This document shows, in pieces, positions 1 through 64,000 of a DNA stretch of 64,000 nucleotides. The stretch's first letter is position 1, and each line of letters begins with the position of its first letter. Made by a program: the position numbers and the translations under genes. Source of the stretch: a virus (taxonomy: Duplodnaviria; Caudoviricetes). The stretch is taken from positions 24,509 through 88,508 of IMG/VR virus record IMGVR_UViG_2836880742_000002. One strand, written 5' to 3'. Under the pieces are notes generated by a model. That model ran no database searches and was not told the origin of the DNA. It worked only from the letters and a program-made list of their open reading frames with translations.

Positions 1-346
1 AATTTTTATTAGCAAGTAGCCAATGGTAGCGAGTTAAACTATCATCGTTATCATCTGTCGGACGATTATTATCTACCGCGTAAAAATTTGTAATTTCCCA
101 ACTATCATCCAAATATTCTATGCCTGCTATATGATCGTTGTCCGGATGTGTTGATATAAAACGACAAACTCTACCAGCAGACTCATTTTTGATCTCTTTT
201 ATAATTTCATCTTTGCGGGCATTATTCCCATCACCATCTTTTAGATAGCAATCAATAACAGTAAAATTTCGGGAACCATGTTTGATATAGAACATATCCC
301 CTCGAATATCTCCCTCTGGGAATGAATAAGACTTTACTATGGACAT
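1..346 (-). CDS. ComEC-like metallo-beta-lactamase-fold hydrolase (5' part; runs off window)
   Basis: Manual translation from ATG at 346: MSIVKSYSFPEGDIRGDMFYIKHG..VIDC..FISTHPDNDHIAGI; GD, IDC and THPDxDH MBL motifs. Confidence 0.85.
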   Translation of the reverse strand, partial: MSIVKSYSFPEGDIRGDMFYIKHGSRNFTVIDCYLKDGDGNNARKDEIIKEIKNESAGRVCRFISTHPDNDHIAGIEYLDDSWEITNFYAVDNNRPTDDNDDSLTRYHWLLANKN

Positions 347-677
347 GCTAATTTAATTTAAAATGTTTATACTTAAAATGGCAAACTATATGCCGAATGT
401 CTTTCTACAATCAAAAACTGACAAAAAGTCAGTGCTTGGCACATTTTCTTATTTGACATAATGGTGGATGTAGTTCATCATTATGTCCTCCGAAACAACA
501 TCACAACTTTTAAAGAAATATAGTACCATTTGTGATGGTTTAAATGAATGAAAAAAGAAGTGGAATTTTGGAACAAGCTGCATCGAGAGAAGGAGAAGGT
601 GTCAGTATTGACACTTTAATGAGTTAAGAATCAATAAAAGCGTTAAATCTTCGTCCTTTAGAATGTACCATTAAAGA

Positions 678-1607
678 TTAAGGCCATATTTCTGACTTAT
701 TACTTGCAAAATATTGAGTAATAATCGGTTGCAAATACATATACTGTATACTAACAAAATAGGTATATGTAAGTGTAACAAACATTATATTTAGGTCCTC
801 AGAGTTATTAGCATATACACTAGCAGGTATTAATATATTATTTGTTTCAACAAATACAATATTTCCCGTATTTACAGCATCTACCCATCTATCATAGGTA
901 AAGTCTCCCAAAAAGGATTGAATAACACCTGTATTACTATCAGTACTGAGGTTTTCAAACCCTTTTAATATATACACTCCGTACTTCTTCCCGTTAAACC
1001 AAATACTATTCTCATCTTCGCTGAATCGGATGCTGTCAAATGCTTTTTTGTCCTCCTTCGACATCAAACCGTCCTTGTCCGCAGAGGCCGGATTTGAGAT
1101 TTCCGCAATCTTGTCATTCAACACTTTACCCTGTGCGGCCGAAAGAGCACTTTCTTCATTATCAGAATTCAGGTTGTTTATGACATTGGGGACAACTACT
1201 AAAGTTTCAAGGGATATTCTATCTGATGATATTGAGTATACAAAAATGCCATTGCCTGCATTTATATAAAATCCAATAAATCCATCAAGCTTGACGATTC
1301 CTGCAGGAATATATGCTATAATCCCATCATATCCAATTGAAACTTTTGCAATTACGACTTTATGATTTACGGCTTCCACAAACTCATCCCAATTCCCTAC
1401 AATAGATTCCACGTCTGTTGTAGACCAATCTTTTGTCGTTTCTAAAGCTCCCGGTAAAATGTAAACTACGTTTCCACTCACATACTCATTGATTCTCTCC
1501 AACAGCACATGCCCGTTCCGCTCACCCTCCTGGAACGGGATGCCCTCTTTCCCCGTCAGCTCCGTGCGTTCCGGGGTCTGTAATATCGTCTTTCCTTCTA
1601 CTGCCAT
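678..1607 (-). CDS. Tail fibre-like mosaic protein
   Basis: Fibre repeat VINNLNSDNEESALSAAQGKVLNDKI and A-x-x-x-DGLMSKEDK motif. Confidence 0.6.
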   Translation of the reverse strand: MAVEGKTILQTPERTELTGKEGIPFQEGERNGHVLLERINEYVSGNVVYILPGALETTKDWSTTDVESIVGNWDEFVEAVNHKVVIAKVSIGYDGIIAYIPAGIVKLDGFIGFYINAGNGIFVYSISSDRISLETLVVVPNVINNLNSDNEESALSAAQGKVLNDKIAEISNPASADKDGLMSKEDKKAFDSIRFSEDENSIWFNGKKYGVYILKGFENLSTDSNTGVIQSFLGDFTYDRWVDAVNTGNIVFVETNNILIPASVYANNSEDLNIMFVTLTYTYFVSIQYMYLQPIITQYFASNKSEIWP

Positions 1608-1609
1608 GA

Positions 1610-1828
1610 CTACTTGTGTCTTAATTGTTTCCTTACTGTCCTTCTTGTCACCTCCACCATCATAACGGGGCTTCCGTCAGCCCAAAGCCAAGCCTTGCCT
1701 TCCTCCAAGAGCAGGGCGTTGCCGACAAGCTCATACGGGTCCCCGCGCCCTATGATGCCGGAAGAATTGGCGCGGGTCGTTCCCAACCCCGCCATGTTCA
1801 ACCGTGAATAGTTCATCCTCTCCATCAT
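1610..1828 (-). CDS. Small hypothetical phage protein
   Basis: Coupled to both neighbours in the late operon. Confidence 0.5.
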   Translation of the reverse strand: MMERMNYSRLNMAGLGTTRANSSGIIGRGDPYELVGNALLLEEGKAWLWADGSPVMMVEVTRRTVRKQLRHK

Positions 1829-2112
1829 TCCGCCTCCCTGATAGTGGCCTTCGTCACTTCCGACATGCTCTCAATCCTGATGTGCATCGGATAAACGCCG
1901 TGTCCGAAGCACCAGTCTATGAACTGTCCGGGATTGTACAACGTGTTCGGCAGGATGCACGGCACGAACGTCCCCTCGTCCGAACTCCGCTGCGAGATGT
2001 AAAACCCGCCGCCTTCCTTCCGTTCCAGATGGAGAGCATAGTCCGCGTTCACCGTCTCTTCCGCCACATACCTGTCACCCTGTAGGGTGAAATTCAAATT
2101 CCTGAGTGCCAT
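1825..2112 (-). CDS. Small virion-type protein, paralogue of the N-terminus of 24633..25232
   Basis: F...G..YVA start and MHIRIESMSEVTKA vs [14 protein letters not shown]. Confidence 0.55.
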   Translation of the reverse strand: MALRNLNFTLQGDRYVAEETVNADYALHLERKEGGGFYISQRSSDEGTFVPCILPNTLYNPGQFIDWCFGHGVYPMHIRIESMSEVTKATIREAE

Positions 2113-2113
2113 G

Positions 2114-2575
2114 TCACTTTTCCTCCTTCTTTACTGTATTATTCTCATGTTCCCTTTGAAACAGAAGCTCTGCCGCCATCTTGGCTATCTCGTCCTTGTT
2201 GTCGATGATTACCCTCATCGTCTTCTCCGCCTTCCGGAGTTCCTCCTTCTGCCATGATTTCTCCCTTACCGACACGAACTCGCAGAAAATGCAGTAAGCC
2301 GTCCACAACATCGAGAACACCGGTATGGGAACCACCACGCAGCACAGGATGTCGATGAAGCACAACGTCAGGAAAGGCGTGAAGTACTTCTTTGCCTTCG
2401 TGGCCGTCTTCTTGTACCCCGTGGAAGTCCGCGCCTCGCCGCGTTGTTTGGCCTTTTGTACCCCAGAGACCAAATCCACGGCCATTGCGCCTATCGTGGC
2501 CGCCACGCATAATGCTATCAGTATGATGTGGTTCATCATGTGATTTTCTATAAAATCAATAATCACTTTTTCCAT
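2114..2575 (-). CDS. Phage holin (holin_4_1-like)
   Basis: TM helices, DLVSGVQKA..S.GY.KT..K motif, E..SVREK. Confidence 0.8.
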   Translation of the reverse strand: MEKVIIDFIENHMMNHIILIALCVAATIGAMAVDLVSGVQKAKQRGEARTSTGYKKTATKAKKYFTPFLTLCFIDILCCVVVPIPVFSMLWTAYCIFCEFVSVREKSWQKEELRKAEKTMRVIIDNKDEIAKMAAELLFQREHENNTVKKEEK

Positions 2576-2742
2576 TACAATGCTTTTTTTAGTGTTACAA
2601 AATCCTCACCGTGCCACAAGACAAGACCCGCACGACATACGATCCAGGAACGCGATGGGGTTCCCGTTTTTCCACTTCCGGCCATAACCGCACGTTCCGC
2701 CCTATGGAACCCCAATGCTTATCCATGGCCATCTTCCTTTAA

Positions 2743-3348
2743 TCAGTACACCGCTTTCTTCAACTCCGCAACCTCCCCGCGCAACGCCTCCACCTCGGCC
2801 ATGAGTTCCGCCACGCCTCTTTCCTCCAAAGCCACCGGCATGCCCGATTTGGCCGAAACCAATGAGATTTTCTTCCATGCCGTCGTGCTGTCAGGCACCT
2901 TCCCCATGAAGGAACGGTGGTATATGTTGCCATCCGAACTGAAACCCAACTGGTGGTAATAATTTCCCGCGTTCGTGTGCAACGTCAACACCCCGTTGGC
3001 ATTGCTTCCATGCGGGAAAAGTCCTGCCGTGCTCGCCAATACGTCCGAATCGAAATACACGCCAGGTATTGCACTCGTCCGCGTAATGATTCCATTCGTA
3101 GACCCGCCCGAAGCGTTCATGTTCTTGATCCGAAGCTCCGAGCCGCTCCAATACACCTTCCCGTTGAACACGATGCAATCCGAGTCGGTCGCAAAGAACA
3201 ACGCCTGCGGGTTGGACCCCGTCAATGACAAAGCCTGCGCCCGCGTCTTGCTCGCGTACACCTCCAAAATCTTCCCCGTGGGGGAGGATGCAAGGGGGAC
3301 AATGCCGCCTTGCTCCCGGTCTTCCGAATCAATCACTTTCTCGTCCAT
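2743..3348 (-). CDS. Tail fibre-associated protein with C-terminal coiled coil
   Basis: N-terminal module paralogous to 3358..4782 (EVYASK..FATD..IVFNG.VY). Confidence 0.55.
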   Translation of the reverse strand: MDEKVIDSEDREQGGIVPLASSPTGKILEVYASKTRAQALSLTGSNPQALFFATDSDCIVFNGKVYWSGSELRIKNMNASGGSTNGIITRTSAIPGVYFDSDVLASTAGLFPHGSNANGVLTLHTNAGNYYHQLGFSSDGNIYHRSFMGKVPDSTTAWKKISLVSAKSGMPVALEERGVAELMAEVEALRGEVAELKKAVY

Positions 3349-3357
3349 AAGCCATGA

Positions 3358-4782
3358 CTATTTGATGGTAAGGGCGGCTTTTATCGAGTCGGCTATCGAC
3401 TTGGCAGAGTTCGCCGTGTTCGTTGTCGTAGTCAGCTTGTCATTCAGGGCTTTTCCTTGTGCTGCCGATAGTGCCTTCGCCGTGTCCGTGGAAGTCAGGC
3501 TGTTCACCACGTCGCTTTTGTTCAGCTTGGCATCCACCTGCGACTTCAACGCCTTTCCCTGGGCAGCCGAAAGCGCGGCATCCGTGCGGTCGCTCGTCAG
3601 GCTGTTGATGACCTCCGTCTTGTCCGACAACAGCACGAGGTCACCGTCCTTGCATACATAAACGCCCTTAAAAGAACCTGCCGAAGGCATCACGTACACC
3701 TTGCCCTCTATCGGCTTCCTGGCCAAGCCGTCACTTCCGGCAAGTTCGGCATATTGCTTGGCCTTGTTACTGTCATCGGCAATGGACCAGTTGTTATAAT
3801 ACGTACCGTCAATACGGTAACACAACTGTTTCATGTCTTTCAGGTAGACCAGGCTTCCCCCTGCCTTCGTGGACGATGCCTGCTGCACCGTCTGCGTGCC
3901 CCCCACAATCTGGTCGAGCAGCACCGGGACGCAAGCCTCCTGCACCGTAATGATGCGCTTTGTCACGTTCGTGCTAGCCACCGTGTTGCCCGCTGCCACC
4001 TCCTTCACGTCTATGTAATCGTCCACCACCTCGCTCCGCTTCACCTGCGCGTCGTTCGTCACGTTCGACAGCCCCACCTGGGCTTTCGTCACCCCGTGCG
4101 GGTTGCTCTTGTTCCCCGTGTGCGAGGTCAGCTCCGACTTCGTGGCATAAGTTTTTGCCGCGTCGGCCGCCTTCAGGAACACCGACAAGTCCACCGTGCC
4201 CCCCAGGGCGTCCCAGTTGTCGTCGTTGTGGTCACTGGCCGAAGTGTTCGTCACGCATACCACGTTCGTCCCCGCCGGGTACTTCTTGCCACCCAACGTG
4301 AACTCGGCCGTCACGTTCCACGTGTCGCCCTTCACCGCGTTCGTCAGCGCGAGCACATCGGCAATGGTCGCTTTCGTCCCCATTACCTTATACACGCTGC
4401 CCAGTTTCGAGTTGATGGCATTGTTCATCTCTTCCATTGTAGGAAGCGCGTCCACCAACGCCTTCAACGCCTTTCCCTGCGCCGCGCTCAAAGCCTTGTT
4501 CGTGCTCCCGTCCGTAAGGCTGTTGATTATCTCCACAAAATTATAAACCACGCCGTTGAACACGATGCGGTGCGTGTCCGTGGCGAAACACATCGCCCCC
4601 GGCTTGCTCGATGCCAAAGCCTTCGCATCCGCCTCCGACTTCGAGGCATATACCTCAAAAAGTTGTCCCACCGGGCCACTGGCAATGGGCATGATGTCCC
4701 CGTTGTCCGCGCCGTCCATATTCCACGAGGAAATAGGTTCTTTTACTTGTTCTTCCATCATTTTCCAATTATTATTTAACAA
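3358..4782 (-). CDS. Tail fibre protein
   Basis: Three NSLTx-ALSAAQGKAL repeats, NPHGVTKAQVGLSNV phage-tail repeat, WDALGGTVDLS. Confidence 0.8.
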   Translation of the reverse strand: MLNNNWKMMEEQVKEPISSWNMDGADNGDIMPIASGPVGQLFEVYASKSEADAKALASSKPGAMCFATDTHRIVFNGVVYNFVEIINSLTDGSTNKALSAAQGKALKALVDALPTMEEMNNAINSKLGSVYKVMGTKATIADVLALTNAVKGDTWNVTAEFTLGGKKYPAGTNVVCVTNTSASDHNDDNWDALGGTVDLSVFLKAADAAKTYATKSELTSHTGNKSNPHGVTKAQVGLSNVTNDAQVKRSEVVDDYIDVKEVAAGNTVASTNVTKRIITVQEACVPVLLDQIVGGTQTVQQASSTKAGGSLVYLKDMKQLCYRIDGTYYNNWSIADDSNKAKQYAELAGSDGLARKPIEGKVYVMPSAGSFKGVYVCKDGDLVLLSDKTEVINSLTSDRTDAALSAAQGKALKSQVDAKLNKSDVVNSLTSTDTAKALSAAQGKALNDKLTTTTNTANSAKSIADSIKAALTIK

Positions 4783-5611
4783 TCAAAGAAGCATCCGCAT
4801 ACTTCTTCATCACAGTCGTGTAGTATAAGCTGCCGATATAAGTCAGCTCTATCTTTGCCGACTCCATCTCGTCCAACGAAAAGGTATTTCCGTTGATGTG
4901 GGTCCATGTGGTCGGGTCATCCGGCAAGGTGACCGATTGCGTGCCTTCCTCGCAGAATACGAATATCTCAATCCTGTGCCCGGATTTGGGAGTGCCGGCT
5001 ATGCTTAACGACTGTGGGGAGCTGATGCTTATGTCAACCATGTCCACGTCCGCCGGTATGCCCGAAAGGGTGTCTGCATGCTCCACTTTGGGACCTTTGG
5101 CCATCTCCGTCACCACGTTGAAGTCGATGAGTTGCACCATTGCATTCCCATTGAAGAAGTACAGTCCAAGATTCCCCGTCTGGGCATGGCGCATCAGGTA
5201 AACCTTGCCCGCTATGGGAGAGTTTCCGTCAAAGCCGCAGAGGAACTCACGCTTTTGGTAAGCGAAAGGCGTCACCGAGGAATCCGACCAGTTATTATGG
5301 AGTTTCCCGTCTTCTCCCGTGGCATAGATTTTTTTGCTTCGTTCATAATAAACCACGGACTTCACTTTGGTGACGGATGACATTTCCGGCATCGGAATGG
5401 TCGTGTCATTGTAATCACAGATGCCAATGCCTTGGGAAATTGCCGTGTTGAATATCAATCCGGAAAGAGAAGAGCTTGTTGCCATTCCCGGAGATTGGAG
5501 GTCGGACAAGGAATTGGCCAGTTCAAAGCCGCTTCCTCCCTCATCAAGCAACCTTGCCAATTCATCAAGCAACCGGTTGACTTCCGCCACAGTCCTGTTT
5601 AATTGTGCCAT
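4772..5611 (-). CDS. Tail/fibre accessory protein
   Basis: Shares the NNWS..PI.GKVY module with 3358..4782; position in the tail operon. Confidence 0.55.
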   Translation of the reverse strand: MAQLNRTVAEVNRLLDELARLLDEGGSGFELANSLSDLQSPGMATSSSLSGLIFNTAISQGIGICDYNDTTIPMPEMSSVTKVKSVVYYERSKKIYATGEDGKLHNNWSDSSVTPFAYQKREFLCGFDGNSPIAGKVYLMRHAQTGNLGLYFFNGNAMVQLIDFNVVTEMAKGPKVEHADTLSGIPADVDMVDISISSPQSLSIAGTPKSGHRIEIFVFCEEGTQSVTLPDDPTTWTHINGNTFSLDEMESAKIELTYIGSLYYTTVMKKYADASLIVK

Positions 5612-5631
5612 ATCTATTATTGTTTTGTTTT

Positions 5632-8600
5632 TTACATAAACTTTCCTATTCTACGCTGCCAAAATATTGCTTCGTACCCGTTCATTACGCCTGCACGGCA
5701 TTGCAATGAAGCGAACTCCCCTACATTCAAAGTCCGGCTTGTAAAGCCCGTAGGGTCGAAATCTTCAGAGGAAGCACCGGAAAGGGCGAACGCCGTGTTG
5801 CTCATATTGTACATTATGACATATTGTCCCACGAGCGACCTTATAAAATTCTTTCTTTCCTCATCTTGTGTCACGTAATAATCTGACAGGCCCGGAAGGT
5901 ACAATGGTGGAATTTCGGTGAACTCGCCACTGAAAACCACATATCCGCCAAGCTTTTCAAAATCAATTTCATATTCTCCTTCAAGTCCGTCAACAGGTTT
6001 CAGGTACTGTCCGATGTTGGTTTCTGTGATTACGGTACGTGATTTTCCAACATACCCCCTGAATATGCCTTCATTGGCAATTATAATACCCTCGAACTTC
6101 CCGTTCTTGGACTCGGTGCTCCCGTCCTCCAACACCTTGAAGTTACCGTTGGCGGTCACCGCGCCTTCAAGCGATATATTTTCTCCCTTGATGTTGACAT
6201 CCCCTTTTTCAATGTCGATACCGACTTCCTTAAGGCCGTTGTTGATACCGATATGCACAGAATCCGCCGTCTGTTTTATCTCGCTCCGCAAATCCTCGTC
6301 CAAGTCCTCCACCGAAGACGTGATTTCATCAGCCCTCTGCTCCAACTTGGAAATGCTGCCGCCATGGGATTCCAAGTCGGTGACCACGTTCCTGATGGCA
6401 CCGTCCAAAAGCTCGAACCTCGCCGACACGACGCTTCCGTCCTCCATCACGAAATTACCCTTGAAAAGGTTCCCGTGAGGTGATATTCTTGTCACGAGTT
6501 TCCCTTCAAGCGAAAACGAGTTCACACCGGCATACTGGGCGACGTAAGGGGAATCTTCCCCGTAGGCCGAGAGGACAACCACATTCTGCCGGGAAGCGTC
6601 AAAGGCATTCCCTACCGTGACAATATTGTCTTCCGCCAAAGGCACGGTGCTCCCCTCCATGTATTCCCCCGCATCGTCAGACAAATCAATGTAATCCTCG
6701 CCCACACCAACCACTCTCCTCCAGTAGAACTGGTTCGATACCCCTTCGTACACCCCTTCTTTGATATTGAACGTGCGGCACTGCGCATTGTCGCCAACCC
6801 TGAACTCGTTGACAATCCTTTTGCCTCCGTCGTCATTCACAAAGAAGCAGCGGTATGCGGTCACACGCCCCACAGAACCAAATTCCTCCACCGGCTCGCC
6901 TTCGGAATCATACACTTTTTCTCCCGCCGCGTCGATGACGATATTGTCCGTTATTTCCATTACCCTGGAACACACCATCCCCGCAGGAGACAGCACGTTG
7001 GTGCCCCCGGTATGGTAAGCATGCTTTATCTCCAACGAGTCGAAATAAGCCTTCATGCGCACGTACAACTCGTCCACTTCAAAGTACGAGCGTCCCGCCG
7101 CGTTCTTTTTCAGCAATCCGTAGCCGCTCCCGAGAAGCCCAGTGACAAAGTTGTCGCTCGAAAGGTCGCCACGAAGCAGCAGCGAGGCCAGTTCCGCAGC
7201 CCCGTCGGAAGAGATCTGGCCGCCGGATTCGCCGGATGAAAAACTACCGATTATCAGCCCTTGGAGGAAAGTAATGATGCCCGAAGCGGTATCATCGTTT
7301 AACTTTGAAAGGAACTTCTTGGCCAGTTCTTTGTTGTTCTTTTCTATCCCTTCTTTTATCTCCTTGTCTGTCCTTAGCGAAGAATAGGCGTTTGTATCCG
7401 ACGGCTCGGTTTCATCGTCCTTCTTTATCAAATACACATTTGTACCTGATGTTGAAGAGCTTACCTTTCCAGGAAAGTAACTGCTTCCGTTCAGTTTGAT
7501 GGAATCTATCTTGTCTTCAAGTGCGCCAAGACGGGAATAGGAGGCACTTTCACCGATGGTATACACCGGAGAATCCCATGGAATGTCAAGTGCAAGTTCA
7601 TAGCCAAGCACACGCATGGTACGGGGGCTTGGGAAGAATGAGGGGTTGTTGACCGTTACCTTCTGGCCTACATCGAAAGGACAAGGTGTTTCCTGTGCCT
7701 CATTACGTGCCTTTGACCAGTCTGACATGAGTTTGGCCGACACGGTGCCGATGTTGTTCCTGATTTTCTCGGCATACTTCTCTGCTTCAGATTTCAGTTC
7801 CTCTTCCGCTTCTGGGACAAGGTTCTCAAAAACATATTCCGTGTCGTATCCGGCCATGACAAATTCATTCCCGGCCTCTGGTTTTATTACCGTATCCGGC
7901 AAACGGCCCCCGTAGTCCTCGTTGGCCACTATTTCAAAGCATGTGGACGTATTGTCACTCTTTTCCGGAAGGAACGTAAGGCCGAATGTAAGTCCGGCAA
8001 GCTTTCCGGTTTGGAAGGTGATCGTAAGTTTCTCTGAAATCACATAGGAATTGTCGAACCCCACAAGCCCGGTGGTCTTGATGGTATACACCGGTACTTT
8101 CATTCCTGTGGGTTTCTTTTCCTCGCCTTCCGTGACATCAATCATTTCTTCCCCAACAGAAGATATGGAAAGCACCTTGCGTGGATAGACGTAATCGAAA
8201 GTCACGATGCCCTCTATCACTTCGTCTGGTGACATGTCGGGGTATACGTCTATATACGGTGTGCCTTCAGGAAGCATCAGCCTGCGTTGTACAACCCCGT
8301 TTACCGTAAGGCCGTCAACGTCGGAATTGAAATAACCAATGGGGATTTTCATCCTTACGAGATTTCCAATTTCCACTTTCCTCCCCTGTGACGAAGGCTC
8401 AAATTCAGAAATGTCACCACGAATACAAAGCTTGTTGAAAAGAATCTCGTTCGCGTTACCCTCAGAAACCTTGTATGATGGATTGAAAACAGCCTCATAT
8501 TTATGGCTGTTATCTGTAAATTGCAAATATGATGAAGCTCTTTCACCAACAGATACAAACGTCTCAGTACCTTTTATACCAAGGAAACAATAACCTTCTA

Positions 8601-9792
8601 CGTCTCCATTTTCACAATCAAACTGTATATTGATGATTATTCGTGAACAACCATTTGGAACGATTAATTGAGAATCTGGAATATTGAAAGTCTTTTCCGC
8701 AAAACCGTCAACATTTTCCTCGTAGTCTAATATGTGGTCGGACGATTTATCCGTGTATAAAAAACAACGGAATTTTTTAAACCTGTAAGGTATTGATGTA
8801 TGCCTGAATGTAAATTGAAGACCTGAAAGAACGCAATTATATTCAGTACCATAAATCAATCTGTTAGTAGAATCAATATTTGCACTGTTATACAAATCAA
8901 ATTGAAATACATTGCTTAGTGTTGTTCCTACACCAACCTTCATGTTTTGCCCTTGTTCTATAATGACAGGAAGGGAATGTCTGCTCCTTACAGAATCTCT
9001 AAAATATCCAACCACCAAATCTTTATCCAAATCAAGTGGTGCATAATTTTCTCCATTGACATTCAAGGAAACACCTGGTTCCTTCTTTACCGTGAACTCC
9101 AGTTTCTTCCGGTACCGGGATGATATGTTCTGCGTGGAGCCGAATGCGTATATGCGCGTGAAATATTCACCGCTGCTCTTGGACAGGCTCATGGTTTCTG
9201 CCTCTTCGCCAAGGCTTATTTCCACAGCTTCCCCATTCTCACAACGTCCGAAACGGATTTTCTTGCCCTCAATCCACCATTCGCAGTTTGCGGCTTCCGC
9301 AAGGGAGGTAAGCGCATCTATGAGGTTGGTGTTGGAATAGTGCATGACCAAGGCATCCACGTTCACGTCATTGTCTATCTCATATTCATAGTCCTCACCG
9401 TTAAATTGGAATCCCCATGCTTTCAGGTTGCGCAGGAAGATGTCAAGATGGTATGAAAGTTGCGCCGTCAAATCCCATGCCGCCTCATTGCCTCCCGTTT
9501 CAGGGGTGTACTTGAAAACCTTGTTCTTCCACTTCATGTAAGAGGCTTCCATCTTCAACTCATAGTCATAACCGCCCGTGGAATTGTTGAAAGATGGCTT
9601 CTGGTCTTCTATGATTTCAAAGCGGCCAAACTCGCACTCTGTATGACAGCCGAGTTTGAACCGGACGGGATAAAGCAAGGAAAATTTGAGCGTGATATAG
9701 TCATCTTTCATCAACTCAAATTTTCGCTTGCTTCCTACACCTATCGGTGTGGACAAAACTAATACCTCGTTGTTATCCTTTATTTCTATCAT
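5632..9792 (-). CDS. Large tail tip / host-specificity protein
   Basis: About 1390 aa after Dit; TRIYAFGSTQN and YTIGESASYSRL motifs; probable start MIEIKD at 9792 (ORF track start 9819 lies inside a hairpin). Confidence 0.85.
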   Translation of the reverse strand: MIEIKDNNEVLVLSTPIGVGSKRKFELMKDDYITLKFSLLYPVRFKLGCHTECEFGRFEIIEDQKPSFNNSTGGYDYELKMEASYMKWKNKVFKYTPETGGNEAAWDLTAQLSYHLDIFLRNLKAWGFQFNGEDYEYEIDNDVNVDALVMHYSNTNLIDALTSLAEAANCEWWIEGKKIRFGRCENGEAVEISLGEEAETMSLSKSSGEYFTRIYAFGSTQNISSRYRKKLEFTVKKEPGVSLNVNGENYAPLDLDKDLVVGYFRDSVRSRHSLPVIIEQGQNMKVGVGTTLSNVFQFDLYNSANIDSTNRLIYGTEYNCVLSGLQFTFRHTSIPYRFKKFRCFLYTDKSSDHILDYEENVDGFAEKTFNIPDSQLIVPNGCSRIIINIQFDCENGDVEGYCFLGIKGTETFVSVGERASSYLQFTDNSHKYEAVFNPSYKVSEGNANEILFNKLCIRGDISEFEPSSQGRKVEIGNLVRMKIPIGYFNSDVDGLTVNGVVQRRLMLPEGTPYIDVYPDMSPDEVIEGIVTFDYVYPRKVLSISSVGEEMIDVTEGEEKKPTGMKVPVYTIKTTGLVGFDNSYVISEKLTITFQTGKLAGLTFGLTFLPEKSDNTSTCFEIVANEDYGGRLPDTVIKPEAGNEFVMAGYDTEYVFENLVPEAEEELKSEAEKYAEKIRNNIGTVSAKLMSDWSKARNEAQETPCPFDVGQKVTVNNPSFFPSPRTMRVLGYELALDIPWDSPVYTIGESASYSRLGALEDKIDSIKLNGSSYFPGKVSSSTSGTNVYLIKKDDETEPSDTNAYSSLRTDKEIKEGIEKNNKELAKKFLSKLNDDTASGIITFLQGLIIGSFSSGESGGQISSDGAAELASLLLRGDLSSDNFVTGLLGSGYGLLKKNAAGRSYFEVDELYVRMKAYFDSLEIKHAYHTGGTNVLSPAGMVCSRVMEITDNIVIDAAGEKVYDSEGEPVEEFGSVGRVTAYRCFFVNDDGGKRIVNEFRVGDNAQCRTFNIKEGVYEGVSNQFYWRRVVGVGEDYIDLSDDAGEYMEGSTVPLAEDNIVTVGNAFDASRQNVVVLSAYGEDSPYVAQYAGVNSFSLEGKLVTRISPHGNLFKGNFVMEDGSVVSARFELLDGAIRNVVTDLESHGGSISKLEQRADEITSSVEDLDEDLRSEIKQTADSVHIGINNGLKEVGIDIEKGDVNIKGENISLEGAVTANGNFKVLEDGSTESKNGKFEGIIIANEGIFRGYVGKSRTVITETNIGQYLKPVDGLEGEYEIDFEKLGGYVVFSGEFTEIPPLYLPGLSDYYVTQDEERKNFIRSLVGQYVIMYNMSNTAFALSGASSEDFDPTGFTSRTLNVGEFASLQCRAGVMNGYEAIFWQRRIGKFM

Positions 9793-9805
9793 ATTACCAA
9801 AAGGG

Positions 9806-9823
9806 CCGTGCATCTTCACACAG
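9806..9823 (-). promoter_or_regulatory. T-GAAG-NN-R leader hairpin (tail tip unit), just downstream of TATATTTG -7 box (9836-9843)
   Basis: CTGTG-TGAAGATG-CACGG. Confidence 0.55.
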
Positions 9824-9870
9824 TATATTTATTGCCAAATATACAAATAATATTTGAAATCCAATCACTT

Positions 9871-10299
9871 CTATTGAGAATTATTAATAGTCCTATTTGA
9901 TGGATTATATTCACATACCCTTAAACCAAATTTAATAATACCATCCACGATACCACTTAGTTTTTCACAAGATAAATATTGCATTCTATAAATTATATCA
10001 GGTTGATAAATCGTACCTATTTCTAATACTCCTTTTGCAAGTTCTTCGCAGAAACCATTATATTTAGAAAATAAATCAGTTTTATTTTTGGCAACCATGT
10101 GAATTTCTAATGTTATTGTACGCTCATCAACTTTAACATTAGAAATCACCATTCTTTTTCCATGTTCTAATCTTGACTTATTTTCAATTAAATCTTTGTT
10201 TGGAGGAGGAGTCATCAACGTTAATAAAGCTCCATTTTCCAAACCTATCCCCCATTCTAAATATGCATCTTTCCCATTTATAAACAATTCACCTTTCAT
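9871..10299 (-). CDS. Distal tail protein (Dit-like)
   Basis: INGKDAY..WG motif; between tape measure and tail tip. Confidence 0.7.
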   Translation of the reverse strand: MKGELFINGKDAYLEWGIGLENGALLTLMTPPPNKDLIENKSRLEHGKRMVISNVKVDERTITLEIHMVAKNKTDLFSKYNGFCEELAKGVLEIGTIYQPDIIYRMQYLSCEKLSGIVDGIIKFGLRVCEYNPSNRTINNSQ

Positions 10300-10301
10300 G
10301 G

Positions 10302-13300
10302 CTAACTTAATGATTTTATAATAGAATCTAACTTTTCACTAAACTGTATCAGCATGCTTTTGCTACATTTTTGTATATCAAACAAGTACCCATTTGAAGA
10401 CAATGACAAATTACGTATTTCTGACAACAAATTATTTATTGAAACCACATTTGAATTTAAATTTGACAACAGTGACAAGCTATTTAATATCTGACTTTGT
10501 ATTTCCTGAATGGCCGTGAGCCTTCCGTTGGTCTCATCCACGCTTTCTTGGGATGCCTGTACCTTGACCGCGCTACTGGCCTGCCGGTCGGAAGCCACGC
10601 CTGACGTTTTCCACCCGAAATCGTTCATGAGCTGTTCCCGGTCGGCAAGCATTTGTTCTGTAAGTTCTTTTTGTTCTTGCCGTAGCCTTTCTGCTTCCTC
10701 CGGAGTAAGCTTGCCACCACTTTCTGAATCTGCCGCCCATTGGTTATATAGGCTTTCTATTTCGTCCTTATACTTGTTGGCTATAAGCGAAGAAAATATG
10801 GCATTCTGCAAATATTTCTCGAAATTGTCGGCAAAGTCTTCGTTTGTTGAATCCAAGTCGGACAGCAAATCCACATATCCGCTTTTGAACTCGTCAAGGC
10901 CGATTCCGGTCAATGCCTCTTTTTCCTTTTGGGCGATTTCTTCCAACTGCTCCCCATAATCCGCTATGTTCTGGATGTAGTCGATGAACTCGCCGTTCAC
11001 CTCACCCAATACGGACACAAGCCTTTCATCCGTCAATAGCTTCTCCATCTGTTCGGAAGACAAGTCCCACAATTGGTATTCAGCCGTTATCTTCTCTCCA
11101 ACGAGGCCGGATATGCGTTCGTAATCTTCTGCGGTAAGACGGTCATTTATACGGTATCCAAGAGAATGGGAACCGGCACTACTTCCGCTTGAAGCCAACT
11201 GTTTGATGAGTTGCCGTTGACGCTCTATCTGTACATTGACAAGCCTTGCAGCTTCGTCGGCGGCTTTCTGCGCCTCGATGCCGTAATCAATGTCAATATA
11301 CTCCATTTTCTTGTCTATGAGTTGGTCCCAAATGTCTATCAGGGTATCATATTGGGATTTCAAGGCTTCATATTCCGAGTAGTCGGCACCAAACTTTTCC
11401 TTGAAGAAGCCACCTATCCCTGATATAATTTTCATTCCGGCACTTATGGCGGCCAGTACTGTGGATGCTTTATCCAAAGCCGACATTTCCGCATTTATCG
11501 CCTTTATGGCACCCACCGCTTGTAATGAAGATGACGCGATGCCTCCGGCCAAAGAGATGATTTCACCGAATGTTCCCCCTACAGTATCTCCTATCTCCTC
11601 GAATACATCGTTCACATCGGTAAGAACTTTATACAGCTTGTCCCAATCCTTTGTGGACTTTCCGGGAGATACCTCTTCTTCTATCTTTTTCTTTTCAAGG
11701 GCATTTCTTAGCGTGTCCACTTTCGCCCTCTTGCCCGCCAAATCAGGATTGTCCGGGTCACTGATTTCCATGTTCATCATCTCCTGATATGCCTGATTAA
11801 GCAATTCACGGAGTTTTTCAAGTGACAAGTCAATTACGTTGTCAGCCCATGAATTAAAACTTTCCTCACGGGCGGCAAACTCATTGTCAATGGCTTTTAA
11901 CGTTTCCTCTTCCTGATAATCTATTTCTTTCAACTGGGCACCGGAAGCACCGGCATTCTTATATCTTTCCCTTTCCTTGGCAAACTTTTCCCTCGTGGCA
12001 TTGTACTTCGTGACATAGTCCTGATATTCAGAAAGGGAATCCTTGTAAAAATCCGCTATTTCCTTTTTCTGCCTCTCCCTTGCCTCTTTTCCCATCATGT
12101 CGAACGCGGATGTATCAACACTTACGGAAGAAGAATCAAATGCTTTTGTCTTATAGTTCTTGTCATTGGACGCTTTCAACTTCTCCTTGGCATCAAAGGC
12201 ATCCTTTTCCATTTGTATGATGGCATTGACGTAATCCTGACGTTGGTGGCCAATCTCCTGCAACTCTTTTTTATGGTTGAGTTCCATTTGGGCTTTCTCT
12301 TTCTCAAAACCTTCATCCATGGCATCTATCCGAGATTGGGCCACTTTATTCTCCAAATCTTCCTGTTGGCGGATGCGGTCTGTGGTATTCTTCCTTTCGA
12401 GTTCGGAAATGTGGTTTTGCTGTTGAGAAATAGTATTTTCTTGTTTGGTTGTTTGTGGCTTACTGCCCGTTACGCCAACAAGGTCTTTGTAAGCCTTTTC
12501 TGTGGCTTCCATTTTCTCACGGGCTTCCTTCACTTGCTTAGAAGTTGCCTTTTGGTCTTTTAAAATAGCTTCATAGCCTTTCTTGGCTTTTTCCCAATCG
12601 GCCTTGGCGGCTACAAAATCTTGTTGATAAGTGGTCTGCCCTTGATTACGGGAATTTAACACCCTTTCCATCGCTTGCTTTTCGGACTGCAACTGATTGC
12701 TTGACTTGATTCCGGGTAATATGCCGCCAACGACCTTACCTGCCCGAAGGTTCTTTCCCATTTTCTGTGCATTCTCTAATCGTTTGAGCAAGCGTTCCCT
12801 AACTTTGATTTCACCTTCAAGCTGCCCATTTGAATAACCTGATAAATCTGACAGTATTTCATCATATTCCTTTTTGTTGACTTCTTCCTGTTTCAAATCA
12901 CGCTGCTTAACGAGATTGCTTCTTTCATTGGCTAGTGATTGTACAGATAGCCCTGCACCAGATTTTGAGGCAAACTTTATAGCTTCGTTAAGTTTGTCAA
13001 TTTCAGCATTAAGCCGTTGAAGTTCCTCTTCATCCGCAACCTGCTTTCGATGCTTGTCTTCTTCATTAATTAACTTTTTGATATTTAAAATATCGCGAAG
13101 CATATCTGCTTCCGTCTTATACTGTTTGAATATATCAGGATATTGCTGTTCTAATCGGATTAAGGCTTTCCTCCTGTCATCTGTGGAAGATTGTTCGTCT
13201 TGCGCAACGGATAAAAGAGCCTCTATTTCAGCCTTATGTTCTGCTGTTTTCTTCGCAGATTCTTCAACTGACCTGTTGTAAGCATCAATTCCTTTTTGGC

Positions 13301-14390
13301 ATTTGTCCGTATTATTTGCTGAATTTAACAAAGCAATGCCTAATGCTGTCACAGAAGTAGCTACAAGCACATAAGGATTGGCAAGCATTGTTGCATTTAA
13401 AATTCTTTGTGCCTTTGCAGTTAATACTAACCAACCATAATGAGCACGTTCTGCGACAGTGAGAGCTGCAATACCAGAAGCCTGTAAACTTTGCAAAGCG
13501 GTAACAGTCATTACGGCTACTTTGTATGTACCATAAGTAGCCACAAGACTAAGCAATACTTTTCCCACCTGCTCGTAATTTTCGACCAAAGATGAGGCGG
13601 TACCAAGAACATCATTAATTACACCTTCGTTGGCTTGTCCGATTTCGTTGAACATCATTGAAATGCTGTCACCGATATTGGATATTTGCCCCGAAATAGT
13701 TTTGCTTTGGGCTTCCATCAAGCCACCGAATTTTCCTCCTTCATCAGTAAGGCTTTCGATAACTTTCTGCACTTCGGGGAAACCAACCCTACCTGCTTCA
13801 ACCAACCCTCTGACCTCGCTTTCAGCTACACCAAACTGTTTTGCCAATTCAGCAATCATAGGAATACCACGCCCTGTGAACTGATTAAAATCCTGTGTAT
13901 ACAAACGCCCTTGAGACATTGTAGTCCCATAGAGATACACCAAATCATTCAATGGAATAGAAAGCCCCGCAGCAATATCGCCAAGCCGAATAAGAGTTTT
14001 ATTAATGTCTTCGGCGGAAACGCCGTATGCGAGCAATTGCTTGGCTCCGTTTGCCACACTTTGTAAATCAAAAGGAGTAGTCGCGGCTGTTTCCACCATT
14101 TGAGCCATTAGGGCATCAGATTTCTCTTTGCTCCCAAGCATGGTATTAAAAGCCACTTCTAACTGTTGGAACTCACCACGTACTTTTACAATATTGCTTA
14201 CCAATTCTTTGGCGGTAAAGCCTGCGCCAAATGCAGTTGCCGCTTTAGTCATGCGACTGAACATGTCCTCTATGCTCATGCCACTCCGCTCAATCTGCTT
14301 AGACGTGTCCTTTACCCCTTGCTCTGTTTCTCTCAACTTGCGCATGAAATTGGAATTGTCTCCAGTTATATCAAAATGCAATCCTGCCAT
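10302..14390 (-). CDS. Tape measure protein
   Basis: 1362 aa, TTPFDL..GAKQLLAYG..QFTGRGIP tape-measure domain, long coiled coil. Confidence 0.95.
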   Translation of the reverse strand: MAGLHFDITGDNSNFMRKLRETEQGVKDTSKQIERSGMSIEDMFSRMTKAATAFGAGFTAKELVSNIVKVRGEFQQLEVAFNTMLGSKEKSDALMAQMVETAATTPFDLQSVANGAKQLLAYGVSAEDINKTLIRLGDIAAGLSIPLNDLVYLYGTTMSQGRLYTQDFNQFTGRGIPMIAELAKQFGVAESEVRGLVEAGRVGFPEVQKVIESLTDEGGKFGGLMEAQSKTISGQISNIGDSISMMFNEIGQANEGVINDVLGTASSLVENYEQVGKVLLSLVATYGTYKVAVMTVTALQSLQASGIAALTVAERAHYGWLVLTAKAQRILNATMLANPYVLVATSVTALGIALLNSANNTDKCQKGIDAYNRSVEESAKKTAEHKAEIEALLSVAQDEQSSTDDRRKALIRLEQQYPDIFKQYKTEADMLRDILNIKKLINEEDKHRKQVADEEELQRLNAEIDKLNEAIKFASKSGAGLSVQSLANERSNLVKQRDLKQEEVNKKEYDEILSDLSGYSNGQLEGEIKVRERLLKRLENAQKMGKNLRAGKVVGGILPGIKSSNQLQSEKQAMERVLNSRNQGQTTYQQDFVAAKADWEKAKKGYEAILKDQKATSKQVKEAREKMEATEKAYKDLVGVTGSKPQTTKQENTISQQQNHISELERKNTTDRIRQQEDLENKVAQSRIDAMDEGFEKEKAQMELNHKKELQEIGHQRQDYVNAIIQMEKDAFDAKEKLKASNDKNYKTKAFDSSSVSVDTSAFDMMGKEARERQKKEIADFYKDSLSEYQDYVTKYNATREKFAKERERYKNAGASGAQLKEIDYQEEETLKAIDNEFAAREESFNSWADNVIDLSLEKLRELLNQAYQEMMNMEISDPDNPDLAGKRAKVDTLRNALEKKKIEEEVSPGKSTKDWDKLYKVLTDVNDVFEEIGDTVGGTFGEIISLAGGIASSSLQAVGAIKAINAEMSALDKASTVLAAISAGMKIISGIGGFFKEKFGADYSEYEALKSQYDTLIDIWDQLIDKKMEYIDIDYGIEAQKAADEAARLVNVQIERQRQLIKQLASSGSSAGSHSLGYRINDRLTAEDYERISGLVGEKITAEYQLWDLSSEQMEKLLTDERLVSVLGEVNGEFIDYIQNIADYGEQLEEIAQKEKEALTGIGLDEFKSGYVDLLSDLDSTNEDFADNFEKYLQNAIFSSLIANKYKDEIESLYNQWAADSESGGKLTPEEAERLRQEQKELTEQMLADREQLMNDFGWKTSGVASDRQASSAVKVQASQESVDETNGRLTAIQEIQSQILNSLSLLSNLNSNVVSINNLLSEIRNLSLSSNGYLFDIQKCSKSMLIQFSEKLDSIIKSLS

Positions 14391-14412
14391 TGGCCTTTTC
14401 GATTTATTATGT

Positions 14413-14432
14413 ATTGTGTATCATCACACAAT
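14413..14432 (-). promoter_or_regulatory. T-GATG-NN-R leader hairpin variant before the tape measure gene
   Basis: ATTGTG-TGATGATA-CACAAT. Confidence 0.4.
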
Positions 14433-14451
14433 TCTGTTCTATATTTTAATA

Positions 14452-15165
14452 TCAATCACTAAAAATCGCCCTTATTTTATCGGTATTTCGTGGGTCATCC
14501 CCATTAATAATTTCATTATTATCAAACATCCTAAGTTCTTTACGTTCATCCTCACTTAAATAGACGGTATTTATGGAATCAGCCATAAGCATCTGTAAAT
14601 TCATATAACTGACTTCCCATACAACATAATTGACCGACCATCCGTAACGCTGACACGCAAAGTCTATCAATGAGCCATAGATACTTTTGCCTCCAAATGA
14701 AATACTTCCGTTTCCTTTTTTATTTTTTAGTTCTGAAACACGTTTGCGCACGGCACGTTCCTTGTCTAAACCTAAATATTTGATATACCCCTCAATGTCA
14801 TTCCATGTAAAGGTAAGGACTAATAACTGTGCCAATTCATCCTTATTCAGCCGCTTAAAAAAGAAATTTTGTCTTTCTAATACTTTGTCTTCATTCTGAA
14901 TATCTTCTTTACGTTTTAGGCTATGATACGCTAATATGCGGCAAACTATAGCTTTCTTGTTCTCGCATAATCGCAGGGCTTCCATGTAGGGGTTGGTAGC
15001 CAGAATATCTTTCTTTATTTCTAATCCTTCTACTAATCGTGAGATTAGATAATTCTTGCCTAACGTGGGTTGATACAACAAAAAACGCCGACCGTCAATA
15101 GTGAAACTGATAGGTTTCTCCATAATCGTGTCTGCGATATTCATTTCAATGTCTTTATTTTCCAT
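14452..15165 (-). CDS. Tail assembly chaperone
   Basis: Position between tail tube and TMP; C-terminal YGWSVNYVVW..Y..L motif. Confidence 0.65.
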   Translation of the reverse strand: MENKDIEMNIADTIMEKPISFTIDGRRFLLYQPTLGKNYLISRLVEGLEIKKDILATNPYMEALRLCENKKAIVCRILAYHSLKRKEDIQNEDKVLERQNFFFKRLNKDELAQLLVLTFTWNDIEGYIKYLGLDKERAVRKRVSELKNKKGNGSISFGGKSIYGSLIDFACQRYGWSVNYVVWEVSYMNLQMLMADSINTVYLSEDERKELRMFDNNEIINGDDPRNTDKIRAIFSD

Positions 15166-15183
15166 AAAGCTAATATGAATTAG

Positions 15184-15253
15184 AGCGCATCTAAGGAATC
15201 GAACCTTAACCTTAAACAGGATTGTTCATATGCTACCATGACACCAAATGCGC
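15184..15253 (-). ncRNA. tRNA-Gly(UCC)-like RNA with 6-nt anticodon loop
   Basis: GCGCATT TG GTGT CATGGTA GCAT A TGAAC-AATCCT-GTTTA AGGT TAAGG TTCGATT CCTTA GATGCGC T; G1-C72, C2-G71, G3-C70, U73. Confidence 0.75.
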
Positions 15254-15282
15254 AAAACACGTGGGTACAAAAGCCCCCACGT
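15254..15282 (-). terminator. Intrinsic terminator-like hairpin after the tail tube gene
   Basis: ACGTGGG..CCCACGT followed by GTTTT. Confidence 0.55.
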
Positions 15283-15305
15283 TCGGCTGTTGTCCTATCG
15301 AAAAC

Positions 15306-15794
15306 TTACTTACTTTCTTCAATAGTGACGGTAAGAGTATCATCACTTCCCGTAACTTTAATTACTCCCCATTTTACCTGATTGCCACTTTCCGGCTTCA
15401 AAGCATCATGGGTATAAGTAATCATACCGCCATCTTGTGAAGTGAAACTATCTTCCGCCGATACGGTAGATTTGTCAATCATAATACCGGGAACGGTCTC
15501 ATCTTCCGGTTGTACAGCGACCGCATAGTTATTGGCAATGATTCCGTCATTCTGCTCAAACGGCATAGTCTTGCCCTTCGCCACACGAATTTGATAAGCC
15601 AACGCATAAGTGTTCTTGGTGTAACGAACATCTTCGTTTTCACCGCCTTCCACTTTCGCTTCCTGCTTTTCACCTTTTGTAGCCGTCAACTGTGTTGAGT
15701 TCTCGACAGGAACAGGTACTTCCTTCCATTTTGAAGAAGGAGTATCCAAATCTTTGATAAAAATTCGGGGTTTTCCCCATCCGATTACAGCCAT
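15306..15794 (-). CDS. Major tail tube protein
   Basis: IGWGKP..ENSTQL...G.K.EAK.EGG motif; position. Confidence 0.75.
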   Translation of the reverse strand: MAVIGWGKPRIFIKDLDTPSSKWKEVPVPVENSTQLTATKGEKQEAKVEGGENEDVRYTKNTYALAYQIRVAKGKTMPFEQNDGIIANNYAVAVQPEDETVPGIMIDKSTVSAEDSFTSQDGGMITYTHDALKPESGNQVKWGVIKVTGSDDTLTVTIEESK

Positions 15795-15816
15795 AGTTCT
15801 ATATCACTTAATATAG

Positions 15817-16245
15817 TTAAACATCATTATTAATCTCAATATACAGTTTGTTATTGATGAAATGTTCGGTATGCCCATCCTCGAAGGAAACGCCTGTCGG
15901 ATTAGTCTTTTGGCTGCATTCCGAAGGCACTGTGTGAAAATCATCCTTACGTATAGAAAAAAGGAACTTGGATAAGTCGCACAATTCACCGACACGTTCG
16001 GTAGCTTCTTCCCATGCCTTTGTTTCGGCATTCCATTTGTCACGGACATAGATGTTGACATTCACATAAGCCCGTTGAGTTTGACCGCATCCTTCATTGG
16101 AAAGGACTGATATGACTATATCCTCCTTGTCCGATTTATTCGGTCTACCCTTTTTGCTTAATTTCCCAGTTACGGCACGTTCAAGTTCCGCCCCTTTGAT
16201 TTTGTGATACACAAAGTCTTTTATTTCAACATCCGACTTCATCAT
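15817..16245 (-). CDS. Tail terminator/completion protein
   Basis: Position and size; VNVNIYV.D strand. Confidence 0.6.
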   Translation of the reverse strand: MMKSDVEIKDFVYHKIKGAELERAVTGKLSKKGRPNKSDKEDIVISVLSNEGCGQTQRAYVNVNIYVRDKWNAETKAWEEATERVGELCDLSKFLFSIRKDDFHTVPSECSQKTNPTGVSFEDGHTEHFINNKLYIEINNDV

Positions 16246-16712
16246 TTAGCAATCTGTCTTTTTAGTTTTTCAAGCATCTTCGACACCTGGTCTCTTGCCC
16301 ACAAGTCCGTTGATGCAAGTACATCCTTGTTGTCCATCGCTTCCACAAGTTCAGCATAATTCATTCCAGCTACCACAACAAGCACATAATCATTGGAATA
16401 CCTTTTTACAAGTTCTTCCGCCAATTCCTTGCCTTCTTTGACACCTTCTGAACCTTGCTTCACTTGATTAAAGTCTGAGTATTGAATTATGCTACCATTT
16501 TTGGCAATAACATAACCGACAGAACTGCGAAGATTGCCCGTTCGGTCGTACCAACTATCTTTTCCTGAACGGTCACGTACTTTGGTGACGCATTGTTCTC
16601 CCAAACGAGCCAACGCACGAACAGTAAGACGTTCTACACGTTCGGCTTCTTTCAGGAGAGCCTTATTCACTTTCTCAAGTCTGGTAGTCATTCTTATACC
16701 CATAATTTGCAC
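16242..16712 (-). CDS. HK97 gp10-like neck protein
   Basis: DRTGNLRSS and GMNYA..VE motifs. Confidence 0.8.
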   Translation of the reverse strand: MQIMGIRMTTRLEKVNKALLKEAERVERLTVRALARLGEQCVTKVRDRSGKDSWYDRTGNLRSSVGYVIAKNGSIIQYSDFNQVKQGSEGVKEGKELAEELVKRYSNDYVLVVVAGMNYAELVEAMDNKDVLASTDLWARDQVSKMLEKLKRQIAK

Positions 16713-17035
16713 TGTTTTTGGTAGTGATGAAAACCTTTTACTTCAAATTCCCGCTCAATTCCTCCGAGCAAGCTAATCCTGACCCTATCGCCAATAGCGA
16801 ACGACTTGCTATTGGAAGGAAGATATATGGTGTATGAATATTTACGTACCACACCGTCTTCAAAAGTCCTCTCTTCAGCTTTGCCGTTAGGGACTGCATC
16901 GCATGGAATATTACCTTCCCAATGGCTTTCTCCCTCGTGGTAATTGCCGTTCTCATCGTCATATCCGGGTGTTGCCACGAGATATTGTAACTTATGCGGT
17001 TTAAAATCCACTACAGACATACGCTTATCCTCCAA
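16694..17035 (-). CDS. Head-tail stopper/adaptor
   Basis: DENGN motif; position. Confidence 0.6.
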   Translation of the reverse strand: MEDKRMSVVDFKPHKLQYLVATPGYDDENGNYHEGESHWEGNIPCDAVPNGKAEERTFEDGVVRKYSYTIYLPSNSKSFAIGDRVRISLLGGIEREFEVKGFHHYQKQCKLWV

Positions 17036-17354
17036 TATAGACCGTTGGTTTTGCTTCCAACTCCTTCACTGGCTCACCAATGGATTGGTAAATGGAATTG
17101 GCTTCATTCAGAATAGCAATCAGTTGCTTATCGGATAAACTACCGACCGATTTGTCCGCTTCGGAGAAATTGACAGCTTGAACCAAAGACCAAAGACAAT
17201 CCGCAAAAGCACCGCGATACGATTCTGAGTGCATAACCTCAGATGTACACTCTTCTTCACCATCAAGAGAACGGTAAATCAAAGCATTTTCAATAAATCC
17301 GACAGAAATATCGTAATGTATTGCATCTTTCAGTGCTTGTTGGATTGTCTTCAT
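17025..17354 (-). CDS. Head-tail connector
   Basis: Follows the capsid gene; N.SEAD.S motif. Confidence 0.6.
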   Translation of the reverse strand: MKTIQQALKDAIHYDISVGFIENALIYRSLDGEEECTSEVMHSESYRGAFADCLWSLVQAVNFSEADKSVGSLSDKQLIAILNEANSIYQSIGEPVKELEAKPTVYIGG

Positions 17355-17357
17355 AAC

Positions 17358-18725
17358 TTATGCTGATTTATGAGTTTCTACTGCGGCTTTAAGAATCGCT
17401 TCGTCAGAATCATTCAATTTATTCACGGCAGCAATCAACTTATCGTCTGCAATGTTTGTAGCGAGGTTTTTGCCGGTGATTTTATTGAACTCCTTGACAA
17501 ACTCCGGTTTCTTGTAAGCCTGCCCCCAAATGGTGATTTTCACATCGCTTGAATCAGAACCTTCCGCTGTTGTATCCACTACTTGCGCTTCTGAAACATC
17601 AAGGATGTAAATCTGGTCTACATCCTCTGTTGTATCCACTACTTGCGCTTCTGAAACATCAAGGATGTAAATCTGGTCTACATCCTCAATAATGGGAGCG
17701 ACAAAAGCCTGACCGGAAGTAATCTCACGCAACGGATTCACAAGCGAATACTTGGAAATCAGTTTGAACGTGTCCACCAACTGATAGATTACATTCTTCA
17801 CCGGATTGGACTGCTCGGCCAGACGACCGTAGACCAACGTACCGACAACCTCGTTGCAAATGAATACAAGGCGGTTGGCATTCCAAGGTTTCACGGAACG
17901 CTTTTTGCCATCCTGCTCAAAAATAACAGATCGGTCTATCACTTTAAAGGCGATACCGTTATTGTCATCGGCAAAAGCCTCGTTAAATTTAGAGGCCGTC
18001 GGAGTGGGCAAAATCGTTTCAGCCGTAAATGACTGTCCATTGTAGTTTGCAACTAATTCTTTTGCACCCTGAGTCTGACGGAGTTTATCAAACATTGACT
18101 TGGCAATGCAGATTTCGATAATCGTGTTGCCGTCCGCATCCGCCTTTGCAATCACACGCTTGATGTCTTCAAGAGAAATTTCATTTTTGACTGTCGCTCC
18201 AAACGTGTTCTTAGGGAAATAATTGAAGTTCAAACGCAGTAATGCGTCCGGAGTGTCTTCGTCTTTGATTGCAACATACCCGTTGGACAAAGCAAACAAG
18301 AAGTTATACTCATTGCGCTCGTCAATTCCGACAGAACATGCGACAGGATCGTCCGACAGCTTCTTGGCTATGTTCTGGGCGTTACCTCCCTGAGCTTCCA
18401 TGACATTGATGTTATTGATGTCGGATTCCTTTAAGATTTTTGACATTCCGATTTTGGGAAGCTTCCCGTTGGCGGAAGCGATACTGTCACGAGACTTGAT
18501 TGGAAGTTCCGAATCCACCGCAACAAAATCCGCTGCGACATAAGTCGTGTTCACAGACGTACTTTCCCATTTGTTGTCCGGTGAAAACTCTGTACGAAGC
18601 ATAGCATTCTCACCTTTATGCAGATAAGTGAGCTTCCCGTTTCTCTTACCGTTCACCTTTTCAATAAGCCGCTGCAACTTCGGGAAGAACTTGGCGACAT
18701 ATTTTGCAAATAATGATTCATTCAT
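17358..18725 (-). CDS. Major capsid protein
   Basis: AADFVAVDSELP.K.R..GKLPKIG capsid-E-like motif; position after scaffold/decoration. Confidence 0.85.
   Translation of the reverse strand: MNESLFAKYVAKFFPKLQRLIEKVNGKRNGKLTYLHKGENAMLRTEFSPDNKWESTSVNTTYVAADFVAVDSELPIKSRDSIASANGKLPKIGMSKILKESDINNINVMEAQGGNAQNIAKKLSDDPVACSVGIDERNEYNFLFALSNGYVAIKDEDTPDALLRLNFNYFPKNTFGATVKNEISLEDIKRVIAKADADGNTIIEICIAKSMFDKLRQTQGAKELVANYNGQSFTAETILPTPTASKFNEAFADDNNGIAFKVIDRSVIFEQDGKKRSVKPWNANRLVFICNEVVGTLVYGRLAEQSNPVKNVIYQLVDTFKLISKYSLVNPLREITSGQAFVAPIIEDVDQIYILDVSEAQVVDTTEDVDQIYILDVSEAQVVDTTAEGSDSSDVKITIWGQAYKKPEFVKEFNKITGKNLATNIADDKLIAAVNKLNDSDEAILKAAVETHKSA
17567..17686. repeat. Perfect 60-bp tandem duplication inside the capsid gene
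   Basis: 17567-17626 identical to 17627-17686; encodes EDVDQIYILDVSEAQVVDTT twice. Confidence 0.95.
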
Positions 18726-18740
18726 AAGTTACCTCCTTTT

Positions 18741-19136
18741 TTAATCATGTTCAAAAACAAGGGTTGGAACAGCCGCTTTCAAGGCAGCTTTGATGGTATC
18801 AAGCGGATAAGGGCTTGCCATATCATTCACAACTCCGGTGTGCATAATCGACACGAAGGGTTCTTTCACAGATTTAGTAGCACCACATACACCTACGTAT
18901 TCATGACTACCCGGCAAACTTTCATAAGTATCCCCGACAGAATTTACGGGCATAGGCTTATATGTGTCATTTTCCGTATCGTGAATAATTACGTGTCCGG
19001 CACGTATATATTCTCCTTTAAAATCACTTACATCCAATACTTTGCCGCCTTGAATCCCAGCAATGTATTTGCGAATGACTATCGGGTCATTACCAAACCC
19101 AAACGATTCAATTGTTCCTACATCTACTACGCTCAT
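18741..19136 (-). CDS. Head decoration protein
   Basis: GG..LD..I.AG pattern; between scaffold and capsid. Confidence 0.6.
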   Translation of the reverse strand: MSVVDVGTIESFGFGNDPIVIRKYIAGIQGGKVLDVSDFKGEYIRAGHVIIHDTENDTYKPMPVNSVGDTYESLPGSHEYVGVCGATKSVKEPFVSIMHTGVVNDMASPYPLDTIKAALKAAVPTLVFEHD

Positions 19137-19155
19137 GTTAAATTCATTTTTAGTT

Positions 19156-19875
19156 TTACAAATCAGCCAAAGCGTCTATTTCAGCATCGCTAAATGGCTC
19201 ATCTTGTTTTCCTGAACCCTTACCACCGGCAGCAGGAGGGTTTGCCAATGTAGCCAAACCCGCATCCGCACGTTCTTGGTTGTAATTCTTCAGGTCTTCC
19301 TCCACTTCGGAATAGAACTCCTCAAACTCCTCATCGGTTTCAAACTTCATGCGGTCGAAACTCTTAAGGATACGACTGCCGAAAGAACCCGAATTTTTGA
19401 GCAACTCATTGAGTTTGGATTTTCTTGACGTAGCGACCTTCTCGCCTTTCAATACAGAAATCTCGTTGGTGAGGCTGTCCACTTTGTCGAGCAACCCTTT
19501 TGCCCATGCCGGAGCATCATCATTCTTTTCGTTGTTTTGGGAATTGTTTTTGTTTGAACCCGGTTGACGATTATTTTTTTGTGGTTCGTTATTATCATCT
19601 TCGTCATCGGTTTCATCGTCATCATTCTTTCTGCGTGCGTCTTCAGCAAGACGATTGGCATAGGACTGGCTGACTTGCAGGAATGGGAGAACCGCATCAA
19701 TTCGTTCTTCGACTTCTGCGTTTACATCCTCATCTAAGGCATCTTCTGCGGAGGTCAGGTTATCGGCAATTTTAGCGGCGATACCCATCAGCTCCTTTTT
19801 ATTGAACCCGAACGCCTTCACTTTCGGTTTCAACATCAATAGAACTTTTTGTTTTCTGTCCATTGTACAATACAT
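19156..19875 (-). CDS. Capsid scaffolding protein
   Basis: Acidic coiled coil, PAWAK motif, position. Confidence 0.7.
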   Translation of the reverse strand: MYCTMDRKQKVLLMLKPKVKAFGFNKKELMGIAAKIADNLTSAEDALDEDVNAEVEERIDAVLPFLQVSQSYANRLAEDARRKNDDDETDDEDDNNEPQKNNRQPGSNKNNSQNNEKNDDAPAWAKGLLDKVDSLTNEISVLKGEKVATSRKSKLNELLKNSGSFGSRILKSFDRMKFETDEEFEEFYSEVEEDLKNYNQERADAGLATLANPPAAGGKGSGKQDEPFSDAEIDALADL

Positions 19876-20009
19876 TTAGTTAAAAACACGAATAGCCTGC
19901 GCAGCAACGTATGCCAACAGACTATCCGTGTAGAACTAACCTCAAACAATGGAAGGTTTAAATGTGATTTTGCTTGCATTTGCAATATATCACAACGACA
20001 AGTTCTGTG

Positions 20010-20046
20010 GCGTACATCTTCATACGCATTTCTTATGACAAAGATA
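20010..20046 (-). promoter_or_regulatory. Late promoter -7 box (TATCTTTG, 20039-20046) plus T-GAAG-NN-R hairpin (20010-20027)
   Basis: GCGTA-TGAAGATG-TACGC. Confidence 0.65.
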
Positions 20047-20219
20047 ATAAAAATGATTGAAAAACAAACATATAATATATATTTTTTTACGAAAGAGTAG
20101 TATTTTGTTCTTAATCACCCATTACAGCGATACCTGATAGACTGAAATCTATCAGGTACACTTCAAGAAACGTTGGCCGAAGCCCAAACGCACTATTATT
20201 GTCTTGTCATTGTGGCCGT

Positions 20220-20660
20220 TTATATTAATATCCCTTCGTCTAACATCGAGTAGTATTTATCATCACTGATTATAATGCTATCAAGTAATTTTATACCAAA
20301 GAGGTCAAGTCCTTTCTTTATTTCATCAGAAAGCTTTATATCCTCTTGGCTTGGTTTTATGTTTCCTGATGGGTGATTGTGTACGAAGATTACAGCCGAA
20401 GAAAGCGCATCAATAGCGTATTTGGCTATAATCCTTCTATCTACTAAAGTTTGGCTTATTCCACCTTGTGATATTTTAGCATACCCTGTTATGTTATTGG
20501 CCTGATTCAATAAAATAATAAAAGCACTTTCATAGATTAATACATCTTCGTGATAGAACTTTCTGGAAAAATTAAACGCATCTTCTGAAGAACGTACTTT
20601 GATTATTTCAAAATCTTGTTTCTTTGCTGTTATGCTGTATTCTACGGCTTTCTTTTTCAT
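20220..20660 (-). CDS. RadC-like JAB-domain protein
   Basis: HNHPSG..PS.ED..LLD.III JAB motif. Confidence 0.9.
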   Translation of the reverse strand: MKKKAVEYSITAKKQDFEIIKVRSSEDAFNFSRKFYHEDVLIYESAFIILLNQANNITGYAKISQGGISQTLVDRRIIAKYAIDALSSAVIFVHNHPSGNIKPSQEDIKLSDEIKKGLDLFGIKLLDSIIISDDKYYSMLDEGILI

Positions 20661-20702
20661 TGCTCTTTATATTGTGTAGGGCTTTTGCCCTACCGGTTAA
20701 AC

Positions 20703-20987
20703 TTATCTTTTATCTATCACTAAGTAATGTTCCGCCAAGCATTTCACCCATTGTATACGATATTTCTTAGATGGATGATTCCATTCTATATCTCTTATAG
20801 CAGAAAGAATATCGGATGTGCTTTCTTTATAATATCTTGCCAATATCATCAATACATTATAGCTTTCTTGCGGTGTAAAATGTAAAGAACGTCTGTACCT
20901 CTTTGCTGTTTCATATACCCTTTTTGAGAACGATTCAACAGTCTCAAAATCTTCTTTTTTATAATTGAAAAGGTTTGTTGCTTTCAT
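20703..20987 (-). CDS. Hypothetical protein behind the repeated promoter
   Basis: ORF starts at the ATG that ends the 131-bp repeat. Confidence 0.6.
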   Translation of the reverse strand: MKATNLFNYKKEDFETVESFSKRVYETAKRYRRSLHFTPQESYNVLMILARYYKESTSDILSAIRDIEWNHPSKKYRIQWVKCLAEHYLVIDKR

Positions 20988-21115
20988 TGCTCTTGTCTTT
21001 TAATTATTAGTATTATATGTTTCTTTTATTTGATATATAAAGATACTCATTTTCAGCGAGTTAACAAAATATCTACACAAGTAATTTACTCATAATCAGA
21101 AGTTTAACTTTTGCT
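20985..21115 (-). repeat. 131-bp promoter/leader cassette, copy 1
   Basis: TTTG-N19-TATCTTTA..AAGAAACATATAATACT..AGAGCAATG; aligns with 28065-28195 and 39747-39871. Confidence 0.85.
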
Positions 21116-21189
21116 CACTTTGAGCGTAAACAGATACAAAAAAAGAGCGACTTAAAAGCCACTCTAACATCTAAAAATAAACAGAAATT

Positions 21190-21651
21190 TTATCCTATCA
21201 AATACCTATATGCTTTGAGGTATTTATTCAATCTCGCCAAATCCTTCTCCGTGATTTGCTCCAGCCGAGTAATATCCATGTTATCTTCCAAGTCGTGTAT
21301 TTTCACTTGGCGGCCAATAGGACTGAGGTATGAACGTTTAACAAAATCTTCATAGCTTTCTTCTTCATTACGGGTGACAGACAGTATCGCATCTACAATA
21401 TTACGAGGGAATCCTTCTGAAAGCAAATATTCAGGTGTGATGTTTGTATCTTCTATCGTATCGTGCAACAAAGCAACAATACGCTCATCATCGGTCTTAC
21501 AACGGTTGGACACACGAATAGGATGAAAAATATAGGCTGCTCTAGCTTTGTCTACTTGCCCTTCATGAGCTTTAGCTGCTATCTGGAGAGCTTTTTCTAA
21601 TAAAGGATTAGTAACTGTCATATTCGTATTTGGATATTTCTTTACCACCAA
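21190..21651 (-). CDS. aph1: HD-domain small alarmone hydrolase (Aph1-like)
   Basis: AHEGQ.D..YI.HP..ALLHDTIEDT..VKI.DL.DN; third gene of the MuF toxin module. Confidence 0.8.
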   Translation of the reverse strand: MVVKKYPNTNMTVTNPLLEKALQIAAKAHEGQVDKARAAYIFHPIRVSNRCKTDDERIVALLHDTIEDTNITPEYLLSEGFPRNIVDAILSVTRNEEESYEDFVKRSYLSPIGRQVKIHDLEDNMDITRLEQITEKDLARLNKYLKAYRYLIG

Positions 21652-21835
21652 GAATTACGTTGCAAATTGTTTCATTTGATTGTGGTAATTCAATCTCTTT
21701 GCGACCTCTATGTTTAAGGAATGATTTTGTTCTATCATCTTCATATACAAGCCGCACTACCGCTTCTTCAAAATCATCTAATAAATAAATGATTTCTCCG
21801 ACCTGTAGTCTTTTTTGTAGAATCTTTTGGTTCAT
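21608..21835 (-). CDS. iapK: Immunity protein of the MuF toxin (IapK-like)
   Basis: Small ORF between synthetase toxin and hydrolase; G.EIS..EY C-terminus. Confidence 0.6.
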   Translation of the reverse strand: MNQKILQKRLQVGEIIYLLDDFEEAVVRLVYEDDRTKSFLKHRGRKEIELPQSNETICNVILGGKEISKYEYDSY

Positions 21836-21859
21836 ATTTATATGTAAAGATAGTTATTT

Positions 21860-23464
21860 TTATTGGAAATGCCTATAATATTCAATTGATTTTTGAGCTA
21901 TTTTTTGCGCCTCATTGCTTGCCTTATCAAGAACGCGCCATTCTTCGTAATATTTATGTCCAAGCCCTCCTTCCATGCCGGTTTGCTCCTGTATCTCTTT
22001 CCAGCGTTTCTCGCCAAGAATGCGTTTGGCATCCTCTGGTTTTTCTTTCGCATAAATCATTCGTTCTGTATTGACCTGTATTTCTGCTGTAAGCCCATCC
22101 GAAGTTTTAATATTTACAATGTTTCCGCTATATCCCATAAAAGATTCCGGTCTTTGCCTTTTAAGCCTTAAGAACACATTCATGTCGGATAGCTCAGCTA
22201 GAACATTTTCTATCTGACCTTTGGGTACTATGATAGTAGTCCTTACAGCATCCTTTATATCGTATGGGGTTATATTTTCAGTTGTGACCTTTCTTGTGAT
22301 GGATGCAGCACTCTTGAAATTTACGGGAGTTACGAAACCTTTATTCTTGAATGCTATTCGTTCAGCAAAAGCCTGCACCTCATTACCTACTGATGATGCA
22401 CGCTTTACGACTTCCGAAACAGAACCTTCAACTGTCACTTTCTGATAGACGGATTTGTTGTCACGCAAAAAGTACGGTAAAGTGTTTCGTTTCTTTGCTT
22501 CTTTAATTCTTTCCTGATTGTCAAGCACCCACTTTTTAAATCCGTCCGGTACGTCTTTCACCTTATTCACGCTTGTAGTGTCAGTTTCACTACGCCCATC
22601 CCATTCCCAAAACTCTTCCTCCGTCTTTAGAATTGGTATCTTATAACATCTATCAAGCGGATGCCAACCAGTCCATACAAAATCTTTTGGATATTTACCT
22701 GCAAGCATGTCGCAAATATCGTGTTCAGGGTGGGTGTTGCTTAACTTGATTTCATACCCTACCACAAAATCAAACTGTTTCCAACGTTCGTTCTCTGCCG
22801 TGCGGTAGGCCATGTTGACTTCGGAAGCAGCCAAACGCAAAGAGCGGTATTCACAATCCACAGCTTTACTTGCTTTGCCAAATCTTTCCTTGTAATCCTT
22901 TTGTAATCTTGGAAAGTCAAGCAGGTATTTGGATATTCGCTTACTCAATGTAACCGCACTTGTTCCTTTCTGAATGGCGCACGATATAGCATCTTCAAGT
23001 TCTTGCTTGTACAAAGCAGACTGATTCCACAGTTTATCCGAAATAGTGAAGCCTTTGTCTGTACGGTTCTGAAATGCTTGCAGTGCGTTACTGTTAGTTT
23101 GGTAGAAGACCTTGTACTTTTCTTTGTCAATCGTAGCATCGTATGCCTGCAAGACTTTGTTTGCCAACAAGTCTTGCGCCTCGTTGCTGTTCTTCCATTC
23201 TTCGGACGTTCCGCTATAAATGATCGTATTAATGTCTTCGACAAACCGTTTTTGTAAATCCTTGATACGTTTTTTCGTTTGTGGATAGTCCGACCATTTG
23301 AACAGTTTTTCATTATCGCTCGAATAATCAGTAATTCCGATTATTCGAGCGGCCTCCAAATTCAAATCTTCATAGATGGATTCCACGAGCGTAATATACT
23401 TGGCAAGCCGAGTATTCAGTTCGCTGTATTTTCGCTTTTGATTGGGAGTTTTAGGTTTCGCCAT
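21860..23464 (-). CDS. apk2: MuF minor head protein fused to a RelA/SpoT-type (p)ppApp synthetase toxin (Apk2-like)
   Basis: MuF motifs (E.N.AY, ICD.LAG.YPK.F.W.GWHP..RC); C-terminal KS..SITRK, DAVR, GYSG, EIQV, GHKYYE. Confidence 0.8.
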   Translation of the reverse strand: MAKPKTPNQKRKYSELNTRLAKYITLVESIYEDLNLEAARIIGITDYSSDNEKLFKWSDYPQTKKRIKDLQKRFVEDINTIIYSGTSEEWKNSNEAQDLLANKVLQAYDATIDKEKYKVFYQTNSNALQAFQNRTDKGFTISDKLWNQSALYKQELEDAISCAIQKGTSAVTLSKRISKYLLDFPRLQKDYKERFGKASKAVDCEYRSLRLAASEVNMAYRTAENERWKQFDFVVGYEIKLSNTHPEHDICDMLAGKYPKDFVWTGWHPLDRCYKIPILKTEEEFWEWDGRSETDTTSVNKVKDVPDGFKKWVLDNQERIKEAKKRNTLPYFLRDNKSVYQKVTVEGSVSEVVKRASSVGNEVQAFAERIAFKNKGFVTPVNFKSAASITRKVTTENITPYDIKDAVRTTIIVPKGQIENVLAELSDMNVFLRLKRQRPESFMGYSGNIVNIKTSDGLTAEIQVNTERMIYAKEKPEDAKRILGEKRWKEIQEQTGMEGGLGHKYYEEWRVLDKASNEAQKIAQKSIEYYRHFQ

Positions 23465-23470
23465 TGTATA

Positions 23471-23833
23471 TTATTCGTTCTCAATTCTATCTGGTGCAGG
23501 CATCTCCAATAATCGAATAGCTTTGATTGTTTCTTTTCCTTCAAGAATAGCTTTACATAAGCGGTGATAACCATCTGCTATTTGCCCGACATTATCTAAT
23601 ATGATAGGGTAATCAAGTGAGCAATCGAGCACTCGTTTACACTGAAAGATAAAACTATGAAGTTGATTACACTCAAATGGTTCTGCCGTTAAATCAATAT
23701 TCCACAAAGGCATATCAAGTATAGGATATTCTTTTATCTTTGCAAAATCATAGAGAGTTTGAGCATTCCAAATCTTATTGCCACGATGATATTCGCTTTC
23801 AGCGAATGTCATATTTTCAACTTGAACTTTCAT
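23471..23833 (-). CDS. Small ParB/Srx-like protein
   Basis: YPIIL..IADGYHRL.KA motif. Confidence 0.75.
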   Translation of the reverse strand: MKVQVENMTFAESEYHRGNKIWNAQTLYDFAKIKEYPILDMPLWNIDLTAEPFECNQLHSFIFQCKRVLDCSLDYPIILDNVGQIADGYHRLCKAILEGKETIKAIRLLEMPAPDRIENE

Positions 23834-23911
23834 AAAACGGATATTTAAGCCAGTAGCGCAAGTCTGAACTTACGCTACCTTTACTTATTCTACAACTTGT
23901 CAGACAAGTTA

Positions 23912-24616
23912 TTACACAATCTCCCAATCTTCGGCAAACACATCACTAATAGACGGAACCCATGAATCGGCACGTCCTGTATTCTCATTGTAGATAAGGC
24001 ACTGGTCTGTGTAGCAAATGAATTTCCTGCCTTTCATAATAAGGTCTTTCGCTGATTGTGAAAGTGATTGCATCTTCGGGATAATATCGCTGTTGATGCG
24101 TGCAGGAACTTGCTTGACTACAAATAAACCTTTGCCGTTCCATCCATTTCTGCGAAGTGCAAATCCTGCGCATAACAAGGATATAGCTATACCAAACGGT
24201 AAATTGTTACATCCACCATTTCCGTTTTCCATTTTTGTGTAACGGATATTAAGAAGATGTTGGTAATCTTTCATAATCCCTGTTTGCGCCAAAAGCATGG
24301 CTCTTGTATCATCATCAAGTTCTTCAAATTTACTACTAAGGACAAAGTTCTTCAATCCTGAAAGCCGGCTAGACAACTCGTTTCCCTCGATAAGCATACG
24401 GTCAAGCGGCGTATCTGCTAGTTTGTAAGCGTTTTCAAACACATCTTTAGGAGACCAACTTTCATAGCCATCTTCATAACGAACATGATAACCAAACTCA
24501 GTCTCTTCATGGTTTTCAATGTCATTACCATAGGGGTTTCTACCAGTTTTTTGTACGAAGTCGCCTAATTTCATAGGTTCGGCTTCAACCTGTTTTGTTC
24601 CAATGTACTTTTTCAT
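23912..24616 (-). CDS. Three-domain anti-defence nucleotide-sponge fusion ending in DUF2829/Tad2
   Basis: N: YIGTK.V.A.PM..GY.SWSPK.VFE.AY; middle: RM..E..EL..L..F..Q...M..Y...L..R; C: RRNGWNGKG..WVPS..D..AEDW. Confidence 0.7.
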   Translation of the reverse strand: MKKYIGTKQVEAEPMKLGDFVQKTGRNPYGNDIENHEETEFGYHVRYEDGYESWSPKDVFENAYKLADTPLDRMLIEGNELSSRLSGLKNFVLSSKFEELDDDTRAMLLAQTGIMKDYQHLLNIRYTKMENGNGGCNNLPFGIAISLLCAGFALRRNGWNGKGLFVVKQVPARINSDIIPKMQSLSQSAKDLIMKGRKFICYTDQCLIYNENTGRADSWVPSISDVFAEDWEIV

Positions 24617-24632
24617 ATCTATAAAGATTTAA

Positions 24633-25232
24633 TCATTCTCCGGAAGTATATGTACCAGTAATAGCCGCGGTGCTTTCATCGTCCAAATGTGCCGTACCTG
24701 AAATGGTAGTTCCGGTAATATTCAGCTCGATGGAGGTGATTTTTGCGCCCGTTGCTCCTTTCGCGCCGTCAGCACCGTCCTTGCCTGCGGCTCCAGGCAC
24801 ACCATCTTGCCCATTTTTGCCGTTTTCACCTTTCTCACCTTTGAGGTTCTTAAACTCGAAGTTGAGATTGCCTTCTTGCAATGACACCTCAATACTCGGC
24901 ACACCAGTATTGCCATCCACGCTTGCCGTAGCTCCAGCAATAGCCTGTCCGCCATTTCCGCCTTCCGACTGTACGATTACCATTTTAGCAGCTTTGACCT
25001 GCGTCTTGCTGATGATGCGTATCATCATTCCGGCGGGCACGTCCAAATCAAACACCCGTTTTCGGCAATCGAACTCCAACCGGTCGTAAGAACTCGGCTC
25101 CATGCCGGGCATGTGACGGTAAAATGCCAAGTCGTCCGCCGTGCCGTTGTCCACCTGAATCACACACTTCCCTTTTGATGCGAAGTCGGCCACGTACAAG
25201 CCGCCCTTTTCGCTGAATAAAATACTTTCCAT
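24633..25232 (-). CDS. Collagen-repeat virion protein
   Basis: G-X-Y run [31 protein letters not shown]. Confidence 0.75.
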
Positions 25233-25255
25233 ATTGATGATAATTTGATTAGATG

Positions 25256-26665
25256 TTATTGTGCCCCTGTTTCAAACAAGTTGCTTATCCTGTTTTGTGA
25301 TGTGGCGACTTCTTCTTTCTGTATCTGTTCCAATGTCGATTGCGCATCGTTAGAATATCCGGCCTGCCCGATGGACTCTAGTTGCGACATGATGGGCTTG
25401 CCCCCGTTCAGCTTGAGCAAGCGGTCAGCCACCGCATCCTCGTCCTGCTGAATGAAGGGCGTGATGACGTTTTCCACTTCTACGTTGTCCACCTCACGAG
25501 CCCATGCTTTGTTCATGTGTTTCACATACTCTTTCACCACGCTTGCTTCCCTATCGAAGAACTCGATCCAAGTGCCGCTCTCGTCGCCCACTTTCAGATG
25601 TGCGTCCGTTAGCAGCATCTGCCGGGCATCGTATCCGATGTTGCCCAAGGACATCATGTTGTCGAACGACACGTCGGGCATTTGTGCCTGCATCCAGTAG
25701 AACTTCAGCAGGGTGTCCACGTGGTATTTCAGTGCTTCGATGGATTGCGACCAAGAGACGTATGAAACATCGCCATTGTTCTCCACACGGTACACCCTAC
25801 GGCTTTCGCCTTTCATTTCGTTTCCTTTTATTTCACCTGCGATTTTCAATACCGGTGCCGCGTTGTAGGCTATCACGTCGGAGTTGCGCGACAGGGTGTA
25901 TTCCAGTTCTTCACGGATGCGGGTCAATCCCCAGTAGATAGGAACAGGTCGGAAAGCGTATACTCCGGGAATTTTTAGCAGTTTTATTTCCTCGGAATTG
26001 GCAACCGATGTCCACCCTTCGCCCTCCTGCTTCCACTTGTAATACCGCTCGGCCGTGTAAGTCTCGAATATCGTCACTTCCTTGTCCTTGACTTTTTTCT
26101 TATACTCAAAGGACATAGCCAGCATATCGTCTAATTCGTTGAATAACGGATAGAGTTTCACGCCATCCATCGGTGAATAGGTCTTGCACTTCAGCTTATA
26201 CTGGCTAGGAAATCCGTACAACGTGTTGGGCTTCTTCACCACGTACCAGATGGTGAACACCTCGCAAGAGGCGAAATAAGCCGTGCCGCGCCGGATGTTC
26301 TCGCTATCAACGCGTGCATACTTGTAAATGGCTTCAATGGCCTTGGCTATCTGTTGCCGCGTTTCATTGCCTTCAATGTTATGGTAAATGCGCTTGACTG
26401 GGATGGCGAACATAAATTCCGTCATGCGCTTGGTGAGAAGTTTCTCCAAACCGACATAGATGCGTGCGGCTTTACCTATCAGATTGCCGTCTTTGTCGTA
26501 TTTGTCCTTACGCTCCACATGGTCTGTTATAATATCATGTAAAGTGGGTTCGTAGGATTTAATCAGACAATCCCAAGATGGAACATCAACAGACTTTTCT
26601 TTCAAATCGTTGATGATGTTATCAGCAGACCTATTGCTGTCTAATATAGCGGTGATTTCGTCCAT
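25256..26665 (-). CDS. Portal protein (SPP1 gp6-like)
   Basis: 469 aa after TerL; S.NSD..YN..P.L, SY..W motifs. Confidence 0.85.
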
Positions 26666-26675
26666 AGACTAGTAT

Positions 26676-26718
26676 CGTACTCCTTCATACGGTGATGGTT
26701 ATAACTTCTGCAAAGTTA
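26676..26718 (-). promoter_or_regulatory. Portal promoter -7 box (TAACTTTG, 26711-26718) plus T-GAAG-NN-R hairpin (26676-26691)
   Basis: CGTA-TGAAGGAG-TACG. Confidence 0.55.
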
Positions 26719-26816
26719 TAAATTTCGATTGAATAACAATCGTTTTTATAAAAAAGAAAACGCAACTATCAAAGTAATTGCGTTATTATAATATTATAAG
26801 TTTTATCCGTCAAATT

Positions 26817-27146
26817 CTACCATAAAGCAATCTTTCCGGCATTTCCTAAATCAAGGGTTGCTGTAGTTATTCCGAGTGCTTTAAAAATTTTCCTCATAGA
26901 TGTAAGGGTTATACTCTTGCCTTTTTCAAATTTTGATATTTGTGCCCTTTGCACGCCAATCTTCTCACCCAATTGCTCTTGAGTGAGTTTCTGAGCAAGA
27001 CGCGCATTCCGTATAGCTTCTCCTACAAAGTAATTTTCTACTTCTTCTTTGAGCTGGGCTTCTACTGCGTCACGTTCAGGCGTACCTACCTTTCCAAATA
27101 GTTCGTCCTTGTAATCATCGAAAGAATGTAAATTCATCTGTGCCAT
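26817..27146 (-). CDS. higA: HigA-like XRE antitoxin
   Basis: LTQEQLGEKIGVQRAQISK.E HTH, downstream of the toxin. Confidence 0.85.
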   Translation of the reverse strand: MAQMNLHSFDDYKDELFGKVGTPERDAVEAQLKEEVENYFVGEAIRNARLAQKLTQEQLGEKIGVQRAQISKFEKGKSITLTSMRKIFKALGITTATLDLGNAGKIALW

Positions 27147-27152
27147 ATTATA

Positions 27153-27521
27153 CTACTTATTTTTATCCTTCTTACTGAAATATTCCTTTCTTATCGCTTC
27201 CGCTCTTTCTATCTCCTTATCCGGTGTCTTCTGGGTCTTTTTGATAATCCCATGCGTTGCGATTATCAAAGCATCAATGTCTGTATCCCAAAATGTGAAC
27301 AGTCGGTATTTTATCCCGTTAAACAACGTACGAAGTTCCCAGATGTTACTTCCTTCCAACTTCTTGTAAACTTCATTATCCATTACACCTTGTTCTACTT
27401 TCATGACATTGTATGCTATCTTTTTTTGAGCCTGAACTGAAAGAGATTTTAGAAAAGCATCTGCTTCATCAGTCATTATAACTTTTGGATGTTTCCTCAT
27501 CGTTTTTAGTTTATAGTGCAA
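27153..27521 (-). CDS. higB: HigB/RelE (Gp49-like) toxin
   Basis: IWELR..YRL..THG..KKTQKTP..EI..A. Confidence 0.85.
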   Translation of the reverse strand: MHYKLKTMRKHPKVIMTDEADAFLKSLSVQAQKKIAYNVMKVEQGVMDNEVYKKLEGSNIWELRTLFNGIKYRLFTFWDTDIDALIIATHGIIKKTQKTPDKEIERAEAIRKEYFSKKDKNK

Positions 27522-27591
27522 AGATAGTAATTTGTTTCTAAAAAGCGATACAACCGCGTCTAAAATCTATTTTTACCTTATATAGCACTGT

Positions 27592-27915
27592 TCAAAAATC
27601 ACAAGCGTATGTATATTGCAGCTTCAGATTATCTAACGCTTTTTCTGTAACAAGGTACGCATATTGTCCGTCACTACCTATACGCTTGATAGAACGTGTT
27701 TCTTTAAGAACAACAGGTTTATTGAAGATAATTTCATACCTGTTCCCACAACTCATTATCAGAAAATCAACGCTACGTTTATATTTGTCCAGTTCTGTTT
27801 CTTTGTATTCGCCTTTAGAAATGAAATCAGGATTAGGTACCAAATAGCCTTCCGCTACCAATTCTCCATTTTGATTATATACTTTCATCATATAAGGTTT
27901 TAATAACAGATGCAA
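27592..27915 (-). CDS. Hypothetical protein (true start probably about 27891)
   Basis: ORF in the cassette between TerL and portal. Confidence 0.55.
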   Translation of the reverse strand: MHLLLKPYMMKVYNQNGELVAEGYLVPNPDFISKGEYKETELDKYKRSVDFLIMSCGNRYEIIFNKPVVLKETRSIKRIGSDGQYAYLVTEKALDNLKLQYTYACDF

Positions 27916-28067
27916 ACCAAGTACCTTACCGCTTTAGACAAGCTGTAATCTGAATGATATTCAATGTATAAATGGTAATTACGTTCAATTGACTTCTTTG
28001 CCTCAGATTTATTACAACCGATTTTAACAGCTTTTGCCAACAACTGTTCTTTAGTATAAGTTTTCAT
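27900..28067 (-). CDS. 55-aa hypothetical protein (not in the ORF track)
   Basis: MKTYTKEQLLAKAVKIG..VCICY*, begins at the ATG ending repeat copy 2. Confidence 0.6.
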   Translation of the reverse strand: MKTYTKEQLLAKAVKIGCNKSEAKKSIERNYHLYIEYHSDYSLSKAVRYLVCICY

Positions 28068-28195
28068 TACTCTCGACTTTTAATTGTTAGTATTATATGT
28101 TTCTTTAATTTGATATGTAAAGTTACTCATTTTTAGCGTATTAGCCAAATATCCACATCGCTAAATTATTTATAATCAGAAGTTTAACTTTTGCT
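28065..28195 (-). repeat. 131-bp promoter/leader cassette, copy 2
   Basis: Colinear with 20985-21115. Confidence 0.85.
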
Positions 28196-28324
28196 TACTA
28201 TTGATGTGGACAGGCACAAAAATGCTCCGACTTTCACAAGCCAGAGCACATAGAGCAATGAAAACTGCATACTAAAAGAAACAATAATACAGCTTTCGAT
28301 ACAAAGTTATAGTAAATCTTTGAA

Positions 28325-29836
28325 TTACAAGAAATCTCGAAGCAATTCTTCATCACTGATATAGTCAAAATCATGTGGATAAAATGTGTTTGCCAATGCG
28401 TCCATATAGTCAGGAGACCGCTTGATTCGTTTCTTGATTTCTTCCTTCGGTTCAATAATAATCCGACCGTCGCTTTGGAATTTCCAATGCGTTTCGGTAG
28501 CTTCTTCCATGAGCTTATCACAAGGAGGCAAAGCCGCACCAAATCCATTTTTGGGATTTAGCCAGTCACGCAATGACCAATAACAATAAGCACGCATATT
28601 GGCAAATTCATATTGACCTGTTATATCATGCAGCCCTCTCGCTCCTTCCGAATACTTGCAAGAATAGGCATTCTTATACCCAAGTTCCTCCAAACGGGAA
28701 TACACTCCTGCACCTTCGCCGATGGTATCAATGAAAGCCTTTGCGTTCTCATCTGAGAGATACGAAATGTGCATCCCTGCCACGTGCATGTGGTCAGCCT
28801 TGCCAGCCGATTGGTGAACTTCAAATTTAGGTACATAATTGCCATATCGAGGACACACCACACTATCATCACGTCCCATACCTGCAACGTCAGAGCCAAG
28901 CCTACATGATTTTGTAGGAGTAAAGTCTTCTTCCTGGAGACGATGCCAATTTTCGTTGGCTATCTCTATCCACTCGTATGGGATAAGTACGTCTTCCGAC
29001 ACTTTCGGGAACATGCCAAGCACTTTGACACGGAAAAGGTCGTTCGGACGATACAAACAGCCTTCCCACTTGAAATCTCCTTCCCCCGCATTGAAATCTG
29101 CTTGTTGAATGGGAGAGCACCAGTTTATTACCTTATCTTTTACCCATTCATAGTTGACTTGCCCGGGAATTATCAACTGCTTGCTGACTACGTTTTCCGC
29201 ATTCAACGAGTTAAGTCTGAACTTGGCAAAGCGGTCAGACTTCATCGCACGTGCCGCATAGCCGGTAGTGATGTTGGGATTGAACACAATAAGTAGCCGG
29301 GAGTTTCCCTGCAAATTGCCTTCAATCGCATTATAGATGGTTTCGGATATACCGGACGCTTCAGTAACTACAAACATGGTGTTCACGGCATGGAATCCAG
29401 ACCACGCCTCCATGTTGTCGTCACCACTCTTAAAACCCGTCAAAAACCATTCATAATAATTAGTTCGGATTCCTGAAGACAACAAACGACCGGGCAAAAT
29501 ACCTGCATTACGAAATAAACGGGAAACTTCCGGTATCATAATATCCTTGACCTGACGACCTGAAGGTGCAGTCATTGCAATCTTGGTATTTTTTACCAAC
29601 TTACCATCTTTCCAACGAGGAGTAAGGTACATGAAACACATGGCTGCACAAGCTGCGATATAGTCCTTTCCCCTTGATGTACCACTGGCTACAGCTGTCA
29701 TAGGATTATGCTGGACAGAGTGAAGGATAGCCTGTTGTTCCTTATCCAGCCTTGCATGGAGAACGTCATGTGCGAACTTGCACCAGTCCTCCCGCCATGC
29801 CTTCATGTATCGTATGGCCTTGTCTACCTTGCTCAT
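28325..29836 (-). CDS. terL: Terminase large subunit
   Basis: Walker A GTSRGKD, Walker B VVTEA, NP coupling motif, G.DVA..G.D and SPD..DA nuclease motifs. Confidence 0.92.
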   Translation of the reverse strand: MSKVDKAIRYMKAWREDWCKFAHDVLHARLDKEQQAILHSVQHNPMTAVASGTSRGKDYIAACAAMCFMYLTPRWKDGKLVKNTKIAMTAPSGRQVKDIMIPEVSRLFRNAGILPGRLLSSGIRTNYYEWFLTGFKSGDDNMEAWSGFHAVNTMFVVTEASGISETIYNAIEGNLQGNSRLLIVFNPNITTGYAARAMKSDRFAKFRLNSLNAENVVSKQLIIPGQVNYEWVKDKVINWCSPIQQADFNAGEGDFKWEGCLYRPNDLFRVKVLGMFPKVSEDVLIPYEWIEIANENWHRLQEEDFTPTKSCRLGSDVAGMGRDDSVVCPRYGNYVPKFEVHQSAGKADHMHVAGMHISYLSDENAKAFIDTIGEGAGVYSRLEELGYKNAYSCKYSEGARGLHDITGQYEFANMRAYCYWSLRDWLNPKNGFGAALPPCDKLMEEATETHWKFQSDGRIIIEPKEEIKKRIKRSPDYMDALANTFYPHDFDYISDEELLRDFL

Positions 29837-30249
29837 TTTTCATCATCCGGCAATTCCTGCATTAGTTTTTCAAATGGATTAATCGTAATATCTTGCTCTA
29901 TTTTCTCTGTATATCCACGGTCTCTCATCTTGGTCTTACTAAGCCAAATAAGCATAGTGTTATCCTGTTCTGTAATGGCCTTCGTAAACATGACTGTTTC
30001 GAGTTTGTCTTTGAAAGATTCTTCCACTTCCTCCCATTGCTTGCGAAATTCTTCATCCTTTTCTCTCCACTTATATGCAAGAGTACGAGATATTCCGGCA
30101 GCTTCACACGCTTTTGTTACATTCAACAGTCTTGCATCAAGCGCATTAAGAAAAATCTCTTTCTTTTTCTTTACAGGAATCCTAAATTTCTGTGCCATCT
30201 TTATTTCCCTCCAATACGTTATTAACAATTTCCAGCATCTTGCAAACAC
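29833..30249 (-). CDS. terS: Terminase small subunit (probable start MAQK about 30198)
   Basis: NVT.AC...GISR...Y.W HTH, I...KT..RGY.E. Confidence 0.85.
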   Translation of the reverse strand: MFARCWKLLITYWREIKMAQKFRIPVKKKKEIFLNALDARLLNVTKACEAAGISRTLAYKWREKDEEFRKQWEEVEESFKDKLETVMFTKAITEQDNTMLIWLSKTKMRDRGYTEKIEQDITINPFEKLMQELPDDEK

Positions 30250-30886
30250 TCAATGCCTGTGCCTTGATTTTATACTTGGCTTGTACTTTAGCACTTACTT
30301 CGTTTAATCTGCGCATTGTTTCTATGTCTAACAAAGTAAGATTTCCAAGTTCCTTTTCGGAATAGCACTCTAGCGTCTCCATGAGTTTATCAAACGACAC
30401 TTTCTGGGTATCGACAAACATTAAAGTAACCGGAACAACTTCATTATTAGGCATTTCAACCGTATAGTTAATGTCCCTCACGCTTTCTAATACTTCATTG
30501 CTGATATGGGCGTATTCCTTTAATGCCACATCTGTTATTTCATCAAGAAGTTGCTTTAAGACCTCTGCATCGTCCTGTCCGACAATACTGTTGTGGCTCA
30601 ACTGTGTTGCCAACAACCAATCATTAGACGTATCAGACTCGTCAATATACATTACATGGATAGATGTCAGTCCTGCCATCTTCGCAGCCTGTGTCCTATG
30701 GTTGCCACTGACAACCGTATATGTTCCATCCTCATGCTTTACGCAGAACGGAACAGAGGATAATTGCCCATCTCTACGAATATTATTCACAAGTGCGTTA
30801 AACGTATCATTACTCATAAAATGAGCATTCTTCTTGATAAGTTTAATGTCAGAAAGCTGAACTTCTGCTATTTTGAATTTCTCCAT
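30182..30886 (-). CDS. ParB-like protein linked to DNA modification/packaging
   Basis: L..NI..DG.L..VVSGNHR..AA..AG ParB motif. Confidence 0.85.
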   Translation of the reverse strand: MEKFKIAEVQLSDIKLIKKNAHFMSNDTFNALVNNIRRDGQLSSVPFCVKHEDGTYTVVSGNHRTQAAKMAGLTSIHVMYIDESDTSNDWLLATQLSHNSIVGQDDAEVLKQLLDEITDVALKEYAHISNEVLESVRDINYTVEMPNNEVVPVTLMFVDTQKVSFDKLMETLECYSEKELGNLTLLDIETMRRLNEVSAKVQAKYKIKAQALSVCKMLEIVNNVLEGNKDGTEI

Positions 30887-30889
30887 TGT

Positions 30890-32977
30890 TTACTCCTTTC
30901 TCGGTTCGTTTCCGTATTTCTGTACAAATGCCTTTAAAATCTCATCTAATTTTCCACGAATGCCTGCGTCTTGGATATAGTGAAGTTTTCCCACGCATCT
31001 TTCATGTAATTTGAAAACTCCCCGATACTTCATACTTACGGGTTTATCAGTAAACACAGACGTGGCAATAATCCCACATTCGTGTTTGTACCGAATATCC
31101 AACTCTGCTTTAAATTCCGTTGAAAGCACCCCTGTAATGAGCAATCTGCTTAACTTCTGTATCGGATGGTCTATCACAAAATCTGATTTCATCCAAACAG
31201 CATCCATGCCATATTTGCTTACTTTCAGAAAGTCAAACATACAAGCTCCAAATACATAATCATCCAAGAACCACAGGTAACAGAACGGTGCGGATCCAAG
31301 TATAATGCCCTTCTTTAGATATATCATCCGCAAGTAGTCTATTTCCGCCATAGAAGCACGGATGAAACGTAACTTACTTTTCTCGGTAAGTATGTAATCA
31401 TCCGGCAGCCGTTTGTATTTCAACGGGATGATGGTACGCTTATTGAAACTGTTCTCGCCCGTATCTCCAACATTGGAGTAAACATAAGTACGCTGGTCTT
31501 TGAAAACCTCCCTGCGTCCCATAAAGCCGTGTTGTGATAATAGCATATAATTCACCAACCCTTCGTCTATCTCCGAATACTTGGTATGGGTACGTTCCTG
31601 CCAACCGAAATCATCCAAAAGAAAACGCTGCAAGGCGTTGCTTGTAGCTTTCATGCCGGAATGAAACTCGTTCTGGTAAATCATGATATCGTTTTCATTG
31701 CAGTTGAGTATTGCATCCGATATATCTGCACAATACAAAACTTCAATGTTCTTCGGTTTAAGATTATCGACAAGTTTTTGATACCTCTCCGTGTATTTCT
31801 TCTTGTAGTAATCCAACCGGGCTATAAAATCATCGTATAGTGATTTATGGTAAATGTCTTGTGAGTTCTTATGTTTCTTGATAGCATTGAACAAATGAAT
31901 AGAAGCAACAATCTCTGCTGGATTGTCCGACCGGATGTCCATGAAACTATATTCCTCATTAAAACACAACTCTCTCACTTCTCCTTTGATTGCTTTGTAC
32001 ATGAGGTAGATAAAATACTCTTTCGTGTACACTTTTATCTCACGGTTGGTAAGCACTTGCTCTATATCCATATAGTAGGAGTTTACTATGTGGGCGATGT
32101 CGAACTTTGAAGCCTCTTTTTTTATGTAAGAAAGCATACGGTTGGTCTTCTTGAACATCTGACCAACGATTGTTACATTATCCGAATGCTCTGCTGCCCA
32201 CAAAAGAGGTTTGTGCCTTTGCGGAACTTTAGAATAATCAATATGGAATGCTTCAAGGCATTTTTCAATCGTGGTAAGTTGCTTGTATTCTTCCATATCC
32301 TCATGTAAGTAAGCATATTCCACGAATGAATACATAAATTTGATTGTTTCCAGCACTTTGTCAAAATCCCATGAGCTATTGAAGATGCGGAACTCACATG
32401 TGCCAATTTTAGAGATTGAACACAGATTGAGCCAATACCTTATATGCCCTCTGTCCGAACCGTTGCTGAACACTTTTAACAGATTGTCAACTGTGTCAAC
32501 ATTCAAAACTCTTTGTACTACATCCCAAGGAGGACTTGGTACAAGATACTTCGTTTCCCACCATTCGGCAATGTCAAAAATCCGTTTGATTGGATATGCG
32601 GTATAGTAAGAAAGCGCGAACATCCGTTTAATAACATCCAAATCCATATCCTTGATATACAGATGCGCATCAAACCCCTCATTCCACATGAGATAACTCC
32701 CGGCATCTCTCATCGTTTGGATGAAATCTTTTAGTTCCTGTAAATCTTCAACGCAGTAATGATATGGCCGGGTGTTTATCTCACCACCAAACTGACCATG
32801 ATGCGTGACTGCCGAACCGTCCGAGTTATTCATCATGGTTAGCTTGTTATCCGTCCACTTGTAACCAGATGGAAGTGGTATGCGTTGTTTGTCACCATCA
32901 GCAAATTCCAATTCCATGCCAAATGTACGATTGGCGATATAGTCAATCCAGGGCTTATCTATATTCATGTTCTGCAT
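30890..32977 (-). CDS. Amidoligase (COOH-NH2 ligase) fused to a degenerate MTase-like domain and a C-terminal GNAT-like DNA-modification domain
   Basis: TFGMELEF, DGS, EI, H, RY..NL, T.EFR ligase motifs; C-terminal SDF..KLSRL..TSVFTDKPVSMKYRG. Confidence 0.7.
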   Translation of the reverse strand: MQNMNIDKPWIDYIANRTFGMELEFADGDKQRIPLPSGYKWTDNKLTMMNNSDGSAVTHHGQFGGEINTRPYHYCVEDLQELKDFIQTMRDAGSYLMWNEGFDAHLYIKDMDLDVIKRMFALSYYTAYPIKRIFDIAEWWETKYLVPSPPWDVVQRVLNVDTVDNLLKVFSNGSDRGHIRYWLNLCSISKIGTCEFRIFNSSWDFDKVLETIKFMYSFVEYAYLHEDMEEYKQLTTIEKCLEAFHIDYSKVPQRHKPLLWAAEHSDNVTIVGQMFKKTNRMLSYIKKEASKFDIAHIVNSYYMDIEQVLTNREIKVYTKEYFIYLMYKAIKGEVRELCFNEEYSFMDIRSDNPAEIVASIHLFNAIKKHKNSQDIYHKSLYDDFIARLDYYKKKYTERYQKLVDNLKPKNIEVLYCADISDAILNCNENDIMIYQNEFHSGMKATSNALQRFLLDDFGWQERTHTKYSEIDEGLVNYMLLSQHGFMGRREVFKDQRTYVYSNVGDTGENSFNKRTIIPLKYKRLPDDYILTEKSKLRFIRASMAEIDYLRMIYLKKGIILGSAPFCYLWFLDDYVFGACMFDFLKVSKYGMDAVWMKSDFVIDHPIQKLSRLLITGVLSTEFKAELDIRYKHECGIIATSVFTDKPVSMKYRGVFKLHERCVGKLHYIQDAGIRGKLDEILKAFVQKYGNEPRKE

Positions 32978-33833
32978 ATCTCAACTTGACTAATGATTTA
33001 TAACTGGGTGTAAATACAACAAAGTCTCCAATGCAATAATCTGAGCAACGACCATTGATTACGTCCATTACAGTGTATTCGCTTGAGCTATCTGAATATT
33101 GTAAACCGTTGTCAAAGCAGCAACACTCATTCATGTCAGCCATAGAATACCCACAATCAAGAAGTATCTGGCTGCGTTCCGGATAAACGCCTACGACCTT
33201 AGTCCACAATTCAATACCGTTTACACCTAATTTGTTTTCATTGCCATTGTATGGAATTGTGCCAAATAGCATATATTCTCCAATGCGTACATCGCTTATG
33301 AATTTAGGCAGGTTTTCATTCTGTCCTAACCAAAAGCTACCACCTAAACTGATTGATTCAATATCGCCATTCAATGTTGCCCATATTTTACACAGTCGTT
33401 GCATATCCGGTCTGCTTCCATTCAAACAACCAGAGGTTATCATCCCGTAAGCATGGGCGTTATCATCGCAAGAACGAACCATCTTTGCAATCTGTCTTGC
33501 TTCAAACAAACTTACCCCTTCTCTATTATCAAACGCATTGATAGGAATATAGATATTCTTGATGCATCTGTCTACAACGCAATCCATTACATCATACGTG
33601 GTAGTAACCACTGCGCCTTTTTGATTACGCCTAGCCTTTCCAATAGAGTAACACACACTATCTTCAAAGTGAAGCGAAAAAATATCATTATCAACTCTAT
33701 GATGGAGATGCTTCCAAATATCCTCATAAAAATCTTTGAACATGAGCGAAACAGGAACATTTACAAGTGTTTCCGCTTTCTTGATGTTCTTAACAATGTT
33801 GTCTGTATATATAATTACTTTCATAACTCCCAC
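32955..33833 (-). CDS. PLP-dependent alanine/ornithine racemase-family protein
   Basis: N-terminal Lys (SLMFK), D.REG, SLGGS, RIGE..LFG, LD.G motifs. Confidence 0.8.
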   Translation of the reverse strand: MGVMKVIIYTDNIVKNIKKAETLVNVPVSLMFKDFYEDIWKHLHHRVDNDIFSLHFEDSVCYSIGKARRNQKGAVVTTTYDVMDCVVDRCIKNIYIPINAFDNREGVSLFEARQIAKMVRSCDDNAHAYGMITSGCLNGSRPDMQRLCKIWATLNGDIESISLGGSFWLGQNENLPKFISDVRIGEYMLFGTIPYNGNENKLGVNGIELWTKVVGVYPERSQILLDCGYSMADMNECCCFDNGLQYSDSSSEYTVMDVINGRCSDYCIGDFVVFTPSYKSLVKLRYAEHEYR

Positions 33834-34720
33834 TTCAAAATGACACGTTCAACTCCTTTGTATTTTGTAGCACGTTTAGGCGAGAAACCAGCATTGGTGA
33901 AACTTTTAATACTTGCGTCATTCTTGGGTGAAGTCATGGCAAATATTTCTTGTACTCCATTGGAGACCAACCTTGCAATATTTGCATTAAGAAGAATATA
34001 CTGAAACCCATTACCTCTGTAATCTGAACTGACAAAACATTTATCAACGTATGCTGTACCGTATTCTGTAAAATAAGCAAGTGAATAAGCTACAAAAGAG
34101 CCGTCCAGCCATAAGCCATAACTGCAACCGGATTGCAAACATTTCGCTATATCCTGAGGTTCTGATGCAAAGCATATTTCAGGATTAGATAGTAAGGCTT
34201 GTTCCATTGTTTCAATCTCGGTCATATCAAACATAGACAGAGACTTGACTTCCATTTTACATTCAATACTTCCTCTATGGGTAGGAAATAGAGGCTCGTA
34301 TCGGTCTATCCATGCTTTGGAGAGGAATGCATCAACATCTGTTTGAGACAACAATGCTTTTCTGTAATTGTCAAAAATGCCTAATACAAATTCTTTATGT
34401 TTGGTTAGTTGCTCATTCTTCAAAGGACACTTGCCACTACGGAAAACAAAACCTTTCTTTACCGACTTTACCCACAAAGGATAAGTTCTACACATGATAG
34501 GTTTGTAACCATTGTCACATGACTTACAGTCTTTAGCGATACATTTTACCTTTTTACCGCCAAAGTAATCATTGTCTATAATTCGTAAATGAGATATTTC
34601 CTGCTCGTGCCCGTTAAATTCATAGGGCAAAATAACGATATGCCCGTCCGAACCGAACGAACAACACTTCCAGCCGCAGTCAGATTTTTCACATGCTCTT
34701 ATTAGTCCTTTTCCGTCCAT
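33821..34720 (-). CDS. YkgJ-like Cys-cluster (Fe-S) domain fused to a GNAT acyltransferase
   Basis: C....CG..CC and KP..CR.YP; V..DYRGNG and N.AS...F...GF GNAT motifs. Confidence 0.8.
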   Translation of the reverse strand: MDGKGLIRACEKSDCGWKCCSFGSDGHIVILPYEFNGHEQEISHLRIIDNDYFGGKKVKCIAKDCKSCDNGYKPIMCRTYPLWVKSVKKGFVFRSGKCPLKNEQLTKHKEFVLGIFDNYRKALLSQTDVDAFLSKAWIDRYEPLFPTHRGSIECKMEVKSLSMFDMTEIETMEQALLSNPEICFASEPQDIAKCLQSGCSYGLWLDGSFVAYSLAYFTEYGTAYVDKCFVSSDYRGNGFQYILLNANIARLVSNGVQEIFAMTSPKNDASIKSFTNAGFSPKRATKYKGVERVILKWEL

Positions 34721-34731
34721 ATTCTTGGGTT

Positions 34732-34749
34732 GTATATAACTTCATATAC
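34732..34749 (-). promoter_or_regulatory. T-GAAG-NN-R leader hairpin before the modification operon
   Basis: GTATA-TGAAGTTA-TATAC. Confidence 0.55.
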
Positions 34750-34757
34750 TTTATTTG

Positions 34758-34827
34758 AGCGGAAACAGGGAATCGAACCCCACTCTTTGGCTGGAATGCC
34801 AACGCTCTACCGATGAGCTATTTCCGC
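34758..34827 (-). tRNA. tRNA-Gly(UCC)-like RNA with 6-nt anticodon loop
   Basis: GCGGAAA TA GCTC ATCGGTA GAGC G TTGGC-ATTCCA-GCCAA AGAG TGGGG TTCGATT CCCTG TTTCCGC T. Confidence 0.85.
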
Positions 34828-34887
34828 ATTTGCCAATACTGCCAAACCACCGCTTGCTTGGCAAATCTGACAGCATCCCATCAAACT

Positions 34888-35352
34888 CTATTGATGGTTG
34901 GCTAATAAATCTGGATTATCGTAAATATTTCCTTTTAGTTCATATTCATATGAAATTGTTCCATGTGCATGCCCATCATTCCAATATGAGGAATATACAA
35001 AACGCGATACAACATAGTCTTTATAAGACTTATGTTTTATACCAAAAACTCCATTATCAAAGCATACTTCACTTATTAAACCGTAGTCGTATCCATTTGT
35101 GACAATTTGTTCAACAATATCGCCCTCATAAATCTCTTTACCGTTCCTATCTTGTAGCCCTGTGTATTGTCCAACGGTTTCATTTTGTACTTTTGTTGCA
35201 ACTATCGTGATAGTGTTTCCTTCATCAGATAATGTCGTTTCGGTACAAGCGTGGTATATGTAATATTCGCCTTGATTTTCTATAAGGTCTCCGTACATCC
35301 ATTTTCCGCTATCAAGGCTTTTTCCTCTGAATCTTATTCTTTTCATATTCAA
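34888..35352 (-). CDS. YopX family protein
   Basis: I.FRGK..W.YG.L..GQYTGL.D.NGKEIYEGDI..GNIYDNP. Confidence 0.9.
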   Translation of the reverse strand: MNMKRIRFRGKSLDSGKWMYGDLIENQGEYYIYHACTETTLSDEGNTITIVATKVQNETVGQYTGLQDRNGKEIYEGDIVEQIVTNGYDYGLISEVCFDNGVFGIKHKSYKDYVVSRFVYSSYWNDGHAHGTISYEYELKGNIYDNPDLLANHQ

Positions 35353-35750
35353 AACAAACTTGCTTGTTCATACTTAGGTCCTTTCTTCTCAACAACTCCA
35401 AATTCTGCGATTTCAATTCCAGTCTTTTCAGTCAGCCATTTTGCCAAAATATGACGATGGCAGAAATCTCCCGGCTTTTCGTAGCAGCAAAGAGCGACAT
35501 CTTTACCATTGCCTAATGCTTGGATTTGTTCTAAAACCTTTCCCGCATCCTGTTTGGCAAGAATGTCATCATACATTTTAAGATATTCTTCATGCGAGCA
35601 AGCTCCACTTATCATATATCTCGTAGGACAAACATTCAACATTTGAGGAGCTTGAATAAATCTTGGTCTGCCAATAGCGACACAGATTATCATTACTCCT
35701 GCTTCATTCAGTTTCCGGGCATTCCCGAAATATGATGTGTAAATCTTCAT
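35349..35750 (-). CDS. DUF488-like protein
   Basis: IYTSYF..ALCCYEKP.DFCHR. Confidence 0.8.
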   Translation of the reverse strand: MKIYTSYFGNARKLNEAGVMIICVAIGRPRFIQAPQMLNVCPTRYMISGACSHEEYLKMYDDILAKQDAGKVLEQIQALGNGKDVALCCYEKPGDFCHRHILAKWLTEKTGIEIAEFGVVEKKGPKYEQASLF

Positions 35751-35856
35751 TTTCTTCTTATTTACGTTGTAAAGATACTATTTTTGTTTGAAAAACAATC
35801 ATTTTTTTACGCTAAAATAGGCTAAACTACCACGTTTTTGCCATTTCTATGACTTT

Positions 35857-36081
35857 TTAATAATCTCCTACGTGCAGTAAACTTGCTTCGGAGTGGAAAT
35901 TTATATCATCTAACCGATATTCTATGAGTAAACAAGTGTATTCATCACCAATTTTACGGTGTCTTTGATGTTTCTTGGCAAGTGCTTCCAGTTCTTTGCC
36001 TGATAGTCCATACCCGTTCTTTCGGTTAAGGTTCTTCATCCTATCTTTGTCTTTTTCTTTCAGGTCTTCGTATGTCTTCAT
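35857..36081 (-). CDS. Hypothetical protein, possibly truncated by a nonsense codon
   Basis: GDY*KVIEMAKTW* continues in frame. Confidence 0.5.
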   Translation of the reverse strand: MKTYEDLKEKDKDRMKNLNRKNGYGLSGKELEALAKKHQRHRKIGDEYTCLLIEYRLDDINFHSEASLLHVGDY

Positions 36082-36242
36082 GGCTCAATCCTCCTCAAAT
36101 TCATCTTCATATACAAATATATGTTTGCCACTTCCACAAATCTCGACTTCCCATTTATATATGTTCGGCCAATATTCGATTAGGATGATGTTCCGATAGC
36201 CTTTATATGACTCTTTTAATGTTGCTGTTCTCATTGTTCTAT

Positions 36243-36527
36243 TTATCCGTTATACGTTGCTGCTATTTCTTCTGCTTTCAATTCTTTGGTAAGTTCGCCA
36301 TTCTTGTAGAATCGTACTGCCACAACACGAACCGTATCTGATAAGAACCGACCGCAATCATTAGTCAGTTTTGCTTGCAACTTAATTGCTTTAACCAAAC
36401 TCTTGGTGCGTTTCTTGATTGTCTTCTTGAAACCGAAAACGTAATCTTCGGTATCAATCTCAAACTGGTAGGTATCAGAGCGCAGTATCTGATTAAGTTC
36501 GGATGTCATTTGCTGTATTCTATTCAT
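36243..36527 (-). CDS. Hypothetical protein
   Basis: Small-gene cassette. Confidence 0.6.
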   Translation of the reverse strand: MNRIQQMTSELNQILRSDTYQFEIDTEDYVFGFKKTIKKRTKSLVKAIKLQAKLTNDCGRFLSDTVRVVAVRFYKNGELTKELKAEEIAATYNG

Positions 36528-36538
36528 TATCCTATATT

Positions 36539-36973
36539 TTAAAGTGATTTCAAAATATTCATGTTAGCTGTATCGGTACTAATTATGAAACGATAAACAA
36601 ATCTACAATCAGAAAACTCACATCTATATTTTAATCCAAGTTCTCTTAGTTTATTCTCTACCATTTCTACATTGTTTTTAAACCCAAACAAAGAGTTTAT
36701 TCCAATGCCGTATGATGCAGGATAAACAGACATAGTAGAACTGAACAACTTGCGTAGATAATTGGATAAGTTTCGATAAGATGATTTTTCGCTGATTTTG
36801 TCAAGCAACCATTCAACAGTTACTTCTTTTTGCTTAGGAGCCTTAATCGACCTATAATCTATATAGATGTAATTACCTTTTTCAAAAGGAACTTCATTAC
36901 AATTATCATCATGTGCCCAAATATTGTAACCAAGTTCGTTCAATTTGCTTATTGTTTCTTTTGTAATCTTCAT
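36539..36973 (-). CDS. Hypothetical protein
   Basis: Small-gene cassette. Confidence 0.6.
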   Translation of the reverse strand: MKITKETISKLNELGYNIWAHDDNCNEVPFEKGNYIYIDYRSIKAPKQKEVTVEWLLDKISEKSSYRNLSNYLRKLFSSTMSVYPASYGIGINSLFGFKNNVEMVENKLRELGLKYRCEFSDCRFVYRFIISTDTANMNILKSL

Positions 36974-36985
36974 TGCTTATGTATA

Positions 36986-37195
36986 TCAAAGATTATCACC
37001 CGGCAATTTAACACCTGCATTTCGGAGAGCGATTGTCATTTCTCCAATGAAACCATTAAGCTCATTGAAACAATAGGTTCTTTGAGGAATACTCATAGCA
37101 ATCTGGCATTGAATGCTGTTTAACCCGAAATCGACAGCTGCTTTTACTATGTTTTCTATGAATACTTTTCTCTGACTTTCTTTGTTCGTTTTCAT
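36986..37195 (-). CDS. Hypothetical protein behind a degenerate copy of the repeated promoter
   Basis: Upstream TATCTTTACATATC..AGAGTAATG. Confidence 0.55.
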   Translation of the reverse strand: MKTNKESQRKVFIENIVKAAVDFGLNSIQCQIAMSIPQRTYCFNELNGFIGEMTIALRNAGVKLPGDNL

Positions 37196-37486
37196 TACTC
37201 TTATTATTTAAGTTGTTATTTTGGATATGTAAAGATACAAATAATATATTGAATATCAATAGTTTACATCTAAAATACCGAGAGCTTAAACTTTGTTTAA
37301 CTTTTGAATCTCAGCAACTTACGGTCAAGCATCCGGGCAAAGACACCGGTCGCGAACACCGTCTCACGACCCTTGTCATCCTTGCAGCGGATATACACGT
37401 CCGCATCCTTGCAGGACTTGTAGAACTCGTACAGATTGCCGTATGGCTGGATGACATCACGAAATATTTGCGACGCCGTTTTAGAT

Positions 37487-37786
37487 TTATGATAACCTCC
37501 CATACCCATATTTTCCAAACAGCAATGCCTTGCTTTTCTCAATCTCACTATTGGTATCAATGCCTATCTGTTGGTAAAATCCAGCATTCCCCGAAAGACA
37601 CTCATGCGCTATCTTCAACGTCCTGCGTTCTTCTTTGGTGAAACCTATGCGAAATTTGGAGAAAATCGCCAGTGCAGATTTAAAGTCACCGCACCGAAGC
37701 AACGACACTGCTTTATTGGTTTTCGTCTTCATAAGGATAAATTTCTCTGCCTTCAAAATCATCAGCCGTAAGCACGACTTCCTCAC
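37487..37786 (-). CDS. Hypothetical protein (probable start MKTKT about 37732)
   Basis: ORF in cassette. Confidence 0.55.
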   Translation of the reverse strand: MRKSCLRLMILKAEKFILMKTKTNKAVSLLRCGDFKSALAIFSKFRIGFTKEERRTLKIAHECLSGNAGFYQQIGIDTNSEIEKSKALLFGKYGYGRLS

Positions 37787-37892
37787 AGTCTATCATTTCC
37801 TCTACTTTCTCTAAAGCGACATCATAATCTTCAGCTTCGACCTCTATGACTTTTGAGAGGGCTTCGATTATCTTGAACTTATACTTCATCAT
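37713..37892 (-). CDS. DpnD/PcfM-like small protein (not in the ORF track)
   Basis: MKYKFKIIEALSKVIEVEAEDYDVALEKVEEMIDCEEVVLTADDF. Confidence 0.65.
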   Translation of the reverse strand: MMKYKFKIIEALSKVIEVEAEDYDVALEKVEEMIDCEEVVLTADDFEGREIYPYEDENQ

Positions 37893-37904
37893 ATTTCACC
37901 TGTG

Positions 37905-38342
37905 TTAATCATTCATTATTTCATCAATCTTATCGTATCCTTTAATAGCTTCAATTACCAAACCTGGCTTGACGTTGAACAAGTATTTCAGTTCATCATC
38001 AGTAAGGACAGAGCAAGCCTTATGGCAAATGTCATGTATAGTAATGCATTCTTCCAGTCCAAGGTTCTCTTCTTGTCCGTCTTCAACAATGGCGGCAAGT
38101 CCATATCCAAACCTGTTATTTTTCTTATCCGTTCGATATTGGCACAAATCTTTTACAAATCCGAGTTTTACCCCAAATTCGCCATCGTGTTCTGAAAAAT
38201 CTGCGAGGTTCTCAATCAGCCCCTCACTGTCATCAGCGTAAAGTCTATATACTTCTGCATCCTCATTTTTGAATAATGCAATGGCTGTATTCTTTTGTAC
38301 TACAAGCCATATAAAACCGTCCTTTGTAATCTTTGTTCTCAT
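37905..38342 (-). CDS. Hypothetical protein
   Basis: ORF in cassette. Confidence 0.6.
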   Translation of the reverse strand: MRTKITKDGFIWLVVQKNTAIALFKNEDAEVYRLYADDSEGLIENLADFSEHDGEFGVKLGFVKDLCQYRTDKKNNRFGYGLAAIVEDGQEENLGLEECITIHDICHKACSVLTDDELKYLFNVKPGLVIEAIKGYDKIDEIMND

Positions 38343-38629
38343 AACCTTAACTCTTCCATTATTTGTATTGCCACTTTATTTGCCTCGTCTGTCCTGTTGT
38401 CTTCGACAATCTGACTATTCATCCAGTTGGATTGCCATTCTATGTAACCAATGTCATTGCAGGACATCTTAAAACCCTCATATAAGTATGAGTATGCAAT
38501 CTTTTCTGCAAGACCTTGTACATGATAGCCAAGACGCATGCCTGCCAATATCCTCACGCACCAACCAACACCATTGCGAATTGTTTTTTCGTCATTATCA
38601 GTAGTTGTCATTGATTTTATCCTCCACAT
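38339..38629 (-). CDS. Hypothetical protein
   Basis: ORF in cassette. Confidence 0.5.
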   Translation of the reverse strand: MWRIKSMTTTDNDEKTIRNGVGWCVRILAGMRLGYHVQGLAEKIAYSYLYEGFKMSCNDIGYIEWQSNWMNSQIVEDNRTDEANKVAIQIMEELRL

Positions 38630-38798
38630 TATGAATAAACTCCTCTATCATTTCTTCAAGCTCCCAACGCAAATCCTCTTTATCCAGATAGGAACAGTAC
38701 GTTTTTGCATTCTCCATCGATTGCAGAATATTCCTTACCGCATACTCTTGTTTTTCGGTTAGGCTTAATAGTGATGTATTCATACTTGTTCTCCCCAT
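38598..38798 (-). CDS. Hypothetical protein
   Basis: ORF in cassette. Confidence 0.5.
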   Translation of the reverse strand: MGRTSMNTSLLSLTEKQEYAVRNILQSMENAKTYCSYLDKEDLRWELEEMIEEFIHNVEDKINDNY

Positions 38799-39430
38799 AG
38801 CTTTTTAGCCAATTCGTATTTCTTTTGCAGTTCATTCGCCTCTTTCTTGGCGTAGGTCAGAGAATAGGAGTGTTCCCGTGGATATTTGCCGGATTTCAGC
38901 CCTTCATGGTATTCCTTAGCGACTTCCAACTCATGTTCATAGAAATCTATACTTTCCGGCATAGAAAGATTGATAGTTTTAGCGCGTTTTTCCCAATACT
39001 TGGCTACTCTTTCATGTTCGGCAGCTTTGTCGCTAAACTCAACACTTTTGCCCATATTATTCCAGGCATCATCAATCATTTTGCGATGCCGTTTCTCGCT
39101 ATGATGTCCGACTTTGATAGGCTCACCGAGAGAAAGGAAATCAGCATCTTTATTTGACTTGTTATAAAATTCAGTACTCTTGCGTTCTGCCGATGCAGCC
39201 CATTCACGTCTGCGTTCAGCTCTTTGCTTCGCCCATTCCTGAACATTGAAGCCATCGGCACGGACTATTGAATAGTAATAGAATCCGTCACGTTCAAAGA
39301 CCAGGTTAAAGACTACGCTTTCGTTCTCCTTACCGTACTTTGTGGTAACGGGGATTATTTCTCCTTTCTCATGTTCTTCTTCACACTTTGCCAAAAATAC
39401 GTTTGGCGCAAACTTGTAATACGTGTTCAT
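38780..39430 (-). CDS. DUF3560 family protein
   Basis: LGEPIKVGHHSEKRHR motif. Confidence 0.85.
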   Translation of the reverse strand: MNTYYKFAPNVFLAKCEEEHEKGEIIPVTTKYGKENESVVFNLVFERDGFYYYSIVRADGFNVQEWAKQRAERRREWAASAERKSTEFYNKSNKDADFLSLGEPIKVGHHSEKRHRKMIDDAWNNMGKSVEFSDKAAEHERVAKYWEKRAKTINLSMPESIDFYEHELEVAKEYHEGLKSGKYPREHSYSLTYAKKEANELQKKYELAKKLWGEQV

Positions 39431-39437
39431 TGCTCTT

Positions 39438-39749
39438 TTAATTTAAGTCGTTCAATTTCGTTGGTTTAAAATAAATATCCCGTTCAATCGTAAGACCAAA
39501 CGGGAGTCTTATGCTTTCAAGCTCTTTCAATGTGAAGTAACCAAACTCTCTGCCATAGCTGTTTTCCACCAATCCAAAAAATCGCCAATCGCCACCTTCC
39601 TGTTTATCGCCCTCGGTAACATACCATGTGTAAGAACCGTTTGGTTGAAAAAATTTGCAGATTGCCACTACTTCCTCACCTTTATTTTGTTGGCTGTAAA
39701 TCGGATATTTCACTAATTGTTTTTCTATTTGTTTTGTTATCAGTTTCAT
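39438..39749 (-). CDS. DUF2958 family protein
   Basis: KFF.P....TWY.TE..FFGLV..E.GYF.L.EL..IERD. Confidence 0.85.
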   Translation of the reverse strand: MKLITKQIEKQLVKYPIYSQQNKGEEVVAICKFFQPNGSYTWYVTEGDKQEGGDWRFFGLVENSYGREFGYFTLKELESIRLPFGLTIERDIYFKPTKLNDLN

Positions 39750-39871
39750 TGCTCTTATCTTTTAATTGCGAGTATTATATGTTTCTTTTATTTGATATGT
39801 AAAGATACTCATTTTTAGTGAATCAGCCAAACATTTACACAATTAATTTACTCATAATCAGCAACTTAACT
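39747..39871 (-). repeat. Promoter/leader cassette, copy 3
   Basis: Colinear with 20985-21115 and 28065-28195. Confidence 0.8.
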
Positions 39872-40172
39872 ATTATCCTATTACTTCCATTCATATCTAT
39901 TTGAATAATCACTTGTAAAAAACATCTCTAACGGATGATAGAGTATTATAATAGCAAGAGTTGGCTTGGTCGTGCGGGTCGGCCCCCTTTTTATTTTCAA
40001 TTTGTCCCTCTTCCCCACAGCATTGCATTGTAGAGCGAGGTTGCATAGAGCCTGACTTCCCATTCTTGGGTGAGTTGGTTGTTGGCCATGGCTGCGAGGC
40101 ATGCCTTGTGCCATAGGTATTCATTTTTTCCTGTCGCCATTGTCTATTCTCCTTTCATATTTTTAACCATCA

Positions 40173-40589
40173 TCAAAATCCCCTTTCCTTATACTTGGTT
40201 ACACATTCATTTAGCTGTTCCCTTGCTTCCTCCACAATCTTTTGACATGCCCTGATTTCTGCCATTTCATCTTCTGACAGTCGCGGGCATCCTTTGAGCC
40301 ATGAGGAATAATTGCATCCGTTCGTGCCGAGGGAATGGCATTCCAGGGTGTAGCCATACCAACGCAGCAGTTCCCCTTCGGGGGCGTTTTCTTTCAGGTC
40401 GGTGACTATCACGTCCATGTCGAAGAAATAGTCTCCGCAACATACGGTTTCTCCCACGCACCCGGCGACCCAACTTTTGCGGGCATCCTCATAGTCGAAG
40501 CCGTGCTTCTCACAGAAGGCTTCCAACAAGTCGTTGCAGGAATCGTAATAAACGAAAAGCAATCTTAAATTATCATCGGGTTTGTTCAT
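40173..40589 (-). CDS. Hypothetical phage protein
   Basis: FC.KH..WV..G; NY.SWLKGCPR; ORF-track extension overlaps a terminator. Confidence 0.6.
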   Translation of the reverse strand: MNKPDDNLRLLFVYYDSCNDLLEAFCEKHGFDYEDARKSWVAGCVGETVCCGDYFFDMDVIVTDLKENAPEGELLRWYGYTLECHSLGTNGCNYSSWLKGCPRLSEDEMAEIRACQKIVEEAREQLNECVTKYKERGF

Positions 40590-40650
40590 ATTAAATATTT
40601 TTTTCGGGTTTATATATAACAAGAAGCCCGGCACGGTAGGTGTCGGGTAT

Positions 40651-40685
40651 AAAAAAGAGCACCGGAAACGGGAATCCGGTGCTCT
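40651..40685 (-). terminator. Intrinsic terminator after hicB
   Basis: GAGCACCGG..CCGGTGCTC followed by T run. Confidence 0.75.
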
Positions 40686-40711
40686 CATGTGTCTGAAATC
40701 CAAAGCAGGGG

Positions 40712-41116
40712 CTATACGAGTTTCAGACGGGATAATTCTTCTCCGAGGACGTGTATGCCGTCCTCTATTCGTTTGAGCTGGTTTTCTGATATATAAGTAT
40801 CTCCTTTCTTATATTGGCGCATAAGTGTCTCGTTAATTCCGAGATAACGGGCTAATGCGCTGACATTAATCATATTGTAATATTCAAATAGCGATGCTAT
40901 GTCGAACTTGAATACGGGTTCTTCATTGAGGGAACATGGGATTGGTATCCCGTTTTCCTTGCAAGCATCAACAGTTTCGTGCATGGAATTAAAGAAATCA
41001 TCTTTCGCACCGTTTACGGTACTCCCATTTCCGACAAGTACGACTTCATCGTCATTCGTGTTATAGGCGATGTAAGTTCCGTCCTTTTGCTTTTCAATCG
41101 TTACATTCAATCTCAT
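40712..41116 (-). CDS. hicB: HicB antitoxin
   Basis: IE...DG.Y..G.G.TV..AK fold plus C-terminal HTH. Confidence 0.85.
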   Translation of the reverse strand: MRLNVTIEKQKDGTYIAYNTNDDEVVLVGNGSTVNGAKDDFFNSMHETVDACKENGIPIPCSLNEEPVFKFDIASLFEYYNMINVSALARYLGINETLMRQYKKGDTYISENQLKRIEDGIHVLGEELSRLKLV

Positions 41117-41151
41117 AATCGTATATTTTTACCTGAAAGAGGAACCGGGCA

Positions 41152-41334
41152 TTAAAACCCGATTTCTCTTTTCAGCTTGTTCATCAAGCCGGGACGCACT
41201 TCTTGCGACCAATGGCGTTCAATCTGGATGATTTTTCCTGTATCCCTATTCACATAGATGTCGTGCCGACTTCCATGTTTAAGGAACTCAAATCCGTTTT
41301 CAACCGCCTTCTTCTTCATCTCATTCCAATTCAT
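41152..41334 (-). CDS. hicA: HicA toxin
   Basis: GF....HG.RHD..RH...E...G. Confidence 0.85.
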   Translation of the reverse strand: MNWNEMKKKAVENGFEFLKHGSRHDIYVNRDTGKIIQIERHWSQEVRPGLMNKLKREIGF

Positions 41335-41425
41335 AGCCCCTATGCTTTGATTTACATTGCAAATGTATATCGTTTACGTTATATACGCAAAGAAAAAACA
41401 CTTTATTTTCATGATTATCCTATTT

Positions 41426-41775
41426 TTAACTTTTGGGATGCCGTTCATCTTCCACATCCTTTGCGTAATAGTCCAACATTCCATAGTTCGTAAGTATCTT
41501 CTTGTCATAAATACGTGCGGCTTCCATTTCGAGTGCGCATCCTTTGGATTCCACCCATCCGGACAGGACAAGGACCGCATCTCATTCAAGCAATGCGGTG
41601 ATGCCGCACCCGATGTGTACGGCATAACTTGATTCGGGGTCGGGAGACACTTCCAAAGGCGACACCGCCTTGAAGCCATGTTTTTCTATCTGTGCGGCAG
41701 CTGACTTTATGGCCGATCCACATCTTCAATGTCCCGTCCGCTGATGGGAAGGCTTATGTAGATTCTATTCTTCAT
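41426..41775 (-). pseudogene. DUF4406-like pseudogene (frameshift near 41716 plus in-frame TGA near 41583)
   Basis: MKNRIYISLPISG.. / ..SPLE..LLE*DAV..GW..SKGC.LE..A. Confidence 0.75.
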
Positions 41776-41779
41776 TGTT

Positions 41780-42346
41780 TCAATACTTTTTATTTCCGTG
41801 TTTAAAACTCCTAAGTTCGTTGTAGCGCATCTTCTGCCCCACGTGCCACTCGATGTCTATTTCCTGTGCGGCGCAGAAAGAGAAGATTTCGTTCAGGACG
41901 GAATGTACCTTGTCTTCCAACACATCGTCGTCCGTACATCCGCCCGTGATTTCCCTTGTGATGGAGAACATGGCTTCCGTGAACGGAATCCCTTCATAAT
42001 CGAACGTATCGCTTTCTTCGTAATCGAAGTTTTCCAAATCGATTCTTTTCAGTCCGGCAAGGTCGAGCAGGCGTATCACGGCATCGGCAAGTTCGTCCTC
42101 GACCGTGTCTTTGATGTATTCGTCGAAAGCGACCTTGTAGGCATGTTCCGGGTCTTTTGTGAAACGTGATATGAAATCTTCAAACGGATTCCTGAACGCG
42201 TGCATCCTTTTCCGGTCGGCTTCCAAGGCTTCCATCAGTTCGGATATGACGAGGCAGAGGTAATGTTCGTTACTATATTCTTCTTCGTGCCAACCGTGTT
42301 CGCAGGCTGTCTTATAGGCACGGTCTCTCAGTTCGTTCAAGTTCAT
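41780..42346 (-). CDS. MazG-like NTP pyrophosphohydrolase
   Basis: SEL.EA.EA.R, EDELADA.IR..D, KM.YN. Confidence 0.8.
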   Translation of the reverse strand: MNLNELRDRAYKTACEHGWHEEEYSNEHYLCLVISELMEALEADRKRMHAFRNPFEDFISRFTKDPEHAYKVAFDEYIKDTVEDELADAVIRLLDLAGLKRIDLENFDYEESDTFDYEGIPFTEAMFSITREITGGCTDDDVLEDKVHSVLNEIFSFCAAQEIDIEWHVGQKMRYNELRSFKHGNKKY

Positions 42347-42486
42347 GTTTCAATCCTCCTTATTTTCATTTTTGATACTAATGAAACTATTATGGCTAAA
42401 TGGAAAGGGAATACAGATAATGAGTATTACCGTACCGAGCCAATGGAAAAAGTCCTGAAATATAAATTCTAAGATTTCTAACATAC

Positions 42487-42855
42487 TCATTCCTCCGTAT
42501 TAGGTATCAAATCCTCGATGTATGCCCAAGCTATCATATTATCATTTTCTTGATATATAACATTATAATCACTATCGCAAGTAAAACTATGTTGGGTTAA
42601 CATCATAAAATCGTTTTCTGTATCATGTAAAATCACAAATGCCCTAAATGGCTGTGGTACATCTTTTGCATCATGCCACACGCTGTTGATGCGCCAGTTG
42701 GCTCCGGCCTTAAATGCCCTTTTTCCACGTTCAATCCTTGACTTGGTGATTTCATCTTTCGCCCATACTTTTGCTGCTTTTTCAATATCTTCTCGTTTCA
42801 TATCATATAATTTTAAGAAATGGGCATATCCTGTTGAATAGCGTAAAGTGTCCAA
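42487..42855 (-). CDS. Hypothetical phage protein (probable start MKRED about 42801)
   Basis: F.AGA.W..WH..WAY..DL.P motif. Confidence 0.6.
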   Translation of the reverse strand: MDTLRYSTGYAHFLKLYDMKREDIEKAAKVWAKDEITKSRIERGKRAFKAGANWRINSVWHDAKDVPQPFRAFVILHDTENDFMMLTQHSFTCDSDYNVIYQENDNMIAWAYIEDLIPNTEE

Positions 42856-42931
42856 TTTTAAACTATCATGGAGTTGGATATGCCCATTTAATTTGCTACT
42901 TTTGTTTGTCCAATTTTAAATTTTTTCATTC

Positions 42932-43684
42932 ATGGAAGCATTTATTCCTGTTAGCCCGAACATGGTCTTTGAGCCGAATCCTGCATTTGGGAACTTTGAC
43001 AATGGGATTATATTTGGCTTGTTCCGTCTTGTCGATGAGAACTTCTCGAAAGCTTTGGAAAAAAATCCATATTCGTCCAAACCGTGTATAATATCGTACA
43101 ACCATTTTTTAGACATGCCTATGTGCTGCCGTGAGGGAGACTGTCACCATATCTATCTTCGTTGTGAGAGTAATTTTTGGTGTCAGTGGATGTTTCAGTT
43201 TGCCCATGAATATTGCCACCATCTGATTGACGGGGAATTGACAGGCGACATTTCCGGCCTAATATGGTTTGAGGAATGCGTATGTGAACTGTCATCCATG
43301 TACCATCTCCGAAATCTGGCTCTGTACTTTGCCACGAGCAGCCAAGAACATCTTCTGCGTTATGCCCCTTCAGTCCACAACTATCTCGGTGGACTGATGG
43401 ACGTGGAGATGGAGCTTGTTTCGGAAACAAACCATCCGGGTATTCTACATAGATGGGGAACTCTTTTACAAGAGCCGAAATACCATAGGTTACATTATAG
43501 AGCCATTGCCGCGCGTATGTTTCCTCTGTTTGTGGAGAACCCCCATCTTTGGAAGATAATCCTCCATTTTGGGGACATGCGACAATGGGAGTCACCGGAT
43601 GAACTATTTCAGCATCTGCGTCAGAATGCGACTGCGGATTATGCTCATTCACTGGAAAAGCTTCATCTGTTATTACTTTCATAA
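42932..43684 (+). CDS. HExxH zinc metallopeptidase-like moron
   Basis: QFAHEYCH..WFEE; opposite to the phage strand. Confidence 0.75.
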   Translation: MEAFIPVSPNMVFEPNPAFGNFDNGIIFGLFRLVDENFSKALEKNPYSSKPCIISYNHFLDMPMCCREGDCHHIYLRCESNFWCQWMFQFAHEYCHHLIDGELTGDISGLIWFEECVCELSSMYHLRNLALYFATSSQEHLLRYAPSVHNYLGGLMDVEMELVSETNHPGILHRWGTLLQEPKYHRLHYRAIAARMFPLFVENPHLWKIILHFGDMRQWESPDELFQHLRQNATADYAHSLEKLHLLLLS

Positions 43685-43972
43685 TTATTTTATTTCCTTT
43701 CCACCTATCCCTGCAACCACCACATGACTGCCAGGAACAGGTAATATAGTTTTGTTTTACTCATCTGTTAGATAAATCTTATATTCCACCTTTTTCCTTT
43801 AAGTTGGGGAAATGTTTTCAATAGAGTGTCTTCCAATTCTTCCTCTGACATAAGAGGAACTCTGTAGGTGTATATAATATTTCCAACGTATTTTCCCTCA
43901 CTCCATACATGAATTCCTTTAGGTCTTCCTTTCATCTTCAAATCAATTTAAGTGCTTCAATTAAACTATCAT

Positions 43973-44830
43973 TCATAATTCAAAATCAATTTTCTGTTGC
44001 AATACTTCATCTGCATAGAACTTGTCGAAGCTCTTTCCGCTTATCCACCAGTTGAAGCCGAACTCCGCATCTTGGAAGTTGTGGTTGATATATCCACCAT
44101 CAATTAACTTTTGGATGGTCTGAATCCACTTATGTTTGGCATGGGGAAAACGTTGGCAATCTTTAATCTTTTGTTTGTAATTCGACATCGGGCATAAAAT
44201 GCAGCCAATCCGTCTGTAACCTTCATCGTACAATGAACAATGCGGAACCTTCACCACCTCGTTAAGGAACTCCCAGACATCACGCTCAGTCCAGTAGATG
44301 ATTGGTGAAATTAATATCTTGTCCTTCCCCCCTACACAAATTGCCATTGTTTCTTCGTGTTCTTCCCACTGGTCGAACGTTCCGCTGAACGATGCTTTGC
44401 CATTTTTGCCGGTCTCAAATTCATTACGTTTAGCGCGTCTTGTGCTTTCCTGCTTGCGGATGCCTGTCAGCGTAACCTTTCCTGCACCGGATGTTTCCTT
44501 GAACTCGGCACAACACCATCTTATCGTTCTTGTTGGAATTAAATGATTTTTCAATGCCATGTCGTAAATTGACATCTTCGGCTTTATCAGTTCCACATCG
44601 GGATATTGTTTCTTAACGAAGCGGATAACTTCCGGTGGGTCAACGCTTGTAAGGTTCATGTGCGCCTTGAACTTCACACCGGCCATTTGCGCGATGTGGT
44701 AAAGGGCTTGACTATCCTTGCCACCGGAGAAAGCCAGATAAAACCCATTTTCGGGGTCTAAACGCAAAGCCATGGGTTCGGCCTTGCGCAAAAGGTTGAT
44801 GGAGTAGTCTATATTTTTATCCAATTTCAT
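43973..44830 (-). CDS. PAPS reductase family protein
   Basis: AFSGGKDS, WCC..KE, GIR..ES..R, RIGC..CP. Confidence 0.9.
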   Translation of the reverse strand: MKLDKNIDYSINLLRKAEPMALRLDPENGFYLAFSGGKDSQALYHIAQMAGVKFKAHMNLTSVDPPEVIRFVKKQYPDVELIKPKMSIYDMALKNHLIPTRTIRWCCAEFKETSGAGKVTLTGIRKQESTRRAKRNEFETGKNGKASFSGTFDQWEEHEETMAICVGGKDKILISPIIYWTERDVWEFLNEVVKVPHCSLYDEGYRRIGCILCPMSNYKQKIKDCQRFPHAKHKWIQTIQKLIDGGYINHNFQDAEFGFNWWISGKSFDKFYADEVLQQKIDFEL

Positions 44831-45588
44831 AATTCAAACAGTTCTTTTTGTACATATACATTGCCGTTTCTCAGTCTAATTTCTCCCAAACACTCTTCCC
44901 GAAATCGTTTCTCCTGCGCATCGAAATACTCTTTGTCTATTTCCGTCCCGTAGAAATCGAAGCCCATCTTGTAGGCGGCTATCCGGCTGCTCCCGCTACC
45001 TAAATGGGTATCGAGTACCTTATCACCGGGATTCGCAAACTTCTTCAATATCCAATGATATAAAGCAACAGGTTTCTGTGTAGGATGTATCTTTGCTTCT
45101 TTGTTCGCACCTCCGGTATTCGACAGGTGTATGATAGCTGAAGGACAATCAAATGAAGTCCATGCCAGTTCAATCTGCGAAAAATTTTCCCAAGGCTGTA
45201 TCTTGTCCCAACATAAGATACCGCGTGTCGGTGGCAAAGGGAAATAATTGCCTCCCCATATTATCTGATTCCGGCTAACCCTGAACAATTCGTCAAAATA
45301 CTCTTTGGGAGGTGGCGAAAAGTCCCAATCACATGACATCATGTTTAATGCCCGGCCTTTTAACTTTCCGGCACCCCTGTTCAAACGTCCCTTCTTCAAT
45401 CTCTGAGCAACGCTTTCACCATTATAACCTCCATGTTTACGGTTCATGTTGGTACCCATATTCATATTCGGAGCATTAATCCCATAAGGAGGATCAACGA
45501 TGGCCAGTTCAAAGGACTTGTCGGGAACGGACTTCATGTATTCCATGCAGTCCATGTTATATACTTCACTTATCGGGTGTGTATTCAT
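44827..45588 (-). CDS. Amino (N6/N4) DNA methyltransferase, beta class
   Basis: DPPY..HPTQKP..D.H.GSG. Confidence 0.92.
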   Translation of the reverse strand: MNTHPISEVYNMDCMEYMKSVPDKSFELAIVDPPYGINAPNMNMGTNMNRKHGGYNGESVAQRLKKGRLNRGAGKLKGRALNMMSCDWDFSPPPKEYFDELFRVSRNQIIWGGNYFPLPPTRGILCWDKIQPWENFSQIELAWTSFDCPSAIIHLSNTGGANKEAKIHPTQKPVALYHWILKKFANPGDKVLDTHLGSGSSRIAAYKMGFDFYGTEIDKEYFDAQEKRFREECLGEIRLRNGNVYVQKELFEL

Positions 45589-46684
45589 AGGTCTCTTGTA
45601 TTGCTTTGAATATTTCGTAAACCACTTGCGGTACTACTGCGTTTCCGTAGGCTTTGATGGATTCCTGCCGCCATTTAGGAAAGGTGATACCGTCCAGTCT
45701 ACCGGAAATCCCATCATCTCCGCTACGAACAGGGGATTGAGTTGGGAAACCTGTCCATGCTGACGGGCCACGAAGTTTTTCAACTCTCCCATCCGGCTCT
45801 TTCCGTCCTTGCGGTCTTTCGGCGTCCCGGAAAAAATGTCGCTCGCAGTGGGCGTTGGAAGCATCCCGTTTACCGCCATAGCTGTAAGCCCTTTCCCCAT
45901 TTGGCTGCCGGGGTTGTACTTGGTTGTACACTTCTCCCCCTCTGTTGCATTGGGTGTCGGAAGAAGTCCATGGAAGTCCATCCAGTCCGTCAAGCCGTTC
46001 GGCCTCGTTTCCCCGTTCTTCCTGCTGTGGAAGGTGTTCCCTCCGGCTTTCCTCAATTCTTCCACTCGCTGCGCATGGCGTACATCGGTCGCCATCGGGG
46101 TTGGCAGCAAGCCTTGCAACAAACCAGATCCTGTCCCTCCTGTGCGGTGCTCCGACGGCACAAGCCGGAATAAGAAACGGTTGGACGGAATATCCTTCAC
46201 TTCCAAGGTCTCGGCAGATGGTCTCGACGACGTACTCTTGACGCAGCAATACTCTTTTTCGGTCAGCCTCTCCGAAAAGAGAGGTTTGGCTTCCCACTTC
46301 AACCTCCTCGCCGGGCTGTACCATCGTGAGGATGCCAGCAACGTTCTCGCCAACGACCCAAGAGGGCTGTATCTCCCGTATAGACCGTAGCATTTGAGGC
46401 CAGAGGTAACGGTCATCGCCCACTCCCTTTCGTTGTCCGGCAAGGCTGAAAGGTTGGCAAGGGAACCCTCCTGAAAGAACGTCGATTCTCCCCCTCCATG
46501 GGGTGAAATCGGTTTTTGTGATGTCTGCATAGTGCTCTGCATTTGGAAAATGGTGGTTTAAGATTCGTGTGCAAAATTCGTTTATCTCGCAATGGAAAAC
46601 GTTTGTCCATCCCATCCATCCGGCGGCAAGGTCAAAACCTCCAATCCCGCTGAACAAGCTGCCGTGTGTCAACTTTCTATCCAT
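45566..46684 (-). CDS. C5 cytosine methyltransferase, alpha subunit (motifs I-VIII and X)
   Basis: LFSGIGG, GFPCQ, ENV, H.R.R, YGNAVVP. Confidence 0.92.
   Translation of the reverse strand: MDRKLTHGSLFSGIGGFDLAAGWMGWTNVFHCEINEFCTRILNHHFPNAEHYADITKTDFTPWRGRIDVLSGGFPCQPFSLAGQRKGVGDDRYLWPQMLRSIREIQPSWVVGENVAGILTMVQPGEEVEVGSQTSLFGEADRKRVLLRQEYVVETICRDLGSEGYSVQPFLIPACAVGAPHRRDRIWFVARLAANPDGDRCTPCAASGRIEESRREHLPQQEERGNEAERLDGLDGLPWTSSDTQCNRGGEVYNQVQPRQPNGERAYSYGGKRDASNAHCERHFFRDAERPQGRKEPDGRVEKLRGPSAWTGFPTQSPVRSGDDGISGRLDGITFPKWRQESIKAYGNAVVPQVVYEIFKAIQETYEYTPDK
45634..46542 (-). CDS. Nested alternative-frame beta subunit (TRD repeats plus motif IX) of the C5 MTase
   Basis: Three LPTPxAxD/E repeats and LNP..E.MGFP..W motif IX. 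Confidence 0.7.
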   Translation of the reverse strand: MQSTMQTSQKPISPHGGGESTFFQEGSLANLSALPDNEREWAMTVTSGLKCYGLYGRYSPLGSLARTLLASSRWYSPARRLKWEAKPLFSERLTEKEYCCVKSTSSRPSAETLEVKDIPSNRFLFRLVPSEHRTGGTGSGLLQGLLPTPMATDVRHAQRVEELRKAGGNTFHSRKNGETRPNGLTDWMDFHGLLPTPNATEGEKCTTKYNPGSQMGKGLTAMAVNGMLPTPTASDIFSGTPKDRKDGKSRMGELKNFVARQHGQVSQLNPLFVAEMMGFPVDWTVSPFLNGGRNPSKPTETQ

Positions 46685-47357
46685 CGATTCCGAACTTAAT
46701 CTTAATCAGGTTGATGATGGCTTTATATTGCTTCTCGTAGATTGTGCCTTTATGCGTCTCCTCTACTTTCTTCTCGAACTCCTCCAGGCTTCCACGGAAA
46801 CAGCCGCAGGTTATTTCGACTTTATTTCCCTTTGTCTTATAAGCATGCGTATGTCGGTTGCATGAACCGAAACAATCAAAGCCACAGTGCATGTGATTGT
46901 TCTCAACCCGAGCATCGCCGGACACCTGAGCATCGCCGGACACCCAAGCATCGCCGGACACCTGAGCATCGCCGTACACCTGAGCATCGCCGGACACCCA
47001 AGCTTTGCCGTACACCTGAGCATCGCCGGACACCCAAGCTTTGCCGTACACCCGAGCATCGCCGTACACCTGAGCATCGCCGGACACCCAAGCATCGCCG
47101 GACACCCGAGCATCGCCGTACACCTGAGCATCGCCGGACACCCAAGCATCGCCGGACACCTGAGCATCGCCGTACACCTGAGCATCGCCGGACACCCAAG
47201 CGTCGCCGTACTGAGAAAGGTTATCTTCTTTTTCCACATACCCACCTAAATCACCCTCATTGGCATATTTGAAGGATTTGGTACACTTGATTTGGAACAG
47301 TCCGATTCCAAAGGCATTTATCACGAATTTGTCTGTAAGTTCAAATTTCTTTTCCAT
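46677..47357 (-). CDS. Hexapeptide-repeat (beta-helix) phage protein
   Basis: G..GG..E...NL, GDA(W/Q/R)V(S/Y) repeats, CGCF.G...EF. Confidence 0.85.
   Translation of the reverse strand: MEKKFELTDKFVINAFGIGLFQIKCTKSFKYANEGDLGGYVEKEDNLSQYGDAWVSGDAQVYGDAQVSGDAWVSGDAQVYGDARVSGDAWVSGDAQVYGDARVYGKAWVSGDAQVYGKAWVSGDAQVYGDAQVSGDAWVSGDAQVSGDARVENNHMHCGFDCFGSCNRHTHAYKTKGNKVEITCGCFRGSLEEFEKKVEETHKGTIYEKQYKAIINLIKIKFGIDG
46908..47211. repeat. About 17 coding 18-bp tandem repeats
   Basis: AGCATCGCCG(G/T)ACACC(TG/CA/CG) units. Confidence 0.9.
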
Positions 47358-47365
47358 TTTTATTT

Positions 47366-47887
47366 CTATTTTTCGTCTAAAAAATCAAAGGCATTGTCCA
47401 CATCAAGCCTAAGCCCAAGTTTGGAGGGAAATGACTTTATGTAGTTGTAGAACCTGAATGCAAGCTCGTCATCATCTCCGCACCTGTCTATCAGTGTAAG
47501 AAGGAGTGCATTCGTAATGTCCGCGTCACGCCCGAAGTTTTCCTGCGTGGAGCCATTCAAATGGGCTATGTCACGCTTAATGCACTTGATGGCATGGATG
47601 GCCGTATTATAGTTCCTCTTCACGTCATGGCGCAAGGCGCAACCTTGCTTCTTGAATGCTTCCTGCATGTCCATGAGGTTGGTTTCCAACACATCGGTCA
47701 GTATGTAAACGATGTTGGTCAGTGTATTTAAGTTGTCTGTTCCTTGTTGCATGTCAAAATAATGTTTTTTGGATTCTTGATAGTACGTATTTGTTGGCCT
47801 TGTTGTAAAAATCCTTTTTGATTTCAAAACCGTAAGCCTTGCGCCCGCATTCGGCTGCGGCAAGAAGCGTGCTGCCACTTCCGGCAC
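47366..47887 (-). CDS. Hypothetical phage protein (probable start MQQG about 47752)
   Basis: Q..FG.DAD..LIDRCG motif. Confidence 0.55.
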   Translation of the reverse strand: MPEVAARFLPQPNAGARLTVLKSKRIFTTRPTNTYYQESKKHYFDMQQGTDNLNTLTNIVYILTDVLETNLMDMQEAFKKQGCALRHDVKRNYNTAIHAIKCIKRDIAHLNGSTQENFGRDADITNALLLTLIDRCGDDDELAFRFYNYIKSFPSKLGLRLDVDNAFDFLDEK

Positions 47888-48539
47888 AAGGGTCTATCAC
47901 CACGTCGCCACGGTCGGTGAATATCTCTATGAGGCGGCGCAACAGGGGCACGGGCTTTTGCGTGGGATGGCATTTCGGGGTGTCTTTGTCCCTCACCCAG
48001 TCAAAACAGTTGAATATCATGCGCCCGTCATTGTTGAATTTGGGAAGCTTGTTGCGGTACAGGAGAAGCCCGTATTCGCAGTTGCCCACTATTTTCATGT
48101 TGGATTTCAACACCTGTGCCGAAAAATCTTTCCTGAATACAAGGTTGATGTATTTACAAAGGCCGTACCTCCGTCCCAATTCAATGTAGCGGAATTGGTC
48201 TTCAAACTCGCAAAAGATAATCATGCAGGGGGATTTTCCCTTTTCTTTCGGTTCTTTCACAAGGAACTGTGAACAGAAGTGCATGAACTCTGCCGGGCGA
48301 AAGTCCTTGTCGGTGTCGAAGAACGATTTCCCGGCCTTGTCGCTTTCCCCTTTCTTGTTGTCACCGTCCACGTACCATGCAGGATTGCTTGCATAGGCGT
48401 TCGCGGCGAGGTTATACGGCACGTCGGCGATGATTAGCTGTGCCTTCGGAATTTGGTAACGCTTCCAGTTTTGGAAGTTGTCGTTGAATAGTTCGATGTC
48501 TTTCATTCGTTTGAATTGTTTGTGGTCAGTAGCTTTCAC
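47754..48539 (-). CDS. Amino DNA methyltransferase, beta class
   Basis: DVPY..HPTQKP..DPCAGSG. Confidence 0.9.
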   Translation of the reverse strand: MKATDHKQFKRMKDIELFNDNFQNWKRYQIPKAQLIIADVPYNLAANAYASNPAWYVDGDNKKGESDKAGKSFFDTDKDFRPAEFMHFCSQFLVKEPKEKGKSPCMIIFCEFEDQFRYIELGRRYGLCKYINLVFRKDFSAQVLKSNMKIVGNCEYGLLLYRNKLPKFNNDGRMIFNCFDWVRDKDTPKCHPTQKPVPLLRRLIEIFTDRGDVVIDPCAGSGSTLLAAAECGRKAYGFEIKKDFYNKANKYVLSRIQKTLF

Positions 48540-49047
48540 CGCTTGACGTGGACGCGGTGAGCGGGATGAAATAACGGCATGAGGGATCTTTGGGGCGCAC
48601 GTACTTGTAATCCCCGTGGCGGCCTTTCACATGCCAACAGCGGCACTTGTACTCACCTGCGCAATAATGGGTGCATTCGCAGCAATGGCATGACGGGTCG
48701 TAGGGGCCATAATCGGCGGGCTTCCACTTTTCTTGCGGTCCGGGATGCCCTTCTTCCCCGATGGCCTTTGGTGACGCTTTCGGCCTGACGGGCTTTTTCT
48801 TCTTCGGTTGAGGGACGCGGCGTTTAAGCCCGATGGAGCTTGCCTTCTGGTATATCCCTTGAACCGTGTGCCTGTATAGCCATGCGGAAAGCTCGCGTGT
48901 CGGCATGGTGCCGTAATGCGCCTGAAGGAACTCCAGTTCTGCCGGTGTCCATTGGTTGTCTGAATAGTTCATGTCAAGATGGTTTTTTGAACCTGATTTG
49001 TATGAATCCCCGTCTTTCGGTTTCCCGGAGCAATTCCATATCCTCAT
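48526..49047 (-). CDS. HTH plus Cys-rich hypothetical protein
   Basis: WT..E..FL..Y and CxxC clusters. Confidence 0.5.
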   Translation of the reverse strand: MRIWNCSGKPKDGDSYKSGSKNHLDMNYSDNQWTPAELEFLQAHYGTMPTRELSAWLYRHTVQGIYQKASSIGLKRRVPQPKKKKPVRPKASPKAIGEEGHPGPQEKWKPADYGPYDPSCHCCECTHYCAGEYKCRCWHVKGRHGDYKYVRPKDPSCRYFIPLTASTSSGESY

Positions 49048-49165
49048 CCCTTATGTCGGCTTTCGTCTCCTTGTTGACGGTCATGCCACAAGGGATGCAG
49101 AAACGCTTCCTGATACGGGCGCGTATGGATTCGTCTTTCGTGGACCAGTAAATCGTCAGTCTCAT
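48974..49165 (-). CDS. Small hypothetical protein
   Basis: IR.RF..TVN.ET..LRE...RGFIQ. Confidence 0.55.
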   Translation of the reverse strand: MRLTIYWSTKDESIRARIRKRFCIPCGMTVNKETKADIRDEDMELLRETERRGFIQIRFKKPS

Positions 49166-49836
49166 GGCGTGGTGAGTTGCTTTATGGCTTCCTTGTCGCC
49201 CATGGAGGCACGGTGTTTGATTGCAAGGTATTCTGGATAAGTTACTCCTTCCGTTTCTTCCGCCGGATAGCGTTCCTTGAACTTATCAGCATATTTCATG
49301 CTTTCTGACTGTGCCACTATCGTACGATGTGCATCGTATTTTTTCAGCCAATTAATAATAACCTCCCCATCCATGCGCCCGTATATCTCACCGAACTTCC
49401 CCATTTTTGCCATTTTGAAAAAAAGCTTGAAATCGTATTGCGTGTAATACGGGTATATCTCAAGTACAAGATTTATTGTATCAGCAACTTGTATTGCATC
49501 CATAGACCCGTTTACCGAATAAAAGCGCAGGAAGCTGTTCATCCACTTGACCATGAGTGCTTGCAACTTCATCGTACCAATCTCACGGGATATTCCCGAT
49601 ACGGTCAGTTGTGGGGCATTAAAGACATCAAGCACATTCTTTGGGTTAATGCTGTCCCAATATAGCATCGGCGAGGTCTTCAAGAGACTGACGGCTTGCT
49701 GCGTTGTCTTTGGAAGTCCTTCCGGGGATATAAGTTCCTGGGGACTGTACTGAATAACTTTGTTTTCCATTGATTTTCTCCCGTTTTGACCACGTAGCAA
49801 GCCGTTTGGCGACTTCCCATGTGGTTTGTTGTTCAA
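49162..49836 (-). CDS. Replication-associated protein (helicase-loader position; probable start about 49770)
   Basis: Follows the initiator; G..G..YG..D motif. Confidence 0.55.
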   Translation of the reverse strand: MNNKPHGKSPNGLLRGQNGRKSMENKVIQYSPQELISPEGLPKTTQQAVSLLKTSPMLYWDSINPKNVLDVFNAPQLTVSGISREIGTMKLQALMVKWMNSFLRFYSVNGSMDAIQVADTINLVLEIYPYYTQYDFKLFFKMAKMGKFGEIYGRMDGEVIINWLKKYDAHRTIVAQSESMKYADKFKERYPAEETEGVTYPEYLAIKHRASMGDKEAIKQLTTP

Positions 49837-50584
49837 ATCTCATCTTGGTTTCTGATTTGTTCATCTCCGACCAATAGTCGAAGAAGTCACGTACCATTTC
49901 ACGACCGTATCTCTCCACATAGGGGATAAGTGAATCATAGAATGAATCCTTACGTGAGAGCGTAGCGGCTTTAGCCGCGGCAAGTTTTTTTTCCTGTTCG
50001 GCTTTCTTTTGCTCTACGTTAGTAGAGTTTTCTTTATTTTTCTTTCTATTTACTTTTACTTTACTTTGTCCATTATCCACATGATTAATTGAATTTTTTG
50101 TGCAATTAATAGAATTATTTGCATGATTAATTCCATTTATCATATATTCAGGAATGATTTCGGTCTCTTTCCTTTGATATGTGGCAAGCAAAAACCGCTT
50201 CTGTATTCCGGCAGATGTCAGCACTCCATGCACAGAAAATATTTCCGCGTCAAAGAACCCAACTTGTATTGCCTTGGTTAATACTTCCTTTACTGCGCCC
50301 TCGGAAACCCCAACAATGTCAGCGATAACAAAAGGCAAATCTTCGTCCCACAAAATGTAATACCCGTTATCTTTGTATATATTACACAGCAGGCAAATAA
50401 GTATGGAAGTGGATTGTGGCCCGCAAGCCCTTGCGATTTTTCTCACTTTCACATCTGAGAAGAAACCCACATCTAAAGGAAAGTAATCTATCCCTTGTTT
50501 TGTCGGTCTTCCTGCCATTTCATTAATATTTTGATTTAAAATCTCACATTGGTTAATTGCCTGTAACCTGAATATACCACCCAT
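49646..50584 (-). CDS. DUF4373 replication initiator (probable start MAGRP about 50518)
   Basis: GIDYFPLDV.F..D.K, LTS.GIQ.R, F.DYW.E..W..RL.TW. Confidence 0.85.
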   Translation of the reverse strand: MGGIFRLQAINQCEILNQNINEMAGRPTKQGIDYFPLDVGFFSDVKVRKIARACGPQSTSILICLLCNIYKDNGYYILWDEDLPFVIADIVGVSEGAVKEVLTKAIQVGFFDAEIFSVHGVLTSAGIQKRFLLATYQRKETEIIPEYMINGINHANNSINCTKNSINHVDNGQSKVKVNRKKNKENSTNVEQKKAEQEKKLAAAKAATLSRKDSFYDSLIPYVERYGREMVRDFFDYWSEMNKSETKMRFEQQTTWEVAKRLATWSKREKINGKQSYSVQSPGTYIPGRTSKDNAASRQSLEDLADAILGQH

Positions 50585-51801
50585 TTGCCGTTACCACCGT
50601 CAACTAGACGTAAATCCTTGACTTCTCCGAAACGCTTGATGTTTCCACAGAGGTCAACAATCCAACCTGCTTCCTTATTCGGATGCGGACGAATGGCACG
50701 ACCGACTATCTGATACCATAAGGCTAAAGACATCGTAGGACGAGCCATAACTATTGTGTCAAGCTCTGGATAGTCAAATCCGGTCGTAAGTACGCCGACA
50801 TTGGCCACCACGGGTATTTCTCCGGCCTTGAACGCTTCAAGGATACGCTCACGTTCCTTTTTCGGGGTGTCACCTGAAACGATTGCAGTACCGGGAATGC
50901 TCCACGTAAGCCGTTCGGCTTCTTTCAAGAACCGTGTGAACACTAATATGCCTTTACGCTTGCTGCCTGTAACGGTGTTGTTCACCAACCTTTGCACGAT
51001 GTGCACGAGGTAGCCGTAGAAGTCGATGCGTTCGTATTCCATGACAACAGACCTGTACGTGTAGTCGGCCCCGGTGGTGTTCACTTTCAAGTTGCGTTCG
51101 TTCCAACCGACAGGATTCATCGGGTAATAATTCAGCTTGGCCAAATACCCCATGTCCAAGAGGGTGGAAATCTGTACCTGATAAATCACCTCGGAGAACA
51201 CGCACGGACGTGTGCGCGTGATAAACTTTAGCATACTTCCGAAATCACGGCTTGAACTCAATCTATATGGAGTTGCTGTCAGGCCAAGCACTTTGCACTT
51301 CAACATAGAAAGGAATGATTTGTACATCCCTTCCTTGGGATTGACCAAATGACACTCGTCAATGATTATGTTTTTGAAGTGCTGGAATAATTCAGGATGG
51401 TTAATCACGCTTCCTATGGTAGCGAAGGTGATACGTGAAACCTCCTTTCGTCCGAACGATGCGGAATAAATGGAACAATCCAGTACCCCATACGAGCAGA
51501 GCTTCAGGTAGTTCTGTTCGACAATTTCACGTGATGGACAAAAAATAAGCACATAGTCATTTAGTCTATGTGCTATATCCGCAATTACTATTGATTTACC
51601 CGCCCCTGTTGGCAGTACCATGATAGCATTTGTTTTCTTCGCCTTGTTATTGAAGAAAGAAACGGCGGCATCAGATGCTTTCTGTTGGTAATCTCTTAGT
51701 TTGTACATGGTCAATAGTGGGTTGTTATGGTTAATTCTTTTACTCCATTCATGTAAAGGGCATGAAAATAGGCAGGAATAAACGTGTTCATATCTACCCA
51801 A
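50536..51801 (-). CDS. DEAD/DEAH SF2 helicase (probable start about 51708)
   Basis: LRDYQ, PTGAGKS, DECH, TATP, Q..GR..R. Confidence 0.92.
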   Translation of the reverse strand: MGRYEHVYSCLFSCPLHEWSKRINHNNPLLTMYKLRDYQQKASDAAVSFFNNKAKKTNAIMVLPTGAGKSIVIADIAHRLNDYVLIFCPSREIVEQNYLKLCSYGVLDCSIYSASFGRKEVSRITFATIGSVINHPELFQHFKNIIIDECHLVNPKEGMYKSFLSMLKCKVLGLTATPYRLSSSRDFGSMLKFITRTRPCVFSEVIYQVQISTLLDMGYLAKLNYYPMNPVGWNERNLKVNTTGADYTYRSVVMEYERIDFYGYLVHIVQRLVNNTVTGSKRKGILVFTRFLKEAERLTWSIPGTAIVSGDTPKKERERILEAFKAGEIPVVANVGVLTTGFDYPELDTIVMARPTMSLALWYQIVGRAIRPHPNKEAGWIVDLCGNIKRFGEVKDLRLVDGGNGKWVVYSGYRQLTNVRF

Positions 51802-52013
51802 CCTTTTTTAGCCATGTGTATTATCCAGTCTTTTTCAGTCAGTCTGGACTCGTCTATAGAATACATTGGATGTCCTAAGTGGCGCAAACTTCCATCTTGT
51901 TTTACTTCCCAATCTTTAGACAATTTGTCGGATTCATCGGTGTAATCTTTTTCAATATCCAGGAATGACACATATTCTCTTTTCATCTCGCCTTTTGCTT
52001 TAAATTTTTTCAT
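51711..52013 (-). CDS. Hypothetical protein immediately downstream of the intron
   Basis: ATG at 52013; Y.I...RL...DW..HM..K.W. Confidence 0.6.
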   Translation of the reverse strand: MKKFKAKGEMKREYVSFLDIEKDYTDESDKLSKDWEVKQDGSLRHLGHPMYSIDESRLTEKDWIIHMAKKGWVDMNTFIPAYFHALYMNGVKELTITTHY

Positions 52014-52025
52014 ACTTTTTATCCG

Positions 52026-52693
52026 ATCGGGTAGGAGGTAAATGCTAATCATAAAAGGCATTTGCCTCCTATTTTCACATTTACCGACCTCCCACACCAC
52101 CGTACGTGCGGTTCCGCATACGGCGGTTTCGTGCTTTCTCATCTTGCGATGTGTGGCAAGTTGTTTTCAGCTATCCCTATGAGTAGCGTCACTTCTATCC
52201 TATTGTCGGATTCCGTCCTATCGTCTTGGATAGAGAGTTCCTTTCGGACATCTGACGAGGTGTCTCACAGGGTAACATTCATTTACTATTGCACTGCACG
52301 ATTCAGTCCTTCCCTATAGGCACACGTGCCTTGGGTACTATGACCTCTGCTGACTTCTCACGGCAAGCTTTACTCCGTCATTGTACATCGAATGATTCAT
52401 CTTCACCCATGCGTCCGTGAGACCTCCTCGGATAAGGGCTTATTCTTTCCATCTTATACCCACTTCATTTACACCAACCATTCCGAATAGCTATGGGACT
52501 TTGATTTGTCTTGCAATCTCATCCATGGTCAAATGCCTTGTATGAAGTTTCTGTGCGTTAGGTCAGATGTTTGCCGCCAGCTTCTTTCAGATTCCACCTC
52601 GCGATAGACACCCTTGCTATTGGCTATACGATTCCCGCTATTAGGGCTCGTTAGGGACTTGCACCCATTAGAATAAGCTCATGCCGAGCATAC
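52026..52693 (-). mobile_element. ORF-less group IIC intron (about 668 nt)
   Basis: 5' GTATGCTCGGCATG..GGTGCAAGTCCC; GAAGTCAGCAGAGGTCATAGTA; DV AACCGCCGTATGCGGAACCGCACGTACGGTGGTG; 3' CTCCTACCCGAT; follows a terminator. Confidence 0.9.
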
Positions 52694-52696
52694 AAT

Positions 52697-52728
52697 AAAA
52701 AAAGCGGTGAAAAATTAATTCCACCGCT
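52697..52728 (-). terminator. Intrinsic terminator serving as the IIC intron target
   Basis: AGCGGTGGAA-TTAATT-TTTCACCGCT-like stem followed by a T run. Confidence 0.85.
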
Positions 52729-52814
52729 CCGTATATGCCCCCCCCGAGTGGGGAGGACTTGCGTAAACAAATGCCTGAATTGTGAATCAAATGAGTTTCA
52801 GGCGGATTGTCTTA

Positions 52815-53489
52815 TTACTCTACGTTCAACTCCCTATGCTGTTCCAAATACATATCCCTTAAAGGCAAGCTGAGGATGAAACAAACATCCTGTAGGGAAA
52901 GGTTATAAGGCTTGTCTTCTCCGGATTGGCCTTTCAGCGTATAAGTAGGTGATTTATAGACAAAATCCTTTAAAGGCTTGAATATATCATTGTCTGTATT
53001 GGACAAAAGCACCCAATAGGCCGCGTCTTCCACATCCAAAGCCGCTTTGGGATTTCGTTCGTCTATCTTCGAGAAAAAGAAATCTTTGTTAGCTTCCAAA
53101 AATGTTTTCCCATTTATGTCGCCAAACACCCTCACCCCGTTATCGTTCAAACGTCGTGGGCTTTTCTTTAGTGAAAAAATATTGGAAATGCTCTCGTCTT
53201 TAAGCACTAAAATATTCTTTATGGTAAGAATATCGTCTCTCATGCTTTCTAAATTAGATTTGAGCACCGTAAGTTCAGCCTCGTGATTTCCGCACCGGCT
53301 TTCTAGCTTATCGTGTTTTTGGTCGTGTTTGTCCTCCCATTTTGTAAGCTTACGTGAAGCTACAAAGCATGTCACACCTACTATGATGACAATGGCAAAA
53401 GTAGGCCAATTTGCAAGAAGATATTCCAATATGGTTTCCATGTCTTTTTTTATGTTTACTCTCTGTCTACAAATATAAGCGATTTGCAT
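52815..53489 (-). CDS. Membrane-anchored coiled-coil moron protein (probable start METIL about 53441)
   Basis: N-terminal TM, SP..L...G motif; own -7 box and terminator. Confidence 0.65.
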   Translation of the reverse strand: MQIAYICRQRVNIKKDMETILEYLLANWPTFAIVIIVGVTCFVASRKLTKWEDKHDQKHDKLESRCGNHEAELTVLKSNLESMRDDILTIKNILVLKDESISNIFSLKKSPRRLNDNGVRVFGDINGKTFLEANKDFFFSKIDERNPKAALDVEDAAYWVLLSNTDNDIFKPLKDFVYKSPTYTLKGQSGEDKPYNLSLQDVCFILSLPLRDMYLEQHRELNVE

Positions 53490-53557
53490 GCAGGATGCAC
53501 GTGCTGCGCGTTATAATTTAGTTTTATTTAAAAAACAAAAGTATGATAAAACAGTTT

Positions 53558-54037
53558 TCAAACACCCTTTTCCTTTTTCAGTTCGCGGACTTTTTGGGAA
53601 TATTCCTCAATAAGTTCCTTGTACTCAAACTCTGAGTATTTACGGCTTTCGTTCTTCGCCTTGTATTCCACCATGTCAACCCTCTTTTCTCCAATTTGGG
53701 CGACAAGGCCGCGCCGGAACATTTGGGCATTGCCTTGGTTGTAAATGTTGCACGCCACACATTGGGGGCGGCAGTTGTCCTCATCAAAGCGCGTGGACAT
53801 ATACCGGCGTGACATGTAGTGGCCGTTCTGTATCTTTTTCCAAGGTTTGAACGCCCCACAGCTGATGCACTGGCACATACCGCCAGGAAGCGCGTATTTG
53901 AGACGGATGTATTGGGAAAAAACTGTATCAAGCTTCTTTTTGTAATCCGGCTTCTTCTTGATTTTGATACCTGCCTTGTCGAATAACGGCAATGGCTTTT
54001 CTTTCTTCTTCTTAAGTTTCCTAATGTAGTATGGCAT
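53558..54037 (-). CDS. ninG: NinG/Rap recombination endonuclease
   Basis: FS.YIRL..CISCG..GHY.SR..RF.E.N...QC..CN. Confidence 0.88.
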   Translation of the reverse strand: MPYYIRKLKKKKEKPLPLFDKAGIKIKKKPDYKKKLDTVFSQYIRLKYALPGGMCQCISCGAFKPWKKIQNGHYMSRRYMSTRFDEDNCRPQCVACNIYNQGNAQMFRRGLVAQIGEKRVDMVEYKAKNESRKYSEFEYKELIEEYSQKVRELKKEKGV

Positions 54038-54068
54038 TTTTATTATTGGTTTACATTGTTTTATAACA

Positions 54069-54497
54069 TTATATACTCATTGCCAATTTCACTTCCACTA
54101 ATGGTTTACACAATTCAACAACCCGTTTGCAATCTTCCACATCGAACATTCCTATATGGCATAATTCACGTGGTATGCCTAACTGGTTGGATAGCCATAG
54201 GTAAGCCTTGTTTCTGTTCGATGTGTTGGGGATATGCTTCTTCCAAATCTTGTTTATAAGATTGGTCTTGGCTATTTGGTCGAAATAGAAATGGGCTTCT
54301 TTCTTGGCTTCCCTTAGTTCCGCATTAGCCAAACGCCCTAATGCTTGGTCTGTACCTTTATGTACACCTACATAAGCTCTACAATCTCGGCAGAGATAAA
54401 TCATGCCGTATGAGCGTCCGTAGATAACGGAACTGTCTACATATTCGATGGGCTTGCCACAATAGGGGCAAATCTTACCAATCAGTATTTCATTCAT
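54069..54497 (-). CDS. DUF3268 zinc-finger protein
   Basis: CPYCG..C..C.AYVG.H..LG.LA..LR..CHIGMF. Confidence 0.85.
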   Translation of the reverse strand: MNEILIGKICPYCGKPIEYVDSSVIYGRSYGMIYLCRDCRAYVGVHKGTDQALGRLANAELREAKKEAHFYFDQIAKTNLINKIWKKHIPNTSNRNKAYLWLSNQLGIPRELCHIGMFDVEDCKRVVELCKPLVEVKLAMSI

Positions 54498-54516
54498 TGA
54501 TTATTTATTTAAGTCG

Positions 54517-54583
54517 CAGGACATACGAGAGTCGAACTCGCATAGATGCGTCCATCTGTTTTACCTACTTAAACTAATGTCCT
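54517..54583 (-). ncRNA. tRNA-like RNA with truncated anticodon arm (4-nt loop)
   Basis: AGGACAT TA GTTT AAGTAGGTA AAAC AGATG-GACG-CATCT AT GCGAG TTCGACT CTCGT ATGTCCT G. Confidence 0.7.
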
Positions 54584-54621
54584 CCAGTTGTCTTTCCAAC
54601 TTGTCTTATCTGCGCAGATAG

Positions 54622-54695
54622 TGGTATCGGCAGGATTCGAACCTGCAATCTACCCGTTAACCAACAGGCGCGTTAACCAATTCCGCCACGATACC
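54622..54695 (-). ncRNA. tRNA-like RNA with Leu-type D arm and 6-nt anticodon loop
   Basis: GGTATCG TG GCG GAATTGGTTAA CGC G CCTGT-TGGTTA-ACGGG TAGATT GCAGG TTCGAAT CCTGC CGATACC A. Confidence 0.75.
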
Positions 54696-54720
54696 AATGC
54701 CCGTCTTTCCGGGCTGTCAG

Positions 54721-55458
54721 TTACACTTCGATGATTACGATGTCAGGCGCAACACCTTTGATTGCTTCTATCTGTCCGTCAATCACATTGTTCTTGTATT
54801 CTTCAATGGCCTCATTTGCACCGGCAGAAACAAGGGATAATGAAACATCACGGCCATCCACATCTGCATAAATCTCAACCTCTATTTCTTCACAGGCAAA
54901 GCTTTTGAAAAGAGGAATGTTCAGCTTGAAGGACTTCGGAAGATTGGAATCTACCACTTGCGAATAGTTGTCAACCTTGCTTCCATTTTCCTCTTTGCTG
55001 CGCTCGATGTCCTGATTTACTTTAGCCTTGAAATTTTTCAAAGTAGAAACCAGTGTCATGTTCTCAGCCTTGTCCTTGAAGAAAGCCCGGTGCATCTTGA
55101 AGAACTGGGACAGCTTGATAGGCTCCCATTCTTTTCCTGTGTTTACTCCGAACTCCAACATTTCTTTTGAAAAACACAATACGCCATTGATTTGTGTACG
55201 GTAATAATTGGTCTCGTCTATCGTGAGAAGCAAACTCATGTTATTACGGCTTACAGTAATATTTGAGGACTTCTGATTGATAAGTTCCACACGTTTTTCC
55301 AACCACCGTAGAGGTGCATCGATAGTACCTTCAAAGACAACTCTTTCTGGCTCTTTGGGGTCGAGTGCTGCGGGTGCTTCACCTTCTCTTAATACTACTT
55401 CAATAGGTCTGCCGTTGTAATCTTTCGGCACAACCAAGTTGATTTTGTTCTCGCTCAT
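54721..55458 (-). CDS. Conserved phage protein (DUF2303-like)
   Basis: LP.SF.L.IP.F C-terminal motif. Confidence 0.55.
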   Translation of the reverse strand: MSENKINLVVPKDYNGRPIEVVLREGEAPAALDPKEPERVVFEGTIDAPLRWLEKRVELINQKSSNITVSRNNMSLLLTIDETNYYRTQINGVLCFSKEMLEFGVNTGKEWEPIKLSQFFKMHRAFFKDKAENMTLVSTLKNFKAKVNQDIERSKEENGSKVDNYSQVVDSNLPKSFKLNIPLFKSFACEEIEVEIYADVDGRDVSLSLVSAGANEAIEEYKNNVIDGQIEAIKGVAPDIVIIEV

Positions 55459-55892
55459 GATTCTGTTCCTGTTTTACGGTTAATACTGAATACTGTCTTT
55501 TGCATCTCTTGTGGCATGATTGGACGACTGTAAACCAATTCGCCAAACCGGTTATAGAATCCGGCCATCTTTTCCTCATGGTAGAGGATTTTGGCACATT
55601 CTTCATTGTCCACGAACTCCGAACCTTTCTTTATATGCTCCAAGAGTTCTTGTTTCTCCTCGTTCAAAGGTTTCAACCGCTCTTTGAACTCTTCCATTGC
55701 CTCTTTCTTCTCAATCTCAATGTCGTTGATGGTGATTGAAACCTCGGCCAATGATTCTTTCTTTTGTGCCAACTCGTCAGGATTAAACCTGTGGGTGTAA
55801 CCAATTCTCTCTACTGCATCGGCATTGTCCTTTAAGAATTGCCAACGCTCTTTCTCAGGGATGTCCTGACCCAAAAATTTGTCCATAATCAA
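55455..55892 (-). CDS. Coiled-coil phage protein
   Basis: G.LV..RP...E.Q motif. Confidence 0.6.
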   Translation of the reverse strand: MIMDKFLGQDIPEKERWQFLKDNADAVERIGYTHRFNPDELAQKKESLAEVSITINDIEIEKKEAMEEFKERLKPLNEEKQELLEHIKKGSEFVDNEECAKILYHEEKMAGFYNRFGELVYSRPIMPQEMQKTVFSINRKTGTES

Positions 55893-56326
55893 ATAAATTC
55901 TTTATTACGTTCTACTTCTATTTCCATTAATTGTATCAACCTTTCCTCATCGGGGCTTGGGATATAGATACCGGCATTTGACGCACACCAGTTTCTGAAA
56001 CGGTCTACCGTAAGGGCAAATTCAGAACTGTCCAATTCGGAAGAGCTTCTAAGGTACTTCACATGCCCAAGATATTTGTCTTCCCTTTCCCGAATAAAAG
56101 TACCAGGGTTGCAAAGAATCTTGTAATAGTTACGCTTCACATATTCCATGGTTTCACCGATTTGGCACCCGAAATATGAAAGGCAGACATGAAGGTATTT
56201 GTTGGCCTGAATGCTCCTCTGTGGTTTCTTCTCGATCAAATCAAATATCTTTTTGTCCTTGATGAGCTTTTCCAATTTTGCCCTTGCCTGCCCGGCGTGG
56301 AGTTCGTTGGAACCGTCGTACCTCAT
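55889..56326 (-). CDS. NinB-like protein
   Basis: RS..AN.YLH..RSS..L...E..GIY.P.P. Confidence 0.65.
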   Translation of the reverse strand: MRYDGSNELHAGQARAKLEKLIKDKKIFDLIEKKPQRSIQANKYLHVCLSYFGCQIGETMEYVKRNYYKILCNPGTFIREREDKYLGHVKYLRSSSELDSSEFALTVDRFRNWCASNAGIYIPSPDEERLIQLMEIEVERNKEFI

Positions 56327-56332
56327 AAATTA

Positions 56333-56644
56333 TCAGAAAGGCAAGTCGTCAAGAGGTGACACGCTTGGGGCTGCGGCCACTTGTTCGGGGGTTGGTGCGT
56401 TCGGTTGCGACTGGTAGGTCTGCAAGTCACCGATGAAGTAGTTTTCCCCCTCCTTCCGTTCTTCTTTCTTGGGGGAACAAGAAACGAAGTGGGTATATGT
56501 CCTGTCGCCAAAGGTTGCAGGTTCTTTCCTTTCCCCCACAAAGATGTTCAGGAATATACGTTCCTTTCCGTCCTTGCACATGATTTTCTTCATCTGTGAG
56601 CGTGGTATGTCGCTCAGGCAGATACTTCCATATAAACTGCTCAT
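56333..56644 (-). CDS. Putative ssDNA-binding protein
   Basis: SSB-like acidic DDLPF tail. Confidence 0.6.
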   Translation of the reverse strand: MSSLYGSICLSDIPRSQMKKIMCKDGKERIFLNIFVGERKEPATFGDRTYTHFVSCSPKKEERKEGENYFIGDLQTYQSQPNAPTPEQVAAAPSVSPLDDLPF

Positions 56645-56665
56645 TTTCTAATGTTTTTTATGTTA

Positions 56666-57598
56666 CTATTTCACTTTTAAAATCACGCTTCCGGAAACCT
56701 TGGTTTTGATGAGATAAGCCTTGTAAAGGTCGGGATGGTCGGAGGCGAAACGCTTCTTGTCGAAGTCTTCCCTTTCGCTGTCTTCCTTGCGTGTAAAAGA
56801 CACTCTGTCCCCGACCCACTTGCTTACACCGGCATTCTGCATCTCGAATTTTACGCCATCGGCCAGTTCCTTTTTCTTTTCTGACCAATATTTATATTGC
56901 CGGTCGATTTCGGCTATGGCATCTTCCATGGCGGCATATTTTTCCGGAAGGCTCGTATCCGTGAAGGAAAGGGCATAGGGGTTGGCGAATTGCTCACCGT
57001 TCACCTCGTGCTCCATCAATGACACCACCACACCATCCGGGATGCGTTCAACTTCCACGAGTTCATGGCGTTCTCCGCGTAGCCAGATGGCATAAAGGTG
57101 GAGGACTTTTGCGCCGGGATTCTGACGTTCAAAAAGGTAGGCGTAGACGGAAAGCTGCCACCTGACATATTCCTTGTCAAGCTTATAAGTAGTCTTTATG
57201 TCAGCCAATGTAAATGTTGATTCGCCATCCCTGTAAACCTTGTCGATGCAGCTTGCAAAGTGTTCGTTGTCTGATACAAGGTATTCGCTTTCCTCATGCT
57301 TCAGGGCGTATGTCTCTTTCAGTTCCTTGTAGCCTATTGCCTCTGGACTTTCATGTTCCACACCTAGACTGTCCACCAACTCACAAACCGAATGGATGAA
57401 TGAGCCGCGTTCTGCGGCGTTGCGCATCGTTTCTTCATCAATCCCGTCATACTTTCCGGGAAAGAGTTGCCGTGAAAGCATGCCGGTTATCCCGTCAAGC
57501 ATCCTGCCGGCCGGCGTTATGTAGGTGTGAGTGGCCGGATAAAACACGACATCCGATTTTTTAAGCTTGTACATAAGGCACCTCCTTTTTCCTTTCAC
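56666..57598 (-). CDS. PD-(D/E)XK recombination exonuclease
   Basis: RG..IH, ID, DIKTT, QL..Y. Confidence 0.8.
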   Translation of the reverse strand: MKGKRRCLMYKLKKSDVVFYPATHTYITPAGRMLDGITGMLSRQLFPGKYDGIDEETMRNAAERGSFIHSVCELVDSLGVEHESPEAIGYKELKETYALKHEESEYLVSDNEHFASCIDKVYRDGESTFTLADIKTTYKLDKEYVRWQLSVYAYLFERQNPGAKVLHLYAIWLRGERHELVEVERIPDGVVVSLMEHEVNGEQFANPYALSFTDTSLPEKYAAMEDAIAEIDRQYKYWSEKKKELADGVKFEMQNAGVSKWVGDRVSFTRKEDSEREDFDKKRFASDHPDLYKAYLIKTKVSGSVILKVK

Positions 57599-58118
57599 CC
57601 AGACGCTTCATGAAAGCCTTGTCATCATGAAGCATGGTATATTTGTTGAATATTTTGGATAGTTCGGCCGTGTCCTTGGCAGCATCTATCTCTTGGAAAG
57701 CCATGTCCCGGTTGTCGGAAAGCCCGTCGTCCTTACCGCCGGTGTTCGTGTCGTCGCAGTCTTTCGTGTCGTCGATACAAAACATTCCGTTCAGGGCGTA
57801 CTTCCGGGCATAGGAAGAAGCCGCTCCCGTCACCTGTGAGCCATCCATGCCTTTCTTGCTTTCTTCTTCACGAGCATAAGCGGTAGTCGATACGGTTTCG
57901 CCGTTCTCATTCTTTAATGTGACGGTGGCCTTTACATATATGCGCGTACCAACAAGAACCATTTCGTCGGCGATCGTAAGTTCGCACTTATGTTCATACA
58001 ATAAGGGCTTCAATGCCTCCAGTATGTCTTCGCAACTCCGGTACTTGTACTTCCCGAAGTTGTTCCATTGCCCTTTGGGAGCTTTCAGGCTGTGTTGGAT
58101 TTCTATTAGTTCTTTCAT
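57561..58118 (-). CDS. erf: ERF family ssDNA-annealing protein
   Basis: Q.TG..SSYARKYAL...F..DD..D.D. Confidence 0.92.
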   Translation of the reverse strand: MKELIEIQHSLKAPKGQWNNFGKYKYRSCEDILEALKPLLYEHKCELTIADEMVLVGTRIYVKATVTLKNENGETVSTTAYAREEESKKGMDGSQVTGAASSYARKYALNGMFCIDDTKDCDDTNTGGKDDGLSDNRDMAFQEIDAAKDTAELSKIFNKYTMLHDDKAFMKRLGERKKEVPYVQA

Positions 58119-58197
58119 TTTACTTCCAATTCTGATTTGAGGAATTGCTTCAGGTCACGACCGTAATAAAACGGACGGCCATCCGAACCTGTGATAA

Positions 58198-58497
58198 TTA
58201 TTTCATTGTCCCCCTCGCTACAATCCCGGCTATATTCGCCATGGATAAGGCTTGTTTGACTTCTGCCTTGGAGTAGTAAAGCGGAGAATTACGACCAACG
58301 CCTTTCCTTGTCGCCCGAATGACACCTTCCGAAACCAAACGGTTAAAACGCTTGATGTCTATCCGCATCATTTTTAACCAAAGTTTTATTTCAGATGCCC
58401 GGACTAAATCTTGCGGTGGCTCGTATGCTTTGACGGCCTGCATATAGCCCACTTGAACAAAGTCGGCTATGACAGAATTTAGTTCTTGAATGTCCAT
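58198..58497 (-). CDS. Putative DNA-binding/excisionase-like protein
   Basis: NSP..YS..E motif. Confidence 0.45.
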   Translation of the reverse strand: MDIQELNSVIADFVQVGYMQAVKAYEPPQDLVRASEIKLWLKMMRIDIKRFNRLVSEGVIRATRKGVGRNSPLYYSKAEVKQALSMANIAGIVARGTMK

Positions 58498-58503
58498 GAT
58501 AAT

Positions 58504-58746
58504 TTACTTTATACATATAATAGATATATAACCGGGATATTCTGTTGCAGAAACCCTAAACTTCACATCCATTGCTGTTTTCAGTTCACCCAAAAGCCGT
58601 CCCGTGCTATTTCTTCGGCTTGCTTCTGCCCTGATTCCATTATATCTTTTTTTCTCGAACGGGACTTTGTACACATCCCCTTTTTTCATGCTGTAAAATA
58701 AGCCAACATGAGTATAATTTTCATCTATCATTATTTCCTTTATCAT
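58504..58746 (-). CDS. Hypothetical protein
   Basis: Early operon ORF. Confidence 0.55.
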   Translation of the reverse strand: MIKEIMIDENYTHVGLFYSMKKGDVYKVPFEKKRYNGIRAEASRRNSTGRLLGELKTAMDVKFRVSATEYPGYISIICIK

Positions 58747-58763
58747 ATTTTACCTCCTTTCCG

Positions 58764-58982
58764 TTACCATAAATTTTTATCCGACAATGTGTCATAATAC
58801 TCTTTGTTAGCCATGTATTCTTCGGCTATCTCACTGTCCGTGTCATGCCCCAATACTTTGATAAGTTCATAAACATGCGGATTCAGGTTGTTCACAATCT
58901 CGTTTGTCCGGTCTGCGTGTCCGGCTAACCCTAATGCCACTATAAACAATGTGGCGATTCCAATGTTTCTTAATGTTTTCAT
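58764..58982 (-). CDS. Small membrane protein
   Basis: N-terminal hydrophobic helix. Confidence 0.55.
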   Translation of the reverse strand: MKTLRNIGIATLFIVALGLAGHADRTNEIVNNLNPHVYELIKVLGHDTDSEIAEEYMANKEYYDTLSDKNLW

Positions 58983-59318
58983 ATTGTTTGTTTTAGTTTG
59001 CTACCCCTCAACGGCTTAAACCGGTTGTTACCCCGAATCTTACGGGAGGGGATATTTTAATTTCATCACGCTGCTGTCTCATGCTCTTCACGGTTTCACG
59101 CCGTGCCTCACCGCCATTCGATTGCTTTTACGCTACTGTAACCCGCATCTGCTATGTGTATGTTTCGATTCTATCTCACTGCCATACCGCTTATTGCGCC
59201 GCGTTACTTTCAAGCCCACGCGGACGGGCTACCATTTATGCTTGGGTCAAGCCGTCTTTATACTGTTTCCGCCAGTGTCTTGTTGGTGGCCGGGGAATCG
59301 AACCCCGGCTTCATCCCA

Positions 59319-59696
59319 TCACCAATATATCCCGTATCCGTAACCTTGGGCGCGGTCTAAGGCCATACGGTTGTCCATTGCGGCCTCATATTCTTCATCG
59401 TCCCGCATCTCTTCGAGATATACTTCGTTGTCTATCTTTTCGGTGCTTACCGAATCCTCTATCAGCTTTTGGATGTTGGGGTATGCCTTACGGGCATCAT
59501 CACCGTATATCATGGCTTCTACTTTACCCGTTAAAGCATCGTATGACACTTCAAGGTCGCATGTTTTGCCACTCATATAAATGAAGGATGAGCGCTTACG
59601 GTGGTTGAACCTGTTTATCAGCTTGTCCTCTATCGTTGCCGCAAGGCTTCTTAATTGACTTTTGATGTTTTTTCTCATAAAGCTTATACTTACCAT
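59319..59696 (-). CDS. Hypothetical protein
   Basis: Early operon ORF. Confidence 0.5.
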   Translation of the reverse strand: MVSISFMRKNIKSQLRSLAATIEDKLINRFNHRKRSSFIYMSGKTCDLEVSYDALTGKVEAMIYGDDARKAYPNIQKLIEDSVSTEKIDNEVYLEEMRDDEEYEAAMDNRMALDRAQGYGYGIYW

Positions 59697-59908
59697 TTCA
59701 ATGCAGCATGTTTTATTACGTCAAAAGCATTACAATACCATCTTCCATTTTGGCGGTCTTCTGGTATCTTTTTAGCTCTTATAGCTCCGATTTTGACTAA
59801 TCTAAACAACCGTCCTCTTCCTCCCACAATGTCAGCGGCTTCACGTTGCCCAAATGTCTTATCATTTAGAACAACACTTAATATTGTTTCATTCAACATT
59901 TTATTCAC
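59690..59908 (-). CDS. Excisionase-like HTH protein
   Basis: F..REAA.IVGGR.RL..L...G.I..K..W.CNA.DV. Confidence 0.55.
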   Translation of the reverse strand: MNKMLNETILSVVLNDKTFGQREAADIVGGRGRLFRLVKIGAIRAKKIPEDRQNGRWYCNAFDVIKHAALKW

Positions 59909-60459
59909 TCCTTAAAAAGGTTTTTACTATTCGCATATCTTATAAATTCAGACTTCTCATGTATTCTAAGTTTGGTATACACAGATTTAATATGATTTTT
60001 CACTGTATGTGGAGACAAGTACAATGTATCAGCAATTTCTTCATTATTATACCCTTCATATATGAGTTTCATTACTCGTAACTCAGCATCCGACAAGTGA
60101 CTATTAAAACGCGGATTGCACACTTTCCCTTCATGAACACAGTGCCCTCGAAGAGGACATTTCACATGCTCAAAATTGAATACTCCCTTTCCGTCAATAT
60201 CTTTCTTTGTTGTATCTAATTCCCCAAAGTTGCATTTGGCGAATTGTTCAACAATCAGGAATTGGAAGTAAGGTACATTTAATGAACTTTTTTGAAACCA
60301 TGTGGACAAATCCCTGTATGCCTCTGGGTAAAATTCCCTGATTCGGACAAGAATATCATGTACCAACTCTGTGTTATTCTCTGTAACCTGTTCATTGCGA
60401 CCATCAGGAAACAAACACCAAAGCTCATTCTCCAATATATAAAATTCCAAGTCTCTCAT
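59905..60459 (-). CDS. LuxR-type HTH regulator
   Basis: LS..E..V......G....EIA..L.LS..TVK.H. Confidence 0.88.
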   Translation of the reverse strand: MRDLEFYILENELWCLFPDGRNEQVTENNTELVHDILVRIREFYPEAYRDLSTWFQKSSLNVPYFQFLIVEQFAKCNFGELDTTKKDIDGKGVFNFEHVKCPLRGHCVHEGKVCNPRFNSHLSDAELRVMKLIYEGYNNEEIADTLYLSPHTVKNHIKSVYTKLRIHEKSEFIRYANSKNLFKE

Positions 60460-60469
60460 TTTTATTTAT

Positions 60470-60721
60470 TTAATCCCAAAGACATTCAGGAGAGATTCCT
60501 GTAATTTCTGATAATATCCGTACATGTTCTGGATTGGAAGGCTTGATACCATACTTTACCCAATTATTTGCCGTAGCAAGAGTCACATTGCATTTTTCGG
60601 CAATTGTATTCACAAAATCTTTTTTGGGATACGTTGGTTCCGGCAGACTCTTATAATAGCCCTTTAAAGTCATATTTTTGCCTTTTTGTGATGAAGTGTT
60701 TGAATTATTGATATTTTCCAT
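60470..60721 (-). CDS. Cro-like HTH protein
   Basis: IA..C.V...T..NW..G..P; divergent from CI. Confidence 0.75.
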   Translation of the reverse strand: MENINNSNTSSQKGKNMTLKGYYKSLPEPTYPKKDFVNTIAEKCNVTLATANNWVKYGIKPSNPEHVRILSEITGISPECLWD

Positions 60722-60751
60722 TATCTTTGTATTGTTTGATTAATTATTTAA

Positions 60752-60807
60752 TGCAAAGATAAGAATAAATTCTTAATTACAATAACTAATAAGAATAATA
60801 AATTCTT
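60752..60807. promoter_or_regulatory. CI/Cro switch: leftward -7 box TATCTTTG and two AAGAAT-N-ATTCTT operator-like palindromes
   Basis: TAAGAAT-AA-ATTCTTA at 60760-60775; AAGAAT-AATAA-ATTCTT at 60791-60807. Confidence 0.6.
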
Positions 60808-60829
60808 GTAATTAATAATATTTAAGAAT

Positions 60830-61267
60830 ATGACATTAGACGGAAATCGGCTAAAATTGGCTATTGAATATCTCAAAAATAAAGGAGAAGTGTATAGTCA
60901 AAAGGATGTTGCAGAAAAAATGGGTACCACGCCCCCAAATGTATCAAGTGCTATAAAAGGAGTGGAGTCCGTATTAACAGAAAGTTTCTTGCATAGATTT
61001 AATCGTGCCTTCAATTATGAATTTAATGAAAACTGGTTGCTTACAGGAGAGGGCGAAATGCTAAAACCCAACCAATCAGTTGGCGACATTTCAAACAGCA
61101 ATGTGTCAGGAGTAAATGTGAGCGGACGAGAAATTCATATCAATCCAAATGCTTATGACACATTACTGAAAATAGTAGAATCAAACCAAAAAACTACTGA
61201 AAAATTCCAAGAACAGATAGACAGGCTTATTACAATCATTGAAAAAAGAACATGGAGCAACGAGTAG
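60830..61267 (+). CDS. CI-like repressor lacking an S24 peptidase domain
   Basis: SQ.DVA..MG HTH, WLLTGEGEM, C-terminal coiled coil. Confidence 0.85.
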   Translation: MTLDGNRLKLAIEYLKNKGEVYSQKDVAEKMGTTPPNVSSAIKGVESVLTESFLHRFNRAFNYEFNENWLLTGEGEMLKPNQSVGDISNSNVSGVNVSGREIHINPNAYDTLLKIVESNQKTTEKFQEQIDRLITIIEKRTWSNE

Positions 61268-61848
61268 GGAACATAAGAGATAGCAATGTAAAGAATGTGA
61301 ATATCATAGAAGGTAACAATGACTTTTGTGATAATAAAAGAAGTGATATATTCGCGAAATTTATCTATTGCGTAAATCTATTATTGTTTGTCGCAAATGC
61401 CATTGTAATAGTTTTCAATATTTACTATGCTTGCCATTATTACCCGAATACAAGACCATTGGAGTTCGATTATACAGGAATTATAATCGGGATTCTGTCT
61501 ATACTCATCACTATTCTTGTAGGCTGGCAAATATTATCCAATATACTTACCAAAAGAGAGATAAAAGAAGAGGTTAACAAAAATATAAAGACCATAAATA
61601 AACATATCAAATTGATGGATGAACAAAGTCGGTATTCTATCAAACACGTGAACAAAAGTATAGAAGATTGCAAATGTCTGTCTATAGGAGTTTCTTTAGC
61701 ACAATTAGGAATATCTCAATATTATAATGACGACTATAATAATGCTGTAAGATCATTATTTAATTCACTAATTTTTTTAGAGGAAATAGAAAACAATGAT
61801 GACTTAAAAAATGAGGCATACGAAAAAGCAACAGAAGTCCTCCTTTAG
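61252..61848 (+). CDS. Two-TM membrane protein with TPR-like C-terminus
   Basis: DY.G.I.GILS.L.T.L.GWQ motif; frame stays open for 40 codons after the TAG. Confidence 0.7.
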   Translation: MEQRVGNIRDSNVKNVNIIEGNNDFCDNKRSDIFAKFIYCVNLLLFVANAIVIVFNIYYACHYYPNTRPLEFDYTGIIIGILSILITILVGWQILSNILTKREIKEEVNKNIKTINKHIKLMDEQSRYSIKHVNKSIEDCKCLSIGVSLAQLGISQYYNDDYNNAVRSLFNSLIFLEEIENNDDLKNEAYEKATEVLL

Positions 61849-62041
61849 ATTTCTTTGAAATCCAAAGAATGTACAGGATTTACTGAGAATGAAATCAAGA
61901 TATTTACAGATGCTGCAATCAAAACAAGGAATAAGGAAATCATTAAGTTTGTAATGACATTTAATACTTAGAAAATCGGATTCAATCTACTATAAAAATA
62001 CCATCTGAAATATCATTAACTACCAAAATCAATATATATAT

Positions 62042-63181
62042 ATGGACTTCAAAGACCAAATTCAACAGCTTTCTGAACGCATAAGCAAACAGAAAGACAT
62101 GATAACAACAGAAGAAGCGACAAAGAATGCTTTCATTATGCCGATGATAACTGTATTGGGATATGATGTATTTGACCCTTTTGAGGTAGTACCCGAAATG
62201 GATTGCGACCTTACCAAGCGAGGCGATAGGATAGACTATGCCATAATGAAGAACGAGCAACCAATCTTGATAATTGAATGCAAACATTGCAAACAGAATC
62301 TTGATGTGCACAACACACAGCTCGCCAAGTATTTTGCAGCATCCAATGCACGGTTTGGTGTGCTTACTAACGGGATAGAATACAGATTCTATACTGACCT
62401 AGAAAAGCAAAACATTATGGATGAAAAACCTTTCTTGGTTATTGACGCGACTGACCTGTCGGACAATGACATAGAGCAGTTGAAGAAGTTCCACAAGTCA
62501 TACTACAATGAAACGGAAATTCTCAGTACTGCAAATGAACTGAAATACACAACAGAGATAAAAGGAATATTAAGCAATGAGTTTGCATCTCCATCACCCG
62601 AATTTGTCAAGTTTATAACCAAACAAATATATGATGGTGCAATATGGCAAAGCGTAATTGAGCAATTTACACCGCTTGTAAAGAAATCCATATCATCTAT
62701 TATAAATGATATTATCTCGGAGAGATTGAACAATGCCATAAAGAATGAAGAACAGCAAATAACTCCAAGCAGTATGGAAATCGTCGCATCTGACGATACA
62801 AATAGTGACGATACATTACCCGATGGGGTAGTTTTTATAGATAAGGAAAAAGGCATTATTACCACGCAAGAAGAAATAGATGCCTACAATATTATCCGTT
62901 CGATTGTCCGTAAACAAATCAGTGCCGACCTAATTGTTTACAAAGATTTCAAATCCTATTTCGCTATCGGAGTGTCAAACCCTTCTTGTTGGTGGGGATG
63001 TCGCTTATCTTTTGGAAACAGAAGCAAGTGTTTGTATATTCCTACTGACGATTATAAATCACAAGAAAGAATTGAGATAAACACACTTGACGATATTTTT
63101 AAATATGCCGACAAATTGGAAGAATGCTTTGCGGAAGCGTACAAGTATTACAAAAAATACCAAAACAAACACCTAAAATAA
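62042..63181 (+). CDS. HsdR_N-like PD-(D/E)XK nuclease-domain protein
   Basis: EEATK..PE..DYA..IECK..QL..YF..LTNG..YRFY. Confidence 0.88.
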   Translation: MDFKDQIQQLSERISKQKDMITTEEATKNAFIMPMITVLGYDVFDPFEVVPEMDCDLTKRGDRIDYAIMKNEQPILIIECKHCKQNLDVHNTQLAKYFAASNARFGVLTNGIEYRFYTDLEKQNIMDEKPFLVIDATDLSDNDIEQLKKFHKSYYNETEILSTANELKYTTEIKGILSNEFASPSPEFVKFITKQIYDGAIWQSVIEQFTPLVKKSISSIINDIISERLNNAIKNEEQQITPSSMEIVASDDTNSDDTLPDGVVFIDKEKGIITTQEEIDAYNIIRSIVRKQISADLIVYKDFKSYFAIGVSNPSCWWGCRLSFGNRSKCLYIPTDDYKSQERIEINTLDDIFKYADKLEECFAEAYKYYKKYQNKHLK

Positions 63182-63188
63182 TATAAAC

Positions 63189-63734
63189 ATGGAAGAAGAA
63201 CCTATAAAATGCCCTAAATGTGGCTCCACACAAATACACGTTCATGAGCGAGGTTTTAAAACAGGACGTGCCATTGCAGGAGGTTTATTAACAGGAAATA
63301 TCCTTATCGCAGCGGCAGCAGGAGCAACGGGTAAAAACAAGATAGAACTTGTTTGCTTGAAATGTGGCCATAAGTTTAATATAGGAGACGCTAAAAAAAA
63401 CACCACTACTAACTTTGATTATAAACCAATAGAATTAAAATATAAAGAAAATGAGTTTAACACAGTGGTATGTTCTATTTGTGGTGGTAAAACTCTGTAT
63501 TCACATAAATATTGCTGTCAATGTGGAAAATTAATAGACAGAAATGATGAACGCATTCTATTAAATCCACCTCTTTCTGTCTTCACATGCAAGAAATGCA
63601 ACCAAATATCCACAAAGGGAGGAAACTACTGCTCTAAATGCGGAAGTAAATTAAATACATCAAAGTCCTCTAATAATGGATGTGCCTCAATAATTGTTCT
63701 TGTCATTATCTTATCGACAATATTTTGCCTATGA
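63189..63734 (+). CDS. Multi zinc-ribbon membrane protein
   Basis: CPKCGS, several CxxC pairs, C-terminal TM. Confidence 0.7.
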   Translation: MEEEPIKCPKCGSTQIHVHERGFKTGRAIAGGLLTGNILIAAAAGATGKNKIELVCLKCGHKFNIGDAKKNTTTNFDYKPIELKYKENEFNTVVCSICGGKTLYSHKYCCQCGKLIDRNDERILLNPPLSVFTCKKCNQISTKGGNYCSKCGSKLNTSKSSNNGCASIIVLVIILSTIFCL

Positions 63735-64000
63735 AAATATCACAAGAAGGAATCGATGTGACCAAAAGATTCTTTGAAGCCATAGACATACTAAAGGCTC
63801 AAAAGAAAATCAGAGGTCTACAAACATTTACAAATGCACATGGAATAAATCGTTGGAACATGAATACAGTAAAATGGAATCCTGACCGCAGTGTATTAAA
63901 GCCTGAATGGATAGTATACTTAATACGTGATTATAATATCTCTCCAAACTGGATTTTATTAGGTGTAGGAAACATGTTTATAACAAAAATATCCAAATGA
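63731..64000 (+). CDS. HTH protein typical of the pre-integrase position
   Basis: RFF.A..RG..TF...IN.W..W.L.G.G.M; ATG overlaps the upstream stop. Confidence 0.7.
   Translation: MKISQEGIDVTKRFFEAIDILKAQKKIRGLQTFTNAHGINRWNMNTVKWNPDRSVLKPEWIVYLIRDYNISPNWILLGVGNMFITKISK

What the first reader, a model, noticed from the sequence alone, without database searches (positions are those of the whole stretch)
28325..35750. Packaging-coupled operon: tRNA-Gly mimic, Fe-S/GNAT, PLP racemase, amidoligase-GNAT and ParB - candidate new DNA hypermodification pathway
Seen: four tightly coupled minus-strand genes run straight into terS/terL. They encode a YkgJ-like Cys cluster fused to a GNAT; an alanine/ornithine racemase-family PLP enzyme; a COOH-NH2 ligase fused to a middle region with no intact MTase catalytic motif and a C-terminal SDF..SMKYRG domain; and ParB. 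A tRNA-Gly-like RNA lies 38 nt upstream, with YopX and DUF488 ahead of it. Known: ParB genes beside terminases mark phage DNA-modification loci, and Mom-type GNATs use Gly-tRNA(Gly) to hypermodify adenine. Inference: the operon builds a D-amino-acid or peptide adduct (racemise, acylate, ATP-dependent ligation) and puts it on phage DNA at packaging to defeat restriction/CRISPR. I know of no described phage base modification that uses a racemase.
Basis: partly seen in the sequence, partly recalled or inferred. Interest (0 to 1): 0.9.

Follow-up and report, generated by a model that had tools for sequence, protein, structure and literature searches.

The report
Phage DNA-modification operon with private tRNA-Gly
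A gut-type prophage carries, just ahead of its DNA-packaging genes, an odd glycine tRNA and a set of enzymes that most likely hang tRNA-borne glycine, and then more, on adenines of the phage's own DNA, an untested relative of what phage Mu's Mom enzyme does.

Summary
On the minus strand lie DUF488, YopX, a tRNA-Gly-like gene with a 6-nt anticodon loop, a Cys-rich/GNAT protein, an alanine-racemase-fold PLP protein, an Amidoligase_2 + Dam-like (no DPPY) + phage-GNAT fusion, ParB, terS and terL.

In 78 dereplicated IMG/VR relatives with flanks, the fusion is followed by ParB in 78 and preceded by DUF488 in 75. 57 carry a glycine-type tRNA just upstream. The PLP enzyme and the Cys/GNAT protein are swappable accessories. 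Other clades carry an opine dehydrogenase instead, or nothing.

The tRNAs keep the glycine identity elements and covary as real tRNAs. Many have anticodon loops unfit for decoding.

Best reading (about 0.6): a late, post-replicative, Gly-tRNA-fed adenine hypermodification of phage DNA, extended by the ligase and tailored by the accessories.

Racemase activity, a D-amino acid and coupling to packaging are not shown. The GNAT is not in Pfam's Mom family.

This scan has already flagged the same module in at least eight other genomes. I found no paper describing it, but three likely papers were not readable.

The parts
35349..35750 (-). DUF488 protein (133 aa), a core partner of the module. It has the conserved FCHR motif and a C-terminal ...EQASLF tail that resembles a sliding-clamp-binding motif.
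   Evidence: PF22751 39.6 bits, PF04343 29.7 bits. Found upstream of the fusion gene in 75 of 78 dereplicated relatives. Tail: 44 of 64 unique sequences end in [STCA]LF. That the tail is a clamp motif is recalled, not tested.
34888..35352 (-). YopX-family protein (154 aa), a variable neighbour and probably not part of the module.
   Evidence: PF09643 E 2.5e-18. Absent or elsewhere in many relatives.
34757..34827 (-). tRNA-Gly(UCC)-like gene with a 6-nt anticodon loop (AUUCCA), G1-C72, C2-G71, G3-C70 and U73. Proposed private glycyl donor.
   Evidence: Rfam tRNA 53 bits. ARAGORN 'tRNA-???'. Sequence. Cloverleaf minimum-energy fold, z -3.5. 95.7-100% identical copies in 49 of 75 loci. Own covariance model 88 bits. 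Covariation in 30 distinct relatives.
33821..34720 (-). Accessory protein (299 aa): an N-terminal domain with eight invariant Cys (residues about 1-145) fused to an acetyl-CoA-type GNAT (residues about 170-299, R-G-x-G motif).
   Evidence: Acetyltransf_1 E 2.6e-8. 21 of 21 relatives hit it. Invariant Cys at 10, 15, 19, 20, 60, 68, 77 and 98. The two halves occur separately in other clades.
32955..33833 (-). Accessory fold-type III (alanine-racemase-fold) PLP enzyme (292 aa). Invariant K33 at the end of the first barrel strand and invariant Y253. The reaction is unknown.
   Evidence: Model pLDDT 93.4. Foldseek E 5e-14 to 1e-10 to D-amino-acid dehydratases, aldolases and alanine racemases. VIA Z 20.6, 288 of 292 residues aligned to alanine racemase 1rcq. 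Invariant residues.
32216..32977 (-). Amidoligase_2 (glutamine-synthetase-like COOH-NH2 ligase) domain of the 695-aa fusion protein, residues about 1-254.
   Evidence: PF12224 32.2 bits against a cut-off of 22. Invariant E22, E24, G64-G65-E66, N68, T69, H105, R180, E195 and R197 in 17 sequences down to 23% identity.
31466..32158 (-). Dam-like domain of the fusion protein (residues about 274-504) without the methyltransferase motifs. Proposed DNA-recognition and adenine-flipping module.
   Evidence: VIA Z 11.9 to E. coli Dam 2g1p, 10.6 to T4 Dam, 10.2 to DpnM. Homologues hit PF22555 or PF22556, 'Phage DNA adenine methylase-like domain'. No [DNS]PP[YFWH] in this region in any of 80 homologues.
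30953..31390 (-). GNAT-phage-like domain of the fusion protein (residues about 530-675), with invariant S-D-F and S-x-K-Y-R-G motifs. Proposed aminoacyl transferase.
   Evidence: PF22559 88.6 bits. GNAT fold; phage Mu Mom 8bv8 is nominally the best GNAT match (Z 11.0, rmsd 3.1, 137 residues) but tied with ordinary GNATs at 10.6-9.7. Invariant residues.
30182..30886 (-). ParB-like protein (234 aa), invariably next to the fusion gene. Proposed loader or activator on double-stranded DNA.
   Evidence: ParB_N 25.9 bits (cut-off 26.3), phrog_7405 E 3e-56, TIGR00180 E 3e-8. Present downstream in 78 of 78 dereplicated relatives. Conserved S-G-[NH]-H-R motif.
29833..30249 (-). Terminase small subunit.
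   Evidence: phrog_4044 E 4.7e-13. Follows ParB in 77 of 78 relatives.
28325..29836 (-). Terminase large subunit.
   Evidence: phrog_2 E 2.5e-29.
15183..15253 (-). Second, divergent tRNA-Gly-like gene of the same prophage (6-nt loop AAUCCU), in the tail-gene region.
   Evidence: Own covariance model 58.1 bits, E 5e-12. Sequence. ARAGORN and Rfam at gathering score missed it. Its minimum-energy fold is not a cloverleaf, z -1.8.

Best explanation
This is a late-expressed module that covalently hypermodifies the phage's own DNA after replication, most likely at the N6 of adenine.

Proposed division of labour:
- The catalytically dead Dam-like domain of the 695-aa fusion protein finds the site and flips the adenine.
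[quoted passage not shown] Here a phage-encoded tRNA supplies the glycine. It keeps the GlyRS identity elements but has an anticodon loop unfit for decoding.
- The fused Amidoligase_2 domain uses ATP to add a second unit through an amide bond, either a carboxylate onto the glycyl amine or an amine onto a carboxymethyl group.
- Clade-specific accessory enzymes make or tailor that unit. In this phage they are an alanine-racemase-fold PLP enzyme and an acetyl-CoA-type GNAT with a Cys-rich domain. Elsewhere an opine dehydrogenase takes their place.
- ParB loads or activates the enzyme on double-stranded DNA.
- DUF488, probably tethered to the host sliding clamp by its C-terminal tail, does an unknown step on DNA.

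What is shown: the domain folds, the invariant gene partnership, the tRNA's features and its conservation.

What is inferred: the donor, the target atom, the order of steps, the chemistry of every accessory enzyme, and the biological purpose (evasion of restriction or other DNA-targeting defences).
For: 1. Architecture. Amidoligase_2 and GNAT-phage-like are found by Pfam. The middle domain has the Dam, T4 Dam and DpnM fold (Z 11.9, 10.6, 10.2). Homologues hit Pfam's phage Dam-like families, but the DPPY-type motif is absent in all 80 homologues.

2. The GNAT domain's nominally best structural match is Mom (Z 11.0, 137 residues, rmsd 3.1). Mom transfers glycine from Gly-tRNA-Gly to N6-adenine in dsDNA (PMC13219725; abstract, sections 13 and 14 read).

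3. Conserved partnership in 78 dereplicated IMG/VR relatives with flanks: ParB 78, terS 77, DUF488 75, glycine-type tRNA 57. It holds down to about 25% identity of the fusion protein.

4. Which tRNA is linked. Among 16 clusters at 60% identity that have upstream sequence, 8 carry a Gly-type tRNA within 3.5 kb upstream on the same strand. Other isotypes in that interval occur in only 3 clusters, and in two of those beside a Gly-type tRNA.

5. The tRNAs are real and selected. 97.5% of cells pair, against 74% in shuffles and 41-58% when partners are slid. 110 cells carry double changes, against 33 in shuffles. Pairs 1-72, 2-71 and 3-70 are nearly invariant while pairs 4-7 covary. 27 of 30 distinct sequences end in U plus C after the acceptor stem, and all keep CC in the loop. 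These are the bacterial glycine identity elements (PMC9976931, passages).

6. Many loops are unfit for decoding. 12 of 30 distinct sequences have loops of 5, 6 or 8 nt. Others have A, C or G in place of U33, or an ACC anticodon.

7. All accessory enzymes act on amino acids or primary amines: a PLP fold-III enzyme, acetyl-CoA-type GNATs and opine dehydrogenases (PF02317, E 1e-26).

8. Precedents. ParB activates a phage T-dioxygenase on dsDNA, and ParB and terminase genes co-occur with such enzymes (PMC13229309). A GNAT and PLP enzymes act on amino-acid-bearing thymidines in DNA (PMC8989533, passages).

9. The DUF488 tail resembles a clamp-binding motif. ParB-DUF488 fusions exist in archaea (bioRxiv 10.1101/2025.10.10.680097, passages).
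Against: - There is no biochemical or sequencing evidence of any modified base.
- The GNAT domain is not a Mom-family member. Pfam's Mom model (PF25680) scores Mu Mom at 253 bits but does not hit this domain at E <= 10. hhalign of the domain profile against Mom gives probability 0.2%. Structurally Mom is tied with ordinary acetyl-CoA GNATs, within 1 Z unit.
- A profile of the whole protein finds no solved structure by sequence.
- 21 of 78 relatives, and 8 of 16 clusters, have no glycine tRNA in the slot.
- In the window's own clade the same slot also holds tRNA-Phe, tRNA-Cys or tRNA-Ser genes in some phages, so it is partly a general tRNA site.
- One relative (L101) has a Trp-type tRNA with G73 there.
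- About eight of the 30 distinct tRNAs have canonical-looking loops (my reading of the loops) and could simply decode GGN codons.
- The window's own protein does not reach Pfam's Dam-like models at E <= 0.1. A 90%-identical homologue scores 26.2 bits against a cut-off of 27.
- The role proposed for the amidoligase has no direct precedent on adenine.
Confidence: 0.6

Rival explanations
1. The enzymes do modify DNA, but the tRNA genes are ordinary phage tRNAs or decoys against host anticodon nucleases. They sit in a tRNA-insertion hot spot, and the GNAT uses acyl-CoA or an acyl-phosphate made by the amidoligase rather than aminoacyl-tRNA.
For: tRNA-Phe, tRNA-Cys and tRNA-Ser genes share the slot in the window's clade. 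21 of 78 relatives lack a Gly tRNA there. About eight of 30 distinct Gly tRNAs have canonical-looking loops (my reading). The GNAT domain is structurally as close to acetyl-CoA GNATs as to Mom. Phage tRNAs that counter tRNA-targeting defences are known (abstract of PMC12409363, seen in the listing).
Against: The isotype is glycine in 8 of 8 clusters that have a conserved tRNA in the slot. One further cluster holds only a Trp-type tRNA, and other isotypes are sporadic extras. The glycine identity elements are fixed while the decoding geometry is lost in 12 of 30 sequences (loops of 5, 6 or 8 nt) and compromised in others (non-U33, ACC anticodons). The 6-nt loop is invariant in 49 near-identical copies whose stems vary. 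By inspection of the alignment, the GNAT-phage-like domain lacks the R/Q-x-x-G-x-G/A CoA-pyrophosphate loop that the accessory GNAT has; that motif is recalled.
Confidence: 0.17
2. The module acts on RNA, and the tRNA-like RNA is its substrate rather than its donor. For example, the module builds an amino-acid adduct on an adenine of the tRNA.
For: A tRNA gene is physically linked to the enzymes. Most of the loops have A after the CC. From recall: amino-acid adducts on N6 of A37 are known in tRNA.
Against: Several of the tRNAs have U in that position. 21 of 78 modules have no tRNA gene. Dam-fold domains, ParB and a clamp-type tail on DUF488 all point to double-stranded DNA. What is conserved in the tRNA is the GlyRS identity set, which matters for charging.
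Confidence: 0.08
3. The module modifies a protein or cell-wall precursor. It would be a Fem-like tRNA-dependent peptide addition plus amide ligation, for example on a virion or packaging protein or on peptidoglycan. This is the alternative the first reader named as a refutation.
For: From recall, Pfam describes Amidoligase_2 as a family acting in peptide-type contexts. tRNA-dependent GNATs such as FemX act on peptidoglycan precursors (Fig. 5 legend of PMC13219725). An alanine-racemase-fold enzyme and, in one relative, a weak NlpC/P60 hit (E 4e-4) have a cell-wall flavour.
Against: A Dam-fold domain is fused between the ligase and the GNAT in every member. Two-domain Dam-like + GNAT proteins with ParB exist without any ligase, for example Gordonia phage Sting gp28 and gp29. 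ParB is invariably adjacent. No signal peptides or lysis genes were seen in the operon; this is by inspection only, not tested.
Confidence: 0.07

Closest known systems
Bacteriophage Mu Mom (Pfam PF25680; PDB 8bv8; PMC13219725)
   Same: GNAT fold; Mom is nominally the best structural match of the C-terminal domain (Z 11.0). It is a phage enzyme made late. Its proven donor is Gly-tRNA-Gly and its target is N6 of adenine in dsDNA, which fits the glycine-tRNA link found here.
   Different: No sequence relationship is detectable. Mom is a single-domain enzyme that uses host tRNA and its own HTH-like insertion for DNA. Here the GNAT is fused to a dead Dam-like domain and an amidoligase, travels with ParB and DUF488, often brings its own non-decoding tRNA-Gly, and has tailoring enzymes. 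The product is therefore expected to be larger than carbamoylmethyl.
Two-domain DAM-like-phage + GNAT-phage-like proteins with a ParB neighbour, e.g. Gordonia phage Sting gp28 and gp29 (PQ201089), also Soos, Jollymon and Clawz
   Same: The same Pfam families for the Dam-like and GNAT domains (PF22555 316 bits, PF22559 177 bits) and a ParB-like gene directly downstream. The window protein aligns at 23% identity over residues 351-689.
   Different: There is no amidoligase domain, no ARAGORN-detectable tRNA in +-5 kb and no Pfam hit for the three upstream ORFs tested, so no DUF488 among them. The genes lie among early or DNA-metabolism genes rather than directly before terS. In GenBank they are annotated only as 'DNA methyltransferase' or 'hypothetical protein'.
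Post-replicative thymidine hypermodification pathways of phages (PMC8989533)
   Same: Multi-enzyme, natural-product-like decoration of a base in polymer DNA with amino-acid-derived groups. They include PLP enzymes and a GNAT that acetylates an amine on DNA, and amidoligase genes were noted as unexplained neighbours (passages).
   Different: Those pathways start from 5-hmdU with a kinase and aGPT-Pplase, act on thymidine and use free amino acids. No tRNA, Dam-like domain or DUF488 is involved. The word 'racemase' does not occur in that paper.
ParB-dependent phage thymine dioxygenases (PMC13229309)
   Same: A ParB-like protein without a partition role is the obligatory partner of a phage DNA base-modifying enzyme on dsDNA. 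ParB and terminase genes are frequent neighbours (abstract and section 12).
   Different: The catalytic partner is different (an Fe/2OG dioxygenase against a GNAT/ligase fusion).
Non-proteinogenic tRNA-Gly species that feed Fem peptidyl transferases in staphylococci (recalled; FemX shown in Fig. 5 of PMC13219725)
   Same: Dedicated glycine tRNAs that serve a GNAT-fold aminoacyl transferase rather than the ribosome.
   Different: Those are cellular, keep normal anticodon loops, and feed cell-wall synthesis. Here the tRNAs are phage-encoded, often have 5-, 6- or 8-nt loops or ACC anticodons, and are linked to a DNA-directed enzyme.

Membership tests
Mom protein family (Pfam PF25680) | Sequence match to the family model | tested here: not met
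   Mu Mom scores 253 bits. The window's GNAT domain (residues 505-695) gives no PF25680 hit at E <= 10. hhalign of profile A6 against Mom gives probability 0.2%.
Mom protein family (Pfam PF25680) | GNAT fold close to the Mom crystal structure | tested here: inconclusive
   8bv8_A has Z 11.0, rmsd 3.1, 137 aligned residues. It is the top GNAT but tied with ordinary GNATs at Z 10.6-9.7. Foldseek ranks it 17th, E 3.8e-4.
Mom protein family (Pfam PF25680) | Gly-tRNA-Gly as donor and N6 of adenine in dsDNA as acceptor | not testable with these tools
   Only contextual evidence: the glycine-tRNA linkage and the fused Dam-like domain.
GNAT-phage-like (Pfam PF22559) | Sequence match above the gathering score | tested here: met
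   88.6 bits against 27; 92.1 bits for the domain alone.
Amidoligase_2 (Pfam PF12224; glutamine-synthetase-like COOH-NH2 ligases) | Sequence match above the gathering score, and conserved acidic and Arg residues of the ligase core | tested here: met
   32.2 bits against 22. E22, E24, E66, H105, R180, E195 and R197 are invariant in 17 sequences. That these are the catalytic residues is inferred.
Dam / D12-class N6-adenine DNA methyltransferases | Dam fold | tested here: met
   Z 11.9 (178 residues) to E. coli Dam, 10.6 to T4 Dam, 10.2 to DpnM. Distant homologues hit PF22556 at 57.8 bits. The window's own protein is not listed at E <= 0.1.
Dam / D12-class N6-adenine DNA methyltransferases | Catalytic (D/N/S)PP(Y/F/W) motif and a Gly-rich AdoMet loop | tested here: not met
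   No such motif in the Dam-like region of any of 80 homologues. After the first strand the sequence reads N-S-Y-Y, with no glycines (by inspection).
Fold-type III PLP enzymes (alanine racemase fold) | Barrel plus beta-domain fold, with a Lys at the end of the first barrel strand | tested here: met
   Z 20.6, 288 of 292 residues aligned to 1rcq. K33 is invariant in 33 sequences and follows strand 28-32 of the model.
Amino-acid racemases (alanine or ornithine racemase) | Racemase activity, as opposed to aldolase, dehydratase or decarboxylase | not testable with these tools
   Alanine racemase (20.6), D-threonine aldolase (20.2) and D-serine dehydratase (19.8) are tied. NCBIfam Orr scores 26 bits against a cut-off of 480. 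Invariant Y253 and the absence of a conserved His-x-Cys/Asp near the C-terminus lean towards a two-base racemase. The comparison motifs are recalled.
YkgJ / CxxCxxCC family (Pfam PF03692) | Sequence match to the family model | tested here: inconclusive
   0 of 21 relatives match at E <= 5. A protein-atlas cluster at rank 18 (score 0.91) has PF03692 on 18% of its members. Eight invariant Cys and a Y-K-P-x-x-C-R motif are present.
ParB/Srx fold (Pfam PF02195) | ParB N-terminal domain with the conserved Arg-containing box | tested here: met
   25.9 bits against 26.3, just under. TIGR00180 E 3e-8. phrog_7405 E 3e-56. The S-G-[NH]-H-R motif has invariant H63 and R64 in 19 sequences.
Bacterial tRNA-Gly | Identity elements G1-C72, C2-G71, U73, C35, C36 (PMC9976931) | tested here: met
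   Present in the window's gene. In 30 distinct relatives: 1-72 G-C in 27, 2-71 C-G in 30, CC in all loops, U after the acceptor stem in 28.
Bacterial tRNA-Gly | Seven-nucleotide anticodon loop with U33, fit for decoding | tested here: not met
   6-nt loop AUUCCA on a 5-bp stem. The same loop is in 49 near-identical copies.
DUF488 (Pfam PF04343 / PF22751 'active DUF488-N3 subclade') | Sequence match above the gathering score | tested here: met
   39.6 bits against 27 and 29.7 bits against 22.2. The FCHR motif is invariant in 21 sequences.

The most novel reading that the evidence does not exclude
Bacteroidota phages run a combinatorial, natural-product-like family of DNA hypermodifications. 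A private, non-decoding tRNA-Gly feeds a Dam-guided aminoacyl transferase that glycylates adenine in phage DNA. A fused ATP-dependent amidoligase then extends the adduct into a peptide-like group. Its cap differs by clade: in this phage an N-acetylated, possibly D-amino-acid unit made by the PLP enzyme and the GNAT, elsewhere an opine-type N-carboxyalkyl group. ParB and a clamp-tethered DUF488 couple the chemistry to freshly replicated DNA. If so, these would be the first virus-encoded tRNAs known to me (from recall) whose job is DNA modification rather than translation.
Probability: 0.35. Interest if true: 0.9.

Novelty: new variant of a known kind. Interest (0 to 1): 0.76.

Why it matters
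If true, tRNA-dependent DNA aminoacylation would grow from one enzyme (Mom) into a large, modular family that is common in gut and rumen phages: the two collection scans confirmed 456 and 461 relatives in IMG/VR.

It would give a function to aberrant phage tRNA genes that tRNA finders call 'undetermined'.

It would also assign roles to four orphan Pfam families: DUF488-N3a, the two DAM-like-phage families and GNAT-phage-like.

Peptide-like adenine adducts could block restriction enzymes, CRISPR nucleases and sequencing chemistries. The enzymes could become tools for site-directed DNA labelling.

The system is directly testable. The module occurs in proviruses, and some homologues carry NCBI genome-record names such as Parabacteroides pacaensis. 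Cultured Gordonia phages carry the two-domain core.

Tried and rejected
Searches that found nothing
- Megablast of the 7.4-kb region against 50,697 phage records: no match.
- tblastn of the 695-aa protein against the same records: only 5 Gordonia phage records, covering the C-terminal half.
- HMM search of the whole-protein profile against PDB sequences: 0 hits at E <= 10.
- hhalign of the GNAT profile against Mu Mom: probability 0.2%, so I dropped 'Mom family member'.
- Rfam at gathering score on 7 distant loci found one tRNA only. My own covariance model later found one more in L051 and a second copy in the window. ARAGORN found nothing in 13 of 22 distant loci.
- PADLOC: only DUF488 hits a defence-candidate model (PDC-M19A, E 1e-7). 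The other four proteins hit nothing.
- Pfam gave nothing for 6 of 10 accessory ORFs of other clades.
- The protein atlas gave only unnamed clusters for the Cys-rich domain, plus one weak PF03692 lead.

Sequencing runs: no RNA holder is listed. Two runs kept as contigs hold small shares (0.18 and 0.05) of the stretch. I did not lay them, so nothing is concluded about expression or habitat.

Literature: my searches for this architecture found no description of the amidoligase/Dam-like/GNAT fusion or of a tRNA-Gly link. Three papers likely to bear on it are not held and were not read:
- Iyer et al. 2009 on amidoligases.
- Iyer et al. 2013 on DNA-modification systems.
- Burroughs and Aravind 2023 on DUF488.
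The novelty claim is limited by that. Supplements of the Mom and ParB papers were not seen either.

Readings considered and rejected
- 'Coupled to packaging' as a mechanism: only gene order supports it.
- YopX as part of the module: its presence is variable.
- The tRNA as an attachment-site remnant: it lies inside the late region and covaries as a tRNA.

Full report
WHAT IS THERE

The window is part of an 88.5-kb record that IMG/VR classes as a provirus. All genes below are on the minus strand.

| Coordinates | Product | Evidence |
|---|---|---|
| 35349-35750 | DUF488 | PF22751, 39.6 bits |
| 34888-35352 | YopX | |
| 34757-34827 | tRNA-like gene | |
| 33821-34720 | 299-aa Cys-rich/GNAT protein | |
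| 32955-33833 | 292-aa PLP-fold protein | |
| 30890-32977 | 695-aa fusion protein | |
| 30182-30886 | ParB | |
| 29833-30249 | terS | |
| 28325-29836 | terL | |

From the 299-aa gene to terL, the genes overlap by 13, 23, 68 and 4 nt or are 3 nt apart.

THE PROTEINS

- 299-aa protein. It has an acetyl-CoA-type GNAT at residues 179-279 (Acetyltransf_1, E 2.6e-8; 21 of 21 relatives hit it). Its N-terminal domain has eight invariant cysteines. The 'YkgJ-like' label could not be confirmed: PF03692 matched 0 of 21 members at E <= 5. One weak atlas lead exists.
- 292-aa protein. Its sequence hits are only marginal. It folds with pLDDT 93 into a complete alanine-racemase fold. VIA gives Z 20.6 with 288 of 292 residues aligned to P. 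aeruginosa alanine racemase. That is tied with D-threonine aldolase (20.2) and D-serine dehydratase (19.8). K33, at the end of the first barrel strand, and Y253 are invariant in 33 sequences. It is a fold-type III PLP enzyme. 'Racemase' is one possibility, not a finding.
- 695-aa protein. It is Amidoligase_2 (32.2 bits) plus GNAT-phage-like (88.6 bits). Homologues also hit Pfam's 'Phage DNA adenine methylase-like' domains 1 or 2 in the middle.
- Model of residues 255-695 (pLDDT 88). Residues 274-504 align with E. coli Dam (Z 11.9), T4 Dam (10.6) and DpnM (10.2). Residues 530-675 align with GNATs. The first of these is phage Mu Mom (Z 11.0, rmsd 3.1, 137 residues), but ordinary GNATs follow within one Z unit.
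- Missing methyltransferase motifs. None of 80 homologues has a (D/N/S)PP(Y/F/W/H) motif in the Dam-like part. The loop after its first strand has no glycines.
- Relation to Mom by sequence. There is none: Pfam's Mom model does not hit the domain and hhalign gives probability 0.2%.

THE tRNA-LIKE GENE

- Rfam scores it 53 bits as tRNA. ARAGORN cannot name its anticodon.
- The sequence gives a 7-bp acceptor stem starting G-C, C-G, G-C, with U after it. A 5-bp anticodon stem closes a 6-nt loop, AUUCCA. The minimum-energy fold is that cloverleaf (z -3.5).
- The retained positions (G1-C72, C2-G71, U73, C35, C36) are the bacterial glycine identity set (PMC9976931, passages).
- A second, divergent copy with loop AAUCCU lies at 15183-15253. 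Only my own covariance model found it.

COMPARATIVE EVIDENCE

Two scans of IMG/VR confirmed 456 and 461 relatives of the fusion protein. The best 80 of each were returned. That gave 151 locus records with 91 distinct gene sequences; some contigs were fetched twice.

Among the 78 distinct sequences with at least 2.5 kb upstream and 1.5 kb downstream:

| Feature | Present in |
|---|---|
| ParB-like gene downstream | 78 |
| terS | 77 |
| DUF488 upstream | 75 |
| Glycine-type tRNA within 3.5 kb upstream, same strand | 57 |
| GNAT half of the 299-aa protein | 57 |
| PLP enzyme | 55 |
| Cys-rich domain | 48 |
| Opine dehydrogenase (PF02317, E 1e-26) | 7 |
| No accessory gene at all | 11 |

- The two halves of the 299-aa protein occur separately in other clades.
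- Some phages have DUF488 and terL 77-86% identical to the window's, yet carry a fusion protein only 23-26% identical, with a different accessory set (L092, L098, L136). The module is exchanged as a cassette.
- The core is therefore DUF488 + fusion protein + ParB, placed before terS. The 'racemase' and the Cys/GNAT protein are clade-specific extras.

THE tRNA LINK ACROSS LINEAGES

- The fusion proteins fall into 17 clusters at 60% identity, and 16 have upstream sequence. Eight of these have a Gly-type tRNA in the slot. Other isotypes (Phe, Ser, Cys; one Trp-type) occur in three clusters, and in two of those they sit beside the Gly-type gene.
- In the window's clade the gene is 95.7-100% identical in 49 of 75 loci of the first scan. 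The neighbouring proteins are only 57-90% identical.
- In 30 distinct sequences aligned to the model, 97.5% of cells form pairs. Shuffles give 74% and slid partners give 41-58%. Cells with double changes number 110, against 33 in shuffles. The first three acceptor pairs are nearly invariant while pairs 4-7 covary.
- All 30 keep CC in the loop, and 27 end in U then C after the acceptor stem. By a stem-finding heuristic, loop length is 7 nt in 18, 6 nt in 9, 8 nt in 2 and 5 nt in 1. Several 7-nt loops have A, C or G in place of U33, or an ACC anticodon.
- About eight look like canonical tRNA-Gly (my reading of the loops). These RNAs are selected to be charged with glycine, but often not to decode.
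- Exceptions:
  - 21 of 78 modules have no such gene.
  - One relative has a Trp-type tRNA with G73 in the slot.
  - The slot also takes other tRNAs in the window's clade.

DUF488

- The module-linked DUF488 proteins share an invariant FCHR motif and a tail at the very C-terminus of the type (E/Q)-Q-x-S-L-F.
- 44 of 64 unique sequences end exactly in [STCA]LF. Most of the others have S-L-F, S-L-W or L-x-L-L within the last three residues.
- This resembles the bacterial sliding-clamp-binding motif Q-L-[SD]-L-F. That motif is recalled from the literature, and no binding was tested.
- Earlier notes of this scan report clamp-type tails on DUF488 proteins elsewhere.
- ParB-DUF488 fusions that bind CTP exist in archaea (bioRxiv 10.1101/2025.10.10.680097, passages).
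- Together this points to DNA as the place of action.

HOW IT MOST LIKELY WORKS

Mom shows that a GNAT can move glycine from Gly-tRNA-Gly to N6 of adenine in dsDNA (PMC13219725). My model is this:
1. The dead Dam-like domain supplies site recognition and base flipping. In Mom an HTH-like insertion does that job.
2. The fused GNAT takes glycine from charged tRNA, preferably the phage's own.
3. The fused amidoligase extends the adduct through an ATP-dependent amide bond.
4. The accessory enzymes, all of which act on amino acids or primary amines, make or cap the added unit.

ParB would load or activate the enzyme on dsDNA, as shown for a phage thymine dioxygenase (PMC13229309). A GNAT that acetylates an amine on DNA, and PLP enzymes acting on base-borne amino acids, are known from thymidine pathways (PMC8989533).

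Every chemical step here is inference. The folds, the partnerships and the tRNA features are shown.

I give the DNA/Gly-tRNA reading about 0.6. The rivals:
- Unrelated or decoy tRNAs, with another acyl donor: 0.17.
- The tRNA is the substrate: 0.08.
- A protein or cell-wall target: 0.07.

COMPARISON AND NOVELTY

- The domain families are in Pfam, so the architecture has been seen by curators. Cultured Gordonia phages carry the two-domain Dam-like/GNAT protein next to ParB, annotated merely as 'DNA methyltransferase'.
- My searches found no paper that describes the three-domain fusion, its DUF488/ParB partnership or the tRNA-Gly link. Three papers by the group that defined these families could not be read.
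- Within this scan the same module has been reported from at least eight other genomes, with the same reading. This window is another member. It adds the PLP/Cys-GNAT accessory set and the dereplicated counts.
- I class it as a new variant of a known kind: tRNA-dependent GNAT modification of phage DNA, and multi-step hypermodification pathways.

VERDICT

Interest is 0.76.

Noticed in passing
window 35352-35378 (-), last nine residues of DUF488: Conserved extreme C-terminal tail ...EQASLF. 44 of 64 unique module-linked DUF488 proteins end in [STCA]LF, and most of the others carry the motif within the last three residues. It resembles the bacterial sliding-clamp-binding motif (recalled).
   Followed up: partly
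window 15183-15253 (-): Second tRNA-Gly-like gene with a 6-nt loop (AAUCCU) among the tail genes. ARAGORN and Rfam at gathering score missed it. Relatives have a counterpart about 6 kb past terL with loop ACUCCAU (for example L003 20588-20659).
   Followed up: partly
window 54622-54695 (-): Another odd tRNA: Rfam tRNA 50.9 bits, and ARAGORN reports a four-base anticodon (ggtt). Its isotype and purpose are unknown.
   Followed up: no
window 52026-52608 (-): Group II intron RNA domains (RF02001 139 bits, RF00029 50 bits, RF01998 45 bits) inside the prophage.
   Followed up: no
L098, L092, L136 (IMG/VR loci): The phage backbone matches the window's (DUF488 77-84% and terL 84-86% identical), and L092 and L098 carry the window-type tRNA (L136 has a more divergent Gly-like one, 63.5 bits). 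Yet the fusion protein is only 23-26% identical and the accessory genes differ. The modification module is swapped as a cassette.
   Followed up: partly
L139 4914-5987, L118 4685-6004, L136 4906-5958, L151 4901-5986: In another clade the gene between the tRNA-Gly gene(s) and the fusion gene is an opine dehydrogenase (PF02317, E about 1e-26, scanned for L139 and L118). L139 and the L148-150 group there carry two tRNA-Gly genes, including ACC anticodons that bacteria normally lack (recalled).
   Followed up: partly
L101 4262-4335: A tRNA with the same acceptor-stem start as the window's gene, but with a CCA (Trp) anticodon in a 7-nt loop and G as discriminator, sits in the Gly slot of one relative.
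   Followed up: no
L156 (Gordonia phage Sting PQ201089) 4689-7015: Cultured actinophages carry the two-domain Dam-like/GNAT-phage-like protein (gp28, annotated 'DNA methyltransferase') directly followed by a ParB-like gene (gp29), with no tRNA in +-5 kb. This is a ready experimental handle.
   Followed up: partly
L009, L039, L040, L056 (IMG/VR loci): In some close relatives 0.7-1.8 kb of extra DNA separates the fusion gene from ParB, where the window has 3 nt. Its content was not examined.
   Followed up: no
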